Origin: Candidatus Krumholzibacteriia bacterium
GTDB lineage: Bacteria > Krumholzibacteriota > Krumholzibacteriia > JAJRXK01
Length of the DNA: 64,000 nucleotides
Reading direction: 5' to 3'
NCBI GenBank assembly: GCA_041484665.1
Contig: JBGPIA010000018.1
Location: 1-64,000, forward strand
The number at the start of each line of letters is the position of its first letter. Within the stretch, counting starts at the first letter, position 1. The notes beneath the pieces are model-generated. The model had not been told where the DNA came from. It worked only from the letters and a program-made list of their open reading frames with translations, and searched no databases. A program made the translations under genes and the position numbers. This document shows positions 1 to 64,000 of this stretch, piece after piece.

Positions 1-1
1 C

Positions 2-1444
2 ATCGCGCTCAAGTCGTTCAAGTATCCCGGATTGTTCGGAGACTCCGAGCTCATCGCCGGCGGCCTGTTCACCCACGCCGGCGGGGTCGCGGCCAACCGC
101 ATCGCCCGGTGGGATCAAGACCCGTTGATCGCGTTCCCGCCTCCAGCATGGCAGGCGATGGGAAGCGGCTTCAACAGCGGCGTGTACGCGATCGAACGCT
201 ACAACAGCGCGACCTACGCCGGCGGCCCCTTCACCTTCTCCACCTCCACGGTGAACCACATCGCCCGCTGGAACGAGACGACCAAGCTCTGGGAGGCGGT
301 AGGTACCGGCATGAACGGCGCCGTGCGCGCCCTCAAGACCTTTGGATCCTATCTCTACGCCGGTGGCGATTTCACGACCGCCGGCGGGGTCTCGACCGGC
401 GGGTTGGCGCGCTGGGACGGCACGAGCTGGAGCCAGGTCGGTGGTGTCTTCAACGGTACCGTGTACGCGCTGGAGGTCCACAACGGCCTGTTGGTGATCG
501 GGGGTCTGTACCCAGGCATCAACAGCTCCCCCAACCTCGCCTATTACACCGGCTCCTTCTATTCCACCTTCGCCACTGGCGGCACGAATGGCGCGGTGCG
601 TTCGCTGCGCTCCACCGGGACACGGCTCTACATCGGAGGAACGTTCAGCACCGCCGGCGGCGTGTCCGCGAGCAACGTTGCGTACTGGGACGGTTTCTGG
701 CACGAAGTCGCGGGGGGCGCGAACGATGTCGTCTACGCCTTGGCGGCCTTCAACGGCGAGATCCATGCTGGCGGAGTGTTCACCGCCGTCGACAACGGCG
801 CACTCGCATCGCCCCGCTGGGCCAAGTTCACCCCGACCGGCGTGCCTTGGTTTGTCTCCCAGCCCTTTTCTCAAACCATTCAGGTGGGTGACAACGTCTC
901 CTTCACGGCACAGCCCGCGCCCGGGTACCCCGGAGTCAGCTTCCAGTGGAATCGCAACGGCGTACCGCTCCTGGACGGACTGACGCCAGGCGGCTCTACG
1001 CTCAGCGGCGCGACCACGCCGACGCTGACCCTCACCAGCGCGGTCTTTGCCGACAACGGAGGCTATCAGATGGTGCTCATGAGTCCCTGCGGCAACGACT
1101 CCAGTGTTGTCGCCACGCTGGACTTTACCGGGGTCACCGGGGTGGCGCCTCCTGGACCGACCGGGGCGACCGTCTTCGAGACGGCCGGCCCCAATCCGAC
1201 GCGCGGCCCCTCACAGCTCGCGTTCTCCCTGGCCGTGGAAGCCCAGACACGGTTCCGGGTCTACGACCTGGCGGGGCGGTTGGTGCGCGTCATCGACATG
1301 GGGCGCCTGCCCGCTGGGCCCCATCAGGGGACGTGGGATGCGCGTGACAGCAACGGACAGCGCGTCCATGCGGGGCTGTACTTCGTGAGTCTCGAGGTCG
1401 ATGGCCAGCGTTTGGGTGACAAGCGCCTGACCGTCCTGCATTGA
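2..1444 (+). CDS. Secreted beta-propeller-repeat protein with Ig-like domain and C-terminal FlgD-Ig/T9SS-like sorting domain (5' end outside window)
   Basis: Frame open from base 2. Repeats of LYAGGxFTxAGG...IARWDG; Ig-like segment (SQPFSQT..FQWNRNG..DNGGYQ); tail GPNP..VYDLAGRLVR..WDARDSNG..GLYF. Confidence 0.85.
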   Translation: MALKSFKYPGLFGDSELIAGGLFTHAGGVAANRIARWDQDPLIAFPPPAWQAMGSGFNSGVYAIERYNSATYAGGPFTFSTSTVNHIARWNETTKLWEAVGTGMNGAVRALKTFGSYLYAGGDFTTAGGVSTGGLARWDGTSWSQVGGVFNGTVYALEVHNGLLVIGGLYPGINSSPNLAYYTGSFYSTFATGGTNGAVRSLRSTGTRLYIGGTFSTAGGVSASNVAYWDGFWHEVAGGANDVVYALAAFNGEIHAGGVFTAVDNGALASPRWAKFTPTGVPWFVSQPFSQTIQVGDNVSFTAQPAPGYPGVSFQWNRNGVPLLDGLTPGGSTLSGATTPTLTLTSAVFADNGGYQMVLMSPCGNDSSVVATLDFTGVTGVAPPGPTGATVFETAGPNPTRGPSQLAFSLAVEAQTRFRVYDLAGRLVRVIDMGRLPAGPHQGTWDARDSNGQRVHAGLYFVSLEVDGQRLGDKRLTVLH

Positions 1445-1456
1445 TCGAAGCTTTGG

Positions 1457-1483
1457 GTCGGGGGGGCCTAGAGTCCCCCCGAC
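1457..1483 (+). terminator. GC-rich hairpin after gene, possible terminator
   Basis: GTCGGGGGG...CCCCCCGAC stem 12 bp after the stop codon; no U-tract. Confidence 0.35.
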
Positions 1484-2524
1484 TCGGCGTATCGGCCGCC
1501 GCCGGTGCCCGCGCTCGTGTTCAGTGGTACGGATTCAGCTCTACTCGAGCGAGTGGGTCGCGAACATTCGCGTCGGGCGGCAGGGGATCCGCTCCTCCGT
1601 GGCGCCCCCCCCACTTCTCCCACGAGCGAGGGGGTCTGTTGAGCACCTCACCCGCCATATGGAGCCTCCACGCGACCGCCCTGACTGCCTGGACCATGGC
1701 GGTCATGATTCGGGAAACCTGGGCTCGCGCTCCGACGCCAACGCCCAGCTGGGCGAGTTCCTGGCCAGCCACGGGTACGTCGCGCCACGGTGCCCCAGCC
1801 CAGACCATCCGCGGCCGAGCTGGCTCTCGGTGGCTCACCTCCGAGATTGACCGGCTGGCGCCACCGAACGTCCCGGGCGCCAACCGGGGACGGCGGTCAG
1901 CGTCCCGGGAGGAGCACGAGCTTGCGGGTGAGGGCGCGATTACCGAACCTCAGCCGGGCCACCGAGACGCCCTGAGCGGCAGGCACCCCCGATGGGGGAG
2001 CAGCGGGGATCCGGCGGACGGCCTGGCAATCAGGTCCGCGCGGTCATCGCGCAACCCTTCGGACTCGGCTGCTGTGGCGTCGTTCAACGGACCCTGCCCC
2101 CGACGGGCAACCTCTGAGCAGAGCACGTTGCGGTGCGAGGCGCATGTTCGAGGGCGCCCGGATCGAATGCCTGGTCTGCGGGGCCCGCTGTCTCTTGCGT
2201 CCGGCTCGCGAGCCCTTGCGCCCCGTACCTTTCACAACTACCTTGCTTGCGACCTCTGTTTGTGATGCCCGCAAGGTGACCCACCGATTTCGCAGAGCCG
2301 GCCGAGCTGGGCCGATCCTGACCCTTCGAGTCGGCAACACATCGGGGCAAATCCCACCCAGAGAACGCTGGCGGAGTCGGGGAATCTCCCCGCGGGCGCC
2401 CGTTTGCCCGGTTACGACAGGATTTCGGCTTCTGCCCCGCCTGTTCCGAACTTGGCACATGCGATCTAGGATTGGCCCAAAGAGCCGATCCAGCACAATG
2501 GCAGAAGGAGATCCTGAAGTTATG

Positions 2525-2806
2525 ATGAATATCTACGTCGGCAACCTGTCCTTCACCGCGACCGAGGGCGACCTGCGCGGGGCCTTCGAGACCCATGGCC
2601 AGGTCAACCGCGCTTCCATCGTCATGGACAAGGAAACCAGCCGTTCGCGCGGATTCGGTTTCGTCGAAATGGAGGACCGCACCGCCGGCCTCAAGGCCGT
2701 CGACGCCGTCAACGGCAAGATGATTGCCGGCCGCGAGGTGAAGGTCAACGAGGCCAAGCCGCGCGAGGAGCGAAACGGCAACCGTGGCACGGGCTACGCC
2801 GGCTAG
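2525..2806 (+). CDS. RRM-domain RNA-binding protein
   Basis: MNIYVGNL (RNP2) and SRGFGFVEM (RNP1), ending KVNEAKPR; AAGGAG upstream. Confidence 0.95.
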   Translation: MNIYVGNLSFTATEGDLRGAFETHGQVNRASIVMDKETSRSRGFGFVEMEDRTAGLKAVDAVNGKMIAGREVKVNEAKPREERNGNRGTGYAG

Positions 2807-3020
2807 GCTTCGACTGGTGACCATCGCCAGCTGAGAGCGATTGGTTGAATCCGGCCCGGCCCCCATTTGGAGCCGGGCGGAGCTCTGTTTTCGCCTCCGA
2901 GCTCCGTCGCCCTCGCCGCGGACAGAGCTGCCGATCGTTTTATCGTACTATTACAGCATGTCGATCCGAAGTCGGATGCCTGCGGATGCGCATCACACCG
3001 AGACAAAGGGAGGACGCACG

Positions 3021-3455
3021 ATGGACGCCAGAGAGCTCGACGAGCTGCAACACCGCCTCGCGACCATGTTCGGGCGCGCCCCGGTTCGCACCCCCGGCGC
3101 CAAGGAAGAGGCCCTGACCGTCGCGGAGTGGGCCCCGCTGGTGGATATCGTTGAACATGACAACGAGTACCTCATCAAGGCCGAGCTGCCCGAGGTCAAG
3201 AAGGACGACGTCAAAGTGACGGTCCAAGACGAGGTGCTCACGATCACCGGGGAGCGAACTTTCGAGAAGGAAGAGAAGGGCAGAAAGTATCATCGCGTAG
3301 AGCGGGCGTACGGCCGTTTTGCCCGGAGCTTCTCGCTGCCGGAAGACGCGGATGGCAACGCGGTAGCGGCCGAGTTCAAGGACGGGGTGCTCAAGGTCCA
3401 CCTCCCGAAGTCGGAGCGGGCTAAGCCCAAGTCCATCGAGGTGAAGATCGGATAG
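3021..3455 (+). CDS. Hsp20/alpha-crystallin small heat-shock protein
   Basis: WAPLVDI..AELPEV..LTITGER..ERAYGRFARSFSLP..AEFKDGVLKVHLPK; GGGAGG RBS before ATG 3021. Confidence 0.95.
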   Translation: MDARELDELQHRLATMFGRAPVRTPGAKEEALTVAEWAPLVDIVEHDNEYLIKAELPEVKKDDVKVTVQDEVLTITGERTFEKEEKGRKYHRVERAYGRFARSFSLPEDADGNAVAAEFKDGVLKVHLPKSERAKPKSIEVKIG

Positions 3456-3769
3456 TGATCCATGCGATAGAAGTGCTGATCGGGCTCGCCGCCTCCTTCC
3501 CGCAGCAGCGTTACGAGCTCAATCTCTTCCGAGGCCGATGAGGGCTGCGCCCGAATTGTTGAGCCAATCGTCGCAATCCCGGGGTCGCCGCCGAGACCGG
3601 CGGACCACGTGCTTCTCCTCATTCAACTCGAGACCTGGATCCACGCTGAGCAGGCTGCGCGCGTCCGGTAAACGCTCGCAGCGACTTCAAGGTTTTCCCT
3701 CATCCAACGAACGACTCGATCGAATCTCTGCTAGGGGGTCTCGCTCTTCACTTGCACCCTCACTAAGTG

Positions 3770-3930
3770 CGCGCAACGCGCGTCCCCTCTCGCGCGAACG
3801 GGTCCTCGCCTCGGATGTGCGTCTGGTGGCGAAGGATGCGATCGACGGTGCGCCGCTGTTGGATCAGGCCCACGATCCCCATCTCCACTCTCACGCAGCG
3901 ACAACGGCGGGTCGACTCCGTGAATTCACC
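3770..3930 (-). mobile_element. IS91-like transposase C-terminal remnant
   Basis: Minus strand reads ..VEMGIVGLIQQRRTVDRILRHQ..GEDPF, matching the remnants at 20860-21204 and 24407-24585. Confidence 0.55.
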
Positions 3931-4084
3931 GCCATGGCCGCCCCCAACCGGGCTTCCTGCGCGGCCGCGCGGACCGTCCACGCGTCGGAGGCGGTCGAAG
4001 ATCGCAGGCCGAACCACGACCGCCCGAGCGGCCTGGATGGCGGCGACTCGAACGACCGCCGCCGCTGGCGTGGTTTCCAACTGC

Positions 4085-4924
4085 CTAACGAATCGCCACG
4101 ACACCTGGTGCGATCATCGGGAATCGCGTCAGAACCTGGGGGTCGTGGCCAGGGACCACCAGCCGGAGCGAGCCCGCGAGCCGCCGCATGCGATCCTGGG
4201 CGGCCAAGTTGGACAGCGTGTCGAAGGTGGCGGTGATCGGCCGGCGGCGGTCGAGATTCTCGTAGAGGTACAGATTGTCGGAGGCCAGCACGACCGTCCC
4301 CGAAGCCGTGGGCACACTCACGTACTGCGATTCCCAAGTGTGCCGGCCGCCGACATATACGAACACGCCCGGTGCCACCGCCTGCGAATCGCCGTCGACC
4401 ATCTGGAACCTGCCGTCGGCAGCGATGCGGTCGAGCATCGCGATGTCGACCGGGAACACCCCGCTGTCGACCTGGTTCTTGGGGTCGCGGTAGTGCTCCA
4501 TTTCGCGGCGCTGAACCCAGACCTTGGCGCGCGGAAAGAGATCGGCGCCATCGGTGTGATCCCAATGGAGGTGCGAGAGCACGATGTCGGTTACCTCCTC
4601 TGGTTTGATGCCGAGCTTGGCCACCGCCTCGGACGGCTTGACAAAGTCCTTGATCTTCCACGCCTTGCGGAACTCTTCGCGGTAGAATCCAGCGTCCACG
4701 AGGAGAATGCGCCCGCCTCCCCGCGCGACCCAGAACATCATTGAGGCGTCAATCGTCTTGGTGCTATCAGCGCCGAGCACGAGGTTCATCATGGGATAGC
4801 CGACGAGCACGCCGTACTGGACCGCGTAGACTTGATATGCTGGCGTAGCAACGGATAATGTCGTCGCTGCGATGCCCGCGACGAGGCCCGCCGTCAGGGC
4901 AACTCCTATCAGAGTGCGTCGCAT
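4085..4924 (-). CDS. Metallo-beta-lactamase-fold hydrolase, N-acyl-homoserine lactonase family, with signal peptide
   Basis: HLHWDHTDG (HxHxDH), GRHTWESQ, LASD, VPGHDP motifs; hydrophobic N-terminus; AGGAGA RBS. Confidence 0.85.
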   Translation of the reverse strand: MRRTLIGVALTAGLVAGIAATTLSVATPAYQVYAVQYGVLVGYPMMNLVLGADSTKTIDASMMFWVARGGGRILLVDAGFYREEFRKAWKIKDFVKPSEAVAKLGIKPEEVTDIVLSHLHWDHTDGADLFPRAKVWVQRREMEHYRDPKNQVDSGVFPVDIAMLDRIAADGRFQMVDGDSQAVAPGVFVYVGGRHTWESQYVSVPTASGTVVLASDNLYLYENLDRRRPITATFDTLSNLAAQDRMRRLAGSLRLVVPGHDPQVLTRFPMIAPGVVAIR

Positions 4925-5387
4925 GGGGTCTCCTTGAAGAGGAACGGATCAGGGACCGGATCCGCCCCGTTCGACGCTACACCTCAGAGCGCGCCGTGTC
5001 TCCTCCCGGCGAACCGCTCCGTGCACCCCCGATCCGTTACTCCTGCGAATTCGCTCCCCCTGCGCGCCGCCTGCGTGGGCCCACCCGACCCCGTCCGTGC
5101 CGCGCCTGGAGTCGTGTGGGTGCGCCTCCTCGGCCGCCTTTTCGCGCGCATGCTTCCCCTCGCCGGCCTCGCCGTCGGCCACCTCGGCCCCGGGTGTGCC
5201 TCTACGAGAAGCCCCCCTGGGCGGTGAGTCCCTCCCCTGCCTCCTGCTTGCTCCCGGCTGGGCACAGGCTCTCCGTCGCGCTGGATTGGGCGAGGCCACG
5301 TCGGCTCGATGCCCCCTGTTCGCTCCTCGGCGTTCGGACGTAGGAAGGGTGTCGGCGATCCTTCCCCGCCCTTCCGGAGGCGCCACC

Positions 5388-7946
5388 ATGAGAGGTCCAG
5401 TTCTACCGCGCCTGGCGAGGCCCTGCTGCGCGCTGACGTTGGTTCTCCTGCTTCTCGCCGCTTTGCCAGCCCCGGCGGGGGCGCTGATCTTCTACTTCTG
5501 GCAATCGCCCGTCAGCGGTTCCGCAGACGAGGTCGCCAAGTGGAACCCCGACGGCCTCCCCACCGCGCAGGACGACATGCTTTTCAACGTGGCTGGGACC
5601 TATACGGTGACGTTCCCGGGCACAGTGCCTGCTTCGACCCAGATCAGCTGCGGCGGTGGCACCCCAACCTGGAGCGTGGCGAGCCCCCACACCACGGGCC
5701 TGCTGCTGGTCGGGGCCAACTCGGGCCAGCCGACGCTAACCGTGTCTCAAGGCACGATCAACACCGACCTGCTGATTCTGGGAGGCGCCGGGAGCTTCAG
5801 CAAGTTGACTCTTACAAATGGAGGGCAGTTCGGGTCAAGGGCCGTGGTCCATTCCAAGTCGCGCTACAACGCGGTTTACGGGAGTGGTGATGAGATCGGC
5901 CGTGATGGAGTCTCCGAGATGACGGTGAACGGAGGCGCGCAGTATTACTGCGATATCGTCGAGGCCGACAGCCAACCCCTGGTGATGGGCGAGATCCAGT
6001 TTGCGGCAACTACGCTGTTCATTGCCGGCTCCAGCCCGCCGCCCCGCATCTACAGCGGTGTTCATGTGACGCATTCCATCCCGGGGTCGGTTCCGGCGCT
6101 GATCGTTGGCCACATCGGCGTGGCGAATCTCTTTGCATACAACGGCGGCTACCTGGATGTCATCGGAGGAATGGTGATTGGTGCGATTCTCGGTTCCGCT
6201 GGTTACGTGACGATCGGGCCCGTTTCCGGACTCGGCACCTCCTCGCTGCACGTCCAAGATCATCTGTCGATTGGGCTCAACGCTTACCCGCTCCAGCTGG
6301 GCGGGCACGGGGAACTCACCGTGGAGAATGGCGCCTGGGTGCAGGTGGACCATGGCTGTGAGGTCGGGGATCCAGACGGCGATACGGGCAGCGTGCTTCG
6401 AGTGAAGCAGGGAGGGAACTTTCGCGTCCTGGCCGAGGGGCTCACGATTTGGCCGACCGCCGGACCCGGGCTCGACGTTCGCGGCGGAGTGGTCCGCGTC
6501 AACGGCGGGCTCACAATCTGGCGGAGCACCGGGCCGGGCTTCGACTTTCGCGACGGCCTGATCCACGTCATGCGCGGAGCGTTCGTGTGGCCGGCGGGGA
6601 GGTATCTCTCCATCAGCAGCCAGGTTGGCGCCCCGGAGCTCAGGATTAGCGGCGGGGTCACGACCACGGGCCCGAACACGCCCGTCGGCTCCCCTCAGCT
6701 CCTTGTGGGCCGCGGTGGAACGGGGATCCTGCGGATCACCCAGTCCGACACACAGTTCTCCATGGGCGCCGGCGTTACAACGCTTGGAGACTCCCTCGGC
6801 GGGGTCGGCACAATCCTGGCGGACTCATCAGCGGCCATTTTGGGCGGCGGGCCGGTCAATGTAGGACTTCGCGGCAGGGGTGAACTGGACCTACAGCACT
6901 TTTCCTCCACACACCTCGGAACCTTAGCCATCGGCGTGACGGCGAGTGGAGTCGGCAACGTACGAGTGAGCGATTATGCGCAACTCGGCGTTCTCGACAA
7001 CCTGTGGGTGGGTGGTGGGTTCGGTCTGGCGGGCGGCAGTGGCTCTCTCGTGGCGGACTCATTCGCCTGGGTCCGCGTCGAACATGGCACGGGAGCGGGG
7101 CCACCGCTGACGGCCATCTATTCACCAGGCGGCTCTCTGACGCTGGCAGGCGGAGCGCTACTCAGCTCTCCGGGAATCGTCGACGACATGGGGAACGTGA
7201 TCCTCCGGGACGGACAAATCCAGGTTCCGACCGTGTCCGTTGAGGGCAGCGGCAGTCTTGGCGGTTGGGGACTTGTCTGGGGCGGCCTGTTCAACCATGG
7301 CCGCATCGATCCATACTCTGCGAGCAATGCCTTTGGGAGGCTGTCAGTGCGCGGCAACCTGACGCAGTCCCCCTTGGGCCACTACGTCGTGGACCTGGGC
7401 GCATTGCGGTGCGATTCGCTGGCGGTGAACGGCGCGATCGTGCTCTCCGGCGCGCTCGATCTGCGCCTCGACCCCGAGTTCGTGTACTCGGGGTCCAACA
7501 CTTTTACAATCCTCACCGCTACTTCGCGCGCGGGCGTATTCGATGCCGTGACCTGGAACGGCAGCCCTTTGGCGGGTCAAGCGAGCGTCGTCTACTTGCC
7601 CACAGCCGTGCAGGTCGTGGTCACCGGAGGCGTCACCGGCGTGGACCCCGCAGCAGATTCGGCGGCGGCAACCAGCTTGTGCTTCGCACCAGCGGGCGGA
7701 CTCGCAAGCCTGGCCTTTGAGCTCGAGCTGCCGGCGAGGGCCGAGGTGCAGGTCAAACTCTACAACGTCTCGGGGCGACAGGTCGCCACACTCTATACTG
7801 GAACACTCGAGCCAGGTCCGCATCGCCTGGAGCCTCAGGGAGCTGGCGTCAGTCGCTTGCCGAGCGGCGCGTACTTTGCCCGAGCGGTGATCCAATCCGG
7901 CGGCCAGACAACGGTGCGCTCGGCCCGGTCGATCGTTGTGCACTGA
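5388..7946 (+). CDS. Secreted Gly-rich beta-strand repeat protein (autotransporter-passenger/PEP-CTERM-associated-repeat-like) with C-terminal FlgD-Ig-like domain
   Basis: GGAGG RBS; signal peptide ending APAGA; repeats LxVGxxGxGxLxI; tail LYNVSGRQVATL..LPSGAYF. Confidence 0.8.
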   Translation: MRGPVLPRLARPCCALTLVLLLLAALPAPAGALIFYFWQSPVSGSADEVAKWNPDGLPTAQDDMLFNVAGTYTVTFPGTVPASTQISCGGGTPTWSVASPHTTGLLLVGANSGQPTLTVSQGTINTDLLILGGAGSFSKLTLTNGGQFGSRAVVHSKSRYNAVYGSGDEIGRDGVSEMTVNGGAQYYCDIVEADSQPLVMGEIQFAATTLFIAGSSPPPRIYSGVHVTHSIPGSVPALIVGHIGVANLFAYNGGYLDVIGGMVIGAILGSAGYVTIGPVSGLGTSSLHVQDHLSIGLNAYPLQLGGHGELTVENGAWVQVDHGCEVGDPDGDTGSVLRVKQGGNFRVLAEGLTIWPTAGPGLDVRGGVVRVNGGLTIWRSTGPGFDFRDGLIHVMRGAFVWPAGRYLSISSQVGAPELRISGGVTTTGPNTPVGSPQLLVGRGGTGILRITQSDTQFSMGAGVTTLGDSLGGVGTILADSSAAILGGGPVNVGLRGRGELDLQHFSSTHLGTLAIGVTASGVGNVRVSDYAQLGVLDNLWVGGGFGLAGGSGSLVADSFAWVRVEHGTGAGPPLTAIYSPGGSLTLAGGALLSSPGIVDDMGNVILRDGQIQVPTVSVEGSGSLGGWGLVWGGLFNHGRIDPYSASNAFGRLSVRGNLTQSPLGHYVVDLGALRCDSLAVNGAIVLSGALDLRLDPEFVYSGSNTFTILTATSRAGVFDAVTWNGSPLAGQASVVYLPTAVQVVVTGGVTGVDPAADSAAATSLCFAPAGGLASLAFELELPARAEVQVKLYNVSGRQVATLYTGTLEPGPHRLEPQGAGVSRLPSGAYFARAVIQSGGQTTVRSARSIVVH

Positions 7947-8178
7947 ACGTTGAGGTGCGCGGGCCCTGGCGGCGCTGCGGCGTGCAGCTGCGGAGCGTGG
8001 ACGTGACCCGGGGCGCACGCGTTCGGCCCGGCACTGTCGCGCGTGCGAACCGCCCGCCCGAGAGCCACCATTCGCATTGTGGGCCCGCTCCCGACGCCAA
8101 CCGTGGTTCCGGCAAACGCCCAGCCCGAGGGGACCCCCTGCGACTGGCGCGGTCCGGGGATGTCGCGATCGAGGTTTC

Positions 8179-8335
8179 ATGGACCCACGTTCCGTCGCCC
8201 CCGTCCTCTCCGACATCGCCGCGACCGCGTCCGAGACCTTGGAGCTCCAGGACGTCTTCGACCGGGTGGCAACCTCCGTCCGCGAGCTCATTCCGCTGGA
8301 CAACATGGGGGTCGTTCAATTCTTCGATTGGTGCG
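8179..8335 (+). pseudogene. N-terminal GAF-like fragment of a regulator, truncated
   Basis: MDPRSVAPVLSDIAATASETLELQDVFDRVATSVRELIPLDNMGVV, then runs into an IS91 fragment. Confidence 0.45.
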
Positions 8336-8364
8336 TAATCGCTTCGACGATCGCTCCGTGTGTG

Positions 8365-8445
8365 TGGGCATGGTCGCCGCGCTGCAGACCTTCGGCAGCT
8401 AGGCCGCCAACTTCCACCCCCACGTGGAGGCCATCGTAATGGAGA
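8365..8445 (+). mobile_element. IS91-like transposase HUH-motif remnant
   Basis: GMVAALQTFGS*AANFHPHVEAIV, a degenerate QTFG..NFHPHxH motif with an in-frame stop. Confidence 0.65.
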
Positions 8446-8999
8446 GAGCGCAAACGCTCATTGCTGGACGGCGCATTCGCCCGTGATGGCGGTTTCGAGC
8501 GGCTGTTTTCTGAGACCAGACCGCGCTCACCGAGCTCTACCGCCGGTCCGTGATCGCAAAGCGCAAGCAGGGTAGGCCCTGCGAGGTGGGCCGTGCTGAC
8601 CCGTCTGCCATGCTAGGCTCGACACACTGGATCGAGCGCTCAACGAGCGGACACCCCCAGGGGATTCGCCGGCACCCAGCAGATTGGTCAAGCCCGCGAC
8701 CAAGTTGGCGTTCGCGTCCAAGCCGTGGCGGGAACCGATCGGACCTCGAGGTCCGAGGCTCCGCTGGTCGACGCAGGCCGAACCCCGCCTCGCGACCGCC
8801 GCGTTCGCATTGATCGGACCACTTCCAGCCGTTTGTCGGGAAGCCGCACCACGGGCTGGCATGAGGGCACTCCCCCTTGCGCGTGGCGGTCCGTGTCCTT
8901 AGGTTGGCATCATTCGCCCTCCAGCAGCCGGCATCGTTCGTACCCGCCACGCCGGTCCGTCCCCTACTCTCGGCCCGCTGCATTCCAAGGGAGGCGTGT

Positions 9000-10448
9000 A
9001 TGCCCAAGACTCTCCAATCGCTGCATCTCCGGACACGCTCTGGCTCGGGAACCGCCACGCACGTCGGCCGGCGCCCCGCCGTGTTTCTTGGCTGCGCCCT
9101 GATGCTCTTGCTGGGCCAGACCGCCCTGGTGGCCCGTTGCTCTGCTGCTTTTGTCCATCCCGGTGCACTGGTTACCCGCGCGGAGCTCGACTTCGCCCGC
9201 GCGAAGGTCGCCGCGGGCCAGCAACCATGGACGGGCGCACTCAGCTGGATGCAAAGCCGCTCCGACGCCAGCCTCAGTTACACGCCCGCCCCCGTGCCCG
9301 ATGTCTCCCAGGACGCCTATGGTACGAACGATGTCGGTGGCTGGGACATGATGTACGACGCCCGGGCAGCGTATCTCCACGCCTTGCTCTGGGCGGTCAC
9401 GGACAATGCCGCCAACGCGCAGAAGAGCATCCAGATTCTGAATGCGTGGTCTTCTACCCTCAGATCGATTGGCGGCGTCAATGGAAAGCTGATTGGCGCA
9501 GGTGCTCTGACCGGCTTCGAGAATGCGGCCGAGCTTCTCAAGCACGGCAACGCCGGCTGGAGCGCCAGCGATCAAGCCAAGTTTGTCACCATGCTCCGCA
9601 CGATCGGCTATCCGCTGATCCAGGACTTCCAACCCGGCTACAACGGCAACTGGGACGCCATCATCACCCATTCCATGATGGATATGGGTGTTTTCCTGGA
9701 CGATCAGGCCATCTTCGATCGCGCGGCCAACTACTATAGGAACGGCGTCGGGAACGGCTCGCTTCCCAACTACGTCAGCCCCGATGGGACCACCCAGGAG
9801 ACCGCGCGCGATTGCGAGCACGAGACCATGGGAATCTCCGGGCTCGTCGGCTCGGCCGAGACCGCGTGGCATCAGGGGATCGATCTGTTCGGTCACCTGA
9901 ACAATCTCCTGTTCGCGGGGGTGGAGGGGGTGGCCAGCAGAGCCTACAACTGCGGGCTGATGCCAACCCCCTATCCTTGCTGGGAAATGGCCTACAACCA
10001 CTTCCACGACACGCTGGGCCTTCCGATGCCCAATACCGCCCTGGTTCTGGCGAAGATCGGGGTGCGACCCGAAGGCTATGGGCCGATGACAGGCATCGGG
10101 TACGGCACGCTGACGTCCTTCGCGACTGCGGTTCCCGCGAGCAGCGGCGCGCCGCCTGCGCCGCAGGCGTGGATCGCCCGCTTGGAGCAGAACGTCCCCA
10201 ACCCGTTCAACCCCAGCACGACGATCCACTACACGCTGCGCGAGGGCACGCACGCACGCGTGGACATTTACGACGTCGCCGGGAAGCGCGTGCGCACGCT
10301 GGTCGACGAGCTCCAGTCAGGCGGGCCGCATGCCGTGTCGTGGGGCGGCCGCGACGAGATGGACAATCCTGTCCCCTCCGGCGTCTACTACTATCGGCTG
10401 TGCGCGGGGGACTACACCGGAACCCATCGTCTGATTCTGCTGAAGTGA
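9000..10448 (+). CDS. Alginate-lyase-family (alpha/alpha toroid) protein with C-terminal FlgD-Ig/T9SS-like domain
   Basis: FVHPG..ILNAWSSTL..NGNWD..GTTQETARDCEH motifs; tail QNVPNPFNPSTTI..YDVAGKRV..SGVYYYRL; GGGAGG RBS. Confidence 0.8.
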   Translation: MPKTLQSLHLRTRSGSGTATHVGRRPAVFLGCALMLLLGQTALVARCSAAFVHPGALVTRAELDFARAKVAAGQQPWTGALSWMQSRSDASLSYTPAPVPDVSQDAYGTNDVGGWDMMYDARAAYLHALLWAVTDNAANAQKSIQILNAWSSTLRSIGGVNGKLIGAGALTGFENAAELLKHGNAGWSASDQAKFVTMLRTIGYPLIQDFQPGYNGNWDAIITHSMMDMGVFLDDQAIFDRAANYYRNGVGNGSLPNYVSPDGTTQETARDCEHETMGISGLVGSAETAWHQGIDLFGHLNNLLFAGVEGVASRAYNCGLMPTPYPCWEMAYNHFHDTLGLPMPNTALVLAKIGVRPEGYGPMTGIGYGTLTSFATAVPASSGAPPAPQAWIARLEQNVPNPFNPSTTIHYTLREGTHARVDIYDVAGKRVRTLVDELQSGGPHAVSWGGRDEMDNPVPSGVYYYRLCAGDYTGTHRLILLK

Positions 10449-10479
10449 TATGGAACGGCTGCTGTCGACCGCCGTTTGG

Positions 10480-10915
10480 CGATCAAAGCGGAGGGCATTC
10501 CCGACGATCTTCAGACTGATATCGGCGGGTTGGATGCCGCACTCACGCAGGCTCGTCCGGAGCTGTCCCTGTCGAGCAACGCTGGTTACGGCATAGCCGG
10601 TACCGCATACTTCAGACGAGGATCCTCCTACCGGAGCCCTCCTCTCGAACTCGACTCGAGCCGCGCCCCAGCCTAGCTGCGGCGCGGCTCGCATCATCGC
10701 CCACACGAAGCCCCACACCTCCAGCCCCACGGCCGTCATTGCGACGTTCACGTGCTTACGGTTGTGGAGCCTGACAAACTTCCTCCCCAGGCGGCGCTGG
10801 GCCTTGACCGCGATCGCCACGACTTCTGGCAGCTGCCCCTCCCGCCGACGCGACAGCATCAGATCCGCGCCGACGCGGTGCCGGTTGTTCCACGCTCACC
10901 CCCGACGATGCGTCC
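10480..10915 (-). mobile_element. IS110-family remnant: transposase C-terminus plus 3' non-coding end
   Basis: AWNNRHR..LSRRREGQLPEVVAIAVKAQRRL..KHVNVAMTAV..GFVWAMM, followed by non-coding GGAGGATCCTCG..CAGCTCCGGACGA..CCAACCCGCCGATATCAG, which I recognise as typical of IS110 right ends. Confidence 0.7.
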
Positions 10916-10977
10916 GGGCCCCGACAACATCCCTGATCTGCTCGCCCGCTACAATGTCCCGTCGAGCATCACAGAGG

Positions 10978-11190
10978 CTAGGAACGGCGCTGGCCGGCCA
11001 TCAGCAGTGCGACGCCGCCCACCAGCACAACCACACCGACGACTGCCGGGACTGGAATGCTCTTGTGCTCCGTGGCCGTAACGCTCATCGAACCGATCTG
11101 AACGACCGTCCGGTTCTTGTTGTAGTTGATCCCCCCGTAGACTAGCGCGAGGACTCCAACGACCACGAGCACAATTCCAATGGTTCTCAT
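10978..11190 (-). CDS. Small two-TM membrane protein (DUF3185-like)
   Basis: MRTIGIVLVVVGVLALVYGGINY..IPVPAVVGVVVLVGGVALL. Confidence 0.8.
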   Translation of the reverse strand: MRTIGIVLVVVGVLALVYGGINYNKNRTVVQIGSMSVTATEHKSIPVPAVVGVVVLVGGVALLMAGQRRS

Positions 11191-11313
11191 TTCTCTTGCC
11201 CTTTCCTGTCTATGCGCCGCCTACACGTGCCCCCAGCCCGAGTCAGGCGGAAGAACGAGACAGCCACGGCGATGACGAACAGCAGGTCGATGTGACCACC
11301 ACACCACTCCTGA

Positions 11314-11755
11314 TCAGCGGAGGCACAAAGCGATGCCGACGCCCGCACAGGTAAAAGGCTGGTCGTTCAGCCCGATGCCGATCTCGCCGACCAGGCCAAC
11401 TGCGTGGCACAGGCCGTACTCGCTTCCGGGCACCACGTGCAATCTCGTGAACGTGTCGCCCACCCCTGTCGGGGCAGCCTTGATCCACTCGAACGAGGCA
11501 TCCAGCGCGCCGCACGGCTCTATGCTCTTGTCCATCTGCCCGCTCAACAGCGGTGTGACCTCGAACCGCGTGGTATCGCAATCCCCCGCCCTGCCGAACA
11601 TCCAGTGGACGACTCTCGCCAACCAGCACTCCGGGCCGGCATTCTTGTCCTTACCCTTCAGGATCCGCTACTCGTCACGCGCGTTCATGAACGTCGTCTT
11701 CACGACCAAGCCCGGCTTGGCCTCGGCGGCGAAGTGGTTCGGACTCCATACCCGT
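11314..11755 (-). pseudogene. Degraded ORF, possibly an outer-membrane beta-barrel
   Basis: Frame interrupted by stops; C-terminal alternating pattern LVGEIGIGLND..GVGIALCLR. Confidence 0.3.
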
Positions 11756-12148
11756 CACGAGCTGCGACCGCACACTCGTCATCTGCTTCGTTCTTGCCGT
11801 ATGCCATGACCGGAGCACCCACGGGCTTGAAGGCGCCGCGGTCGAGTGTCTCGGCGGACTGCAAGACACCGATGCGCGGAGCTGCGGCCGCTAGCCCAAA
11901 GCACACGCCGCGATCTAAAGCACGAACGCTTCGACAGATCCTTCTGCCATATGCTCTTGGCTAGAGAGACAATAGTCGGCCGATCGAAAGTCTCCCAACC
12001 AGCCATTGCTCATTGGCGGATGTGCATGCGCCACATCAGGAGCGTGATGCCGCCGAGCTCCCGAAAGAAGCCGGGTCGACGACGCCACGAACCACGAGCG
12101 GGATGCCAGTGAGCTCCACGTCCCATGCCACTTCTGGCCGAAGCGCGT

Positions 12149-12298
12149 TTACAGCACTTTTCGCCCCTGAATGACGCGGAGCAGCACGACGATGACGGCG
12201 ATCACGAGCAGAACATGGATGAAGCCGTGCATGGTAAAGGACGTAACAAGGCCGAGCAGCCACAGAACGATCAGCACGACTGCGATTGTCCACAACAT
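12149..12298 (-). CDS. lmo0937-family small membrane protein (49 aa, not in ORF track)
   Basis: MLWTIAVVLIVLWLLGLVTSFTMHGFIHVLLVIAVIVVLLRVIQGRKVL; AGGAGG RBS. Confidence 0.9.
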   Translation of the reverse strand: MLWTIAVVLIVLWLLGLVTSFTMHGFIHVLLVIAVIVVLLRVIQGRKVL

Positions 12299-12373
12299 GT
12301 AACACCTCCTACTCTACGGCCCGGAAGCGAGAGGAACGGCGCCAACCAAGGTTGTCCCTCTTCGCCGAGAGGC

Positions 12374-12874
12374 TTAGTGGGGAAACGTCCAACCGATCGT
12401 AAACTTGGCGTCCGGGACGTCGTTCAGGCTGAACTTGGCCTCGATGAAGAACCGGTCACCGTTGGTGAGTCCCTTCTCGATGCCGCCGAGCAAATTGACG
12501 CCCAGGTCGGTGTGCGAGTTGCTGTGTCCCCCGTTGTCGATGCTCTTGATGTTCGCGCCAAGGCCGCCCCCGAGGTACGGAGTCCACACGTCCCAGGTGG
12601 AGCTGAAGCGATACGCCGCCTCGGCGTTGACCGTGAAGAGCTTCAGGTTGTCGCCGAAGCCCGCCTCCAGGTTGGGCTGAAAGCGGACGTGCTGGGCGAA
12701 GTTGCCGAAATCGAGGTGCGCGCCGAAGTGGACCTGGTCGGGGTCGAGCGACAGGCCGACCCGCGGCCCCCAGCCGCGGAAACCGACGTCGGTGTCAGGA
12801 CCCGCTAGAGCATGGGCGGGACCCAGGGCTAGGGCCAGCGCAGCTGTAAGCAGAAACATTCGAGAGCTCTTCAT
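12374..12874 (-). CDS. Small outer-membrane beta-barrel protein
   Basis: Signal peptide (AHALA); PYLGGGLG; FFIEAKF; C-terminal FTIGWTF. Confidence 0.8.
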   Translation of the reverse strand: MKSSRMFLLTAALALALGPAHALAGPDTDVGFRGWGPRVGLSLDPDQVHFGAHLDFGNFAQHVRFQPNLEAGFGDNLKLFTVNAEAAYRFSSTWDVWTPYLGGGLGANIKSIDNGGHSNSHTDLGVNLLGGIEKGLTNGDRFFIEAKFSLNDVPDAKFTIGWTFPH

Positions 12875-13005
12875 CTCGTTCTCCTCTTATTGCCTGCGGC
12901 TGCAGTCTGAATCGCCGGAGCCCGCTCTGCTGCCATCCCTCACTGGTCGGATCTGGTCTTCCGATGGAGTCCGATCGATGGTACCGGCCAGCGATGGGTT
13001 CCGGA

Positions 13006-13668
13006 TCATTTTTGAGCCACGACCTGAATGCTCGTCGAGGACGTCATATGGACGTTCAGCCTTTGACCTGCTTCGAGCTCCACCTCGTCACCCTTGGTCG
13101 CGAGCATGATGACGGTCCCGGCGCCCGCTCCGGCGCCTGCCCCGATCGCTGCGCCCTTCCCTCCACCTGCAATCCCGCCGATGATCGCGCCGAGGACGCC
13201 CCCTGCCGCGATTTTCTCAACGTCGCTCGCCGTGGCGGAGGCCGCCTGCAGCGTGAGCGGTAGTGCGGAGATCGTGTGGGTTTTGCCCTGCGAGTCGACG
13301 ATCGACTCGTACGTGAGCGTCATCCGAGCGCGGCCCTTGATCCGACCGGATGCCTGGACGTCGCGCACCACTCCGTGGATCCGTGCGCCGGCCGGAACGG
13401 CTGTCTTTCCGCCCACGATGATCGCTTCGGTTGTCGTGGCGCCGAAGGGATCGCCGGTGTGGATCGTTTCCGTGGAGAGCGGCGTGTCGAGTGACGCGAC
13501 GACATTGGTTTCATCTGGGATGACGAGTGTCTCAAAGCGCGGCTTCTGTGCCGCCGTGGTTGGCGCGGCCGCCGCGTTCCGGACGCTTGCTTGATCCTTC
13601 GTGCATCCCACCGTGATCGCCACGGCGAGCAGCATGAGGGTGCCAATGCTGGCTGAAAGTCGTTTCAT
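13006..13668 (-). CDS. Lipoprotein with TrbI/VirB10-like beta domain and glycine zipper
   Basis: Lipobox ITVGC; GDPF..VPAGARIHGVV..SGRIKGRA; GGVLGAIIGGIAGGGKGAAIGAGAGAGAG. Confidence 0.7.
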   Translation of the reverse strand: MKRLSASIGTLMLLAVAITVGCTKDQASVRNAAAAPTTAAQKPRFETLVIPDETNVVASLDTPLSTETIHTGDPFGATTTEAIIVGGKTAVPAGARIHGVVRDVQASGRIKGRARMTLTYESIVDSQGKTHTISALPLTLQAASATASDVEKIAAGGVLGAIIGGIAGGGKGAAIGAGAGAGAGTVIMLATKGDEVELEAGQRLNVHMTSSTSIQVVAQK

Positions 13669-13788
13669 GGTGAGTAACCTCTCCTTCTGGAATCGAGCGA
13701 GGGAGTACCCCCTCGTCAACGCTCTTGAATCTTCTCTCCTCGAAAACCGACCGAATCAGCCATCCGCCTCGTTCGCAGTTTTCGCCGC

Positions 13789-14064
13789 TTACGGTGATGG
13801 CTTCGGGTTCTTGAACGCGGCAGCGAGTTCGTTCCAGGCGCTCTTCATCTCGACCTTGAGGTGCACCCGCTCCGTGTCTCCCGCTGCCCTGAACTGGTCG
13901 ACCTTGGACAGCGCTATCGCGTGCAAGGCCTTCAGTTCGTCGATGTACATGAGGGCATCGAAACCAGCCTGGACGCCGGGCATCTGGGTCTTGGCCGCGA
14001 GATTGTCTATCTTCATGCTCCAAAGCCTGAGCTGTGCCTCTAACTTCTCCACGGGAGCTTCCAT
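13789..14064 (-). CDS. Small coiled-coil stress-type protein
   Basis: KLEAQLRLWSMKIDNLAAK..IDELKA..KSAWNEL; start uncertain. Confidence 0.6.
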   Translation of the reverse strand: MEAPVEKLEAQLRLWSMKIDNLAAKTQMPGVQAGFDALMYIDELKALHAIALSKVDQFRAAGDTERVHLKVEMKSAWNELAAAFKNPKPSP

Positions 14065-14238
14065 GATGTTCTCGTTCCGATGCCGATCGCGTCTCGCGTC
14101 CGGGGGGGTATCCAGGCGGTCTCAACTTCCCGCAGCTCCAGTTCGCACAAGCCCCCCGTCAATTGGCGGCCAGGCGTTTCTTGGCGGGGCCGCGATCCCT
14201 GATGAATTGCCACTGTCAGGGGCCAGCACAGTCGATTA

Positions 14239-14341
14239 GCCACTTTCATGCCCTTGCGTAAGTGCTTGATGTCAAAGGAGTTCAACAAAAGATGGTGCTT
14301 GAAAGCCCCATCAAAACGAGGTAGGGTCAATCAAAGTGAAG
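14239..14341 (-). promoter_or_regulatory. Putative sigma-54 promoter, IHF site and paired activator boxes
   Basis: Minus strand GG-CATGAAAGTG-GC (14252-14239); CATCAAGCACTTA IHF-like (14259-14271); boxes CATCAAAACGAGG (14309) and AATCAAAGTGAAG (14329). Confidence 0.5.
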
Positions 14342-14350
14342 GAGCGGGCC

Positions 14351-16018
14351 ATGCGCGTCGAAGACCTGAACATCAGCGAATTGGTGGAGTTCGACTCTGA
14401 GGACGGCGTGGTCCGCTTCGCAGGTCAGCGCGCGCTCATTATCGACGCAACGGCGAAAGGAAACCTGCGCAAGGAGCTGGTCAACCACTTCGGCCTCAGC
14501 ACCGCGCGCGCTGTCCTTACCCGGTTTGGCTTTGTACAGGGCTGGCGCATGGCCGAGGCGATGCAGGACCTCTTCCAATGGGAGAGCGAGGACGACTGGC
14601 ACCACGCGTGCGGGCGCCTCCACATGCTCGAAGGCATGTACCGCCTAGGGCCGGGCACCCCTGGTTCGTTGACGAAGGAGGGTCTGACGCTCGTCGGCTC
14701 GTACGAGGCGGAGCAGCACATCGCCCACCTTGGGCGTAGCGACACCTCCGTGTGCTGGACAATCTGCGGTCTCACCAGCGGCTACCTGAGTCGGGCAATG
14801 GGCAAGGAGATTTACGTTCTCGAGGAACGCTGCATCGGACGGGGCGACGCCGTTTGCCACCTCCTCGGTCGGACACTCGAGGAGTGGGGCGACGATCGGG
14901 CTGATGAGCTCCGCTTCTACCGCGTCGAGAACCTCAAGGAATGGCTCGAGCCCTCGCTCCACCGAATCACCGAGAACCTCAAGGAGGCCGAAAGGAAGCT
15001 CCGCCAGAAGAAGCGCGTGCTCGCCCGCGCGGCCCCCGAGGTCGAGGATCCACTCGGGATGATCGCCCGGAGTGCCGCCATGCGGCGTCTCGTCGACCTC
15101 GCCCGGCGGATCGCGAAGGTGGACTCCACCGTCCTCATCACGGGCGAGAGCGGAACGGGCAAAGAGCTCATCGCGCACTTGGTGCACGATGAGTCCACCC
15201 GCGCACCGGGTCCGTTCATCGCAGTCAACTGCGGTGCGATCACCGAGTCTCTCCTCGAGAGCGAACTCTTTGGCCACGCGCGCGGTGCGTTCACAGGCGC
15301 TGCGCAGGACCGGGTCGGCCTGTTCGAGGCGGCAAACGGCGGAACGCTGCTACTCGACGAGATCGGCGACGTCTCGCCCGGCATGCAGGTCAAGCTGCTG
15401 CGGGTCCTCCAGGAGCGCGAAATCCGCCGCGTCGGCGAGAACAAGAGCCGGCCCGTAAACGTGCGGGTAATGGCCGCGACCAACCGCGAGCTCGCCGCGG
15501 ACATTGCAGCGGGCCGCTTCCGCAAGGATCTGTACTACCGGCTGAACGTGGTTCAGCTGCACGTACCGTCGCTCCGGAATCGGCGGGAGGACATCCTGCC
15601 GCTCGCGCGCGTGCTGCTAGCCGATGCGGCCGCGCGGTTCAAGCGCCCGGTCACCGGGCTATCACCGCGCGCCGCGGACCAGCTTTTGCGGTACGACTGG
15701 CCGGGCAACGTGCGCGAACTGGAGAACGCCATGGAACGTGCCGTCGCGCTCGGCCGCGCCAACCTCATGGAACTCGACGATCTGCCCGAGGAGGTCCGGC
15801 GGGCGATCCCGACACCGTCGGTTGCAGGTCCAGTGAGGGCGCTCGACGAGATTGAGAAGGACTACATCATGGCGGTGCTCGACCTCAACGGCGGAAACCA
15901 GACCCGCACGGCCGAACAACTCGGCATCGGTTCGGCAACGCTTTACAGGAAGCTCAAGAGCTACGGCGTCGTTCGTCGAACTCGCACCGCGGGAGGTGGG
16001 GATTCTGCCCCGCGCTGA
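14351..16018 (+). CDS. Sigma-54 enhancer-binding protein, XylR_N + V4R + AAA+ + Fis HTH
   Basis: GESGTGKE, ESELFGH, GAFTGA, FRKDLYYRLNV, WPGNVRELEN, C-terminal LGIGSATLYRKL; V4R-like CW..GLTSGY..EERC..GD..C. Confidence 0.95.
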   Translation: MRVEDLNISELVEFDSEDGVVRFAGQRALIIDATAKGNLRKELVNHFGLSTARAVLTRFGFVQGWRMAEAMQDLFQWESEDDWHHACGRLHMLEGMYRLGPGTPGSLTKEGLTLVGSYEAEQHIAHLGRSDTSVCWTICGLTSGYLSRAMGKEIYVLEERCIGRGDAVCHLLGRTLEEWGDDRADELRFYRVENLKEWLEPSLHRITENLKEAERKLRQKKRVLARAAPEVEDPLGMIARSAAMRRLVDLARRIAKVDSTVLITGESGTGKELIAHLVHDESTRAPGPFIAVNCGAITESLLESELFGHARGAFTGAAQDRVGLFEAANGGTLLLDEIGDVSPGMQVKLLRVLQEREIRRVGENKSRPVNVRVMAATNRELAADIAAGRFRKDLYYRLNVVQLHVPSLRNRREDILPLARVLLADAAARFKRPVTGLSPRAADQLLRYDWPGNVRELENAMERAVALGRANLMELDDLPEEVRRAIPTPSVAGPVRALDEIEKDYIMAVLDLNGGNQTRTAEQLGIGSATLYRKLKSYGVVRRTRTAGGGDSAPR

Positions 16019-16030
16019 GGTCGACCTGAC

Positions 16031-18106
16031 TCAGGGGATCTCCCAGCCGATGGAGACGGCCGAGTTTCCATCATCGAACCCGCGGGCCGCATCGATCCGA
16101 AGCTGACCCTTCATGCCCAGACCCCGCAACCGGAGGCCCGTTCCGCCATCCACCTGCCACGGGATTCGGCTGGCCCGCCCCGTATCCCATGGCTTGGCCC
16201 CGTCGACGAAGAGGGCCCAGCCGAGTTGCAGGGGCCCCAGTTTCCATGGCCACGCCTGCCTCTCGATCGTCCCGTGGACGAGCGTACGCCCAAAGACACG
16301 GCCCGCAACGACGCCCCCGTTCAGCAAGGGGTGAGCCCGCAGGAGTGGGGCACGCCCGTATCCAGTTCCCGCTCCGGACCAGAGAGCCAGAGGAGCTTCG
16401 GAAGTCGTACTGGATATCCCCAAACGGCCTCGCCACGCGTCGCATCGTTCCAGACCGCTTGAGCACCATTTGAGGGACAGGCCACCGGCCCCGAACGGAG
16501 CACCGTTCTTAAGGCTCATCCACGTCGCCGCCTCCGCTCCCAGCGCCAAGCGGTCGCGTGCCCATCGTGTTTCGACGCTTCCCTCTAGTGAGAGATGGGC
16601 TCCCCGGTCGGCCCACTCATCCAACGCCGCACCGACCTTGAGGCGGAGATCCGGTCCGAGCCAATCTGAGAAGGAGAGCGCGGCGCGTCGGCGCTCCTCC
16701 CGGCTCACCCCCGCGCGGGTCGTATCGCTCGAGTCCGAAAGAGTCCGAGGCGCATAGGCCTGTCGTTCCCAGAAGCCATCCACGCGCCAGATCCCGGGCC
16801 GGCCTCCGGCTGCCGGAACCGTCAGCGCCAGCGAGACGCGTGGTCGTTCCTCCCACCATCTCCACCCGGCGGTCCACAGCTCCCCATTCCCAGTGGGGCT
16901 CGCCACATCGAAGGTGACCTCACGCCCTAGGAAAGCCTTGATGCCTGCTCTCCCAACGTCCCACGGGCCTTCGAACACGCGTGGGCGCTCCAGCAGAGTC
17001 ACGTTCACTTGAGCGTTTCCATCCGACAAGGGCCTCAAGCTCAGCCGGAACTCCGACTGGGCGGGCATTTCGGCCAGGCGCCGGCGCGCTTGACGGAAGG
17101 CGTGCGGTGTGAGAAGCCGCCCTGGCGGCAGATTGAGCTGGCCGGCCACGGCGGAAAAGCGGATGCGCGTCAGACCATCGATGCGCGTCAAGTCGGTCCT
17201 CGGTTCGGACACGTGGTTCCAGGCACAGAGCGCGCCCTCCACATCCCCAGCCAGGAAGCAGCTGCCAGCCAGAAGTCGCCAGGTGTGGGCATCGCTCGCA
17301 TCGAGAGCCAGGGCACGCTCCGCCAGCCGGCTCGCGCCCGCCCAGTCCTCGGCGCGAAACTGTAACCCCGCGCGTTCCCGGAGTGGGGCGGCGGATGTAG
17401 GACACAGGGACTGGGCCGCCAGGAACTTGAGCTCCGCTGCCGCGGTGTCTCCTCGCTGCGCCAAGAGGATTCCCGCCTCCACCATGGCGCCACATCCATC
17501 TGGGGCGGCAGGCGATGGGGGGTCGGCCGCCGCGGGATCCGGTGCGCCCTGCTCCTTCGTTCCCCGCGGAGGAAGGACCAAGAGTGCCCAGCCTCCACTC
17601 CCGGACCAGGCGGTATTAAACTCTCCTTCGCGAATGGCACGGAACGGCCCCACGTTTGGGTCATGGATGATCACCCACCCGTTGGCCCAGGCCACGAGCA
17701 CCACGTAGTGATAGGAGCCTGAGCCCGCCCGGATCAGTGCGATGACTGGGCGACCCTGGGCAAGATGGCTCTCAACCTCGGTCGGAGTTTCCGGCAAGGG
17801 AAACGCGGTCCACCCGTCGGCCTCGACGGCCTTCACGAGGGCGCCGGTTCGTATACCGGACTGTCCCGGCTCCACCAGTGCAGCGAAGTCCTCGGCCAGG
17901 ACCCCGGGCTTCCCCCAGTAACGTAGAACCATGGCGAGAGCGGCCCCGCCACACAGTGCTCCGCTCTGGGGGACATACGGCACGTCGAGAAGCTGCACAT
18001 TCTCCGGAGCGCTCCTCTCATCCGAGGGCGTTCCGGCGGCCGCGGGGGCGGACCAAGCAAGAGCGGCCGCCGCCACGCAGACGCCAACTGCACGCCACGA
18101 TCTCAC
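16031..18106 (-). CDS. C39-family cysteine peptidase (PA2778-like) + TPR + C-terminal Omp85-like beta-barrel
   Basis: VPYVPQSGALCGGAALAMVLRYWG (Q,C), HYVV (H), IHDP (D); TPR-like helices; tail GTGLRL..LRIDAARG..VSIGW. Confidence 0.75.
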   Translation of the reverse strand: MRSWRAVGVCVAAAALAWSAPAAAGTPSDERSAPENVQLLDVPYVPQSGALCGGAALAMVLRYWGKPGVLAEDFAALVEPGQSGIRTGALVKAVEADGWTAFPLPETPTEVESHLAQGRPVIALIRAGSGSYHYVVLVAWANGWVIIHDPNVGPFRAIREGEFNTAWSGSGGWALLVLPPRGTKEQGAPDPAAADPPSPAAPDGCGAMVEAGILLAQRGDTAAAELKFLAAQSLCPTSAAPLRERAGLQFRAEDWAGASRLAERALALDASDAHTWRLLAGSCFLAGDVEGALCAWNHVSEPRTDLTRIDGLTRIRFSAVAGQLNLPPGRLLTPHAFRQARRRLAEMPAQSEFRLSLRPLSDGNAQVNVTLLERPRVFEGPWDVGRAGIKAFLGREVTFDVASPTGNGELWTAGWRWWEERPRVSLALTVPAAGGRPGIWRVDGFWERQAYAPRTLSDSSDTTRAGVSREERRRAALSFSDWLGPDLRLKVGAALDEWADRGAHLSLEGSVETRWARDRLALGAEAATWMSLKNGAPFGAGGLSLKWCSSGLERCDAWRGRLGISSTTSEAPLALWSGAGTGYGRAPLLRAHPLLNGGVVAGRVFGRTLVHGTIERQAWPWKLGPLQLGWALFVDGAKPWDTGRASRIPWQVDGGTGLRLRGLGMKGQLRIDAARGFDDGNSAVSIGWEIP

Positions 18107-18118
18107 GAACGGAAGCGC

Positions 18119-18520
18119 TCAGCGCGCAAGAAGAATGAGGATCAGCAGAATAATGATGATCGCAGTCGCGGAGATTACGATTTTTTCATCTCCACCGGCG
18201 AGGCCGGCGTTGACCTCTCTGGCCTGCGCAGCCATCTTCTCGAGTGAGGGTCCCGACAGGACCGCGGCGGCGGCGTTGGCCCGCTCGAGATCCAGGCCGG
18301 CAGATCCGGCAATCTGGCGGACATCCGCCCGCTGCAACATGATCTGAATCGCCTCTCGGTCGGCTTCGGCCTGGCCGATTTGCTGATCGATCCTGGCCTG
18401 GATCTCATTCTCGCCGACTACGTGACGTTGCGGCTCACCGGCCAGGCTGGCTCCCGCCGCGCCGACAGCGATCACGCCCACGGCAAAGACAGCTAGGGCG
18501 AATCTCTTGTACATTGTCAT
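18119..18520 (-). CDS. PA2779-family protein
   Basis: Signal peptide; R..I..MLQRADV....G.D..RA; ends LAGG-DEKIVISATAIIIILLILILLAR. Confidence 0.75.
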   Translation of the reverse strand: MTMYKRFALAVFAVGVIAVGAAGASLAGEPQRHVVGENEIQARIDQQIGQAEADREAIQIMLQRADVRQIAGSAGLDLERANAAAAVLSGPSLEKMAAQAREVNAGLAGGDEKIVISATAIIIILLILILLAR

Positions 18521-18645
18521 GACATGCTCCTATTCGTCTACTGGACCGAAGTTTTACCCGAGCCGGCTATCTCGCGATGCCTTTGAAGTGTACGACCCGG
18601 TCCGCTTTGGGCCGACCTCCCTCATGTTGATCCGGTTCAAGTCAC

Positions 18646-18760
18646 GCATCCAACGTGCCGCTGCGGGATTGTCACGTAACTGCTTGATTCCATGTCACCT
18701 GGCAGCACCAGATCTCTGGAGACTTTCGATCATATTGAATTCACATCCATCACTATGATG
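18646..18760 (-). promoter_or_regulatory. Sigma-54 promoter, IHF site and paired activator boxes for the PA2779/C39 operon
   Basis: Minus strand CGGCACGTTGGATGC (GG-N10-GC, 18659-18646); exact IHF consensus AATCAAGCAGTTA (18689-18677); boxes GATCATATTGAAT (18728) and CATCACTATGATG (18748). Confidence 0.65.
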
Positions 18761-18896
18761 AGAGAATGATCCGCGCTTCCTTCGGATCGAGGACTCCCTG
18801 CGGGCCACTTCACCACCATCCCCGATCCCTCCCAACACCATCCACTTGAGCTTCTAGGGCTCAGGTTTCAACTGAACTGAGACATGACGATCCCCG

Positions 18897-19008
18897 CATC
18901 GCAATGATGTGCCACCCATCGTTTTGATGGGGTCCGCGCGAACCTATTTTCTGTTAGATGGTTGAATCATAGTCAGTTACGCCATCCCCGAGACGGCATG
19001 CGAGTTGC
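18897..19008 (+). promoter_or_regulatory. Paired activator boxes and sigma-54 promoter for the OMP/YtxH operon
   Basis: Boxes CATCGCAATGATG (18897) and CATCGTTTTGATG (18917); CGGCATGCGAGTTGC (GG 18995, GC 19007). Confidence 0.65.
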
Positions 19009-19124
19009 GCTATCGAACCGTTGTACGGGGAGACAGGAGCAGGGGGAGTTAGGCCTGCGACTGATCGAAGCAGCGTGCAAACGGGTGCACCGGTCTTGTG
19101 AACGGTCACTGAAGGGAGAATCTC

Positions 19125-19820
19125 ATGCGACGAGACATCCACGATGGTTGCAGAGGAACAGCTGTGAGGTCGAAACCCGCTCTGGTCCTGTTGGTCATGT
19201 TCAGCATGGTTAGTCTCGCGCCCCAAGCTTTCGGGGCGGGGAGACTCGGAAGCTACTTGGCGCTCAAAGGCGGCATCCATTCACCTAGCGCGTCCTTCAA
19301 CCTCAGCAATGTCGACATCCAGACCACCTTCGACGGCGAGACAAAGACAGGAGTCGCCGGTGAGATTGCGATCGGTCACTACTTCCTTCCCACGCTCGCC
19401 CTTGAGCTGGGTATGGGATACTTCAAGGGAAAGGCTTCCTTCGAAGCAGAAGGTGTGACAGCAGCTCGCCGCCAGGCGGATTTCAACGTCATCCCGGTCA
19501 TCGTGTCCGCCAAGGCTCTCATTCCGGTCGGGCCAGTCGATCCATACGGTGAGTTGGGGATCGGCGCTTACTTCACGAAATTCAACGTGAGCGACAATCT
19601 CAACACCTTCAGTGGAACCACGACCTTCGGGCTTCATACCGGAGCTGGAATGAACGTCAATATCACGCAGAACGCTTTTATAGGGGTAGAGGGGAGATAC
19701 GTCTGGGCGAATCCGTCATTCGGTGGCCAGAAGATCAAGCTGAACGATACCGAGTATGCCCTGAACGGATTCAAGCTGAACGGATTCACCACGACGTTGG
19801 CCTTGGGCTTCAGCTTCTGA
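19125..19820 (+). CDS. Outer-membrane beta-barrel protein (OmpW/OmpA-TM-like)
   Basis: Signal peptide (PQAFG); DPYGELGIGAYF; GVEGRYVW; terminal LGFSF; start could be further downstream. Confidence 0.85.
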   Translation: MRRDIHDGCRGTAVRSKPALVLLVMFSMVSLAPQAFGAGRLGSYLALKGGIHSPSASFNLSNVDIQTTFDGETKTGVAGEIAIGHYFLPTLALELGMGYFKGKASFEAEGVTAARRQADFNVIPVIVSAKALIPVGPVDPYGELGIGAYFTKFNVSDNLNTFSGTTTFGLHTGAGMNVNITQNAFIGVEGRYVWANPSFGGQKIKLNDTEYALNGFKLNGFTTTLALGFSF

Positions 19821-19906
19821 AGTCGGAATACGTCGTCCCCCGACCGAGGCCGTGCTAGGGTATCGACGACATCGCCAGGGGAAGATCCCCCAGGGAGGAA
19901 ACGAAC

Positions 19907-20209
19907 ATGTCTGACCGGAACCCGAATGCCGATCGTTTGACGTATCTTCTGATTGGAGCTGGAATTGGCGCGACGCTCGCCCTCCTGTTCGCCCCAAAAT
20001 CGGGCAAGGAGCTGCGCAAGGACATCGCCGACGTCTCCCGTACGGGCATCCAGAAGGGCAGTCAGGCCGCCCATACCATCGGGGACAGGGTCTCCGAGCG
20101 CGCCGAGGGCGTCCGCGAAGCCGTCGAGAGGCAAAAGACCTCCCTCGCCAGTGCGATCGAGGCCGGCAAGACCGCCTATCGCGAAGAGCGCTCGCGGAGC
20201 GACTCCTAG
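19907..20209 (+). CDS. YtxH-domain general stress protein
   Basis: LLIGAGIGATLALLFAPKSGKELR; GGAGG RBS. Confidence 0.9.
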   Translation: MSDRNPNADRLTYLLIGAGIGATLALLFAPKSGKELRKDIADVSRTGIQKGSQAAHTIGDRVSERAEGVREAVERQKTSLASAIEAGKTAYREERSRSDS

Positions 20210-20230
20210 CCCCCATCCCGGGAGGGATTC

Positions 20231-20800
20231 TTGAGCGGATTCGAAGGCCTCCTGGCCGCGATCATTATCATCCAGGCCACCGTACAGGTAGTCGTCCTCT
20301 ACCTGCTCTACCGCGTGGTCGCCAAGCTCGCGGACCGGACGGACAAGCTCCTCACCCGGATTGAACCGGAGATGGATGACCTGGCGATGGGCATCCGGGC
20401 GATCCGCAAAGCGGTGGAGTTCTCGACGACCGAGATCCGCGCCACGATGGCCGCGGTCCGAGGCACCACCGAGGAGTTGGATCGCTTCACCCGGAGCGAG
20501 GCGACCGAAATCGGGCGGGTCGTGGGCAGGGCCACGGCCATGGCCGAACGGCAGATCGATGAGATGGATCGGGCACTCGATGCGGCGCGCGGTCGTCTGC
20601 TCGAGATCGGAAAGGGATTCGACCGGACGCTCCTTGAGCCGGCCCGGACCGTTCTCGCTGTGGCGACCGCGGTCAAGCGCGCGATTGGAGCCATGGTTAC
20701 TCCGCGGGCTCGCGTTCCCATCGATGTGGAGCGGTACGAGCCCGGGCTGACCCGCGCATCGGATCCCTCGTCCGATCCTGCCGATGTTGGATCTGCGTGA
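20231..20800 (+). CDS. Membrane-anchored coiled-coil protein (DUF948-like)
   Basis: N-terminal TM followed by heptad-rich region; follows ytxH-like gene; GGAGG + TTG start. Confidence 0.65.
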   Translation: MSGFEGLLAAIIIIQATVQVVVLYLLYRVVAKLADRTDKLLTRIEPEMDDLAMGIRAIRKAVEFSTTEIRATMAAVRGTTEELDRFTRSEATEIGRVVGRATAMAERQIDEMDRALDAARGRLLEIGKGFDRTLLEPARTVLAVATAVKRAIGAMVTPRARVPIDVERYEPGLTRASDPSSDPADVGSA

Positions 20801-20859
20801 TCAGCTCCGCAAAACCGGACTGATTTCCGACAAACAGGTCCGCCTATCCGATACAGCCT

Positions 20860-21204
20860 CGGTACGTCGGTTGGCACTCCAACCGCGCTCGAGGGGCGAG
20901 ACGGACGCGGCGCAGCCTCGCAGCCAGCCGCGCCGCGGCGCCGGCCTGCGGCGCAGGCCGTGCAGGCCGTGCAGACGCCCCCGACACACCAGAGCAGCGC
21001 GCGCGACGGCACAGCCGGGGGAGATTGTCACGGCGCATCTACGAGGTCGACCCGCTGTTGTGCCTGCGCTGCCATGTAGCGATCAAGATCGTCGCGGTGC
21101 TCCCGCAGCTCGACGTGGTCCACTGCATCCTGCGCCACGTGGCACGCACCGGCGGCGACGACCCGTTCGAGCAGACCGGGCCGCGGGCCCCTCCGGCGGC
21201 GTGA
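20860..21204 (+). mobile_element. IS91-like transposase 3' remnant
   Basis: RYVGWHSNRARG (degenerate RYYGxYSN), then RRIYEVDPLLCLRC..KIVAV..VVHCILRH..DPFE..RAPP*. Confidence 0.8.
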
Positions 21205-21429
21205 AGGGCGCTCAGCACGAGAGCCTGCGGGTGTTCGCTACGGCGAGCCCGGGGCCGGGGTACGTGCGCAAGGAGCCGTGAGGCTCGTGGGGACGGCGCC
21301 AGAGGTGGGGGGCAGGGGGGCCCGGCAATCTCTCCAACGGCTCGCCGGGGCAGCAGACGCACGAACGTGGCAATTGGGGCGAGCGCCGAGCCGTGCGGGG
21401 GAGCCGACACGGCGCAGAGGAGGGTGTAC

Positions 21430-21526
21430 CGCCGAGGGCGTGGCGATCGAACACCCTATCCGCGACCATGCCACCAGCGAGGGGCGCGCCAACAACCGCC
21501 GCGTCGAGATCGCCCTTGAACGCTAG
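21430..21526 (+). pseudogene. OmpA-family C-terminal fragment
   Basis: AEGVAIEHPIRDHATSEGRANNRRVEI*; no upstream part. Confidence 0.6.
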
Positions 21527-21744
21527 GACAAGATGTAAACCACGACGAAGGATTGCGGCGGTCATCGAGGCGCCTAGGGCGAAGGGTAAACAGGGGTCCG
21601 GTGCGGCACCGCCCGCTTCGATGAGTCCCGTACTGCCTGATCTTACTTTTTCCGATCTTATCGAAACCTCGAAGAGGTGGGATACTCTCACCAGCTGTCG
21701 GATGCGGACGGCAAGAAACCGCGGACAGATCGGAGGCTTCGATC

Positions 21745-23241
21745 GTGAGCATCCCGAGAGAACAACAGCGCGCCTTGCTGCTGCGCGTGGCGCGGCAGGA
21801 AATGCTCCAACGCGGACTCGAACCTGACTTTCCGGCCCCGGCGCTGGCCGAGGTTGAGCGTCTCGCTGCCCCGGGAGCGCCCTTTGAAGCCGGGGTGCGT
21901 GATCTGAGGGACCTCGGCTGGTGCTCGATCGACAACGACGACTCGCGTGACCTCGACCAGCTCACCGTGGCCTCGGAGCTCCCCGGTGGCAGCGTGAGGG
22001 TGATGGTGGCCGTGGCCGACGTCAGCATGTTGGTGGCATTGGGCTCGGCGGTGGATGCGCACGCCGCTGCCAACACGACCTCGATCTACACACCGCCCCA
22101 GATCTTCCCCATGCTACCCGAGCGGCTGAGCACGGACCTCACCTCGCTAGGCCTTGGCGAGGACCGACTGGCCGTGGTCGTCGAAACGGCTGTCGATGGG
22201 AATGGCGGGACCGGCGCGTCAAGCGTCTACCGTGCGGTCGTGCGCAACCAAGCCAAGCTCGCCTATTCGAGCGTGGGCGCCTGGCTCGAGGGAAAGGGCG
22301 GGATACCCGCGGCAGCCGGCGCCGTCCCCGGTCTGGCCGACTGCCTCCGCCTTCAGGACCAGGCGGCCCAGCGCTTGAAATCCTATCGCCATGAGCATGG
22401 GGCGCTGGAACTCGAGACCATCGAGGTGCGGGCCCAGTTCGACGGGGACGCGGTTAGCGGGCTCATGGCCGAGGCTCGCAACCGGGCGAAGGAGATCATC
22501 GAGGACTTCATGATCGCCGCCAACGGAGCCATCGCCCGTTTCCTGGATGGGCACGGCTTCCCGGTCATGCGCCGGGTGGTGCGCTCGCCCGAGCGTTGGC
22601 AGCGTATCGTCGACATCGCCCTCGCGCACGGAGACCGGCTTCCTGCCGAGCCCGAGGCGAAGGCCCTGCACGCCTTTTTGGTCCGGCGCCGCGCGGCGGA
22701 TCCGCTGCGTTTCCCCGACCTCTCGCTCTCGGTCATCAAGCTGCTTGGCCGGGGCGAGTACGTGGCCAGCTTCCCGGGCGCGGATGTGACCGGCCACTTC
22801 GGTCTCGCGGTGAGCGACTACACCCACTCGACCGCGCCCAACCGGCGGTACCCGGATCTCATCACGCAAAGGCTGCTCAAGGCGGCACTGGCGGGGCGCC
22901 CGGCCCCGTACGGGCGCGAGCAACTGGAGACGCTCGCATCCCACTGCACCCAGAAGGAGGACGATGCCCAGAAAGTGGAGCGCTTGCTGCGCAAAGCGGC
23001 GGCAGCCTGCCTGCTCAACGGCCAGATCGGGCGCGAGTTCGACGGCATCGTCACCGGCGCCTCTCCCAAGGGGACGTGGGCGCGCATCTTCGATCCCCCG
23101 GTCGAGGGCCGCATTACCCAAGGATCGCAGGGGCTCGACGTCGGGGATCGGGTGCGGCTGAAGCTCATCCACACGGACCCGGAGCGCGGCTTCATCGATT
23201 TCGCCCGCACCGACCACTCCGAAGTGGGCCGCCGCCGTTGA
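21745..23241 (+). CDS. RNB-domain exoribonuclease (RNase II/R family, short form with S1)
   Basis: SIDNDDSRDLDQ, PMLPERLS, IEDFMIAAN, HFGLA..YTHSTAPNRRYPDL. Confidence 0.92.
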   Translation: MSIPREQQRALLLRVARQEMLQRGLEPDFPAPALAEVERLAAPGAPFEAGVRDLRDLGWCSIDNDDSRDLDQLTVASELPGGSVRVMVAVADVSMLVALGSAVDAHAAANTTSIYTPPQIFPMLPERLSTDLTSLGLGEDRLAVVVETAVDGNGGTGASSVYRAVVRNQAKLAYSSVGAWLEGKGGIPAAAGAVPGLADCLRLQDQAAQRLKSYRHEHGALELETIEVRAQFDGDAVSGLMAEARNRAKEIIEDFMIAANGAIARFLDGHGFPVMRRVVRSPERWQRIVDIALAHGDRLPAEPEAKALHAFLVRRRAADPLRFPDLSLSVIKLLGRGEYVASFPGADVTGHFGLAVSDYTHSTAPNRRYPDLITQRLLKAALAGRPAPYGREQLETLASHCTQKEDDAQKVERLLRKAAAACLLNGQIGREFDGIVTGASPKGTWARIFDPPVEGRITQGSQGLDVGDRVRLKLIHTDPERGFIDFARTDHSEVGRRR

Positions 23242-23333
23242 GCGGGAGTACGATCGCCATGGCGGCATTCCACCGGCGGTGCTGTCGGGGTTCCTGCTGG
23301 AGGTCGGACACGAACAGCGACGAGGAAGAAAAG

Positions 23334-23630
23334 GGCTACCGCCCCGAATCGGACGCCATGGGTGAAGTGCGGCTCCCCCTCGGTGTCTACTGGGGGGCCC
23401 AAACGCAATGGGCGATCGGGAACTTCGGCGCGCCCGAAACGCGCATTCCCGTCGCTCTGATCGAAGCTCTTGGACTGATCAAGCGCTGTCGTGCAAAGAC
23501 CAATGCCAAGCTCGGACTGCTGGATCGCAGGTCCGCCGAGGCAGTCATCCGCGCTGCCGACGAGGTGGTCTCCGAATCGCGGTTCGGGCCCCTCGAGGAC
23601 ATCCTCGGAACATTCCACATCGGCAGGTAA
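23334..23630 (+). pseudogene. fumC: Class II fumarase N-terminal fragment
   Basis: YRPESDAMGEVRLP..YWGAQTQWAIGNF..ALGLIKR..AADEV, stopping after about 95 codons; aspartase cannot be excluded. Confidence 0.7.
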
Positions 23631-23663
23631 TGCCAGTGACGGCAGGGCCGGCGGAAGAGCGGC

Positions 23664-24020
23664 CTACGGCCGCAGCGGCGCGTTCATCGCGGCCACGAGC
23701 TCGGGCAGGACGCTCCCGATGCCGCGGATGATGAACTGCATGGAGACGGCGGCGAGGACCAGGCCCATAAGCCGCGTCTTGATGTTGAGGCCAGAGGGCC
23801 CCAGGAACTTCTGGAGCCGGGCGGCGTTGCGCAGCATCACGAAGACGATGACCTTGGCCACGACGATCGCCAGGAAGAGGATCGCGATGTGGGGGTGGCG
23901 CGGGCCTCGCCGGAGAGGACGATGACCGTGGTGATCGAGCCCGGCCCGGAGACCATTGGGATCGCCAGGGGGACGACGGCGATGTCGTCACGGCTCATCG
24001 CCTCCTCCATCTCCTCGGGC
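23664..24020 (-). pseudogene. marC: MarC-family membrane protein, 3' half, frameshifted
   Basis: DIAVVPLAIPMVSGPGSITTVI and LGPSGLNIKTRLMGLVLAAVSMQFI in different frames; 5' half replaced by IS481 fragment. Confidence 0.75.
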
Positions 24021-24024
24021 GTAT

Positions 24025-24370
24025 GTCGTCCGGTGGAAGCGTTCGACAAAGCCGTTGCTCTGTGGGCGGCCTACACGCGTGGACTTGTGCTGGATCCCTT
24101 CCAGCTGCGGGAAGAGCTCGTAGGGGTGGCTGTCGGGGGCGACCGCACTACTCCCGGCCGATGTCGCTGAGGATCCCGCGGACCTGCGCATCACGGGCCT
24201 CGAAGAAGGGCAGCACGTCCTCGTTCAGCACGTGCACCGCGGTGATCGGCAGCTTCGTGGTGTACAGACACCCCCAGCCGTAGTGGCTGTGAAAGTCCAG
24301 GACGCTTTGCATGTAGACCTTGCCCACGCCCTTGAGGGTGCCGACGAAGAGGGTGTCGACAGCCACCGGG
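24025..24370 (-). mobile_element. IS481-family transposase internal fragment
   Basis: VDTLFVGTLKGVGKVY..LYTTKLPITAVHVLN.DVLPFF..SDIGRE*CGRPDSHPYELF..RPQSNGFVERFHRT. Confidence 0.85.
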
Positions 24371-24406
24371 TCGCCTACACCGTTGGTCTGGATGTGGCGC
24401 TCCCGG

Positions 24407-24585
24407 AATCATGTGCACGCCATCGTCAGCGACGGCGCATTCGCCCGCGCTGCCGGGTGGAGCTGAAGCTCGTCGCGGTCATCCCCAAGGTCGCCGTCGT
24501 TGACCCCATCCTGCGCCATCACGCGTGCACGGGGAGTCGTGATCTGTTCGAGGCGCAGGGGTCCCGGTCCCCACGGGCGGCGTGG
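24407..24585 (+). mobile_element. Internally deleted IS91-like transposase
   Basis: NHVHAIVSDGAF (HUH) joined directly to PRCRVELKLVAVI..VVDPILRH..DLFE. Confidence 0.7.
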
Positions 24586-24955
24586 AGACACCCCCGCAGC
24601 GAGCCTCCCGGCGAATGCGGCGGAAACGTGGAGGTCGGCGTGTGCGCGCAGCGGCGGTAGCGACGCGTCGAGGCGCGTTCCGGAGCGAGAGCGGGACCCT
24701 GGAGCGCGTGTCGAAGCGCTGCGTGGCGGTGTCGGCTGGGCCCCAAGTGGCCCGGCGCGCTCGCCGAACCCCCGCAACGGCGACCACGCACCGCGGCAGG
24801 AGGAGTAGACTTCCGCGGGCGCCGAGCGGATCCTCCATCCCTGCGCCACGGCCCTGGCACCTCGCGGGGACTTCGACTAAGCTATGCCTGCGCTACTGCC
24901 CTTCGATTCGCGAAGGCAGATGCGCCAACCCGCGAAAACGAATGGTCGGCAAAAC

Positions 24956-25246
24956 GTGGCTACCAAGATCCACGTCAGCAATCTCTCCTCCAGCACCGCC
25001 GAGAACGCGCTGCGCACCCTGTTCGAAGGTGACAGCCGCACGGTCGAGAGAGTGGCAATCGCTACCGATCGCGAGACCGGCGAGCGACGCGGGTTCGCCC
25101 TCGTCCAGATGACCACCCCCGAGGATGCCAAGGCCGCGATCGATGCGCTCAACGGCCGCGAGGTGGATGGCAACGCGCTCGCCGTCCGCCTGGCGCGCAT
25201 CAAGCCCGCCAGCCCGGCCGCCAGCATCGTTGACGCTCGTCGCTAG
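24956..25246 (+). CDS. RRM-domain RNA-binding protein (divergent)
   Basis: KIHVSNL, TDRETGERRGFALVQM, AIDALNGREVDG; GTG start inferred. Confidence 0.8.
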   Translation: MATKIHVSNLSSSTAENALRTLFEGDSRTVERVAIATDRETGERRGFALVQMTTPEDAKAAIDALNGREVDGNALAVRLARIKPASPAASIVDARR

Positions 25247-25339
25247 CGGCGACGGGCCGCCGCGGCGAGTCGTCCGCACCAGCGCGGGCGCACCTGCCCG
25301 CGCGCGATCTCCGGCGGTTGGTGCTGGGCTGGAGGGGCC

Positions 25340-27634
25340 ATGCATCCCACGACCACGACCGGAGCGATCCGCAGGATCGCCTTGCTTGGCAACCACCTGC
25401 CGCGCGAGTGCGGCATTGCCACCTTCACGACCGACCTCGCCGACGCAATTGCCGCGCAATTCACGGAGCTCGATTGCTTCGTGCTCGCCATGAACGACAC
25501 CGGCAGGCGTCACGTGTACCCGCCACAGGTGCGCTTCGAGCTGGCCGAGGGTGACATTGCGGCGTACCGGAGGGCGGCGGACTTCCTGAACGTCAACGCC
25601 GTCGACGTCTTGTCCGTCCAACACGAGTACGGGATCTTCGGTGGCCGAGCTGGAAGCCACGTTCTCCTGCTATTGCGTGAGCTCCGCATGCCGATCGTGA
25701 CGACCCTTCACACCATCCTGGCCGAACCCAATCCGCTGCAGCGCTCTGTGATGGACGAGCTCGGCCGGGTCTCGGAACGTCTCGTGGTCATGAGCGAGCA
25801 GGGCGCCGAGCTGCTCCGTCGTGTCCACGGTGTGCCGGACCGCAAGATCGATCTCATCCCCCACGGGATCCCCAACGTGCCGTTCGCGGGTGGCAGCAAG
25901 GACAGCCTGGGGCTCGAAGGCAAGTCGGTCATCCTGACCTTCGGACTGCTGTCGCCGGACAAGGGCATCGAGTACGTCATCGACGCGCTGCCGGCGATCC
26001 TCGAGCGCTTCCCCGACGTGGTCTACATGGTGTTGGGTGCTACCCACCCCCACGTCAGGGAGCGCCATGGCGAGACCTACCGCCTCATGCTCGAGAACCG
26101 CGCGCGACGGCTCGGCGTGGATTCGAGCATGATCTTCCACAACCGCTTCGTGAGTCGCGACGAGCTCACCGGGTTCCTCGCCGCCGCCGATATCTACGTC
26201 ACGCCGTATCTCAACCCGGAGCAGATCACGTCGGGAACGCTGGCTTACGCGCTGGGCGCCGGCAAGGCCGTCATTTCCACGCCCTACCTCTACGCCCGCG
26301 AGCTGCTGGCCGAGGGGCGCGGGATCCTGGTGCCCTGGCGGGACCCCCAGTCGATCTCCGAGGCGGTTGTCGACCTTCTGGGCGATGATGCCAAGCGGCT
26401 CGCCCTCCGCGAACGTGCGGCGGCGCACGGCCGCAGCATGCTGTGGCCCGAGGTCTCGCGTCGCTACCTGGACAGCTTCGAGCACGCCCGCGTCGAGCAC
26501 GCCGATGGGCTCCGGACGTCCTTCCACGCGCAGACGCTCGCGAAGCGGCCGGCTGGGCTGCCCGAGGTGAACCTCGCGCATCTCCGCCTCATGACAGACG
26601 CCACGGGCGTGCTCCAGCACGCGGCTTTCAGCATCCCCCGCTACGACCACGGCTACTGCCTCGACGACAACGCGCGAGCGTTGCTCTTGATGGCTCTGGT
26701 CGAGGACGCCGGCACGGAGGACGGCAGGGACATACGCGCACTCGCTGCGCACTACCTGGCTTTCGTCAGCCACGCCTTCGACCAGGCGCACGGACGGTTC
26801 AGGAATTTCATGTCGTACTCCAGGCAGTGGATCGACGAGTGCGGATCGGAGGACTGTCACGGGCGTGGGCTCTGGGCAGTGGGGGCGGTCGTCGGTCGCT
26901 CCACCGATCCGGGCAGGAAGAGCCTTGCGGGCGATCTCTTCCATGGTGGGCTGCCCGCGGTCTCGAGCTTCACGAGTCCGCGCGCCTGGTCGTACGCCCT
27001 CCTGGGAATTGACGAGTACCTTCGCGCCTTCCAGGGCGACAGCAGCGTACAATCGGTGCGCAAGGGGCTCGCGGAGCGCCTCCTCGACCTCTTCCGGCGG
27101 GCCAGCGGACCCGCGTGGCCGTGGTTCGAGGACCGCGTCACCTACTGCAACGCGCGATTGCCGCAAGCACTGCTCGTGTCCGGTGCCTGGATGCAGCGCG
27201 AGGATATGACTGCCGCGGGCCTCCAGTCGCTCGAGTGGCTGGCCTCGATCCAACGCTCGAAGGACGGATACTTCGCACCGATCGGCTCCAACGGCTTCTA
27301 CCGGAAAGGCGCGGCCACCGCCGCGTTCGACCAGCAGCCGGTGGAGGCGTGCGCAATGGTCTCAGCATGCCTGGAGGCATACCGTATCACCGGAGACCGG
27401 CGCTGGACCGATCGCGCCCATCTGGCGTTCGACTGGTTCCTGGGGCAGAATCAGTTGCAGCAGTCGGTCTACGATCCCACCACGGGTGGCTGCCGTGACG
27501 GGCTCCACGCCGATCGCGTCAACGAGAACCAGGGCGCCGAATCGACGCTTTCCTTCCTGCTTGCCCTGCTGGAGATGCGTTCGGCCGACCGCGCCGACGT
27601 CACAAAGCCCCAGGCGCGGGAGGCCGTGTCATGA
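25340..27634 (+). CDS. GT4 glycosyltransferase fused to C-terminal (alpha/alpha) domain
   Basis: PRECGIATFT, QHEYGIFGG, TFGLLSPDKGIE, SGTLAYA; C-terminal GYCLDDNARAL, FDQQPVEA, NQGAESTL. Confidence 0.9.
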   Translation: MHPTTTTGAIRRIALLGNHLPRECGIATFTTDLADAIAAQFTELDCFVLAMNDTGRRHVYPPQVRFELAEGDIAAYRRAADFLNVNAVDVLSVQHEYGIFGGRAGSHVLLLLRELRMPIVTTLHTILAEPNPLQRSVMDELGRVSERLVVMSEQGAELLRRVHGVPDRKIDLIPHGIPNVPFAGGSKDSLGLEGKSVILTFGLLSPDKGIEYVIDALPAILERFPDVVYMVLGATHPHVRERHGETYRLMLENRARRLGVDSSMIFHNRFVSRDELTGFLAAADIYVTPYLNPEQITSGTLAYALGAGKAVISTPYLYARELLAEGRGILVPWRDPQSISEAVVDLLGDDAKRLALRERAAAHGRSMLWPEVSRRYLDSFEHARVEHADGLRTSFHAQTLAKRPAGLPEVNLAHLRLMTDATGVLQHAAFSIPRYDHGYCLDDNARALLLMALVEDAGTEDGRDIRALAAHYLAFVSHAFDQAHGRFRNFMSYSRQWIDECGSEDCHGRGLWAVGAVVGRSTDPGRKSLAGDLFHGGLPAVSSFTSPRAWSYALLGIDEYLRAFQGDSSVQSVRKGLAERLLDLFRRASGPAWPWFEDRVTYCNARLPQALLVSGAWMQREDMTAAGLQSLEWLASIQRSKDGYFAPIGSNGFYRKGAATAAFDQQPVEACAMVSACLEAYRITGDRRWTDRAHLAFDWFLGQNQLQQSVYDPTTGGCRDGLHADRVNENQGAESTLSFLLALLEMRSADRADVTKPQAREAVS

Positions 27635-28590
27635 CGGTGCAGGCACGCGGCCACGAGACGCTCTTCCATCGATACCCAGGGAACCCGATCCTGACCGCTG
27701 CGATGTGGCCCTATCCAGTTCACACGGTGTTCAACGCGGGCGCCACGCGGCTGCAGGACGGCACGACGCTGTTGCTGTGCAGGGTCGAAGACCGCACGGG
27801 TCTCTCCCATCTGTGCGCAGCTCGATCGGCCGACGGCGCGGGAGGGTGGATCATCGACCCGCAGCCAACGCTGTGGCCGGACCCGGCGAGCTACCCGGAG
27901 GAGCTGTGGGGAATCGAGGACCCGCGCATCACGTTCGTGGAGGAGCTCGGAAAATACGCGATCGCCTACACCGCATTCAGCAAGGGCGGACCCGGCGTGG
28001 CGCTGGCGCTCACCGCGGACTTTCGCGCCTTCGAGCGTTACGGTCTCATTATGCAGCCGGACGACAAGGACGCGGCCCTGCTCCCGCGACGCATCGGCGG
28101 GCGCTTCGCCCTGCTCCATCGCCCGATGACGGACACAGGTGCGCACATCTGGATCTCGTACTCGCCAGATCTCCGGAACTGGGGAGGCCACAAACTGGTC
28201 CTGCAGGCACGCCGGGGCGCCTGCTGGGATGCGAACAAAGTGGGGCTCTCTCCGCCACTGGTCGAGACGCCCCGCGGCTGGCTGATGCTGTACCACGGCG
28301 TCCGGCAGACGGCCGCGGGGTGTCTCTACCGGCTCGGGCTCGCGCTCTTCGCCCTCGACGAGCCCGAACGCTGCCTGCTGCGTGGCGATGCGTGGGTCTT
28401 CGGTCCGGAAGCGACCTACGAGCGCGAGGGAGACGTGGGCAACGTGACGTTCCCCTGCGGCTACACGCTCGGCGCCGACGGTGATGCAATCAATCTCTAC
28501 TACGGTGCCGCGGATTCCAGCGTGGCTCTCGCGTCAGGGAGCGTCCGCCATCTGCTGCGCTGGCTCGACGAGCATGGCCACGCCGCGTGA
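27631..28590 (+). CDS. GH130-family glycosidase/mannoside phosphorylase
   Basis: NPIL, VFNAGA, GIEDPRIT, DKDAAL, YHGV, NVTFPCG, YYGAAD; ATGA overlap with GT4 gene. Confidence 0.9.
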   Translation: MTVQARGHETLFHRYPGNPILTAAMWPYPVHTVFNAGATRLQDGTTLLLCRVEDRTGLSHLCAARSADGAGGWIIDPQPTLWPDPASYPEELWGIEDPRITFVEELGKYAIAYTAFSKGGPGVALALTADFRAFERYGLIMQPDDKDAALLPRRIGGRFALLHRPMTDTGAHIWISYSPDLRNWGGHKLVLQARRGACWDANKVGLSPPLVETPRGWLMLYHGVRQTAAGCLYRLGLALFALDEPERCLLRGDAWVFGPEATYEREGDVGNVTFPCGYTLGADGDAINLYYGAADSSVALASGSVRHLLRWLDEHGHAA

Positions 28591-28685
28591 CGCCGGTTCC
28601 CTCCCACCCCCCGGTGGCCCCGCACAGGGTTCTCGCTCCTGCCGCGACCCCGGCACCGGGGCCCCCCCGAACGCGGCACGCCCCG

Positions 28686-30641
28686 TCATTCCTTCGGCGT
28701 GTACACAACGACGCGGTCGCGACCGCCTTGCTTGGCGGCATACAACGCCTCGTCTGCCGCACGGAGCAGCTCCCGAGCGGTGAGACCGTGGCCACACGCA
28801 CCGGCCACGCCTCCCGACATAGTGATTCCGCCCAGTTCTTGCTCCCTATCCTGAACTCGCAGCGCCTTCACCAGCAAGCGGAGCTCCTCGACACGCTCCC
28901 AGGTGTCTGCCAAGGATGAATCCGGCAGAACCAGCACGAACTCCTCGCCCCCGTATCGGCACGAGATGTCGCTCTTGCGCAGGTGCTCCCGGAGCAGCTG
29001 CCCCATCTCCCGCAGCAGCGCATCGCCGGCATCGTGTCCGTAGCTGTCATTGAACCCCTTGAAGTGATCCAGGTCGATCATCGCCACGCACAGCTCGGCA
29101 TTCGCGCGCCGCGCACGATGCAGCTCACGCGAAAGGACGTTTTCCAGGTAGCGCCGATTGAACAGCCCCGTCAGCGGATCCTGGACCGCCTGTTCACGTA
29201 GCCGCTCGCGCAGCCGCAGGTTCGACAAGGACAGCTTGATGGTCTCACCCAAACTCACCCCCAGTTGATACTGGCCAACTTGGTGCTCACTCGCCCTCCC
29301 AGCGACGCCCATGAGACACAGCAGCCCGAGTGTCTCGCCTTGGACTGTCAGGGGCACGCACAGGTAGCCACTCTTCGGATGTTCGACAAGATGGCGGCAG
29401 AGCAAGCTCTCTGCCGGATCGATGACCTCATGAGGCTGCCCCCGCCGCATCGCCCAACAGTCTTCCAATGAAAAGGCGTCCTCCAACACCTTCCCATCGC
29501 CCCAGGACGCGACCGTCTCCAGATACTGATCCGACGCCTGCGTGATCGCCAGACTGCCGGGCTGCCCCACGAAGACCTCCCCTGCCATCAGGGCAATCAC
29601 CTTGCAGACTTCCTCCTGCGTCGTGCACGCCTGGAGCAGCGCGTTCATGCGGTTGAGGACCTTCATCTGACTGTCGCGCCTCTGCAGCTCGAACACCAAT
29701 GCCAACAACTCGTCGCTTGCCTTCCGAGAGCTGTCCTCCGCCCGTTTCCGGTCGGTGATGTCGCGGACGTTGCACTGGATCACGGGCTTCCCGTCGACGG
29801 AGTAGACATTGCTGATGAACTCTACGTGCTTCTGCTGATGTGCTTTCGTCTCCAAGGGTAGATTCTCGTACCGGATGTACTCCTGGGTCTGCAATCGACG
29901 GAAGGTGTCCTGGCTGGCGGCGATGTCCGCAAAGAGCCCGATCTCCCACAGGGACTTGCCCAACAGCTCCGTGTGGGAAAAGCCCAAGAGCTCCTGAAGG
30001 AAGGGGTTGGCGTCGGCGATGGTGCCGGTGTCCGCGTCGAGGATGAGGATGCCGTCCTTCGCGGTCTCGAAGAGTCCCCGGTAGCGAATCTCGGAAGCCT
30101 TCATGGCCCGCTCGATCCGCGTGCGTTCGGTGATATTCTCGACCGTCCCGGCCATGCGGAAAGGCGTGTTGTTCGCGCCGAACTGCGGCTCGCCCTGCGA
30201 GATCACGGTGGTGACGGAACCGTCGCCGCAAAGGATGCGGCTCTCGGTACGGAACGGAGCACCGGTCACCAGCGATTCCCGCAGCGAGCCCTCGTGGAGC
30301 TTTCGGTCGTCAGGGTGGAACTGCTGGAGCAGCAGCTCGTAGGTGGGCTCCTCGCTTCCAGGCGTCAGCCCGAAGATGCGATACAGTTCGGCGGACCAGG
30401 TCATCTGTCCGGTGAGGATGTCCCAATCCCAGCTGCCCGTGGGAGAGCTGGGTACGGGCAGCGGGGTGGCTGTCCGGGGGCGCCGGGAGAGTCTCGCCGC
30501 GGGAGAGAAGTCGACCGACTCGTTCGCAGCATGCGCCCTTGGAGCGGGCGTCCGCTCTGCGAGCCCCCGCTCCAACTGGGCCAGACGCGCCCGCAGAGCG
30601 GCATTCTCTTCGATCAGCTGGCCCTTCGGCTTGGATGCCAT
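28686..30641 (-). CDS. Diguanylate cyclase, PAS-PAS-GAF-GGDEF
   Basis: DPLTGLFNRR, DLDHFK..NDSYGHDAGD, RKSD I-site, RYGGEEF; PAS motifs GSWDWDI, RDITDRK; GGAGG-like RBS before MASKPK. Confidence 0.9.
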   Translation of the reverse strand: MASKPKGQLIEENAALRARLAQLERGLAERTPAPRAHAANESVDFSPAARLSRRPRTATPLPVPSSPTGSWDWDILTGQMTWSAELYRIFGLTPGSEEPTYELLLQQFHPDDRKLHEGSLRESLVTGAPFRTESRILCGDGSVTTVISQGEPQFGANNTPFRMAGTVENITERTRIERAMKASEIRYRGLFETAKDGILILDADTGTIADANPFLQELLGFSHTELLGKSLWEIGLFADIAASQDTFRRLQTQEYIRYENLPLETKAHQQKHVEFISNVYSVDGKPVIQCNVRDITDRKRAEDSSRKASDELLALVFELQRRDSQMKVLNRMNALLQACTTQEEVCKVIALMAGEVFVGQPGSLAITQASDQYLETVASWGDGKVLEDAFSLEDCWAMRRGQPHEVIDPAESLLCRHLVEHPKSGYLCVPLTVQGETLGLLCLMGVAGRASEHQVGQYQLGVSLGETIKLSLSNLRLRERLREQAVQDPLTGLFNRRYLENVLSRELHRARRANAELCVAMIDLDHFKGFNDSYGHDAGDALLREMGQLLREHLRKSDISCRYGGEEFVLVLPDSSLADTWERVEELRLLVKALRVQDREQELGGITMSGGVAGACGHGLTARELLRAADEALYAAKQGGRDRVVVYTPKE

Positions 30642-31120
30642 CGTCACCCTCCCCTGGCGGCGGTTCGTCCTCTGCCCTGTTCCCGATTCCGGCCGAGCCG
30701 TGTCGGAGGTGCGGACGGGCAGCGCCTTGCCTCGTGGTGGAAGTCGCGGTGGACGTGGTCGGAGGAGGACGCCTCCGGGGTGTGGGTGCTGTGGCCGTGA
30801 CGCCGCGGGGTGGCAGCCCCGTCCACCGCGGCCGACCCCGAGCCGGGAAGGCACGGGCGACTTGGCGCTGCGCCCTGGGATGGACGCCCCATCATGGGTC
30901 CCTTCGCGAACCGGGAGCTTTGCGACAGGCGCGGGTGCCGTGACCACCGCCCAGCATGGAGAGGCTCGCGGTCACACAGCCACACGCGGCTCACGTGTCC
31001 GCGCCGAACCTGCCGCATCTTGGCGTCCGCTCGTCGCGAGCACGGGGGACATAGTAAGGCGAACGGATCGAGGACCGCCAGCTCGACGCGATCGGGATCG
31101 GTCTGCGAACTGTCCGGGGG

Positions 31121-31230
31121 ATGCCCCAGCCCGGCGTGCTCTTTGCCTCGTGCGTTCCGATGCCACCCTTCGGCAGCTACGCCCCCAACTCCCACCCCCA
31201 CGTGCACGCCATCGTCAGCCACGGCGCGGG
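31121..31230 (+). mobile_element. IS91-like HUH-motif remnant
   Basis: PGVLFASCVPMPPFGSYAPNSHPHVHAIVSHG. Confidence 0.65.
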
Positions 31231-31374
31231 ACGGCACACGATTCCCGGAACCGTGATGGACGACCGGCCCGATCGACGCGCGAGCCGGGCGAATCGGCGC
31301 TCGTGCGACGCTTTCGGGGTGTGGTAGCATCCACTCGTCCCCGGTCGTTTCCCTGCACGTTGGAGGATCTCGAG

Positions 31375-33468
31375 ATGCGACATCCGCGAGTGCGAATCGT
31401 CATGGTCGCCGCTTTCGCGCTGCTGGCGGCACTTGCTGACCCCGGCTTCGCACAGGAGCCCACGCGCATCTACACCCTCCCCGACACCGTGATGGTCATC
31501 GGGGAGCGGGTGAGCGTCGACCCGTTGCAGGTGCCCATGGCCGCCACGTTGGTCCAGGCCAGCGAGTGGCAGGATTCGCGAATGGTCGGCCTGAGCGAGC
31601 CGCTGAGCTTTGTCCCCGGCGTCCTGGCGCAGAGCCGCGCCGGCTCGACCGACGTGCGCATCACGTCGCGCGGGTTCGGCGCACGCGGCGCGGGGGAGCG
31701 GTCCAACTCCGGCACGACCCGCGGCATCCGCATCACGCTGGATGGCTTCCCGCTCACCGAGCCCGACGGTCGCACCAGCCTCGACTTCGCCGACCCGGCC
31801 CTGCTGGCGCGCATCCGCGTGATCCGCTCGAACACGTCCACGCTGTTCGGGCCGTTCTCGGGCGGGCTCATCGACCTGCAGACGACCCGGGCATTCGATC
31901 GCCCCTACGGCCAGGTGCGCGCGGAGTTCGGCAGCTTCTCCTACTCCCGCCAGGTGCTGGATGCCGGATTCGTCTCAGGAAGTGCCCGCATCCAGGTGGC
32001 TGGCTCCACCGGCCTGTTTGAGGGGTTCCGGGAGCACAGCCGCGGGACGCAGAGCACGCTCTTCACCTCGGTCGTGTCCGAGCCGTCCCCGACGACTACG
32101 CTGGGGCTGTACCTGGCCGGCACGCACACCGTCCAGCACTACGCCGGGGCGCTCACGCAGGGCGAGTTCGACGCCGACCCCAAGCAGGCCGATCCCGCCT
32201 ACGTGGCGCAGGACGCGCGCCGGGACAACCACATCGGGCGCATCGGCGCCAAGCTCGACCACGTGCTGGGCGCGGGATACTCGATGAAGCTGGGCGTGTT
32301 CGCCGAGCCGAAGTCGCTGCATCGCTCGGAGCGCAACCGCTACCGCGACTTTCAGCGCGTGCACACCGGCGGTTACGCCCTCTTCAACGGCCCGCTGTCG
32401 AGCGACCGCCTGCGGTTCACCGCCGGACTCGACGAGGCCTGGCAGGACGGCAGCGTGCTCTTCTACGACCTGGACAACGGCAACCGCGGCACGACCCAGG
32501 TGGCCGACCAGCGCGAGGGGATCAACGACTTCGGCGTGTTCGGCGAGGTACAGGCCGAACTGGCGCTGCGGTGGACGGCTGCGGCCGGCGCGCGTCTGGA
32601 CTACGTGCACTACATCAGCGAGAACCACCAGGACCCCACGGTCGACGACCAGCGCACGCTCGACCACGTGTCGCCGCGGGTCTCGCTCTCGTTCAGGCCC
32701 AACCCTGATCACACGCTGTACGCGGCTGTCAACGGAGGGATCGAAACGCCGGCCTTCAACGAGATCGACCCACCCCCGCCGTTCGACGCCCAGACTTCGC
32801 TCAACCCGTTCCTGGACCCCTCATACAGCCTCACCTTCGAGGTGGGGGCCAAGGGAGAGCATCGCCTCGGCGACCGCTTCGACCGCGTCGGCTACGACCT
32901 GGCGCTGTACACGCTGGAAGTCCGCAACGACATCATCCCGTGGGACGGAGGCGCCTACTATCGGACGGCGGGCAAGTCGCGGCGCAGCGGCATCGAGCTG
33001 GGCCTCACCGGGGGCATGGACAACGGCTTCTCGGTGCGCCTGGCCGGGACGTTCAGCCGCAATCGCTACATCGACTACGAGACGGGCGCCCCCGACGCGA
33101 ACGACGTGCTGGTCGCGGTGCGCTACGACGACAACGAGACCGCCGGCATCCCGTCGACGGCCGTGCGGGCCGCCGTGCGATACGAGCACCAGCGGGGCCC
33201 CTTCGCCGAGCTGGAGGGGCAGCGGGTGGGGAAGTACTGGGCCAACGACGCGAACACCGACCGCGTCGCAGCGTACACGCTGCTCGACGCCACGGTGGGA
33301 AGCACGATCCACGTCGCCGGGCGCAGCGCGCGCGTGTTCGTCTCGGGCCGAAACCTGACCGACGAGAAGTACGCGGCGTCGGTCTACATCAACGGCGTCA
33401 ACGGCCGCTACCTGGAGCCGGGCATGGAGCGCAATGTGTTGGCGGGGATCACACTCGGCACGGAGTAG
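31375..33468 (+). CDS. TonB-dependent receptor
   Basis: GGAGG RBS; signal peptide; TonB box DTVMVIG; plug VPGV..RGFGAR..LDGFP; tail NLTDEKY..PGMERNVLAGITL. Confidence 0.9.
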   Translation: MRHPRVRIVMVAAFALLAALADPGFAQEPTRIYTLPDTVMVIGERVSVDPLQVPMAATLVQASEWQDSRMVGLSEPLSFVPGVLAQSRAGSTDVRITSRGFGARGAGERSNSGTTRGIRITLDGFPLTEPDGRTSLDFADPALLARIRVIRSNTSTLFGPFSGGLIDLQTTRAFDRPYGQVRAEFGSFSYSRQVLDAGFVSGSARIQVAGSTGLFEGFREHSRGTQSTLFTSVVSEPSPTTTLGLYLAGTHTVQHYAGALTQGEFDADPKQADPAYVAQDARRDNHIGRIGAKLDHVLGAGYSMKLGVFAEPKSLHRSERNRYRDFQRVHTGGYALFNGPLSSDRLRFTAGLDEAWQDGSVLFYDLDNGNRGTTQVADQREGINDFGVFGEVQAELALRWTAAAGARLDYVHYISENHQDPTVDDQRTLDHVSPRVSLSFRPNPDHTLYAAVNGGIETPAFNEIDPPPPFDAQTSLNPFLDPSYSLTFEVGAKGEHRLGDRFDRVGYDLALYTLEVRNDIIPWDGGAYYRTAGKSRRSGIELGLTGGMDNGFSVRLAGTFSRNRYIDYETGAPDANDVLVAVRYDDNETAGIPSTAVRAAVRYEHQRGPFAELEGQRVGKYWANDANTDRVAAYTLLDATVGSTIHVAGRSARVFVSGRNLTDEKYAASVYINGVNGRYLEPGMERNVLAGITLGTE

Positions 33469-33529
33469 GCCGGCGCGCTGAGCGCCGCTCGACGACGCGG
33501 CGTGGCCCCTCGACCACGCCGCGGGCATT

Positions 33530-33950
33530 TCACGCCCACAGGCCCGCCGTGGCCGCCAGCGCCGCGGCCCACATCGCCGTCTCCCGCAGCCCCAGGAGCG
33601 GCAGCAGGATCAGGCCTCCGATCACCGCGGCCACGCTCCCGCCCAGCAGGTCGGCCCCATATAGCAGCCTGGCGGCTTGGGGCCTGTCTTCCAGCGCGCG
33701 CGCCACGCTGGCGAACGTGGCACCCGCCCCCGTCAGCCACAGATTCCACGCGATCCCCGTGCGCATGCAGAATGCCGTCGTCGCGGCCACGGCGACCAGG
33801 GTCGCAAGCGCCGCGAGAATGCGCCGGCGATCCGGCGCCCTCCCACCCACGTGCGCCCCAAGCGCCAGGCCCGCCATGAACGCCATCAACAGGGCACCGA
33901 GATCCTGGTACAGGACGCCGTTGCTGGCCTGGTACGCCAGTAACAGCCAG
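33530..33950 (-). pseudogene. C-terminal membrane fragment of a spermidine-synthase-like protein
   Basis: LLAYQASNGVLYQDLGALLMAFMAGLALG..LYGADLLGGSVAAVIGGLILLPLLG; 5' part replaced by transposase. Confidence 0.55.
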
Positions 33951-33952
33951 GG

Positions 33953-34969
33953 CCTTCACCTCTGGTGCTCGATCCAGGCCCAGGATGCGCCCCAGATTCT
34001 CGGGTGGGTGCTCCTTGAACCCCTCGGGTCGCTTGATCCGCAGCAGAGCCATCAGCAGCAGGGCGACGATCGTGGTGCGCAGGCCGTAGAACGCTGGGCC
34101 GATGCTGCCGTAGATCTCGCGGACACAGTCGAGCGCGCCGCTTTCCAGCAGAGGCGAGATGGCCAGCAGCACCCCCGCGCCCGGCACGCGCACGCCAGGT
34201 CGGAACAGGGGCGCTGCGTCATCGAGCCCTGCGAGATAGGTCATCAGCCGGTCGAGGCGTCGGTCGGAGGGATCGGTGTCCATCGAGGGCACCGGCGACG
34301 GCTCCGGCGATGAAAAAGCGGACAGGTTTGGGTCCGCACCCTGCATGGGCAATGGCGGGGCCAGCGACGGCTGCGGCCGCGTCCACCCCAGTCGCCGCAG
34401 CGTCTTGCGAACGGCCTTCTCGCTGACACCCAGCCGGACGGCGATCTGGCGATTGGACAGCCCCTGCGTCTTCAGCCGAGTCACCTGGCGCGTGCGCGAC
34501 GCAAGCGCGCGCGGATGGCCCTTCGGATATCCGCCGTCGCGGCCCAGCGCCGCCAAGCCGCCCTCTGCGAAGCGCTCCTGGTGGCGCCGCAGCGTCCTGG
34601 CGGAGTAGCCGAACGCGCGGGCGACGTCATTCTGGTCGGCCCAGCCCTGCTCGATGAGCATGACCATGACGTGTGCCTCGGCCATGCGATCGCCGAGCCC
34701 GTACTGCGCACGAGGGACGCCGGCGACGAGCACCAACCGGTGCGCATCCTGAGTGCGTACCAGGCACCGCTCGTTGACGAAGACGGTGCCCTGGGGCGTG
34801 TCGGATGGACGGAAGAGCTCCCCGGGCGGCGTGGTCGCGGCCATGGGGGAGACGATAGGCCAGCCGCCGAAAAAGCGGACAGGTTTGGGTCCGCACCCCT
34901 GGCAGCCCAGGGACGCGGCTTCAGAGCCAAAAACCCGGGAAACCGCGAGGCCCTATGTCAGGAGATCTG
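33953..34969 (-). mobile_element. Truncated transposon: left end and N-terminal half of an HTH-containing putative transposase (ORF from 34844)
   Basis: Two HTHs (DVARAFGYSARTLRR; SNRQIAVRLGVSEKAVRK), FYGLRT, LGRILGLDRAPEVK then abrupt end; possible terminus CAGATCTCCTGACA at 34969-34956. Confidence 0.7.
34312..34898. repeat. Perfect 30-bp direct repeat (34312-34341 and 34869-34898) with internal palindrome
   Basis: GAAAAAGCGGACAGGTTTGGGTCCGCACCC twice; GCGGAC-N8-GTCCGC. Confidence 0.95.
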
Positions 34970-35204
34970 GAGTCGTTTCCGGCGACGGGTGTGTTTTCTG
35001 TTCGCGCACTACGGCACCGTGGAATCGCGCGGGGCAGCGTGAGCATCGTAGGATCCTCCTCGCAGCGGGACTCCATCGCACGATCACCGATCCATTCGGA
35101 CCCTGCGGTGCTACTGCTTGCGACAAGCGGTCTGCGCAGGCGGACCGCAGCCTGGCCGGACCGAACGCGATGGGCTCATCGGCGTGTCATCGGCGAGGCG
35201 CGGC

Positions 35205-37022
35205 TCAGCGTATCAGCACGAGTGAGCGCTCCAGCACGGCTCGATCGGACCGCAGCCGCACGCGGTAGACGCCCGTGGCGACCCTCTCGCCGGCGGCATC
35301 CCTGCCGTCCCAGAGCCAGGCATGCCGCCCGACCCCAAGGTCGCCATCGAAGATCCGACACACACGGCGGCCGCGCAGGTCGAACACGGCTAGCTCAACG
35401 GGCTGCGCGAGGCCGGCGATGGTCTGGAACACCGCATGCGTACGTGCGGGATTGGAGCCGGCCAGTACGAGCCGCAGGCCCCCGGACAAAGAGCCTTCCC
35501 GCGCCGCGGACCCGAGGGCGTCCGGCGAGCCGGGGTCCACACCCGTGCCATCGCCAAAGAGCGTCCCCACCAAGGACACGCGCTGCGCGTAGATATCGTT
35601 CACGGCACCGGGGCGCGCGTCGGTCCAAGCCAGGGTTGCCCCGCCACGGAGGTCGGGCTCGAGCACCACCTCGGACTGCTGGCCTGGCGCGGTGCACACG
35701 GCGACGCCGCCGGCGTCCCACAGGGCGCCGCCCCCTGAGTCCAGCTTCTGGATGTAGACGTCTCCCGGGCCCGCGCGCAGGTCCTGCCACGCGCACAACC
35801 ATCCCCCACCCACGGCAGGCACGACTGCGGGGGCCACCTGGAACTGCGCGGCCTGGCACACCGCGCTGCCCCCGACTCCCCACAGGCCCGCGCCGGAGGC
35901 ATCCACGCGCTGCGCATAGATGTCGCTGTCGGTGGACCCGCCGCGGAAGTCCCGCCAGACCAGGACGCAGCCGGTGGCGCCGTCCACGGTCATCGCGGGG
36001 GTATCCTGCGTCCCGGCCGCAGTGCAGATCCCGGCTCCGTTCGTCCCCCACTGGGGTGCTCCCGTAACGGACAGTCGCTGGGCGTAGATGTCCTCGGGGG
36101 TGCTGCGCAGATCGGTCCACGCAACGATGACACCGCCGGCGCCGTCGGGGGCCATGACGGGGTCCTTCTGCGTGCCGGGCGCGGGGCAAGCCACGGTGCC
36201 GTCCGAGCCCCATTGGCGCGCGCCGTTGGCGCCCACCCGCTGGACTCGCAGGTCGTACCCTCCGCTGCCGGTGAAGCTCATGGCGCAGAAAGCCCCGCCT
36301 GCGCCGTCGCCGACGACTGGAAACGGCTTGAATCTGGGCGCGGACCAACTGAGTCCCACGCTGAGCTCGAGGCCATCCGCGGCCCACTGGCGCTGGCCGG
36401 TGCCGTTCAAGCGCTGCCCGTACAAGTCGTAGTGCGGGAATCGCCGATCGATCCACGTAACGATCACTCCCCCCGCCCCGTCGCCGCAAATGCTCGGGAA
36501 GAGCACGATGGTCGGCGAAGAGGTCGCGACCGGCACGCCGGCCGGATCCCAGAGCGGCTGCCCGTCGGCGCCCAGGCGCTGCGCGTAGATGTCGCCGAGC
36601 GCGTCGCTGCGCAGGTCGGTCCAAGCCACGAATACGCCACCCTGCTCATCGGCGAGCACGCTGGGGTCGATCTGGTCGTTGGCCGCGCTGCAGACGGGTA
36701 CGCCGTCCGCCGCCCACAGGGGGTTTCCCGCCGAATCGACCCGCTGGGCGTAGATGTCGGTCTTCGCGCCGGCCGCTCGTTGGTCGACCCACACCACGAT
36801 CCAGCCTCCCAGTCCGTCCGCCACGATGCGAGGCGACGACTGGTTGTGGAACTCGCTGCACAGGGGGAGGTTCACCAGCGGGTCGGTCGACCAGCTCGCG
36901 TGGGCCGGCGGCGGAGCCATGCCGAACACGAGTGCCACCATCGACGCCAGCACGATCGACACCAGCGTGAACAGCCCGGCGCGCACAGCGGTGCGCGAAC
37001 TCTGGCCAGCGGTGGATGGCAT
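35205..37022 (-). CDS. Secreted repeat (beta-propeller-like) protein with C-terminal FlgD-Ig/T9SS-like domain
   Basis: About 7 repeats DGxGGxxVxWxDxR..DIYAQR..G..W..G..VC; signal peptide (PAHA); tail VFDLRGRRV..WDGRDAAG..GVYRV. Confidence 0.85.
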   Translation of the reverse strand: MPSTAGQSSRTAVRAGLFTLVSIVLASMVALVFGMAPPPAHASWSTDPLVNLPLCSEFHNQSSPRIVADGLGGWIVVWVDQRAAGAKTDIYAQRVDSAGNPLWAADGVPVCSAANDQIDPSVLADEQGGVFVAWTDLRSDALGDIYAQRLGADGQPLWDPAGVPVATSSPTIVLFPSICGDGAGGVIVTWIDRRFPHYDLYGQRLNGTGQRQWAADGLELSVGLSWSAPRFKPFPVVGDGAGGAFCAMSFTGSGGYDLRVQRVGANGARQWGSDGTVACPAPGTQKDPVMAPDGAGGVIVAWTDLRSTPEDIYAQRLSVTGAPQWGTNGAGICTAAGTQDTPAMTVDGATGCVLVWRDFRGGSTDSDIYAQRVDASGAGLWGVGGSAVCQAAQFQVAPAVVPAVGGGWLCAWQDLRAGPGDVYIQKLDSGGGALWDAGGVAVCTAPGQQSEVVLEPDLRGGATLAWTDARPGAVNDIYAQRVSLVGTLFGDGTGVDPGSPDALGSAAREGSLSGGLRLVLAGSNPARTHAVFQTIAGLAQPVELAVFDLRGRRVCRIFDGDLGVGRHAWLWDGRDAAGERVATGVYRVRLRSDRAVLERSLVLIR

Positions 37023-37152
37023 GGGACGGCCTCCGAGGGTATGCGGCAGCGCGTGAATAGGAAGATCCGTTGGGGGGGCGGGTGTCACACGCGGCGGCGT
37101 GAATTGCTCGAACCCGGGTCGAATCCCGGCGCCGCGGGGGGAACCGTTCTAG

Positions 37153-38993
37153 CCCTGAAACAAGCGAGTGGGGGGGACACGTGATGTAGATGAGCTGGTG
37201 AGAAGCGGACGCCGCGAAGGGCAATGCACCGTAGCCGATCGGCCGCGCCACCCCGATCGTCCCCCCTTCCCGCCGCCATCCGTGTCCTGCGCTCCCCGTC
37301 TCTTTGCGATCGTCCTTGCCTCGTCCGCTCCTCGTCCCCACCGCTTCCCCGTTCACTGCGGTCACGCGCTGCTGAGTCGCGCCGTCACCTGCATGCTCTG
37401 CAGCAAATAGTGCGCGCGGTCCGTCCAGGCCAACAGCCGCAGCTCCAAGCCACGCGCGGTGCGTACCACCTGGCACGGAATCCGGATCACCGCATGGTAG
37501 AAGCGCTTGAATTCCATCCGCAACACGTCTGCCTTCGCCTCCGGCTCCGGCAGCCTCATCCCAAACCACGCCTTCAGCGTCCACGCCAAGGAAGCGATCA
37601 CCATGTACGCCCAGTTCGACTGCAAGTCGTACGCAGGCACCCGCAGCGCATTCACGCCGTTCTTCAGCTGCTCGATCACGTTCTCCTGGTCGCAGCGGCC
37701 GTTGGCCAGAGCCACGATCTCCCGCGCCGTGAGGTCCCCGTCGTTGGTGATGTAGAAGAAGTAGCGCAGGTCGTCGAACAGCACCTGGTCGCCCCGCTCC
37801 ACCGACAGGTTCTTGCGTACGACCACCATCCGGTACGCACGCTTGCACTTGCCCGGCCGGTAGGGGAACTGCGCCACCCACTCCGCCTTCAGCTTGATGT
37901 TCACGTACCCGTTCTCCACCACGATCTGCTCTTTGACGTTCTCGCGCTTGGTCCGTCGTTCCCTGCTGCGGTCCCGTCGACGCTCCAGCGGTTCCCACGC
38001 CTTTTGCGGCAGATTCGCCGCAAATTCCACCAGCTTGGGCGCCGCGTCGTAGCCGAATACGAAGTGCACTCCGCGCTCGTCCCAACGATCCAGCTCCGTC
38101 GTCAGCGAAAAATCCGTGTCGCCGCGCAGCACCACCCGCTCAAACTCCGGCTGGCACAGATCCAGCGCCTTGTCGATCCACTTCGCCGCGCCATCGTGGC
38201 TCGGCCGGTTGCCAGGACGATTCACCACGAACAGCGGCTCACGGGTGTTGGCCAACGTCACCAGCAACGGGGCATACCCCCAGATCCCCTTGTAGGAGAT
38301 CCCCATCCCACGCTTCTTCTGCCCCACCGTCGGCGCCAGCGTCCCGTCCACGTCGATGAGCGCGCAACGACGAAAGTCCTCAGGTTGATCCCGCCATACC
38401 TGCACCCGCGTTTCGTTGGTCAGGTCCATCAGCCGCTCCACGTCCCGCGCTCCCAACCGCCGCACGAAGTCGCCGGCCGTCGTCGGATCTGGGATGCGCT
38501 CGGCGCCCAGCAGGTCCATGTACCCCTCGTCCTGCCGCAATACCTCCAGATCCTCCAGCTTCGTCCCCCCGGCCATCAGGTTGTAGGCGATGTTGAGCAC
38601 GTGGTCCGACTCGTGGTAGGGCAAGTGGCGCTTCAGCAAGTGCAGGGCCTCGTCGATGGCACGGTCCAGGCCCAGCTCCCGCACCATCGTGTGGATCGCT
38701 CCGATCCCGCCCACCGCCGTAGCCGTCGCACGGTCCGAGACCGTGTACACCGGGCGCGGCCCGCGGAACATGGGCACCGGGCGATCCGCGCCCGCCTCGT
38801 GCCGCAGCCGCTCCTGGATTCTCTGCTTGCGTCGGCGCAGCGATGCGTGGTTAAACTTCTTCACTCGAAATGCCCTCCTTGGCGGTCGGGAGTATGCTTA
38901 TTACACCTCCTCAATAGCCGCTTTCGTAGGGCATTTCGAGCTTTTTCTTATCCCTTCACACCACATTCCGCCCGGGGCTCGCTTTTTCTGGGG
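37153..38993 (-). mobile_element. IS1380-family insertion sequence, apparently complete
   Basis: Imperfect terminal inverted repeats CCCTGAAACAAGCGAG / CCCCAGAAAAAGCGAG; flanks CTAG (37149-37152) and CTGG (38994-38997). Confidence 0.85.
37362..38864 (-). CDS. IS1380-family DDE transposase
   Basis: IDVDGT, SYKGIWGYAPL, RPGN, LRGDTDF, RCDQENVIEQLKNG, NWAY. Confidence 0.92.
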   Translation of the reverse strand: MKKFNHASLRRRKQRIQERLRHEAGADRPVPMFRGPRPVYTVSDRATATAVGGIGAIHTMVRELGLDRAIDEALHLLKRHLPYHESDHVLNIAYNLMAGGTKLEDLEVLRQDEGYMDLLGAERIPDPTTAGDFVRRLGARDVERLMDLTNETRVQVWRDQPEDFRRCALIDVDGTLAPTVGQKKRGMGISYKGIWGYAPLLVTLANTREPLFVVNRPGNRPSHDGAAKWIDKALDLCQPEFERVVLRGDTDFSLTTELDRWDERGVHFVFGYDAAPKLVEFAANLPQKAWEPLERRRDRSRERRTKRENVKEQIVVENGYVNIKLKAEWVAQFPYRPGKCKRAYRMVVVRKNLSVERGDQVLFDDLRYFFYITNDGDLTAREIVALANGRCDQENVIEQLKNGVNALRVPAYDLQSNWAYMVIASLAWTLKAWFGMRLPEPEAKADVLRMEFKRFYHAVIRIPCQVVRTARGLELRLLAWTDRAHYLLQSMQVTARLSSA

Positions 38994-39097
38994 CTGGCCC
39001 CCTGGCCTACTCCGGATCAACGGGGCCGCCCCACTTTCTCATGGAAAGTATGCTGCAGCGCCCGTCTGCGCTGCGAACCCCGACCGGGCTGGTGCGC
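38994..39097. repeat. 104-bp dispersed element, copy A
   Basis: 48-bp core CCCCCTGGCCTACTCCGGATCAACGGGGCCGCCCCACTTTCTCATGGA has 1 mismatch to 45355-45402; weaker similarity continues to the stop codon at 39098. Confidence 0.9.
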
Positions 39098-42000
39098 TTA
39101 CTTCAGGAGCACCAGCCGCTGCACCTGGCCCACGACGTTCCCCTCCAGCGAGAGCCTCGCGAAGTAGACGCCGCTGGCCACGGTGCGGCCGGCCGCATCC
39201 AGGCCGTGCCAGGCGATCTCGTGCGTGCCCGCCTCGAGGCGGACGCTGCCCAGCAACTCCGTCACGCGCCGCCCGCGGACGTCGTACACCGCCAGCGCCG
39301 CCTTCCCCGGCTGCGCCAGGTCAAAGCGCAGCACGGTGGACGGGTTGAAGGGGTTGGGCGCGGGGGCATAAAGCCGCGTGCTCGCCGGAGGGGGCGGCGG
39401 CTGCACGGCGGTCAACACCGGCGCACACGGCGGGCCGTCGATGCCGATGATCGCGATGCTGCACATCGCAGCCGGGTGCAAGAGCGGGGAGTCGTCCCGC
39501 AGCGCGTAGTTGAACCCCAGTGGCTGACAGTAGCGCGGGTCCACCATCATCACGCCGGTGGTATCCATCAGTCCGCCGGCCAGGGAGATCGGCTGGGCGT
39601 TGCCGAACAGTGCGCCGCAGATGAACGACACGTGCCCGGTCGCCTCGGCCGCCAGCGGCGGACCGTTGGGGCCATTGGTGGCCGTCACGAAAAACACGTC
39701 GAACGAAGTCCCGGCGCTGTGGATGGCGCTCGCCCCCAGACCCCAGGTGACGTTGCGGTCGAAGACGCACTGCTGGACCACAGAGGAGCCCGAACCACCA
39801 CCGTACACCGCCCCCCCGCGCGCGCCCGCGTCGTTGAGCACGAACAGACTGCGCTCCACGTCCAGCGCGCCGCCCAACAGCGCGATCGCTCCGCCGTCGA
39901 GCAGCGCGCCGTTCTCCAGGAAGAAACAGCCGTCGATGGTCGGCCCGCCGCCGGTCACCGCAATGGCCCCCCCGCGCTGCGTGGCCCGGTTGCTCTCAAA
40001 CCGTACATTGCGCACGTGCGGCGTACCGTTGTTGCTGACCAGCAGACCCGCGCCGTTGGCCGCGCTGCCGCCCCGCACGGTGACCCCAGCCAGCACCGCG
40101 CTCGCATCCACACCGTTGGCGGTCACGATCGGATTGCCGCCGGCGCCACCGGTGATGACGATGGAAGCAGGATTGCCGCCCGCACCGACGATCTCGACTC
40201 CGTTTCTCAATGCAATGGACTCATTGTAGGTGCCTGGACGCACCAGCACGCGCGTGCCCGATGCCACAGCCGCCAGCGCTGCGTTGATGGTCAGGTAATT
40301 GCCCCCACCGCTCTTGTCCACGACGACCTGCGCAACGCCGGGCTGCGCGTTGGGCTCACCCGGCGTGCGGGGACCGTACACCAGCACATTACCGCCGCCG
40401 CACTCGGGCCAGTTCGCGCCTTTGTTGCCCAGATAGACCGCCAGGCCGTCGGGGACGCGCGTCAGCGCGTCGTTGGGCGCCGGAGGTGGAACGGGACCTC
40501 CGCTCCAACCCACCTGGTCGACGCGCTGGTACTGGCCGTCGGACGTGATCTTGTACAGGTACAGCAGGTTGGAGTTGATGTTCTGGGTGAACGATCCGGC
40601 CGCGCCCTGCTGCAACAGGCGGATCTGCCCCGGTCCCAGATTCAGCCCGCCGCCCAAGGTCGTCAGGAAGTTCACGCCATCGCTGAGCGCGAACTGGCTG
40701 AGCACGACCGTGCTGCCCAGCGGGTTGTACAATTCCACGTAGTCACTGCCGGAGCTGCTGGTGTACAGCACCTCGTTGAGCAGGATCGACTGCCCCAAGG
40801 CCGGCGCTGGCACCGTGTTGGTTTGGGCCAGTGTCTGGGCGCTGGCCTCGAAGCTGCTTTGGTCGGAGGCGTCACGGCCGGTGCCCTCGACGCGACTGAC
40901 CGTGAATCCGGCCGGAACGGTCGGCGCTCCGCCCTGCGAGCCGTAACCGACGATGTCGAGGGTGAACCCCGTGCCCGCCGGCGGCAGCAGCTCCAGCGTC
41001 CCGCCCTCGTTGGGCAGGTCGATCACCGTGAGTGTGTGCACGAGCAGCCCGCCGCCAGGAATGACGCCCGAGAGCGACTCCTCGTCCGGCGACGGGGCAC
41101 CCGGGCCGTTGCTTAGCCGGAACCCGGTCAAGTCGAGAGCGGTGCTGGACAGATTGCGGATCTCGACCGCCTCGCCAACCTTGGCGACCCCGGCAGCAGC
41201 GGAGCCGCCCAGCTTGGGCACGCCGCCTGACGGCGCGAACTCGTTGATCAGCAGATTGGGGAAGGCAAACGCCGGACCGGCAAACAGCGTGGTCACCGTG
41301 TGCGTCTTGGCGACACCGATGGCCCGCACCCCATAGTAGTAGGCCGTGAAGTCGGTGGCGGTGGGGTCCACGTACGTCGCGGGCGCGGTGCCCGAGACCG
41401 TGGCGATGGGCGCCAACGCTGCGTCCGTCAGCTCGCACGGATCCTTCGAGCGCAGGATCTCGTATTGCGCCACCGGCTCGGCCGGCACGTAGGCGCTCCA
41501 GTCCAGCCGCACGTGCCCGCCGCCATCTTGAGGGAGGTCGACAGCGGTGAGCTCCGGAGTGGCGGTCACGCACGGGTACATGGCCAGCCCCTGGCCATAG
41601 GTACCCGTAGCCGTCAAGAGTGAGTGGCCGTCGACGATCGATCCGGTCAGGGGGTCGATCCGCTGCACCGCGTTCAATTCGGTCCCCATGGCCCACAGCT
41701 CATCGCCGAAGAACTCCATATCGTCGAATGCCCAGGCAGCGCCGCTCGTTTGGCCGATGAATGTAACTTGCAGAGTGTTCGCGTTGATTCGGTAGAGACC
41801 CTGATCGCTCGGCGAGGTTGTGAGGCCGTAGAGCAGTCCCGAGGGCGAGAACGCCAGCGTTACGATGCTCGTGTGGGGTTGGGCCGCGAACTGCAGCGTG
41901 CCCAACGACGCAAACGTCCCGGTCGCCGCGTCGATCCGGCCCAGCTGCTGCGCTCCGGTGGGTCCGCGCAGTGTGTAGAGGCCAGTGCCGAACGGGTCCA

Positions 42001-43699
42001 GCGCAAGGCCATTCAGCGGATTCCATGCGGATACGTCCACGTTATCCACCAATGTCGACGGGCCTACGGGCCCATTGTCGATGGTGAGAAGCCGCTGGGC
42101 GGAGGGTTGTCCCGGCGGGGCCACGAGGGCGAACACGCGTGACCGCAGCGGGTCCGACGTGACCGACGGCGACGCGAAGCACCCAATGGACCCCCGAGCC
42201 ACGCCCAGGTCCAGGTGCAGGTCGATCTGCCACGTCTCGAAGCAAGCTTGGGCGTTGCCAAAGGTGAGACCGTTCATCAGCGCTGACGAGTTGGAGATGC
42301 TGAAATCGGCGTCGCTGGCATCCACCGTGGACTTGTTGGCGATGTCGCGGGCCCGCACGCGGATCTTCGCGACCGTGGCCACTGGCCCACTGACCGTCCA
42401 GACGAACGATCCGCTGTTGGGAATCCCCTGCGCCAGCGCTTCGATGAAGTTCACGCCGTCACGGGCTAACTCGACGTCCACCGAGGTCACGACGTTGTCG
42501 TCGGAAGCCGTCCACTGGATGGTGACGTTGCGGCCGATCACCAGATGGTCGCAGCAATTGGGATAGATCAGGGTGACCGCCGGAGCGGACGTATCGGTGA
42601 GATAGGCCCAGCGCAGATTGGAGGCCGTTTGATCGTAGTAGGCGATGGCCGGCAGCCCGGCCGGCCGATGCGTGATGTCCGCGTAGCGCCCGCGCCCAGC
42701 CGTGGTGTCGGCGAACTGGACGGTCCACCGGTACCCATCGAAGTATGCCGTCTTGAGCTTTGTGGTCAGCTGATCGTAGTACGCGACGCGGGGATGGCCT
42801 CCGGCGTCCACGTTGAGGGACGTGTAGAGCGCGTCGCAGCTGCTGTCGACGAGATCCTTGGCCCAGTTGTTGGGGCCGAGGCGGCGGGCGTGCCACAGGA
42901 ACCCCGTCGCGGCGTCGCGGTAGCAGACGTGGCGGACCAGGTCGGACCCGATCCCAAGACCGCAGTACTGGCCGATGGGCAGGGCGGCGGTACCCGCGTC
43001 GATGGTCTCGCTGATCCAACTGGGGGGAATTCCCGGGGTCGCCTGCTTCAGCGCTCCATTGGTGGCGTCGAAATAAACCACAACCGGGTTGTTGCCGCTG
43101 AGGGCGAGGGAAGCGAAACGGCCCACGTCGCCGGTGGTCGCCACGTTCGCCGTCGTCCAGCCGGACACGGAGTTGCCACCGGCGATTCGGCAATCCGCCC
43201 CTCCAACGTCGTAGTAGGTGACGTAGATCGTGCCCGTCGCGGTGATCGCCGTCGACGTGTAGTAGCCGGTGTTGCCGCCGGGCGGGTCGTCGACGCTATC
43301 GGTAGCCCACACGCCGCCCGGGAATCCGCTGACCAAGAGACGCTGCCCGGATGCATCGTAGAAGCTGATGACCGTGAGGCCGCTCAGCACGCGGGTCGAA
43401 CAGAACGCACCGACGGTCCCGGTCTGGGGATGCAGGGCCGTGGTCCACACGTTCCCTGCGCTCGCCGAACCGTAGTAGAGGCGCCGGCCGCTGGAGTTGT
43501 AGTAGGCGATGGCCGTCTGGCTGCCTGAACCGGGGGCGATCGAGATCGAGCGCTCGGTTCCCCCCGCCCCGGTGGTCGCGTCGACGATCGCATTGTTCCA
43601 GCCCGAGATCGCGGGAGTAACGATCGCCAACAGCCATCCCGCCAGCGCGAGCGCTTTGAGCAGACCGACCGGGGGCCGGAGCGGCTTCCTTGGATCCAT
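39098..43699 (-). CDS. Large multidomain secreted protein: propeller-like repeats, Ig-like, two lamin-tail-like domains, pectin-lyase-like beta-helix, C-terminal FlgD-Ig/T9SS-like domain
   Basis: Signal-like N-terminus; G.Y.S....G.P.IAYYD repeats; LLINEF and ILLNEVLY..DYVELYN; YLTINAAL..VRPGTYNE; tail PAPNPFNPST..YDVRGRRV..SGVYF; start uncertain. Confidence 0.8.
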   Translation of the reverse strand: MDPRKPLRPPVGLLKALALAGWLLAIVTPAISGWNNAIVDATTGAGGTERSISIAPGSGSQTAIAYYNSSGRRLYYGSASAGNVWTTALHPQTGTVGAFCSTRVLSGLTVISFYDASGQRLLVSGFPGGVWATDSVDDPPGGNTGYYTSTAITATGTIYVTYYDVGGADCRIAGGNSVSGWTTANVATTGDVGRFASLALSGNNPVVVYFDATNGALKQATPGIPPSWISETIDAGTAALPIGQYCGLGIGSDLVRHVCYRDAATGFLWHARRLGPNNWAKDLVDSSCDALYTSLNVDAGGHPRVAYYDQLTTKLKTAYFDGYRWTVQFADTTAGRGRYADITHRPAGLPAIAYYDQTASNLRWAYLTDTSAPAVTLIYPNCCDHLVIGRNVTIQWTASDDNVVTSVDVELARDGVNFIEALAQGIPNSGSFVWTVSGPVATVAKIRVRARDIANKSTVDASDADFSISNSSALMNGLTFGNAQACFETWQIDLHLDLGVARGSIGCFASPSVTSDPLRSRVFALVAPPGQPSAQRLLTIDNGPVGPSTLVDNVDVSAWNPLNGLALDPFGTGLYTLRGPTGAQQLGRIDAATGTFASLGTLQFAAQPHTSIVTLAFSPSGLLYGLTTSPSDQGLYRINANTLQVTFIGQTSGAAWAFDDMEFFGDELWAMGTELNAVQRIDPLTGSIVDGHSLLTATGTYGQGLAMYPCVTATPELTAVDLPQDGGGHVRLDWSAYVPAEPVAQYEILRSKDPCELTDAALAPIATVSGTAPATYVDPTATDFTAYYYGVRAIGVAKTHTVTTLFAGPAFAFPNLLINEFAPSGGVPKLGGSAAAGVAKVGEAVEIRNLSSTALDLTGFRLSNGPGAPSPDEESLSGVIPGGGLLVHTLTVIDLPNEGGTLELLPPAGTGFTLDIVGYGSQGGAPTVPAGFTVSRVEGTGRDASDQSSFEASAQTLAQTNTVPAPALGQSILLNEVLYTSSSGSDYVELYNPLGSTVVLSQFALSDGVNFLTTLGGGLNLGPGQIRLLQQGAAGSFTQNINSNLLYLYKITSDGQYQRVDQVGWSGGPVPPPAPNDALTRVPDGLAVYLGNKGANWPECGGGNVLVYGPRTPGEPNAQPGVAQVVVDKSGGGNYLTINAALAAVASGTRVLVRPGTYNESIALRNGVEIVGAGGNPASIVITGGAGGNPIVTANGVDASAVLAGVTVRGGSAANGAGLLVSNNGTPHVRNVRFESNRATQRGGAIAVTGGGPTIDGCFFLENGALLDGGAIALLGGALDVERSLFVLNDAGARGGAVYGGGSGSSVVQQCVFDRNVTWGLGASAIHSAGTSFDVFFVTATNGPNGPPLAAEATGHVSFICGALFGNAQPISLAGGLMDTTGVMMVDPRYCQPLGFNYALRDDSPLLHPAAMCSIAIIGIDGPPCAPVLTAVQPPPPPASTRLYAPAPNPFNPSTVLRFDLAQPGKAALAVYDVRGRRVTELLGSVRLEAGTHEIAWHGLDAAGRTVASGVYFARLSLEGNVVGQVQRLVLLK

Positions 43700-44168
43700 G
43701 GGTACACTTCCAGTCCAATGATCCGCGGGAGTGAACGCTGGGACTGCGGAACGGGGCTCCGGGCGCACCGGTAACGATCTTACCATGTCCGCACCCGCGA
43801 TCGGCGCAGCTGCCCGATGCCCAGGCGCCCGCCATTGCCGAATCGTCCCGCCGCCGAGACTCCTACCGGTGACGCGGCGCGCGGGGCTGCGTTCAAGAGC
43901 ACGAGCATGCGACGCACGCGCCAACACGATCGGTTCGCGGGTTGTCGATATAAAGCACTGCGCTCAAACAAGATACAACTCTGATGTTGCAAGTGCTGCG
44001 CCGGGGATTGGCCGCTAGAACTGGCGGTCCCGTCCCGGACGCGGATTCAACGTGATGTGCGCGCTGCGAGGCCCACACTGACATCCTACGATGCACACGC
44101 AGCGGACGAACAACCGCGCCGCCTTCGCCCGCCCTCCAGGACGAGCGCGGCCCCGCTGACCCGCACCC

Positions 44169-44290
44169 ATGGGCTCGCGCGATCGGGCCTTCGCCGCCGA
44201 GACGGTCTACGGGTGCCTGCGCCGCGCGCGGACGCTGGAGCATGTCCTCGCGTCGGGTGCACCCCGCCCTGGCGACTACGTGGCGGCCTA
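44169..44290 (+). pseudogene. RsmB/NOP-family methyltransferase N-terminal fragment
   Basis: MGSRDRAFAAETVYGCLRRARTLEHVL, then loses coherence. Confidence 0.45.
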
Positions 44291-44450
44291 TCCACTCCCC
44301 TCGCCAGCCTCGCCGCCGGCCACCTCGGGCCCGGGCGTGCCCGTGGTGGCCGGGGCGCAGCACACGATCTCAACGGGGCTCTGGGCGGCGCACCACCCTG
44401 CGGCCCGGCGGTCACGTGGGACCAACGCGCTGGGGAGCCCAGCCGCGGTC

Positions 44451-45266
44451 CTACTGGTAGCTGGCCTTCAGGGCCCCCCAGGTCGACGGGCCCTCCGGAA
44501 CCGGCCCGCCGCCCGGAGTCCACTGCAAGAGCAGGTGGGTGAACGGCCCGACCAACGGGGCCGTAACCACTTGCGTGCCTCCGACGACCGTCGGCCGGAA
44601 GTTGCTGCTGCAGCTGGGATGTTGGAGGGTGGCGGGCCCGCTGTGGCTCCAGGGAATATCGACCTCGAAGAAGACGTCGAAGAAGCTAGAGGCGCCGAAG
44701 TCCATCACGCGGGGTGGCTCGGGCTGCGGCTGCACCTTGTTGAACGTAAAGAGCGGCTGAACGTAGAACTGCGAGTCGAATGTCCCGCCCACCGGATCGG
44801 TGTGACGCGGGGTCATCGACCCTGATGGCGGAGGCGGCCCGGTGGACGAGAGTTCCATCTTGACGTTCCACTGCTGCGGGTTCTGGCCGCCGTTGTAGGT
44901 GACGACGATCGGCTCGATGCTGACCAGCGAGAGCGCCACGATCTCGATGGGGACCGTGTCGGTGGCCGGCGGCACGGGCAGCTGTGCGGACAGCGGGCGC
45001 CGCATCAACACCGCGGTGTTGCCCAGCGGCTCGGGGCAGCTGGGCTGCGGGGCCAAAGGTAGGCCACTCAAGTTCACGGTCCCCACGAACGGATCCGATC
45101 CCGGTCCGAAGAAATCTGCTGGGATCGCGTAGGGGCCTCCAAACGTGTGGCTGCTTCCGGGCTGGATCTCGAACAGGTCATCTCCCGGGAGCACATTGTC
45201 GGCGGTGGCGGGTCGGGCGCACAAGAGGGCCGCACCGACCAGCAGGACGGTGGCCGTGGGACGCAT
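44451..45266 (-). CDS. Secreted protein with C-terminal STWGxxKxxY tag
   Basis: AGGAGG RBS; signal peptide (PATA); IPADFFGPGSDPF..PIEIVALSL domain; ends GPSTWGALKASYQ. Confidence 0.85.
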   Translation of the reverse strand: MRPTATVLLVGAALLCARPATADNVLPGDDLFEIQPGSSHTFGGPYAIPADFFGPGSDPFVGTVNLSGLPLAPQPSCPEPLGNTAVLMRRPLSAQLPVPPATDTVPIEIVALSLVSIEPIVVTYNGGQNPQQWNVKMELSSTGPPPPSGSMTPRHTDPVGGTFDSQFYVQPLFTFNKVQPQPEPPRVMDFGASSFFDVFFEVDIPWSHSGPATLQHPSCSSNFRPTVVGGTQVVTAPLVGPFTHLLLQWTPGGGPVPEGPSTWGALKASYQ

Positions 45267-45350
45267 GGCGTCCTCCTTCCTTATCGGGTGGCGTTGCGCC
45301 GCGGTGCTCGCAACGGGCGTGGCGAGGGGTTCCGCGGCGGCAGGACCAGG

Positions 45351-45454
45351 CTAGCCCCCTGGCCTACTCCGGGTCAACGGGGCCGCCCCACTTTCTCATG
45401 GAGCGGGTGCCGCAAGCCCATCTGCGCTGCGGGCCCCGTCCGGGGATGGTGGCG
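45351..45454. repeat. 104-bp dispersed element, copy B
   Basis: CTAG-CCCCCTGGCCTACTCCGGGTCAACGGGGCCGCCCCACTTTCTCATGGA..; abuts the stop codon at 45455. Confidence 0.9.
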
Positions 45455-46435
45455 CTAAGGCTGCGGGGACAGGCTGATCGCCACCTGCACACGCTGCCCC
45501 AGCTTCAGGGGCGTCGGGAGGTCGAGGGCGACCTTCACCAGCAGCACGCGCGTGTCGGTGGGGCGGCCTGGGTCCTGCGGCTTCAGCGCTCGGTGGGTGA
45601 CCGCCTCGGGGATCTCCTCGACGTGCCCGCGCCAGGTCCGGCCCTCGTATCCTTCGGCCGTGACCTCGACCGGCGCGCCCAGTGCCACGCGATCGGCGTC
45701 GAACTCGTCGACCTCGGCCTCGATGCGCAGGTGCGCCAGGTCCGCGATCGTCAGAATCGGATCGCCACGCTCCAGGGTCTCGCCGGCATCGGCCTGGCGC
45801 TCCACGACGGCCCCGTCGATCGGCGCGACGATCCGGGTCTTCTCCAGGAGCGCGTTCAGTCGCGCGATCGAAGCGACCGCCGTGTCGTGGCGCGCCTGCG
45901 CCGCGTCGCGGTCGCGCAGGCGCCGGTCCAGCTCCTGACTCGGCGTTACGCCGGCGTCGACCAGCTTGCGCGCTCGATCGATCTCGATCGCGGCGAGCTT
46001 TAGCTCGGCGTCGGATTCGGCCAGCCGCGCACGCGACTCCTGCCATTCGGCGCGGAGATCGTCGGCAAGGATCGATGCCAACGGCTGCCCGCGTCGGACC
46101 CTGTCGCGCTCCTGGACGGCCACGTTGGTCAGGGTGCCGGCAATGTCGGTGCCGACAGCGACCTCGCCGCCCGGATAGGTCACGACCCGCCCCTCGGCGT
46201 GAAGGGCGCGTGCGTCCGCACCGCCGGGGCCGGCGGTGGGGGCGACACCCGCGGCACTGGTAGCACCTGCACTACCAGCAGCCCCAATGGCACCAGCGGC
46301 GCTCGAGGCGGCGGCGGTCGCTTCGGCCCCCGGATCGCGTGCCGAGGAGGCGCGGCGTGTCTGGGCCACCAGCGCTGCAGTCAGCGCCAGGCTGAGCATT
46401 GGAAGCGCGATGCGAAAGATCACATTGCGATTCAC
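45455..46435 (-). CDS. Efflux periplasmic adaptor (HlyD/MFP family)
   Basis: AEGRVV..GTLTNVAVQERDRVRRGQPL, coiled coil, IVAPIDGAV..GE, LKLGQRV; GTG start with AAGGAG. Confidence 0.88.
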   Translation of the reverse strand: MNRNVIFRIALPMLSLALTAALVAQTRRASSARDPGAEATAAASSAAGAIGAAGSAGATSAAGVAPTAGPGGADARALHAEGRVVTYPGGEVAVGTDIAGTLTNVAVQERDRVRRGQPLASILADDLRAEWQESRARLAESDAELKLAAIEIDRARKLVDAGVTPSQELDRRLRDRDAAQARHDTAVASIARLNALLEKTRIVAPIDGAVVERQADAGETLERGDPILTIADLAHLRIEAEVDEFDADRVALGAPVEVTAEGYEGRTWRGHVEEIPEAVTHRALKPQDPGRPTDTRVLLVKVALDLPTPLKLGQRVQVAISLSPQP

Positions 46436-46487
46436 GGCAGACTCCTTCTTTCCCCTGCTCTGCGTAGTGTGCTGGATCTCGCGCGCG

Positions 46488-47159
46488 TCAAGCCGCCAAA
46501 CGGCCGTCGCGGATCGCCAGCACGCGATCGGAGATGTCGCGGACCTTGGGATCGTGGGTGACGATGAGCACGGCGCGGTCCTCGCGCTTGGCCAGATCGC
46601 GAAACAGATCGAGTGCCTGCGCTCCCACCTGCGAGTCGAGGTTGGCCGTCGGCTCATCCGCCAGCACGATGGGCGGCCGCCCCGCCAGGGCGCGCGCCAG
46701 CGCCACACGTTGTTTCTGGCCGCCGGACAGGTCGCGTGGCAGGAAGTGCTTGCGGTCGCCCATGCCCACCGCCTCCAGCACGCGCTCGGCCTCGCGCCGC
46801 GCCGCAGTCTTGCGCGCGCCCTTGACCTGCAAGGCGTAGGCGACGTTCTCGAGCGCGGTCAGCGACGGGAACAGATTGAACTGCTGGAATACGAACCCGA
46901 TCGACCGGCGGCGCACCTCCCGCAGGCGCGCCTCGCTGCGACCGTCCACGGGTTTGCCCTCGATCAGCACGTCGCCCGTCGAGGGCGACAATATACAGCC
47001 CAGGATCGAGAGCAGCGTCGTCTTGCCCGAGCCCGACGGCCCCTCCAGAGCCACGATCTCGCCCGGCACCACGCTCAGCGAGACGCCGCGCAGCACCGGG
47101 ACGGGTTCGCTGCCCTCGCGGAAGGTCTTCGTTACGTTGCGTGCTTCCAGGACTTCCAT
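46488..47159 (-). CDS. ABC transporter ATP-binding protein (LolD/MacB type)
   Basis: GPSGSGKTT, LSGGQKQRVALARAL, LADEPT, VTHD. Confidence 0.95.
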   Translation of the reverse strand: MEVLEARNVTKTFREGSEPVPVLRGVSLSVVPGEIVALEGPSGSGKTTLLSILGCILSPSTGDVLIEGKPVDGRSEARLREVRRRSIGFVFQQFNLFPSLTALENVAYALQVKGARKTAARREAERVLEAVGMGDRKHFLPRDLSGGQKQRVALARALAGRPPIVLADEPTANLDSQVGAQALDLFRDLAKREDRAVLIVTHDPKVRDISDRVLAIRDGRLAA

Positions 47160-47182
47160 GGTTCTCCCCTCCTTCGCGGCGC

Positions 47183-48310
47183 TCAAGTGCGGAACACCAG
47201 CGCCGGGTCAATCCGTGCGATGCGGCGAAAGCTCACCATGGCCGAGGCCAGGCACAGCGCCAGCGCTCCGGCGAACACCCACGCGTTCAGCGCTCGTGGG
47301 ATCACCAGCCTCAGATCCATGTGCGCCAGGAGTTCCCGCGTCGCGTACGCCATCCCCGCTCCCAGCGCGAAGCCCGCCACGGCGGCGATCGCCGCCTGCT
47401 TGGCTAGGATGGCGTAGATGTCGCCGTTGCTGCCGCCGATCGCCTTGACCGTGCCGAACTCCTTGAGGTGCTCCATCGTGGACGTGTAGAGCGTCTGTGC
47501 CACGACCACGATGCCGACCAGGCAACCCAGGAATACCGTCAGGCCCATGTTGATCCCCAGGCCGGTGCTGACGATCCAGTAGGTGCGCGAGCGGCGGGCC
47601 CATTCCTCGCGCGTGAACACGTCATTGTGAGGCAGGCGGCGGGCGATCTCGGCGCGGACTGCTTCGCGATCGGCGCCCGGCGCCAGCTTGACGAGGATGT
47701 AGCTGGTGCGCGAACGGGCATCGGCGGACATCAGGGCCTGCGCCTGCTCGTAGTCCATGAAGGCCAGCGGCGTGGTCGTGAACGACCGCGCGCCGTGCGT
47801 GATCCCGACGATCTGCAGGCGCCGGCCGTTGACCTCGCGGTAATCGCCGGCCTGGAAGGGGCCGAAGCGCTTGGCGGCCGAGGCGTCCAGGAAGAAGTAC
47901 GGGCCGCGGCGGAGATCATCGACGTTCCCCTGGTCGATGTTCCAGGGCAGGCCCCACGCGGTGAGGTCTTCCGCCGCGTAGGTCACCATCGACTCCTCGG
48001 CGCCGCTGGGCAGGGCCACTTGCAGGAATGCCACGATGAGGTTGTCCGCTCGCTGCACCCCGGGCACGGCGCGCACGCGCTGCACGTAGCCTTCGGGGAA
48101 GAGCCGGGCGAAATCCACGTTGGGCGTATTGCGCGTCGTCACCCACAGGTCGGCCGTGGCCTTCTCGATGCTGATCGAGGCGTTGCCCAAGAGCCCGAGG
48201 AACAGGCCCACCTGCACGAACACCAGCGTCACCGCGAACGCAACACCGGATACGGTGATGGCAAAGCGGAGCTTGTCGTGCAACAGGCTCTTGAGCGCGA
48301 GGTCGGTCAT
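47183..48310 (-). CDS. ABC transporter permease (FtsX/DevC type)
   Basis: HDKLRFAITVSGVAFAVTLVFVQVG; EFGTVKAIG; ends IDPALVF. Confidence 0.92.
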   Translation of the reverse strand: MTDLALKSLLHDKLRFAITVSGVAFAVTLVFVQVGLFLGLLGNASISIEKATADLWVTTRNTPNVDFARLFPEGYVQRVRAVPGVQRADNLIVAFLQVALPSGAEESMVTYAAEDLTAWGLPWNIDQGNVDDLRRGPYFFLDASAAKRFGPFQAGDYREVNGRRLQIVGITHGARSFTTTPLAFMDYEQAQALMSADARSRTSYILVKLAPGADREAVRAEIARRLPHNDVFTREEWARRSRTYWIVSTGLGINMGLTVFLGCLVGIVVVAQTLYTSTMEHLKEFGTVKAIGGSNGDIYAILAKQAAIAAVAGFALGAGMAYATRELLAHMDLRLVIPRALNAWVFAGALALCLASAMVSFRRIARIDPALVFRT

Positions 48311-49056
48311 GGCCGGGGCCTCGGGGACCGCGAGGACCGCGGCGACTTGCGGACCGGCCCGCCCGTCTTGGCCGCAGCGACCGGTGGGGCCTTGCCGGCG
48401 TGGGCGTCCGCGGCGCCCGGTGCGGCCGCGCCTTCCCGGCGGATTCCGCGCATCAGGGCCTGCGTCATGTGGGTGGCCAGCACGTCGGGGTCGTGCATCT
48501 GGATCCAGGATTCCTTGCGGTCGATGCAGAGGGCGGCCACCCCATGCACACCTGCCCACAGCGTCTGCGCGAGCAGGTCCGCGTCGTGGAGGTCGTCGCG
48601 CACCTGGCCGGCGGCGATGGCCTCCGCGCACGAGGCGCGCAGAAACGCGTAGGCATCCTTCTCGGGGTCACCCTTCGTGCACTGCTGCTGATCGTCGAGC
48701 GGCACGTCTGGGTGCTCGGTCATGAACATAAATCGGTAGTGATTAGGGTGCTCGACGGCGAAGCGCACGTACGCCTCGCCCATGCGCCGGATGCGCTCCA
48801 GCGGATCGCGCACGGGCGCCAGCTCGTTGAGGTGGAGGGCCAGCCCGGCGAAGTCGCTACGGCACAGCTCCCGGAACAGTGACTCCTTGTCGGGGAAATG
48901 GAGGTAGAGGGCTGTCGGGGAGTACTCGATGCGCTCGGCGATGCGGCGCATCGAGACCGCCTCGATCCCCTCCTTGGCGAACAGCTCGCGGGCCGCGTCG
49001 AGGATCTTCGTCCTGCGCTCGTGGCGCTCTCGCTCCCGGCGTTCCTGCGTTCCCAT
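48307..49056 (-). CDS. TetR/AcrR-family regulator
   Basis: ILDAARELF..SMRRIAERIEYSPTALYLHFPDKE; WAGVHG (WHG-type C-terminus). Confidence 0.93.
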   Translation of the reverse strand: MGTQERRERERHERRTKILDAARELFAKEGIEAVSMRRIAERIEYSPTALYLHFPDKESLFRELCRSDFAGLALHLNELAPVRDPLERIRRMGEAYVRFAVEHPNHYRFMFMTEHPDVPLDDQQQCTKGDPEKDAYAFLRASCAEAIAAGQVRDDLHDADLLAQTLWAGVHGVAALCIDRKESWIQMHDPDVLATHMTQALMRGIRREGAAAPGAADAHAGKAPPVAAAKTGGPVRKSPRSSRSPRPRP

Positions 49057-49073
49057 AACGGCACACTCTTTCT

Positions 49074-49113
49074 GAACAGTGTTAAGTATATGCTGACTGT
49101 TCTGTGATGTCAA
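49074..49113 (-). promoter_or_regulatory. Sigma-70 promoter with overlapping TetR-type operator
   Basis: Minus strand TTGACA (49113-49108), 17 bp, TATACT (49090-49085); inverted repeat GAACAGT...ACTGTTC (49074-49102). Confidence 0.8.
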
Positions 49114-49227
49114 GGGGGGGACTCGAGAATCGCCGGTGTGGGCGGCCGGTCGAACCGTCAACTGATTCTATCTACGGTTTGAGCTCGCAAGGGCTGACGC
49201 GGGTTGGGGTTGGCTGGGATGGGGCCC

Positions 49228-49300
49228 CTCGCGATCTACGACGTGCGCGGACAGTTGGTGGCGACGCTGGCAAGCGGCGCGCTGGCGGCGGGGCCGCATT
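49228..49300 (+). pseudogene. Isolated fragment of a FlgD-Ig/T9SS-like sorting domain
   Basis: LAIYDVRGQLVATLASGALAAGPH with no upstream gene. Confidence 0.55.
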
Positions 49301-49428
49301 TCGAAATGAGAGCGCAAAGGGCGGGAGCGATTCCGGCCAGCCGCTTTGCGGGACCGGTCACCCGGCGGTCCGGACCGAATAGGAACGGGTCGTGTCAATG
49401 GACGGACCCGCCGGAGACCGGATCGCCG

Positions 49429-50565
49429 CTACTTCGCGAGCACGAGCGTTTGGCTCTGCATCGCCTCACCGGCGAGCAGTCTCGCCACGTACACCCCGGA
49501 TGAGACCCGCAGTCCGCTCGCGTCTCGACCGTCCCAGAATACGGACCCCTCCCCGGGCGGAAGCATCCGATCGACCAGGGTCGCCACCCAGCGGCCGCGC
49601 ACGTCGTGGACCGTCAGGCGCACCGGACCTGCGAGCGGAGTGGAGTAGCGGATCGTCGTCCCGGGGTTGAAGGGGTTCGGGAACGCACCCCTCAGAAGGA
49701 GTCGGACCCGCGGGGCCGCCTCCGCCACAGCGGTCGAGATGTCGAGCAGCGACACCTCCACGACGAGGCGGGCCGGCACGAACGCGCTGCAAGTATAGAG
49801 CTGGACGTCGCCCGATCCCGTCGAGGTGGCCTCCATCCTGAAACGAGCGCTGATCGTGATCTCGTCGCCGACGTGACGGCTCGGCAGCAGGACGGTGTTG
49901 CCGACGCCGGCGGGGAACGCGACGTAGCGCGACGCGCTCAGCTGGCGCACCAGCGAGTCCTCCGCGACGGTCGCCCCGTTCAGCCGGACAGAATAGCGAG
50001 CCTCGATCCGAGCTGCGGCCGTACCTCCGGAAGCCTCGACGATCGCGTTGCAGCACACGCTCGGAGCGATGCGGACGTCGAAGACGAGGGGGAGCTGATC
50101 CGACGCCTCGGGGTCGATCCGGAAGACGAACGGGTTGGTCTCCCCATCCAGCTCCGCCCATGCATGGCCAAAGGTGCAGAAGCTCGAGATCGCCGATACC
50201 TGCTGGATGTAGGTGAGACCGGGCGTAGGCGTGACGGACCAGTTGAGGCTGCCGCCCATGCCGGCTGAGCTCCCGCAACCTATGCCCGTGATGAGGCCGC
50301 CGACGGATGCCTGGTCGATGCAACAACTGAAGTCGGCGCAGCTGCTGGAGACCGTCCCCGAGCCCGTGGTGACCACCTGCTCCCAAGCGCCGGTCAGATG
50401 GGCACCGCTGCCGCTGCCGACCAGCGTGAAGGTCAGGGCGCTGGCGGGAGTGGCGAGAGCGGCGAGAGCGGCGACCAGCGCCACCGAGGCATTCGGGATT
50501 TTCAGCGGGCCGCCGGACAAACCGCAAGAGCGGATCCTGCGGCAGAGATGCGACAGTTGGATCAT
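49429..50565 (-). CDS. Secreted Cys-containing protein with C-terminal FlgD-Ig/T9SS-like domain
   Basis: Hydrophobic stretch ALVAALAALATPASA; tail AFPNPFNPGTTI..HDVRGRWV..WDGRD..SGVY; start uncertain. Confidence 0.75.
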   Translation of the reverse strand: MIQLSHLCRRIRSCGLSGGPLKIPNASVALVAALAALATPASALTFTLVGSGSGAHLTGAWEQVVTTGSGTVSSSCADFSCCIDQASVGGLITGIGCGSSAGMGGSLNWSVTPTPGLTYIQQVSAISSFCTFGHAWAELDGETNPFVFRIDPEASDQLPLVFDVRIAPSVCCNAIVEASGGTAAARIEARYSVRLNGATVAEDSLVRQLSASRYVAFPAGVGNTVLLPSRHVGDEITISARFRMEATSTGSGDVQLYTCSAFVPARLVVEVSLLDISTAVAEAAPRVRLLLRGAFPNPFNPGTTIRYSTPLAGPVRLTVHDVRGRWVATLVDRMLPPGEGSVFWDGRDASGLRVSSGVYVARLLAGEAMQSQTLVLAK

Positions 50566-51181
50566 GGTGACCGACCTCACGATCTTACAGCGGTGGGCCC
50601 CTGAAATGGTGTCGTGCAGCATCGCACGGCGGCCGGTCGCCGTCAAATCGTGGATCAGGGCGCTGCGCCGCTGGACCCCCAGCTTCGAGCGGATGGGGCA
50701 TTGGGTTTTGCCGCTGCCCTCAGCGAGCGGCACCACGCTGGGATCGCTGGAGGAGCATGCCGGCACGATGCAGGTCGTGATCGTGCTACACATGGATCGC
50801 TCGGCCAACCGACCGGCGCCATTGCACACAGGCGCACCGCTCGTCATCTCTCTGAGACTTTTCCCTGCGATTTACAAGACCACGCAACGGCTCGAGCCGA
50901 CGGACCCGAGCCAGCGGACCCAACTCCGGAGGATGCTTCATGAACCCACAGATCTGCGCACGGCTGACTCGGCCATGCGGGTCCGCTCCCGGTGATTTGA
51001 CTCCTGAGGGGCAAAAGGTGTCGAATTGCAGGAATTTTGACCCCAGCGGAGGGTCGCGCGCTCAATTGGAGCACCCCCAGGGCGCCGTCGTGCGGTAGAT
51101 TCTCGGGGCTCGCAAAACAACTCGGGCGCCAATCACCTTTTCGCAGCACCCGACCGCGGACTCTTCCGAAGGAGCTGTTCC

Positions 51182-52588
51182 ATGCGCTTCCCGCTGACGT
51201 TTCCAACGATGCCCCGCACCACCGAGAGCGCGTTCGTCGGCACCGAGTCGCGCGTCCTCCCCCAGACAGGGACCCCCCGGGCGCGGGAGCGCGCGGGGCT
51301 TGGCCTGCTGACGGTTGCGTGCCTGCTCTTTGGCCTGGCGCCAATGAGCCGTGCGCAGTGCGTCGGCCTGAGCATCGACGCCAGCCGCTGGTGCTCACCG
51401 TTGGACATTAACTTCTATTGGGCAGAGGGACTGAATGCCTGCGGGACATCCACGCAGTGCACGGCCTTCCAGGGCGCAATTCGGGCCGCCGTGCTAGAGT
51501 TCAACCTGACCGCGGTCAGCGAGCTGACCGCCCCGATCTTCCTCCTGGAGGCGGGGCCGATCGGGCCCAGCGATCCGCAGCCGGCCAGGGGTATCGTGTT
51601 CGCACTCCTGGCGGCGACGCCGCTCAGCTGCGCTGACACCACCGCCACGACGCAGGAAATGATCGGCGCAACACACACGTTCTACGCCGAGCAGACGGGA
51701 TCGCCGCTGTTGGCAATCGGCGGCGCCAACGTAGGATTCAATGCATCGGTCCCGTGGGGGAACAATCAGGCGGGCCGGTTCGACCGCAAGACAGCCGCGC
51801 TCCACGAGCTCTTGCACGCCTTGGGTGTGGGGCACGCCTCCGGGGATTGCTTGATGGCCACCACCGTCTCCTGCGGCCAGACGCACGACCTCGATGGCGA
51901 CGCCCTGCTCGCGCTCCAGTGCCTGTACGGCGACCCGAACGGCGGGTGCTTCCCGATGATCGGGATCTTCATCGAGGCCAGCGTGGACGGTGCCGTCACG
52001 ACCTACTTCGGTCAGTGCGATTGCTCCGGCGGAGGTTGCATGCCCAAAGTGGCGCATGCTTCCAGCCCCGCCGCTTTCGATTACGAATTCGCCGTGAGCG
52101 AGTCGGGTGGGCCGTACACCGTTTTCGCGCTTTTGCAGGAGAGCAATTTGCTGGATCACCGGTATACCCATCAATTCACACAGGCGTACTCGTCGGCGCT
52201 GATCCGCCTGCGCGTCCTCAGTGGCGCCGATGTCGTGGACGAGGCCTTCGCGCGGACCCCAATCGCCATCCAGCCCACGTCCACTGCAGGCCCTCCGGCC
52301 TTGCAGCCGCAGCAGCCGCTGCGGGTGCTGACTGCCCCCAACCCCTTCACGGGCCAGACGGCGATCTCCTTCAAGCTTGCCGTGGAGCAGAGTGTCGAAC
52401 TGGCAGTGTACGACGTGGCCGGGCGCCGCGTGGCCACGTTGCACGACGGCTTGCTGGGGGCCGGCGAGCACCGGATCGTCTGGGACGGCCGGACCTCGGC
52501 GGGCGGCCCCGCGGCGAGCGGGATCTACCACTGCGTCGTGCGGGTGGCCGGGGTCATCGCCAGCAGCACGCTGGCAAAGGTGCGCTGA
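51182..52588 (+). CDS. Matrixin/metzincin-like zinc metalloprotease with C-terminal FlgD-Ig/T9SS-like domain
   Basis: HELLHALGVGH (HExxHxxGxxH), Met-turn CLM, LQCLYG; tail APNPF..YDVAGRRV..WDGR..SGIY; start may be 51209. Confidence 0.85.
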   Translation: MRFPLTFPTMPRTTESAFVGTESRVLPQTGTPRARERAGLGLLTVACLLFGLAPMSRAQCVGLSIDASRWCSPLDINFYWAEGLNACGTSTQCTAFQGAIRAAVLEFNLTAVSELTAPIFLLEAGPIGPSDPQPARGIVFALLAATPLSCADTTATTQEMIGATHTFYAEQTGSPLLAIGGANVGFNASVPWGNNQAGRFDRKTAALHELLHALGVGHASGDCLMATTVSCGQTHDLDGDALLALQCLYGDPNGGCFPMIGIFIEASVDGAVTTYFGQCDCSGGGCMPKVAHASSPAAFDYEFAVSESGGPYTVFALLQESNLLDHRYTHQFTQAYSSALIRLRVLSGADVVDEAFARTPIAIQPTSTAGPPALQPQQPLRVLTAPNPFTGQTAISFKLAVEQSVELAVYDVAGRRVATLHDGLLGAGEHRIVWDGRTSAGGPAASGIYHCVVRVAGVIASSTLAKVR

Positions 52589-52624
52589 TGGCGGGTCGAG
52601 CCCGCGCGCGCCTGCGCGGACCCC

Positions 52625-53116
52625 TCAGGCGAGCCGCTTCTCCAGGCACAGGACAGGCGCCGGTCGGAAGCCCTCGCTGCCCAGGAAGCCGATCAGGTCC
52701 AAGAGCTGCCAGTCCACCTGGGTCTGGACCACCTCGATGCCCACGGCCCGGAGATTCATCTCGAGCTGGCGCAGCATGGCCTTGCCCACGTGTCGGCCGC
52801 GCAGCTCGGGCTCCACGCCGATCGTGTCGATGATCGCCGTGGGCTCGGGCAGGCCGAACTCGCCGTAGTACAAACGGCCCAGCAAGAACCCGGCGAACGT
52901 CCCAGCGCTCTCGGCGGCGAGCGAGACGCGGATCCCCGACTCGCGGGTCGCCTCGTCGATCTTGCGGCGGAAGTACTCATGGCGCGGCCGGCCGCTCAGG
53001 CGCGCGTCGATGCGCACGACCGCATCGAGATCGCGGGGATCCAGCTCGCGCACGAGCACGTGCTCCAGCCCGGTCAGCCCGGGCTCACGGAAGAGGTCGT
53101 CGGCATCGGAAGCCAT
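52625..53116 (-). CDS. GNAT-family acetyltransferase
   Basis: IDTIGVEPELRGRHVGKAML; GAGG RBS. Confidence 0.85.
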   Translation of the reverse strand: MASDADDLFREPGLTGLEHVLVRELDPRDLDAVVRIDARLSGRPRHEYFRRKIDEATRESGIRVSLAAESAGTFAGFLLGRLYYGEFGLPEPTAIIDTIGVEPELRGRHVGKAMLRQLEMNLRAVGIEVVQTQVDWQLLDLIGFLGSEGFRPAPVLCLEKRLA

Positions 53117-53309
53117 GGGTCACCTCGGTGGGTTGCTCCAGCGCCAACGATGTGACGCCGCTCGGCACGCCGCAACGTCGGTTGCGGCATGGCTCTGGGA
53201 GCGGGCTGCCGTGGCGGGAGCGGGCAGAGCGGACGGGACAGGGCGCCCGTGATCGCCCTCAACGTGGGCCATCCGATCTCGAACCGGTGGAGGAGCGCAA
53301 TGGGGATCC

Positions 53310-53661
53310 CGCGTTCATGCGTGATCCGGTCCCAGCCGGCGCCGCGCTTGTCACAAGCGTGGCCGCGGGCGCGGTCGACGAGAATCCGGCGCATGAGGCG
53401 CGCCGCGATGGCAAAGAAGTGCGAACGGTCCTGCCACTCAATGCGCGTCTGGTCCACCAGGCGCAGATAGGCCTCGTGGACCAGAGCGGTGGGCTGAAGC
53501 GTGTGGTCGCTGCGCTCGGATCGCATCAAACGCGACGCGATCTGGTGTAGTTCCTGGTAGACGGCCGCAATCAGTTCCTCGCGCGCGGCGTCGGCCGACT
53601 GCGGGGACGCTCTGAGCTGCTGGAGCAGTACCGTGATGTCCGGGCGCGAGGCATCTGCCAA
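53310..53661 (-). pseudogene. ECF-type sigma factor (kinase-associated type), C-terminally truncated
   Basis: VYQELHQIA..ERSDHTLQPTALVHEAYLRL..HFFAIAARLMRRILVDRAR..KRG; region 4 absent. Confidence 0.8.
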
Positions 53662-53763
53662 GGACGCACCGTCCTACGCTGGGCCGCCGGGGACGCGACG
53701 ACGAATCACCCTGGAGATTGTACCAAATAAGTCCGCTCGGGGAGCGACGTGAGCGTGATGGTA

Positions 53764-56519
53764 CTACTTGATTAGAGCCACGCGGATGTGATCGTTCCCG
53801 GTCTCGCTGTGCATCTGCACGAGATACACCCCGCTCGACACCGGGTGATCCTCACCGTCACGGCCGTCCCATTCCGCCGCCCCTCGGCCGGCCGTGTGCG
53901 ACCCGAGATCCATCTCCCGGATCAGCCGCCCCGCGAGGTCGTAAATCCCCAGGGTGATCCGTCCGGCCCTCGCGAGCTGGTACTCCAACCGGGTCGATGG
54001 ATTGAACGGATTTGGAACCGCGCTGATAAGATGGGATCGACCGAGGACGCTTCGGACCACCTCCACCACGACTTCCGGTGAACTGAGCTGTACCCGAAGG
54101 ATCTGCCCCACCAACCGGTAGCGGAACCGTCCCCCCGTGAGAGCATCCGCGTCCAGCCACGAGCCGGCCGCAGCGGTCTGGGCGCCGACCCAGTTCGCCA
54201 CCGCCAACTCCTGCCCTCGCGCATCACCGCGCAGGATGGTCAGTCGATCGAGGGACTTCGCACCGTGGATGTCCCACTTCAGCCGCACGCCCTCGACCGT
54301 CAGCTCGGCCTCCAAATTCGCAGCGAGCGCCGGCACCGGAAAGTCCTGAGCGGAGATCGCAGCGATGCCGCGCGCGGGAGTCTCACCCATCCCAGAGAAA
54401 TAGCCCCCCGCGTACACCGTCGTCGGGCTCACGGCAAAACTGGTGACGAGGTCGTTCGAATTCGGGTCCCAGCCTGTCGCCAGGCCGGTCGCCGCATCCA
54501 GGGCGGCGATCCGGTTGCGTGGCTGCCCGCCGATGTGGATGAAGAACCCCCCCGCATAGATCATCGATCCGCTCACCGCCAGGGCGTCGATCGAACCGAA
54601 TCCCGCATCCGGGTCCCAGCCTGTCGCCAGGCCGGTCGCCGCATCCAGGGCGGCGATGCTATTCGTGACTGCCCACCGACGTCGAAGAAGAACCCACCGA
54701 CGTAGACCGTCGTCCCGCTCAACGCGATTGCATTGATCGAGCCGCCCGCATCCGGGTCCCAGATCGTCGCCAGGCCGGTCGCCGCATCGAGTGCCGCCAG
54801 CCCGCCGCGCGACTGCCCGCCGATGCTCGTGAAGTCCCCGGCGGCGTACACCGTCGCCCCGCTCACCGCCAGGACGCGGATGATGCTGTAAAGACCTGGG
54901 CTCGCATCCCAACCGGTCGCCAGCCCCGTCGCCGCGTCCAGTGCGGCAACGCCGACGCGCGCCTGGCCACCGATACTGGAGAAGTCCCCGCTCGCGTAGA
55001 TGATCGTCCCGCTGGTCGCCAAGGCGTGGACCCAGGTCGCAAACCCACCGCTCGGATTCGGATCCCAAGCGGTAGCATTCCCCGTGGTGCAATCGAGCGC
55101 GGCGAGGCCAGAGCGGGGCTGCCCACCGATGCTGGTGAACAGCCCGCCCGCGTATACGGTCGCGCCATCGACGGCGATCGCGGAGACCGCGCCGTTCGCG
55201 TCGGGATTCCAACTATCCAGAGCGCCGGTCGTGGCGTTGAGTGCGGCAATACCGTTGCGCACCTGACCGCCCACACTCGACAGGTCGCCACCAGTAACGA
55301 CGGTTGGGCCATCGATCGCCAGGACGGAGACTCCACCGAACGAGTACGGGTCCCAGCTCGTCGCAAGGCCGGTTGTCGCGTCGATTGCGGCGAGATTGTT
55401 GCGCGGTTGGCCACCCATCCCGGTGAAGTACCCACCCGCGTAGACGGTCGACCCGCCCACGGCCAGCGCGTTGACACCGCCGAAGTACGAGACCGTATTG
55501 GGGTCCCAGCTCGTCGCCGCGCCCGTGGTCGCATCCAGCGCTGCGATCTGGCTGCGTGGTTGGCCACCGATCGTGGAGAACTGACCCCCGGCATACACGG
55601 TCGACCCACTCATCGCGAGGGCCAGGACCCGGTTGTCCGGACTCGGGTCGAAGCTCGTCGCGAGTCCCGTCGTTGCATCGACCGCGGCGAGACTGAAGCG
55701 GGTCTGTCCGCCGGCGGCGTAGAAGCTCCCTCCCATGTAGACGGTCGGCCCGTCCAATGCCAGCGCATAGACGCCGTCGTAACCGCCCAGCTGCGCATCC
55801 CAGCTGGTCGGCATGCCGGTCGTGGCATCGAGAGCGGCGATCAGGGTGCGGGCGTTACCGCCGACGTCGGAGAAGGCTCCGCCCGCGTACACCGTAGTTC
55901 CGCTCACGGCCAGAGCATACACCGCAGAGTTGGGCTGCGGGTTCCAACTCGTCGCCAAGCCCGTGCTCGCATCGAGCGCAGCGAGGTACGCGCGAGCCTG
56001 GCCGCCAGCCTGACTGAAATACCCGCCCGCGTAGACGGTCGTTCCGCTCACCGCCACGGCGAGCACGTAGCTGTCTGTCCCCGGGTTCCACGCATCGAGG
56101 GAGTGATCGGCGAGGATGTGCGCGAGGTTGTTTCTCGGCAACCCGCCCACACCGGTGAAGAACCCGCCCACGTACCAACCGCCCGCGCCGTCGGAGGCCA
56201 CCGCGCGCACCGAGCCATTCACTTTGGGCCAGCCGGGAAGGACGCCTCCGCTGGTGGCATGGATCGGCACGAAGTTGCCGGTCTGCGGCCCCACGTGGGT
56301 GAAGGGCCCGCCGATGTAGAGCGTGTTCCCCGACAGAGTGGTGACCGTCACGATACCATCCGTGACAGAGAAGTCCGGATCCACCTCCTGCGCTCGCACG
56401 GAGACGGTCGCCACCATCAGCAGCGCGAGGAATGCCGTGCCGGTGGTGGCGGAATGGGAACGGGCGGGCAACGCGGTGCAACGCGTCAACTCCGCAAAAT
56501 GGCGTGCACAAGACCACAT
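53764..56519 (-). CDS. Secreted beta-propeller repeat protein with C-terminal FlgD-Ig/T9SS-like domain; one frameshift near 54662
   Basis: About 12 repeats ALAVSGxTVYAGGxF..GGQxR..LAALDAxTG...WxP; adding one A in CGAATAGC joins the two ORFs; tail VPNPFNPST..YDLAGRLI..WDGRD..SGVY. Confidence 0.8.
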
Positions 56520-56862
56520 GAGTTGGGACCTCCAGCGAGTTGCAGAGCCCACCTGCTTCCGGGTCGGTGGATGGGCGCCATCCGGCCGACCGCGACAGTA
56601 CACAATTTTGGGCCCGGCGTCTTCAAGCTGCCGACTGCTTCCGTTTCGTAACCGTGAGTACCTCGCCCGCGTTCGGTACCGCCGCGTGTCGTGGTTGGAA
56701 ACCTCCCTCAGCCACGTCTGGAAAACCACCGAGTCCGCGGCCCAAGCTCGCGAGTGGCACGACGGGATCACACCGAGTCGAATCACGTTTGCGCGGCGGA
56801 TTGCGTGTACAATGACATGGAAACTCCGGCGGTGCTTCAACGGTCCCGACGATGGAGGCGCG

Positions 56863-58294
56863 ATGAAGGCGCTCTGCGGTTTGGCCCTCTGTGGGGCGTT
56901 GCTCGTGGGTCCTTCTCTGGCCCCCGCCGCTGCGATCCAGGGTGTCGACACAGGTACCGCAGGCTTCGTCGGCATGTCGGAGTACGGCCCTCTCGATCAG
57001 CCGGTGTTCGTGGGGAGTTTCGCGGAATTCCTGGCGGCCTTCGGCAGTTCGACTGCCGGACTCCCCCACCCCTACCTTGCCTCGTCGGTCGCCGCCTTCT
57101 TCGCGAACGGCGGGCAGCGCCTCTACGTGGTGCGCGTGGCCGGCGGCGACGATGCCTCTTTCATCGGCGTAGACGGTGGGGCGCTCGGTCTGCGGACCGG
57201 ACTGCAAGCGCTTCGAGACGTCGATGAGGTCAGCGTGGTCGCTATCCCGGGGGCGGTCTCCGGGGCCGGTCCAAGCCGCCATGATCTCGCAGTGCGAGGC
57301 CATGCGCGATCGTATGGCGGTGCTCGACCCGGCCACCGCGGTCGACATCGATGGGGTCCTGCAGCAGCGTGCAAGCCTGACCTCCACGCTGGGGCACGCT
57401 GCTCTCTACTTCCCCTGGATCCAGGCCGCGCCGATGGGTGTCTCGCTGCTGTTGCCGCCCAGCGGCTTTGTCGCCGGCGCGTACGCGCGCACGGCCCCCC
57501 CACAGTCCCCGGCTGGCAACGTGGTGACGGCCACAGGCGTGAGCGTCAATCTCACGACCCAGCAGCTGGACACGCTCAATCTGGCGGGGGTCGACGCCAT
57601 CCGGACCTTTGTCGGACTCGGGGTCCAGATCTGGGGCGTACGCACCATCTCGAGCGACAGCGACTGGAGATACGTCTTGGTCCGGCGTATGGGTCTGTTT
57701 CTCGAGGAGTCCATCTACGAGGGAACGCAGTGGGCGGTGCTCGAGCCGAACGACGCGATCCTGTGGTCGAGCCTACAACAGTGCGTGGAGAGTTTCATGT
57801 ACGGGCTCTTCCAGGGTGGCTGGTTCCAGGGCACGACGCCGCAGCAAACGTTCTTCGTCCGGGTGGACCAGACGACCATGACCCAGCAAGACATCGACGA
57901 GGGGCGCACGATCATTGTGGTGGGCTTCGCGCCGGTGCGACCTGGCGAGTTCGTCATCCTCCAGATCGTGCAGCAGCGGAACTCCAGCACGGGCGCCCCC
58001 CCGAGCGCCCCGCAGTCCTACAGCCTGTATCCAGCGGCCCCCAATCCGTTCAATCCGAGCACGTCCATCCGGTTCGACCTTTCCGAGGCTGGGCGTGTCG
58101 ATCTTCGGATCTACGACGTTGCCGGACGCCTGCTCGCAACGCTGCAGCGCAGCGATCGCATGGAGGCCGGAGCTCATCGGGTGGTCTGGGATGGCCGCGA
58201 TGGCGAGGGCGCACCGGTGGCTTCGGGCGTGTACCTCTATCGGCTCGACGCCGGCCCCTTCGCAGAGACGCGCCGGATGACGCTTCTAAAATGA
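56863..58294 (+). CDS. Contractile tail-sheath protein with N-terminal signal peptide and C-terminal FlgD-Ig/T9SS-like domain; one frameshift near 57262-57265
   Basis: GGAGG RBS; MKALCGLALCGALLVGPSLAPAAA; sheath motifs IQGVDTGTAGFVG..GP..SFAEF..FFANGG..YVVRV, AALYFPW, PPSGFVAG, WGVRT..WRYVLVRR..EESI..GTQWAVLEPND, VGFAPVRPGEFV; tail PNPFNPST..YDVAGRL..WDGRD..SGVYLYRL. Confidence 0.85.
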
Positions 58295-58509
58295 AGGAGT
58301 TCGCTGTCCCTACCGGACCGCCGGTCGGAGAGTCTGCGGCAGGCGTGATGCCGGCCACACCCGGCCGTACGCATGGGGAATCTCCGCGGCGATCAGACAT
58401 GGGGCTGGCCGCGGGTTTCCAACGGTGGCCTCAGCCGGTCGCTTCGGTCAATTGCTTCCGACCACGCCCGCAAGGCGATCGTTCCCGACGATCGCTGCGG
58501 GCGATGGGC

Positions 58510-59052
58510 TCACCAGCGTGCAGCCTTCTTGCGCGACCGCGGCCGCGCCGGCGCTAACTTGGGCGGGTTTGGGGTCGGACGCCTCGGCCGCTGTTTGGCG
58601 GACACCGACTTGATCACGGTATAGCCCTTCCCGCTGGCAAGCAGCGGGGTCTTGCCCTGCGCAATGGCCGCGCGAAGCAGAGACGCGACCGCCGGCTCGT
58701 CGAGCTGGGCGATGCTCTCGAGCCGGATGAAGCGCCCCTGGTTGCCGCTTCCCTCCAGCAGCTTGTGGGGATCGGGGAGCTTGGCCCCCTGCATGAAGTA
58801 GAGACTGATCCCCCTGGCGAAGACGGCCAGCGAGACGAAGGCCTCGGATGTCCGCTCGTTGGGCCCAAAGCCAATGGCGAGGGCGTTATAGTTGTCGTAG
58901 ACCAGCTCGACTGCGGTCGGGAATCGTCTGCGCAAGACCGCGCGCGCCGAGCGCACCAGCCTCCCGATGGACGGGTCGAATTTGGCGATGAACCCTGCCA
59001 GCTGCTTGGCTGGCGACTCCGGCCGATCCGACTTGGGTGATTTTTGCGTCAT
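58510..59052 (-). CDS. DUF1801-like protein
   Basis: ELVYDNYNALAIGF..LYFMQGAKLPDPHKLLEGSG..RFIRL. Confidence 0.75.
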   Translation of the reverse strand: MTQKSPKSDRPESPAKQLAGFIAKFDPSIGRLVRSARAVLRRRFPTAVELVYDNYNALAIGFGPNERTSEAFVSLAVFARGISLYFMQGAKLPDPHKLLEGSGNQGRFIRLESIAQLDEPAVASLLRAAIAQGKTPLLASGKGYTVIKSVSAKQRPRRPTPNPPKLAPARPRSRKKAARW

Positions 59053-59091
59053 GAAGATCTCCATCAGGGGGCTTACCGGTTCGGCTCCGTT

Positions 59092-59143
59092 GCTGCCGTG
59101 TCAGGTCTGCGGTGCCGGCGCTGCCGTGTCAGGTTTCCGGTGC
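59092..59143. repeat. 24-bp direct repeat, period 28
   Basis: GCTGCCGTGTCAGGTCTGCGGTGC / GCTGCCGTGTCAGGTTTCCGGTGC. Confidence 0.85.
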
Positions 59144-59272
59144 AGGCCCCGCGGCGTCGGCTTCAGCGTGACGACACCGCGGCGCGCGCCGGATTCCCGC
59201 GGCCACCGGAATTCGCAGCTGCGCGCCATCCATTGCGTGTAGAGTTCGCGCGGCGGGCGGCGCCAGAGCGAC

Positions 59273-59764
59273 TCAGTCGAACTCACGCCGCGCGGCAGCC
59301 TGCTCACGCCCAACGCGCCCGGGCTTGATCTCGGCGATGAAGTAGTTCTCGCCCCGTACGGGCGCTGCGGCCATCCGCCGCAGCATCGCGATCTGCCCGA
59401 CGTGCGTTAACGCGTCTGCGACCGGACCCTGGAACAGCTCCTCTGGCGAGGCCACCAAGGGCTCCTGCGACGCCAGATAGGCGTCGAACCGCTCGAGCCC
59501 GCCGAAGAACCGCTCTACCTCCTGCTCCCATGTTCGGGTCGAAGTCTCTGGCCAGCGCTGCCGCCCTTGGGCCAGCGAGAGCGCCCACTCGAGCAGATCG
59601 CCGATGTGTCCGAGGATCTCGCGCGGCGTTCGCGTGGTCTCGCCGACTCGAAGCGCTCCGAAGTCGGGCGGCGCGTCCCGCAGCACCTTACCCCCGCGAT
59701 AGGCGAGGGTCGCGATGGTATGCTGGAGCAACTCACGCTTTGGATCTGGATCCTGTCGTGCCAT
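59273..59764 (-). CDS. DinB/YfiT-like four-helix protein
   Basis: ATLAYRGGK..TPREILGHIGDL..QGPVADALTHVGQIAMLRR. Confidence 0.75.
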   Translation of the reverse strand: MARQDPDPKRELLQHTIATLAYRGGKVLRDAPPDFGALRVGETTRTPREILGHIGDLLEWALSLAQGRQRWPETSTRTWEQEVERFFGGLERFDAYLASQEPLVASPEELFQGPVADALTHVGQIAMLRRMAAAPVRGENYFIAEIKPGRVGREQAAARREFD

Positions 59765-60297
59765 GAGAAGTCCCCTGCGTCCCGTCACCGCGGCTAGACT
59801 GCGCCCAGACCACAGTCCTACCGCACTCGGACCGCCAAAGGCCGCCCGCCGCCGATCGTCGCTGGCCGCCAGACACCGGTACCGGCCAGGATCCTCGTCC
59901 GTCCGAGCTCGGTCCACCCTGCCGCGGCCACACTTCTTGGCCCCCCACTACGCGGGCGGTCATGATACTGGCCCTGATACTACGCTCCCGGGTAGCGAGA
60001 CTCCAGACCCGCCACGTTGCGCGCGGGCCTCCCGGATTTCGTCGCCTCCCCACCCTTGACATGGCTCACGTATGGCCACTCGTTGGCCAACCCGCGCGCG
60101 ACCTGGATTTCGGGATCCCCGAGGGGGTCGCCATTGAGGATGTCGGCCAGCACGCTCCATTCCACCCAACTCTTGCCATGATCCTCGCTGCGCAGGACGG
60201 CCCACGCGCTGGAGGGCAGCGCCATGGCGGACAGGAACAGCCGCTAGAGCACGAGCACCGCGAGGTGACGCATGACGAAAGACCTCCGGGAAGATTT

Positions 60298-60628
60298 GGG
60301 CTTGTCCGAGGATGTGTTGATGGGAGCCGTTGACGGCGCATGAAAAAAGGGGTTCACCCTCCGGTTGTTGCACAAGCCGAGAGGAGGAACCCCCATGGAC
60401 GGGCAAAGGCGACTCGTGGTCACCCTCGCCACTACGATCACGATACCCCCCGGCGATCTCGATTTCAACTCGCTCATCGCAGCATTCCGGCAGTTCGGCG
60501 AGTTGAGCATCGGCCGGCTCTTCGAGGTGACCCTGGGCGCCTTCGAGCAGCGGCTGGGCGAGGAGTTCATCGCCTCGCAGCCCGGCCGCTTTGTCTGGTT
60601 TGGTCGCCCGGGGAGCAAGCCGAAGGAG
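60298..60628 (+). mobile_element. Possible IS left end with transposase N-terminal fragment (ATG 60395)
   Basis: Locally AT-richer leader starting GGGCTTGTC, hairpin GGGGTTC..GAACCCC, strong GAGGAGG RBS; the 78-aa ORF start is unrelated to the kinase it runs into. Confidence 0.35.
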
Positions 60629-62519
60629 TGGGCGCTGGGGGTCCTGCTGTACGAGCTGCTGGCGGGGCGGCGTCCGTTCACGCTGGCGGGTCGTTCCCGC
60701 AGCGAGATCGATCGCATCGTCCAGCATGAGGAGGCTGTTCTGCCCAGCGCGGTTGCTTGTACGCCGGAGGTCGCGCGCGTGCTGCGCGGCGACCTCGACC
60801 GTATCGTGCAGAAGGCGCTCCGCAAGGAGCCCGAACGCCGCTACGGCTCGGCGGACGACCTGGCGGAGGACGTCGACCGCTGGTTGGGGGGCCTGCCGGT
60901 GCACGCGACGCCCGACTCATTCCGGTACCGTTTGCACAAGTTCGTGCGCCGTAATCGTGCGGACCTGGCGGTCGCGGCAACTCTGTCGGTGTTGATCGTG
61001 GCATTCGCTGCAACGTCTGCATGGCAGGCGCGCCGCGTCGCGCACGAGCGCGACAACGCAGTGGCTGAGCGCCAGGACGCGGAGGCCGCCATTGCCATGC
61101 TCGTGGACGTGTTCCGTGTCGCCGACCCGCAGACGACCCCCGGTGGCGATACGCTTCGTGTCAAGGATCTGGTGCGGATCGCCGAATCCAGGATCGAGTC
61201 GACGCGCGACCATCCCCGCATCGAGGCCAAGCTCTGGCAGACGATGGCAGCGATCCGCGGTGCGCGCAGCCACTACGACGAGCAGCGCCATGCTCTGGAT
61301 CGTGCGCTCGCCGATGCCGAGCGAGCGGGACTGACCGACGAGCTGCTGAGCCTCTCGCACGAGCGGGGAAGGCTCCTCTTGAGGCTGGACGGGCCACGCG
61401 CGGTGGAGCCGCTGTTCCGCGAATCGCTGGCGCGCCACGAGGCCCGATTTCGACCCAACGTCGCGGACGTTGCCATCGCGTGCCAGGACCTCTCGATCGT
61501 CGTTGAGGACGAGGCAGAACGCGAGCGTCTGCTCGAACGGGCGCTGCAGATTCGCCGCTCTCTAATGGCCGGCGGTGCGGACGCCGACTCGGTGGGATTC
61601 GCAGGGCTGCTCAACGCGCTGGGCTCGTTCCATTGGGCCCGGGGCGAGTGGAGTGCCGCGCAGGCCAACTTTGCAGAGGGCCTGGCAATCCTGGGAAGGC
61701 CGCTTCCGCGGGACCACCCCAACGTCCTCTCCATGCGCTCCAACCTGGCGGTCTCGCTCCAGGTGACGGGAAGATTTGCCGAGGCGGAGCGGATGCACCG
61801 CGCTCTCCTCGAATCGCGCCGGCGCATTCTGGGAGAGGATTCGGAATCGGTCGCGGGAAGCCTGATGAACATCGGCGTGTCCCTCGTGAACGAGGGGCCA
61901 CTCGACGAGGGGGTGGAGTCGCTGCGGAAGTCCTTCGCCCTGGCCCAGAAGATCTATGGTCCCCAGCACACCGAGACGCTGGCGATTGGCCGGGATCTAG
62001 GGCTCGCGCTGGTGCGCTCGGGCCGCGCGCAGGAGGGCCTTGCGCTCCTGGATCGCGCCCGCGACGCTGCGGCGGCAGGAGGGTCCGACCTCCGCGTCCG
62101 TGGCGGACGAGGACGTCAGCCGTGCCGGCGCCGAGCTCGCGATCGGGCGCCACGTGTCCCTCGATTCATTGCGGACGTACGTGGCCCACATCCGCACGCG
62201 GAGTCCCGACAAATCCGCGCAACTCGCGCATGCCCTCTCCGTCCTTTAGGTGGCCGCGCTGGCGTCCCCCCAGGAGGCCCAAGCCGCCGAGGCCGAGGAC
62301 ACCCTCAGCGAGGCCGTCCAACTCCTGCGCAAGTCGGAGACCAACCAGCATCCCAATTCTGCATTCGTCCGCTGCGCGCTGCACGTCGCGCGGGGGGCCG
62401 CGCGACAGCCGATCGATCGCGCGGAGCTGGCGGAAGTGCTGCATGCGTGTGAAGGCTGGGGGCTGGCGGACCCCTCCATCGTACGCCGCGCACGGGAGCT
62501 GCTGACCGCCGCCCGCTGA
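60629..62519 (+). pseudogene. Ser/Thr kinase-TPR protein lacking the kinase N-terminal part; frameshift near 62060 and in-frame TAG at 62247
   Basis: Begins at WALGVLLYELLAGRRPF (subdomain IX); LRGDLD..KAL.KEPERRY; TM segment; TPR repeats. Confidence 0.8.
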
Positions 62520-62597
62520 ATTCCGCCCGCTGAATGTCCGCGGGCCCGGGATGTCCGGTGGCCCGGGATGTCCGCGGGCCCGGGATGTCCGCTGGCG
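62509..62597. repeat. Short tandem repeats
   Basis: CCGCCCGCTGAA twice, then 17-bp ATGTCCG(C/G)(G/T)GGCCCGGG three times plus a partial copy from 62534. Confidence 0.9.
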
Positions 62598-62706
62598 CGC
62601 CTGTTCGTCGCCATTGTCCTGCGGAGCCGAGCCACGACGACGACCTGGAACCGGGCCCGTGGTGTCCACCGGGCTGAGCTTCGCGCCCGCGGGTGGCGCC
62701 CAGCGC

Positions 62707-64000
62707 CTACGGCTTCGGCTCGCGCAGCTGGATCCCCGCGCTCTGCAGCTGGTGCTCGAGCGTGGCGAGCCGGCGGCGCTCGAACTCCCGCCAGCGGGCC
62801 TGCGCGCGGCCGAGCCGTCCCTGCGCGTCGGCCAGCAGGCTGCGCTGCGGCGCGGTGGGCGCGACGTCCGCGCGCTCGAGTTGGGTGGCGAGCGAGGTGA
62901 GATCGCCCGCGATCGTCGCGGGCGTTTCGCCGTTGGGTCCACGCGCAGCGTCGAGGGCGGTGCGGGCGCTCTCGATCGATCGGCGTAGCCCCTTCGCTCG
63001 GGGATCCGCCGTGAGCGCGCTCAGCCGCTCACGGAGCGAGTCCTGGCTCTGCGCGAGCGGAACTGCGCGGGCGAGCGTCTCTCCCAGCTCGGTCTGGAAA
63101 GCGAGCAGGGCGGACAGATCATCCGTGGAAACGGTGGCGCGCGGATCCATCGCTACGTCCAGCGTCCGCGAGACCGTGCGGGATCCAACCGTCAGCCGCA
63201 GCTCGTAGCGGCCCGGCAGCACGAATGCGCCTTGAGGCAGCGTTGGCGTCGGGCGTCCCGGAACGGCGGCGATCGAGTACTCGGACCGCAGCGTCGGCGG
63301 CTCCGGATACCGCAGATCCCATACGAAGCGGTGGTGGCCAGCACCCGCTCGCAGCGACGGTGGATCACCCAGCCACAGGTCGGCGAAGTAGACCTCCGCT
63401 TTGGCCCGCGCGGGCTTCTCGTTGCTGGAGATGCGGCGGACGAGTCTGCCGCCGGAATCGACGATCTCGAGCACGACGGGCGGCGCGGTCTCGGCGCTTG
63501 CCGCCCCCACGGCACCGCCGGCACTCCTGGCTTCTCCGGCGGCGCCAGCCGCTGGCGCGCCGGCGCTGCCGAGCACGTAGTCGATGATCGCTCCCACCGG
63601 CGGATTCTCGCCGCGCGGCTCCTCGGGGGGCAACGGCGTGTCCCGGTTCTGGTTCGGGCGAAGCCTGTACGCGATCGGGGGCGGCACGAGGAGGATTCCG
63701 GCCCCGAGCTCCTCCGCTGCGAAGTGGCGCAAGGGCTCGATGGCATCGAGCACCCAGATCGCTCGTCCCTGCGTTGCCGCGATCAGGTCGCCGTGGTGGA
63801 CCAGCAGGTCATTGATGCCGGTAGTCGGCAGGTTCAACTGCAGGCTCTGCCAGTGGTCGCCATCATCGAAGGAGACGTGAACGCCGCGGCTCGTGCCAGC
63901 GAACAGTAGGCCCGCCCGTTGCGGGTCCTGGCGCACGACGCCGACCCAGCCGCCGCCGGGCAAACCGTGGCCGATCTCGGCCCAGGTCTTCCCGCAGTCG
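62707..64000 (-). CDS. BNR/VPS10-repeat glycosyl-hydrolase-like protein, C-terminal part (5' end outside window)
   Basis: LLFAGTSRGVHVSFDDGDHWQSLQLNLP, DLIAATQGRAIWVLD, GENPP.GAIIDY, HRFVWDLR, PGRY. Confidence 0.85.
   Translation of the reverse strand, partial: DCGKTWAEIGHGLPGGGWVGVVRQDPQRAGLLFAGTSRGVHVSFDDGDHWQSLQLNLPTTGINDLLVHHGDLIAATQGRAIWVLDAIEPLRHFAAEELGAGILLVPPPIAYRLRPNQNRDTPLPPEEPRGENPPVGAIIDYVLGSAGAPAAGAAGEARSAGGAVGAASAETAPPVVLEIVDSGGRLVRRISSNEKPARAKAEVYFADLWLGDPPSLRAGAGHHRFVWDLRYPEPPTLRSEYSIAAVPGRPTPTLPQGAFVLPGRYELRLTVGSRTVSRTLDVAMDPRATVSTDDLSALLAFQTELGETLARAVPLAQSQDSLRERLSALTADPRAKGLRRSIESARTALDAARGPNGETPATIAGDLTSLATQLERADVAPTAPQRSLLADAQGRLGRAQARWREFERRRLATLEHQLQSAGIQLREPKP

Follow-up and report, generated by a model that had tools for sequence, protein, structure and literature searches.

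A tail-sheath fold probably domesticated for export: a family of sheath proteins with signal peptides and exchangeable sorting tails

We describe a conserved family of sheath proteins, apparently new to the literature, that are equipped for export and differ in their exchangeable sorting tails. One broken copy lies in a 64,000-nucleotide stretch (here called the window) of a Candidatus Krumholzibacteriia genome (G000; its contigs C1, C2, C3, C16 and C28 are cited below). To our knowledge, every sheath protein known so far belongs to a machine that is assembled around a tube within the cytoplasm. The sequences make it very probable that a sheath protein has here been domesticated and exported. 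This had been proposed for the window gene in the initial annotation; the tails, the relatives, the fold and a host with SprA, PorV and PorU all support the proposal, but the window copy itself is frameshifted.

The window gene and its broken reading frame

The gene occupies 56863–58294 of the forward strand, from an ATG at 56863 to a stop at 58292–58294, 476 codons in total, and the sequence GGAGG ahead of it (56853–56857) reads as a ribosome-binding site. The first 24 residues (56863–56934) combine a basic residue with a hydrophobic core and an end rich in Ala and are predicted, by eye and by hydropathy, to be a Sec-type signal peptide, which replaces the N-terminal mesh arm of the sheath. 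The N-terminal part of the sheath domain follows (56935–57261), beginning with the IxGV linker known from eCIS sheaths; it matches PF22671 (Gp18_domIII_N) weakly, at E 2e-4 and below the Pfam cut-off, and aligns with Streptomyces coelicolor Cis2 from residue 20. The rest of the sheath domain (57269–57979) comprises a subtilisin-like part, the handshake domain and the C-terminal arm. A linker with a Thr/Gly-type site, similar to a site in homologues and at which PorU-like cleavage would be expected (57980–58030), leads to a FlgD-Ig or T9SS type A-like C-terminal sorting domain with the stop codon (58031–58294), which lies above cut-off for both PF13860 and TIGR04183 (T9SS type A; 24.7 bits against an NCBIfam cut-off of 23). 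Pfam, TIGR04183 and the sequence thus agree on the three-part build of signal peptide, sheath and sorting tail read initially. The search with phage-sheath models that had been suggested along with it placed PF04984 and PF17482 (Phage_sheath_1 and Phage_sheath_1C) above cut-off on the piece behind the frameshift, together with FlgD_ig.

The tail profile found the same tail on nine genes of the window, the sheath gene and the eight others counted initially, and on 203 of the 4058 genes that a simple gene caller predicted in G000. Another tail-bearing protein in the window (51182–52588, forward strand) is metallopeptidase-like, with a Peptidase_M10 match below cut-off. The sheath gene is the sole PF17482 match in G000, a genome that is 93.65% complete. 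A promoter scan gave 0 sites (shuffled sequences, 0.2).

The reading frame changes at about 57249–57268, where G runs lie at 57249–57253 and 57262–57265 and the gene has one base more than the rest of the family. Contigs of run X1 (54628–58700), run X4 (56768–58700) and run X5 (56677–57551) bridge this place with no difference and no gap; the X2 contig breaks there, without bridging. The assembly may derive from runs X1 and X2; X4 and X5 carry no such mark. The frameshift that the initial annotation had repaired is therefore present, but it is not a sequencing error, as three assemblies bridge it unchanged; these contigs of X1, X4 and X5 rule out a long-read error. A programmed frameshift is unsupported, because the intact homologues are in one frame. 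Since contigs of X1 and X4 also bridge both domain junctions, the fusion is not an assembly chimera, and the earlier concern that the junctions might be artefacts can be dropped. Of 111 columns conserved in the family, the two pieces together retain 105 (members range from 97 to 111, with a median of 108), which indicates that the break is young. Because it is frameshifted in the living population, the window copy is probably not a working gene. It is probably a recent pseudogene in a region with several broken genes. The contigs of these runs thus confirm the lesion that had been taken as a possible mark of a dead chimera, yet other genomes hold the fusion intact.

Around the gene, a beta-propeller repeat protein with the same tail (DUF5122-like; 53764–56519, reverse strand) is frameshifted near 54680, a change likewise bridged unchanged by contigs of three runs; an ECF sigma factor is cut at its C-terminus (53077–53661, reverse strand) and a kinase-TPR gene at its N-terminus (60365–62449, forward strand). 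In another genome of the phylum, G094, a whole ECF/kinase pair directly adjoins the sheath gene (L119:3091-6710).

A family of armless sheaths

The three-part architecture recurs in other genomes, as the search for homologues proposed at the outset revealed. A search with the second piece gave 3005 matches, of which the best 120 were taken, and a search with homologue P0110 gave at least 120 more, overlapping with these; 224 were classed by pattern. Among these matches listed, 108 carry a FlgD-type tail, the piece from the window being one of them; another 15 carry a dockerin-like tail, a label given by eye from GDxNxDG repeats with no Pfam match, and 101 have no tail. A hydropathy rule for signal peptides was passed by 86 of the 108 FlgD-tail homologues, most of the others being cut at the N-terminus. 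Sources, where named, are Ca. Eisenbacteria and Ca. Krumholzibacteriia for the FlgD class and Planctomycetes for the dockerin class. An exhaustive profile search gave further tails: P0337 joins a signal peptide and a sheath to TSP3_bac repeats and a dockerin-like end; P0305, its N-terminus apparently cut, joins a sheath to TSP_3 repeats; and P0304 has a signal peptide, a sheath and a short hydrophobic anchor with a basic end, without a match to any model, which we take to be an IPTL/PEP-CTERM-like membrane anchor. Each of these three architectures rests on one record, since each is a single sequence; P0325 is a partial extra member. Database names of family members are 'phage tail sheath' or 'T9SS type A sorting domain-containing protein'.

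A sheath match occurs in 16 of the 208 genomes available for the host phylum, and in 13 of these 16 the sheath bears the tail (two of nine families, eight genera); in two of the 13 carriers, G122 and G137, the N-terminus of the sheath is cut by a contig end. Matches listed from genome contigs and metagenomes are mostly ordinary eCIS sheaths, with one dockerin-type locus (L187). We found no longer multi-domain exported form among 78 matches of 841–2400 aa (8000 candidates scored); these resemble ordinary sheaths, the majority having the arm motif and, by eye, 0 an export tail. A viral origin of the fusion was discarded, as 57 viral loci whose sheath end is complete (from the best 80 of 276) include 0 with a tail. 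Other fusions seen in the searches were a sheath with a methylated-DNA methyltransferase domain (PF01035) in P0286, P0289 and P0300 (named Sulfurimonas, Thiomicrolovo) and, by eye, a sheath with an AAA ATPase-like part in P0307, P0365 and P0437.

Both arms of a sheath subunit complete the handshake sheets of its neighbours and so form the mesh, according to the available parts of two structural reports (PMC8195476, PMC6088184). The N-terminal arm motif (PGVYxEE) occurs in 76 of 92 compact eCIS sheaths, 0 of 86 full-length FlgD-class proteins and 0 of 15 dockerin-class proteins. The C-terminal arm motif (PAEF...) is kept in 82 of 86, 15 of 15 and, for eCIS sheaths, 91 of 92. The GV[WH]xAP loop is found in 0 of 86 members of the FlgD class, 14 of 15 of the dockerin class and 87 of 92 eCIS sheaths. 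The window copy likewise lacks the arm motif and has a shortened loop, so that the loss of PGVY and the shortening of the RGVWKAPA-type segment, both read from this one gene at first, agree with the motif counts. In alignment with Cis2, the mature chain starts at the linker I21–G25; therefore the whole arm was lost and nothing more.

Comparison of alignment columns revealed 65 that are conserved in both the FlgD class and eCIS sheaths, many of them in the handshake domain, and 45 eCIS-conserved columns lost in the FlgD class (in the arm, the loop and, for 18 of them, the C-terminal handshake region), the eCIS set being tighter (68% mean identity, against 57% in the FlgD class). The FlgD class has gained conservation at another 18 columns, where Gly, Pro, Ala and hydrophobic residues prevail and no catalytic set is evident, and GLxNPYL is a new conserved, surface-like motif of the family. 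Lysine makes up 0.24% of the exported sheath against 5.5% in eCIS sheaths; we do not regard this as a special trait, as other tail-bearing G000 proteins are similarly low (median 0.9%).

The AlphaFold model of an intact homologue, P0002, has a pLDDT of 93.5 (76 sequences), and its best structural match is the S. coelicolor CIS sheath 9gts (Foldseek E 1.5e-30, 37–40% identity), with only sheaths in the listed ranks of the structure search; a search of the ESM Atlas gave no usable match. The sheath fold ascribed to the middle region is thus supported by the predicted model, whose top matches are CIS sheaths. By sequence and by fold, judged for the relatives of the window gene through the P0002 model, the exported protein is a member of the sheath family. 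Like Cis2 (PDB 8bky, 8bl4, 9gtp, 9gts; TM about 0.8 on the target, 37–40% identity) and other eCIS sheaths (PVC, Afp, AlgoCIS), it has the handshake domain and the C-terminal arm (profile E 8.5e-96). Unlike them, it lacks the N-terminal arm, the outer domain 3 and nearby tube or baseplate genes and adds a signal peptide and a sorting tail, with the GV[WH]xAP loop shortened in the FlgD class.

Exported forms are under purifying selection. The dN/dS of the sheath part, a measure proposed in the initial annotation, was 0.23, 0.22 and 0.25 in the three pairs (3/3, Nei–Gojobori), compared with 0.10 for the flanking IleRS. They also form one clade, with SH-aLRT/UFBoot values of 95.8/99 in an IQ-TREE tree of 40 rows without P0305 and 85/63 with it, and with support of 0.94 and 0.986 by FastTree on 91 rows; these trees are subsamples with long branches, rooted on one distant eCIS sheath and with 15 long eCIS sheaths left out. 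Their nearest sequences are compact eCIS sheaths of 370–420 aa, and at the one nearest-sheath locus that we checked (L179) a tube gene lies directly behind. With a single clade, the most likely history is one origin of export, out of an eCIS sheath, followed by exchange of tails.

Genomic setting, probable export route and other tail parts with export signals

Targeted searches for tube, baseplate and spike genes found no match in the window, as had been noted. The absence does not extend to the genome, since G000 has a T6SS cluster on C1 and an exported Hcp on C28. Of the exported-sheath loci with room downstream, 0 of 13 (12 distinct places) have a tube gene by the tube profile; for ordinary sheath loci the figures are 68 of 72 in genomes and 45 of 60 in metagenomes (among matches listed) and 37 of 53 sheath loci from viral contigs (best 80 of 276). 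Neighbours of the exported sheath in ten other genomes differ and, by eye and BLAST, are unrelated to tails; the neighbours shared are those of one same-genus pair and the ECF sigma/kinase pair of G094 and the window.

Elsewhere in the 13 carrier genomes, Baseplate_J occurs in one and a gp19-type tube in four; TssD occurs in G000 alone and an ordinary T6SS Hcp in G094 and G108. Four of the 13 have none of these tubes (gp19-type, TssD or Hcp), only G163 among them being more than 90% complete, and no tube kind is common to all 13. A secreted gp19-type tube was rejected, the tube genes of G094, G109, G113, G107 and G091 having neither signal peptide nor tail. PF06841 and PF19266 had no match in G000, a search without a positive control (PF06841 did match in other genomes). 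The ordinary gp19-type tube genes at L023, L024 and L025 (G094, G113 and G109) are each followed by a similar small gene, with no adjoining sheath match, and by eye the G094 flanks (L142) hold no other tail gene.

The T6SS cluster of G000 (C1:212100-222850, L136) is of Bacteroidota type in a host outside Bacteroidota; it contains TssG, TssF, TssE, VgrG, two TssD, TssC and a ClpV-like gene, with no separate TssB called. A PAAR gene lies at C3:289560-291380, and TssD exceeds its cut-off in 21 of the 208 genomes of the phylum. The exported sheath shares a homologous contractile-sheath fold with the TssC of such systems (PF17541). It differs in its separate locus, its signal peptide and tail and its one-piece eCIS type; indeed, the cluster on C1 has its own TssC, and the exported sheath is on another contig and not of the two-part TssB/TssC kind.

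SprA is present in all 13 carriers of the phylum (13/13). In G000, SprA, PorU and a PorV-family protein exceed their NCBIfam cut-offs (TIGR04189, 499 bits against 200; NF033707, 495 against 420; NF033709, 186 against 90), and porU adjoins porV; the regions C2:447-452 kb (L137), C3:124-131 kb (L138) and C3:74-84 kb (L139) hold the porU–porV pair, SprA and a second PorV-like gene. Models of GldM and GldN had no match in G000 and likewise none in control genomes. Genes beside the second PorV-like gene are, by eye, presumably ExbB/ExbD-like, which hints at another motor for the T9SS-like system. In 58 of 80 homologues, a Thr/Ser-small residue site follows the arm motif at a distance of 11–17 residues. 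T9SS cargo is cleaved by PorU and then anchored at the surface or released, as outlined in the accessible part of PMC10202324. By its architecture, the exported protein is a T9SS-type cargo and, so far as sequence can tell, stands outside any contractile system. With Bacteroidota T9SS type A cargo (TIGR04183, PF18962) it shares the order of signal peptide, passenger and Ig-like tail and a host with SprA, PorU and PorV; unlike that cargo, the passenger is a tail-sheath fold, the host lies outside Bacteroidota and sister proteins have different tails.

We noted a second tail fold with the same build. At C28:11658-12485 of G000 (L143:7659-8486) a signal peptide precedes Hcp (PF05638, 66.6 bits) and the same sorting tail. 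We verified this build in 10 genomes, and about 16 of 208 in the phylum have it in all (L144, L145, L146, L147 and L164–L177 besides L143, with tandem copies in G022); among the remainder, G027 is without an in-frame tail and five are inferred from frame length alone. A single-sequence model of one exported Hcp, P0447, has a pLDDT of 46.9 and was set aside. In our reading the exported sheath and the exported Hcp were recruited in parallel and do not make a fixed pair; a facultative partnership of the two is possible. Amid tail-bearing genes of G000, a phage tail collar domain (PF07484) lies behind a signal-peptide-like N-terminus (C16:11245-11901, L178), seemingly a third phage-tail fold that is exported.

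What the exported sheath may do

Our preferred reading as a whole, which we hold tentatively and at slightly below even confidence, is that the protein is a domesticated, non-contractile exported sheath acting as a structural, self-associating subunit. On a single occasion, a signal peptide would have taken the place of the N-terminal mesh arm in an eCIS sheath gene, and the armless sheath would then have acquired whichever export tail its various host lineages employ. Judging from architecture and gene content, the protein would cross the inner membrane by Sec and fold in the periplasm; the FlgD-Ig tail would lead it through a T9SS-like translocon (SprA, PorV), and PorU would cut just behind the C-terminal arm, leaving the protein anchored at the surface or released. 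Outside, with one link remaining, subunits might chain by exchange of the C-terminal strand into ribbons, rings or a surface coat; a one-link subunit could not be expected to form a contractile two-way mesh around a tube. Contraction is unlikely, because the arm, the tube and the baseplate are missing. The closest parallel is the polysheaths and ribbons of a recombinant phage sheath, FV3 gp053, whose tube-free self-assembly tolerates N-terminal cuts: in the sections of PMC6357053 open to us, the protein minus 25 N-terminal residues still gives polysheaths and minus 29 gives ribbons. Those are laboratory products of a cytoplasmic protein, and the same sections describe no natural exported form. 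As the termini of the phage sheath most likely face the lumen (PMC6357053, same sections), a tail that stays anchored or uncut should lead to open forms more readily than to closed tubes.

Several observations count against the preferred reading. The family has a patchy distribution, at 13 of 208 genomes in the phylum, and the 18 column losses in the handshake region may mean that assembly surfaces have decayed. Nor is retention of the C-terminal strand proof of exchange, because a sheath monomer can fold this strand back on itself, and monomeric back-folded sheaths exist, in the available portion of PMC6088184. Complex prediction for two copies of the mature domain scored 0.24 against a mark of 0.42, which weighs on neither side of the question. 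The main rival is such a monomer: exported, with its C-terminal strand back-folded, and serving as a surface binding module (an adhesin, or a decoy for the tube or tail parts of phages, tailocins or eCIS), which we consider somewhat unlikely. Loss of the arm, the GV[WH]xAP loop and those 18 columns would suit it, as would the conserved GLxNPYL motif and the unrelated tails (dockerin-like, TSP3, membrane anchor), which are typical of single-domain passengers; however, no ligand or partner was identified, and 65 columns, many of them within the handshake domain, have stayed conserved in both classes. A cap role has no obvious target, tails being put together within cells and capped at their ends. 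The idea of a cap or decoy for tails, raised in the initial annotation, thus appears weak, since tails assemble in the cytoplasm whereas the exported sheath leaves it.

A single tail-like tube built outside the cell from exported sheath and exported Hcp appears very unlikely to us. Both are exported in four of the 13 sheath carriers (G000, G022, G023 and G124), against an expectation of 1.0 for the phylum as a whole (p 0.011); in the two families with both proteins, however, the expectation is 2.1 (p 0.12), kin are not independent and G022 and G023 are one genus. Moreover, no exported Hcp is seen in 9 of the 13 sheath carriers and no exported sheath in about 12 of the 16 genomes with exported Hcp, the two genes are never adjacent, and a T6SS-type tube would have to fit an eCIS-type sheath whose mesh arm is gone. 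Equally hard to credit, and if anything more so, is a non-structural activity, for example enzymatic or periplasmic chaperone-like. The 18 newly conserved columns and the same-tail neighbours, most of which are enzymes or adhesins by Pfam, would agree with it, but no catalytic set stands out among the residues gained, and the listed ranks of the structure search hold sheaths only. That the fusions are dead or neutral chimeras of shuffled signal peptides and tails, or assembly artefacts, is extremely improbable. Frameshifts in the window copy and its neighbour and odd ends in a few homologues (P0037, P0056, P0089 and P0096) point that way; against it stand 86 full-length FlgD-class clusters at about 57% mean identity, the dN/dS values, one clade across phyla and junctions bridged by short-read contigs, so that for the family this reading is already largely refuted.

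In the literature, searched mostly in open-access papers and at abstract level, we found no description of an exported sheath or an exported Hcp, and the main text of a survey of sheath evolution (PMC9230969) contains neither 'signal peptide' nor 'secreted'. There is a fair chance that the structural, self-associating sheath proposed here represents a new class of extracellular assembly. The bolder form of this idea, in which several phyla export an armless sheath (and here also Hcp) to build a new extracellular fibre, tube or lattice, with tail removal freeing the arm, is unlikely on present evidence. A Sec-targeted, selected, multi-phylum family would mean that the sheath fold has a second life outside the cell, and the parallel export of Hcp suggests that tail parts have been recruited repeatedly. 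As a natural deletion mutant in which exactly one of two mesh links is gone, the exported sheath is a tool for asking what each arm does; it is also a well-marked cargo for T9SS-like export outside Bacteroidota and a candidate self-assembling surface material. For annotation, its members named 'phage tail sheath' could be miscounted as markers of prophages or eCIS.
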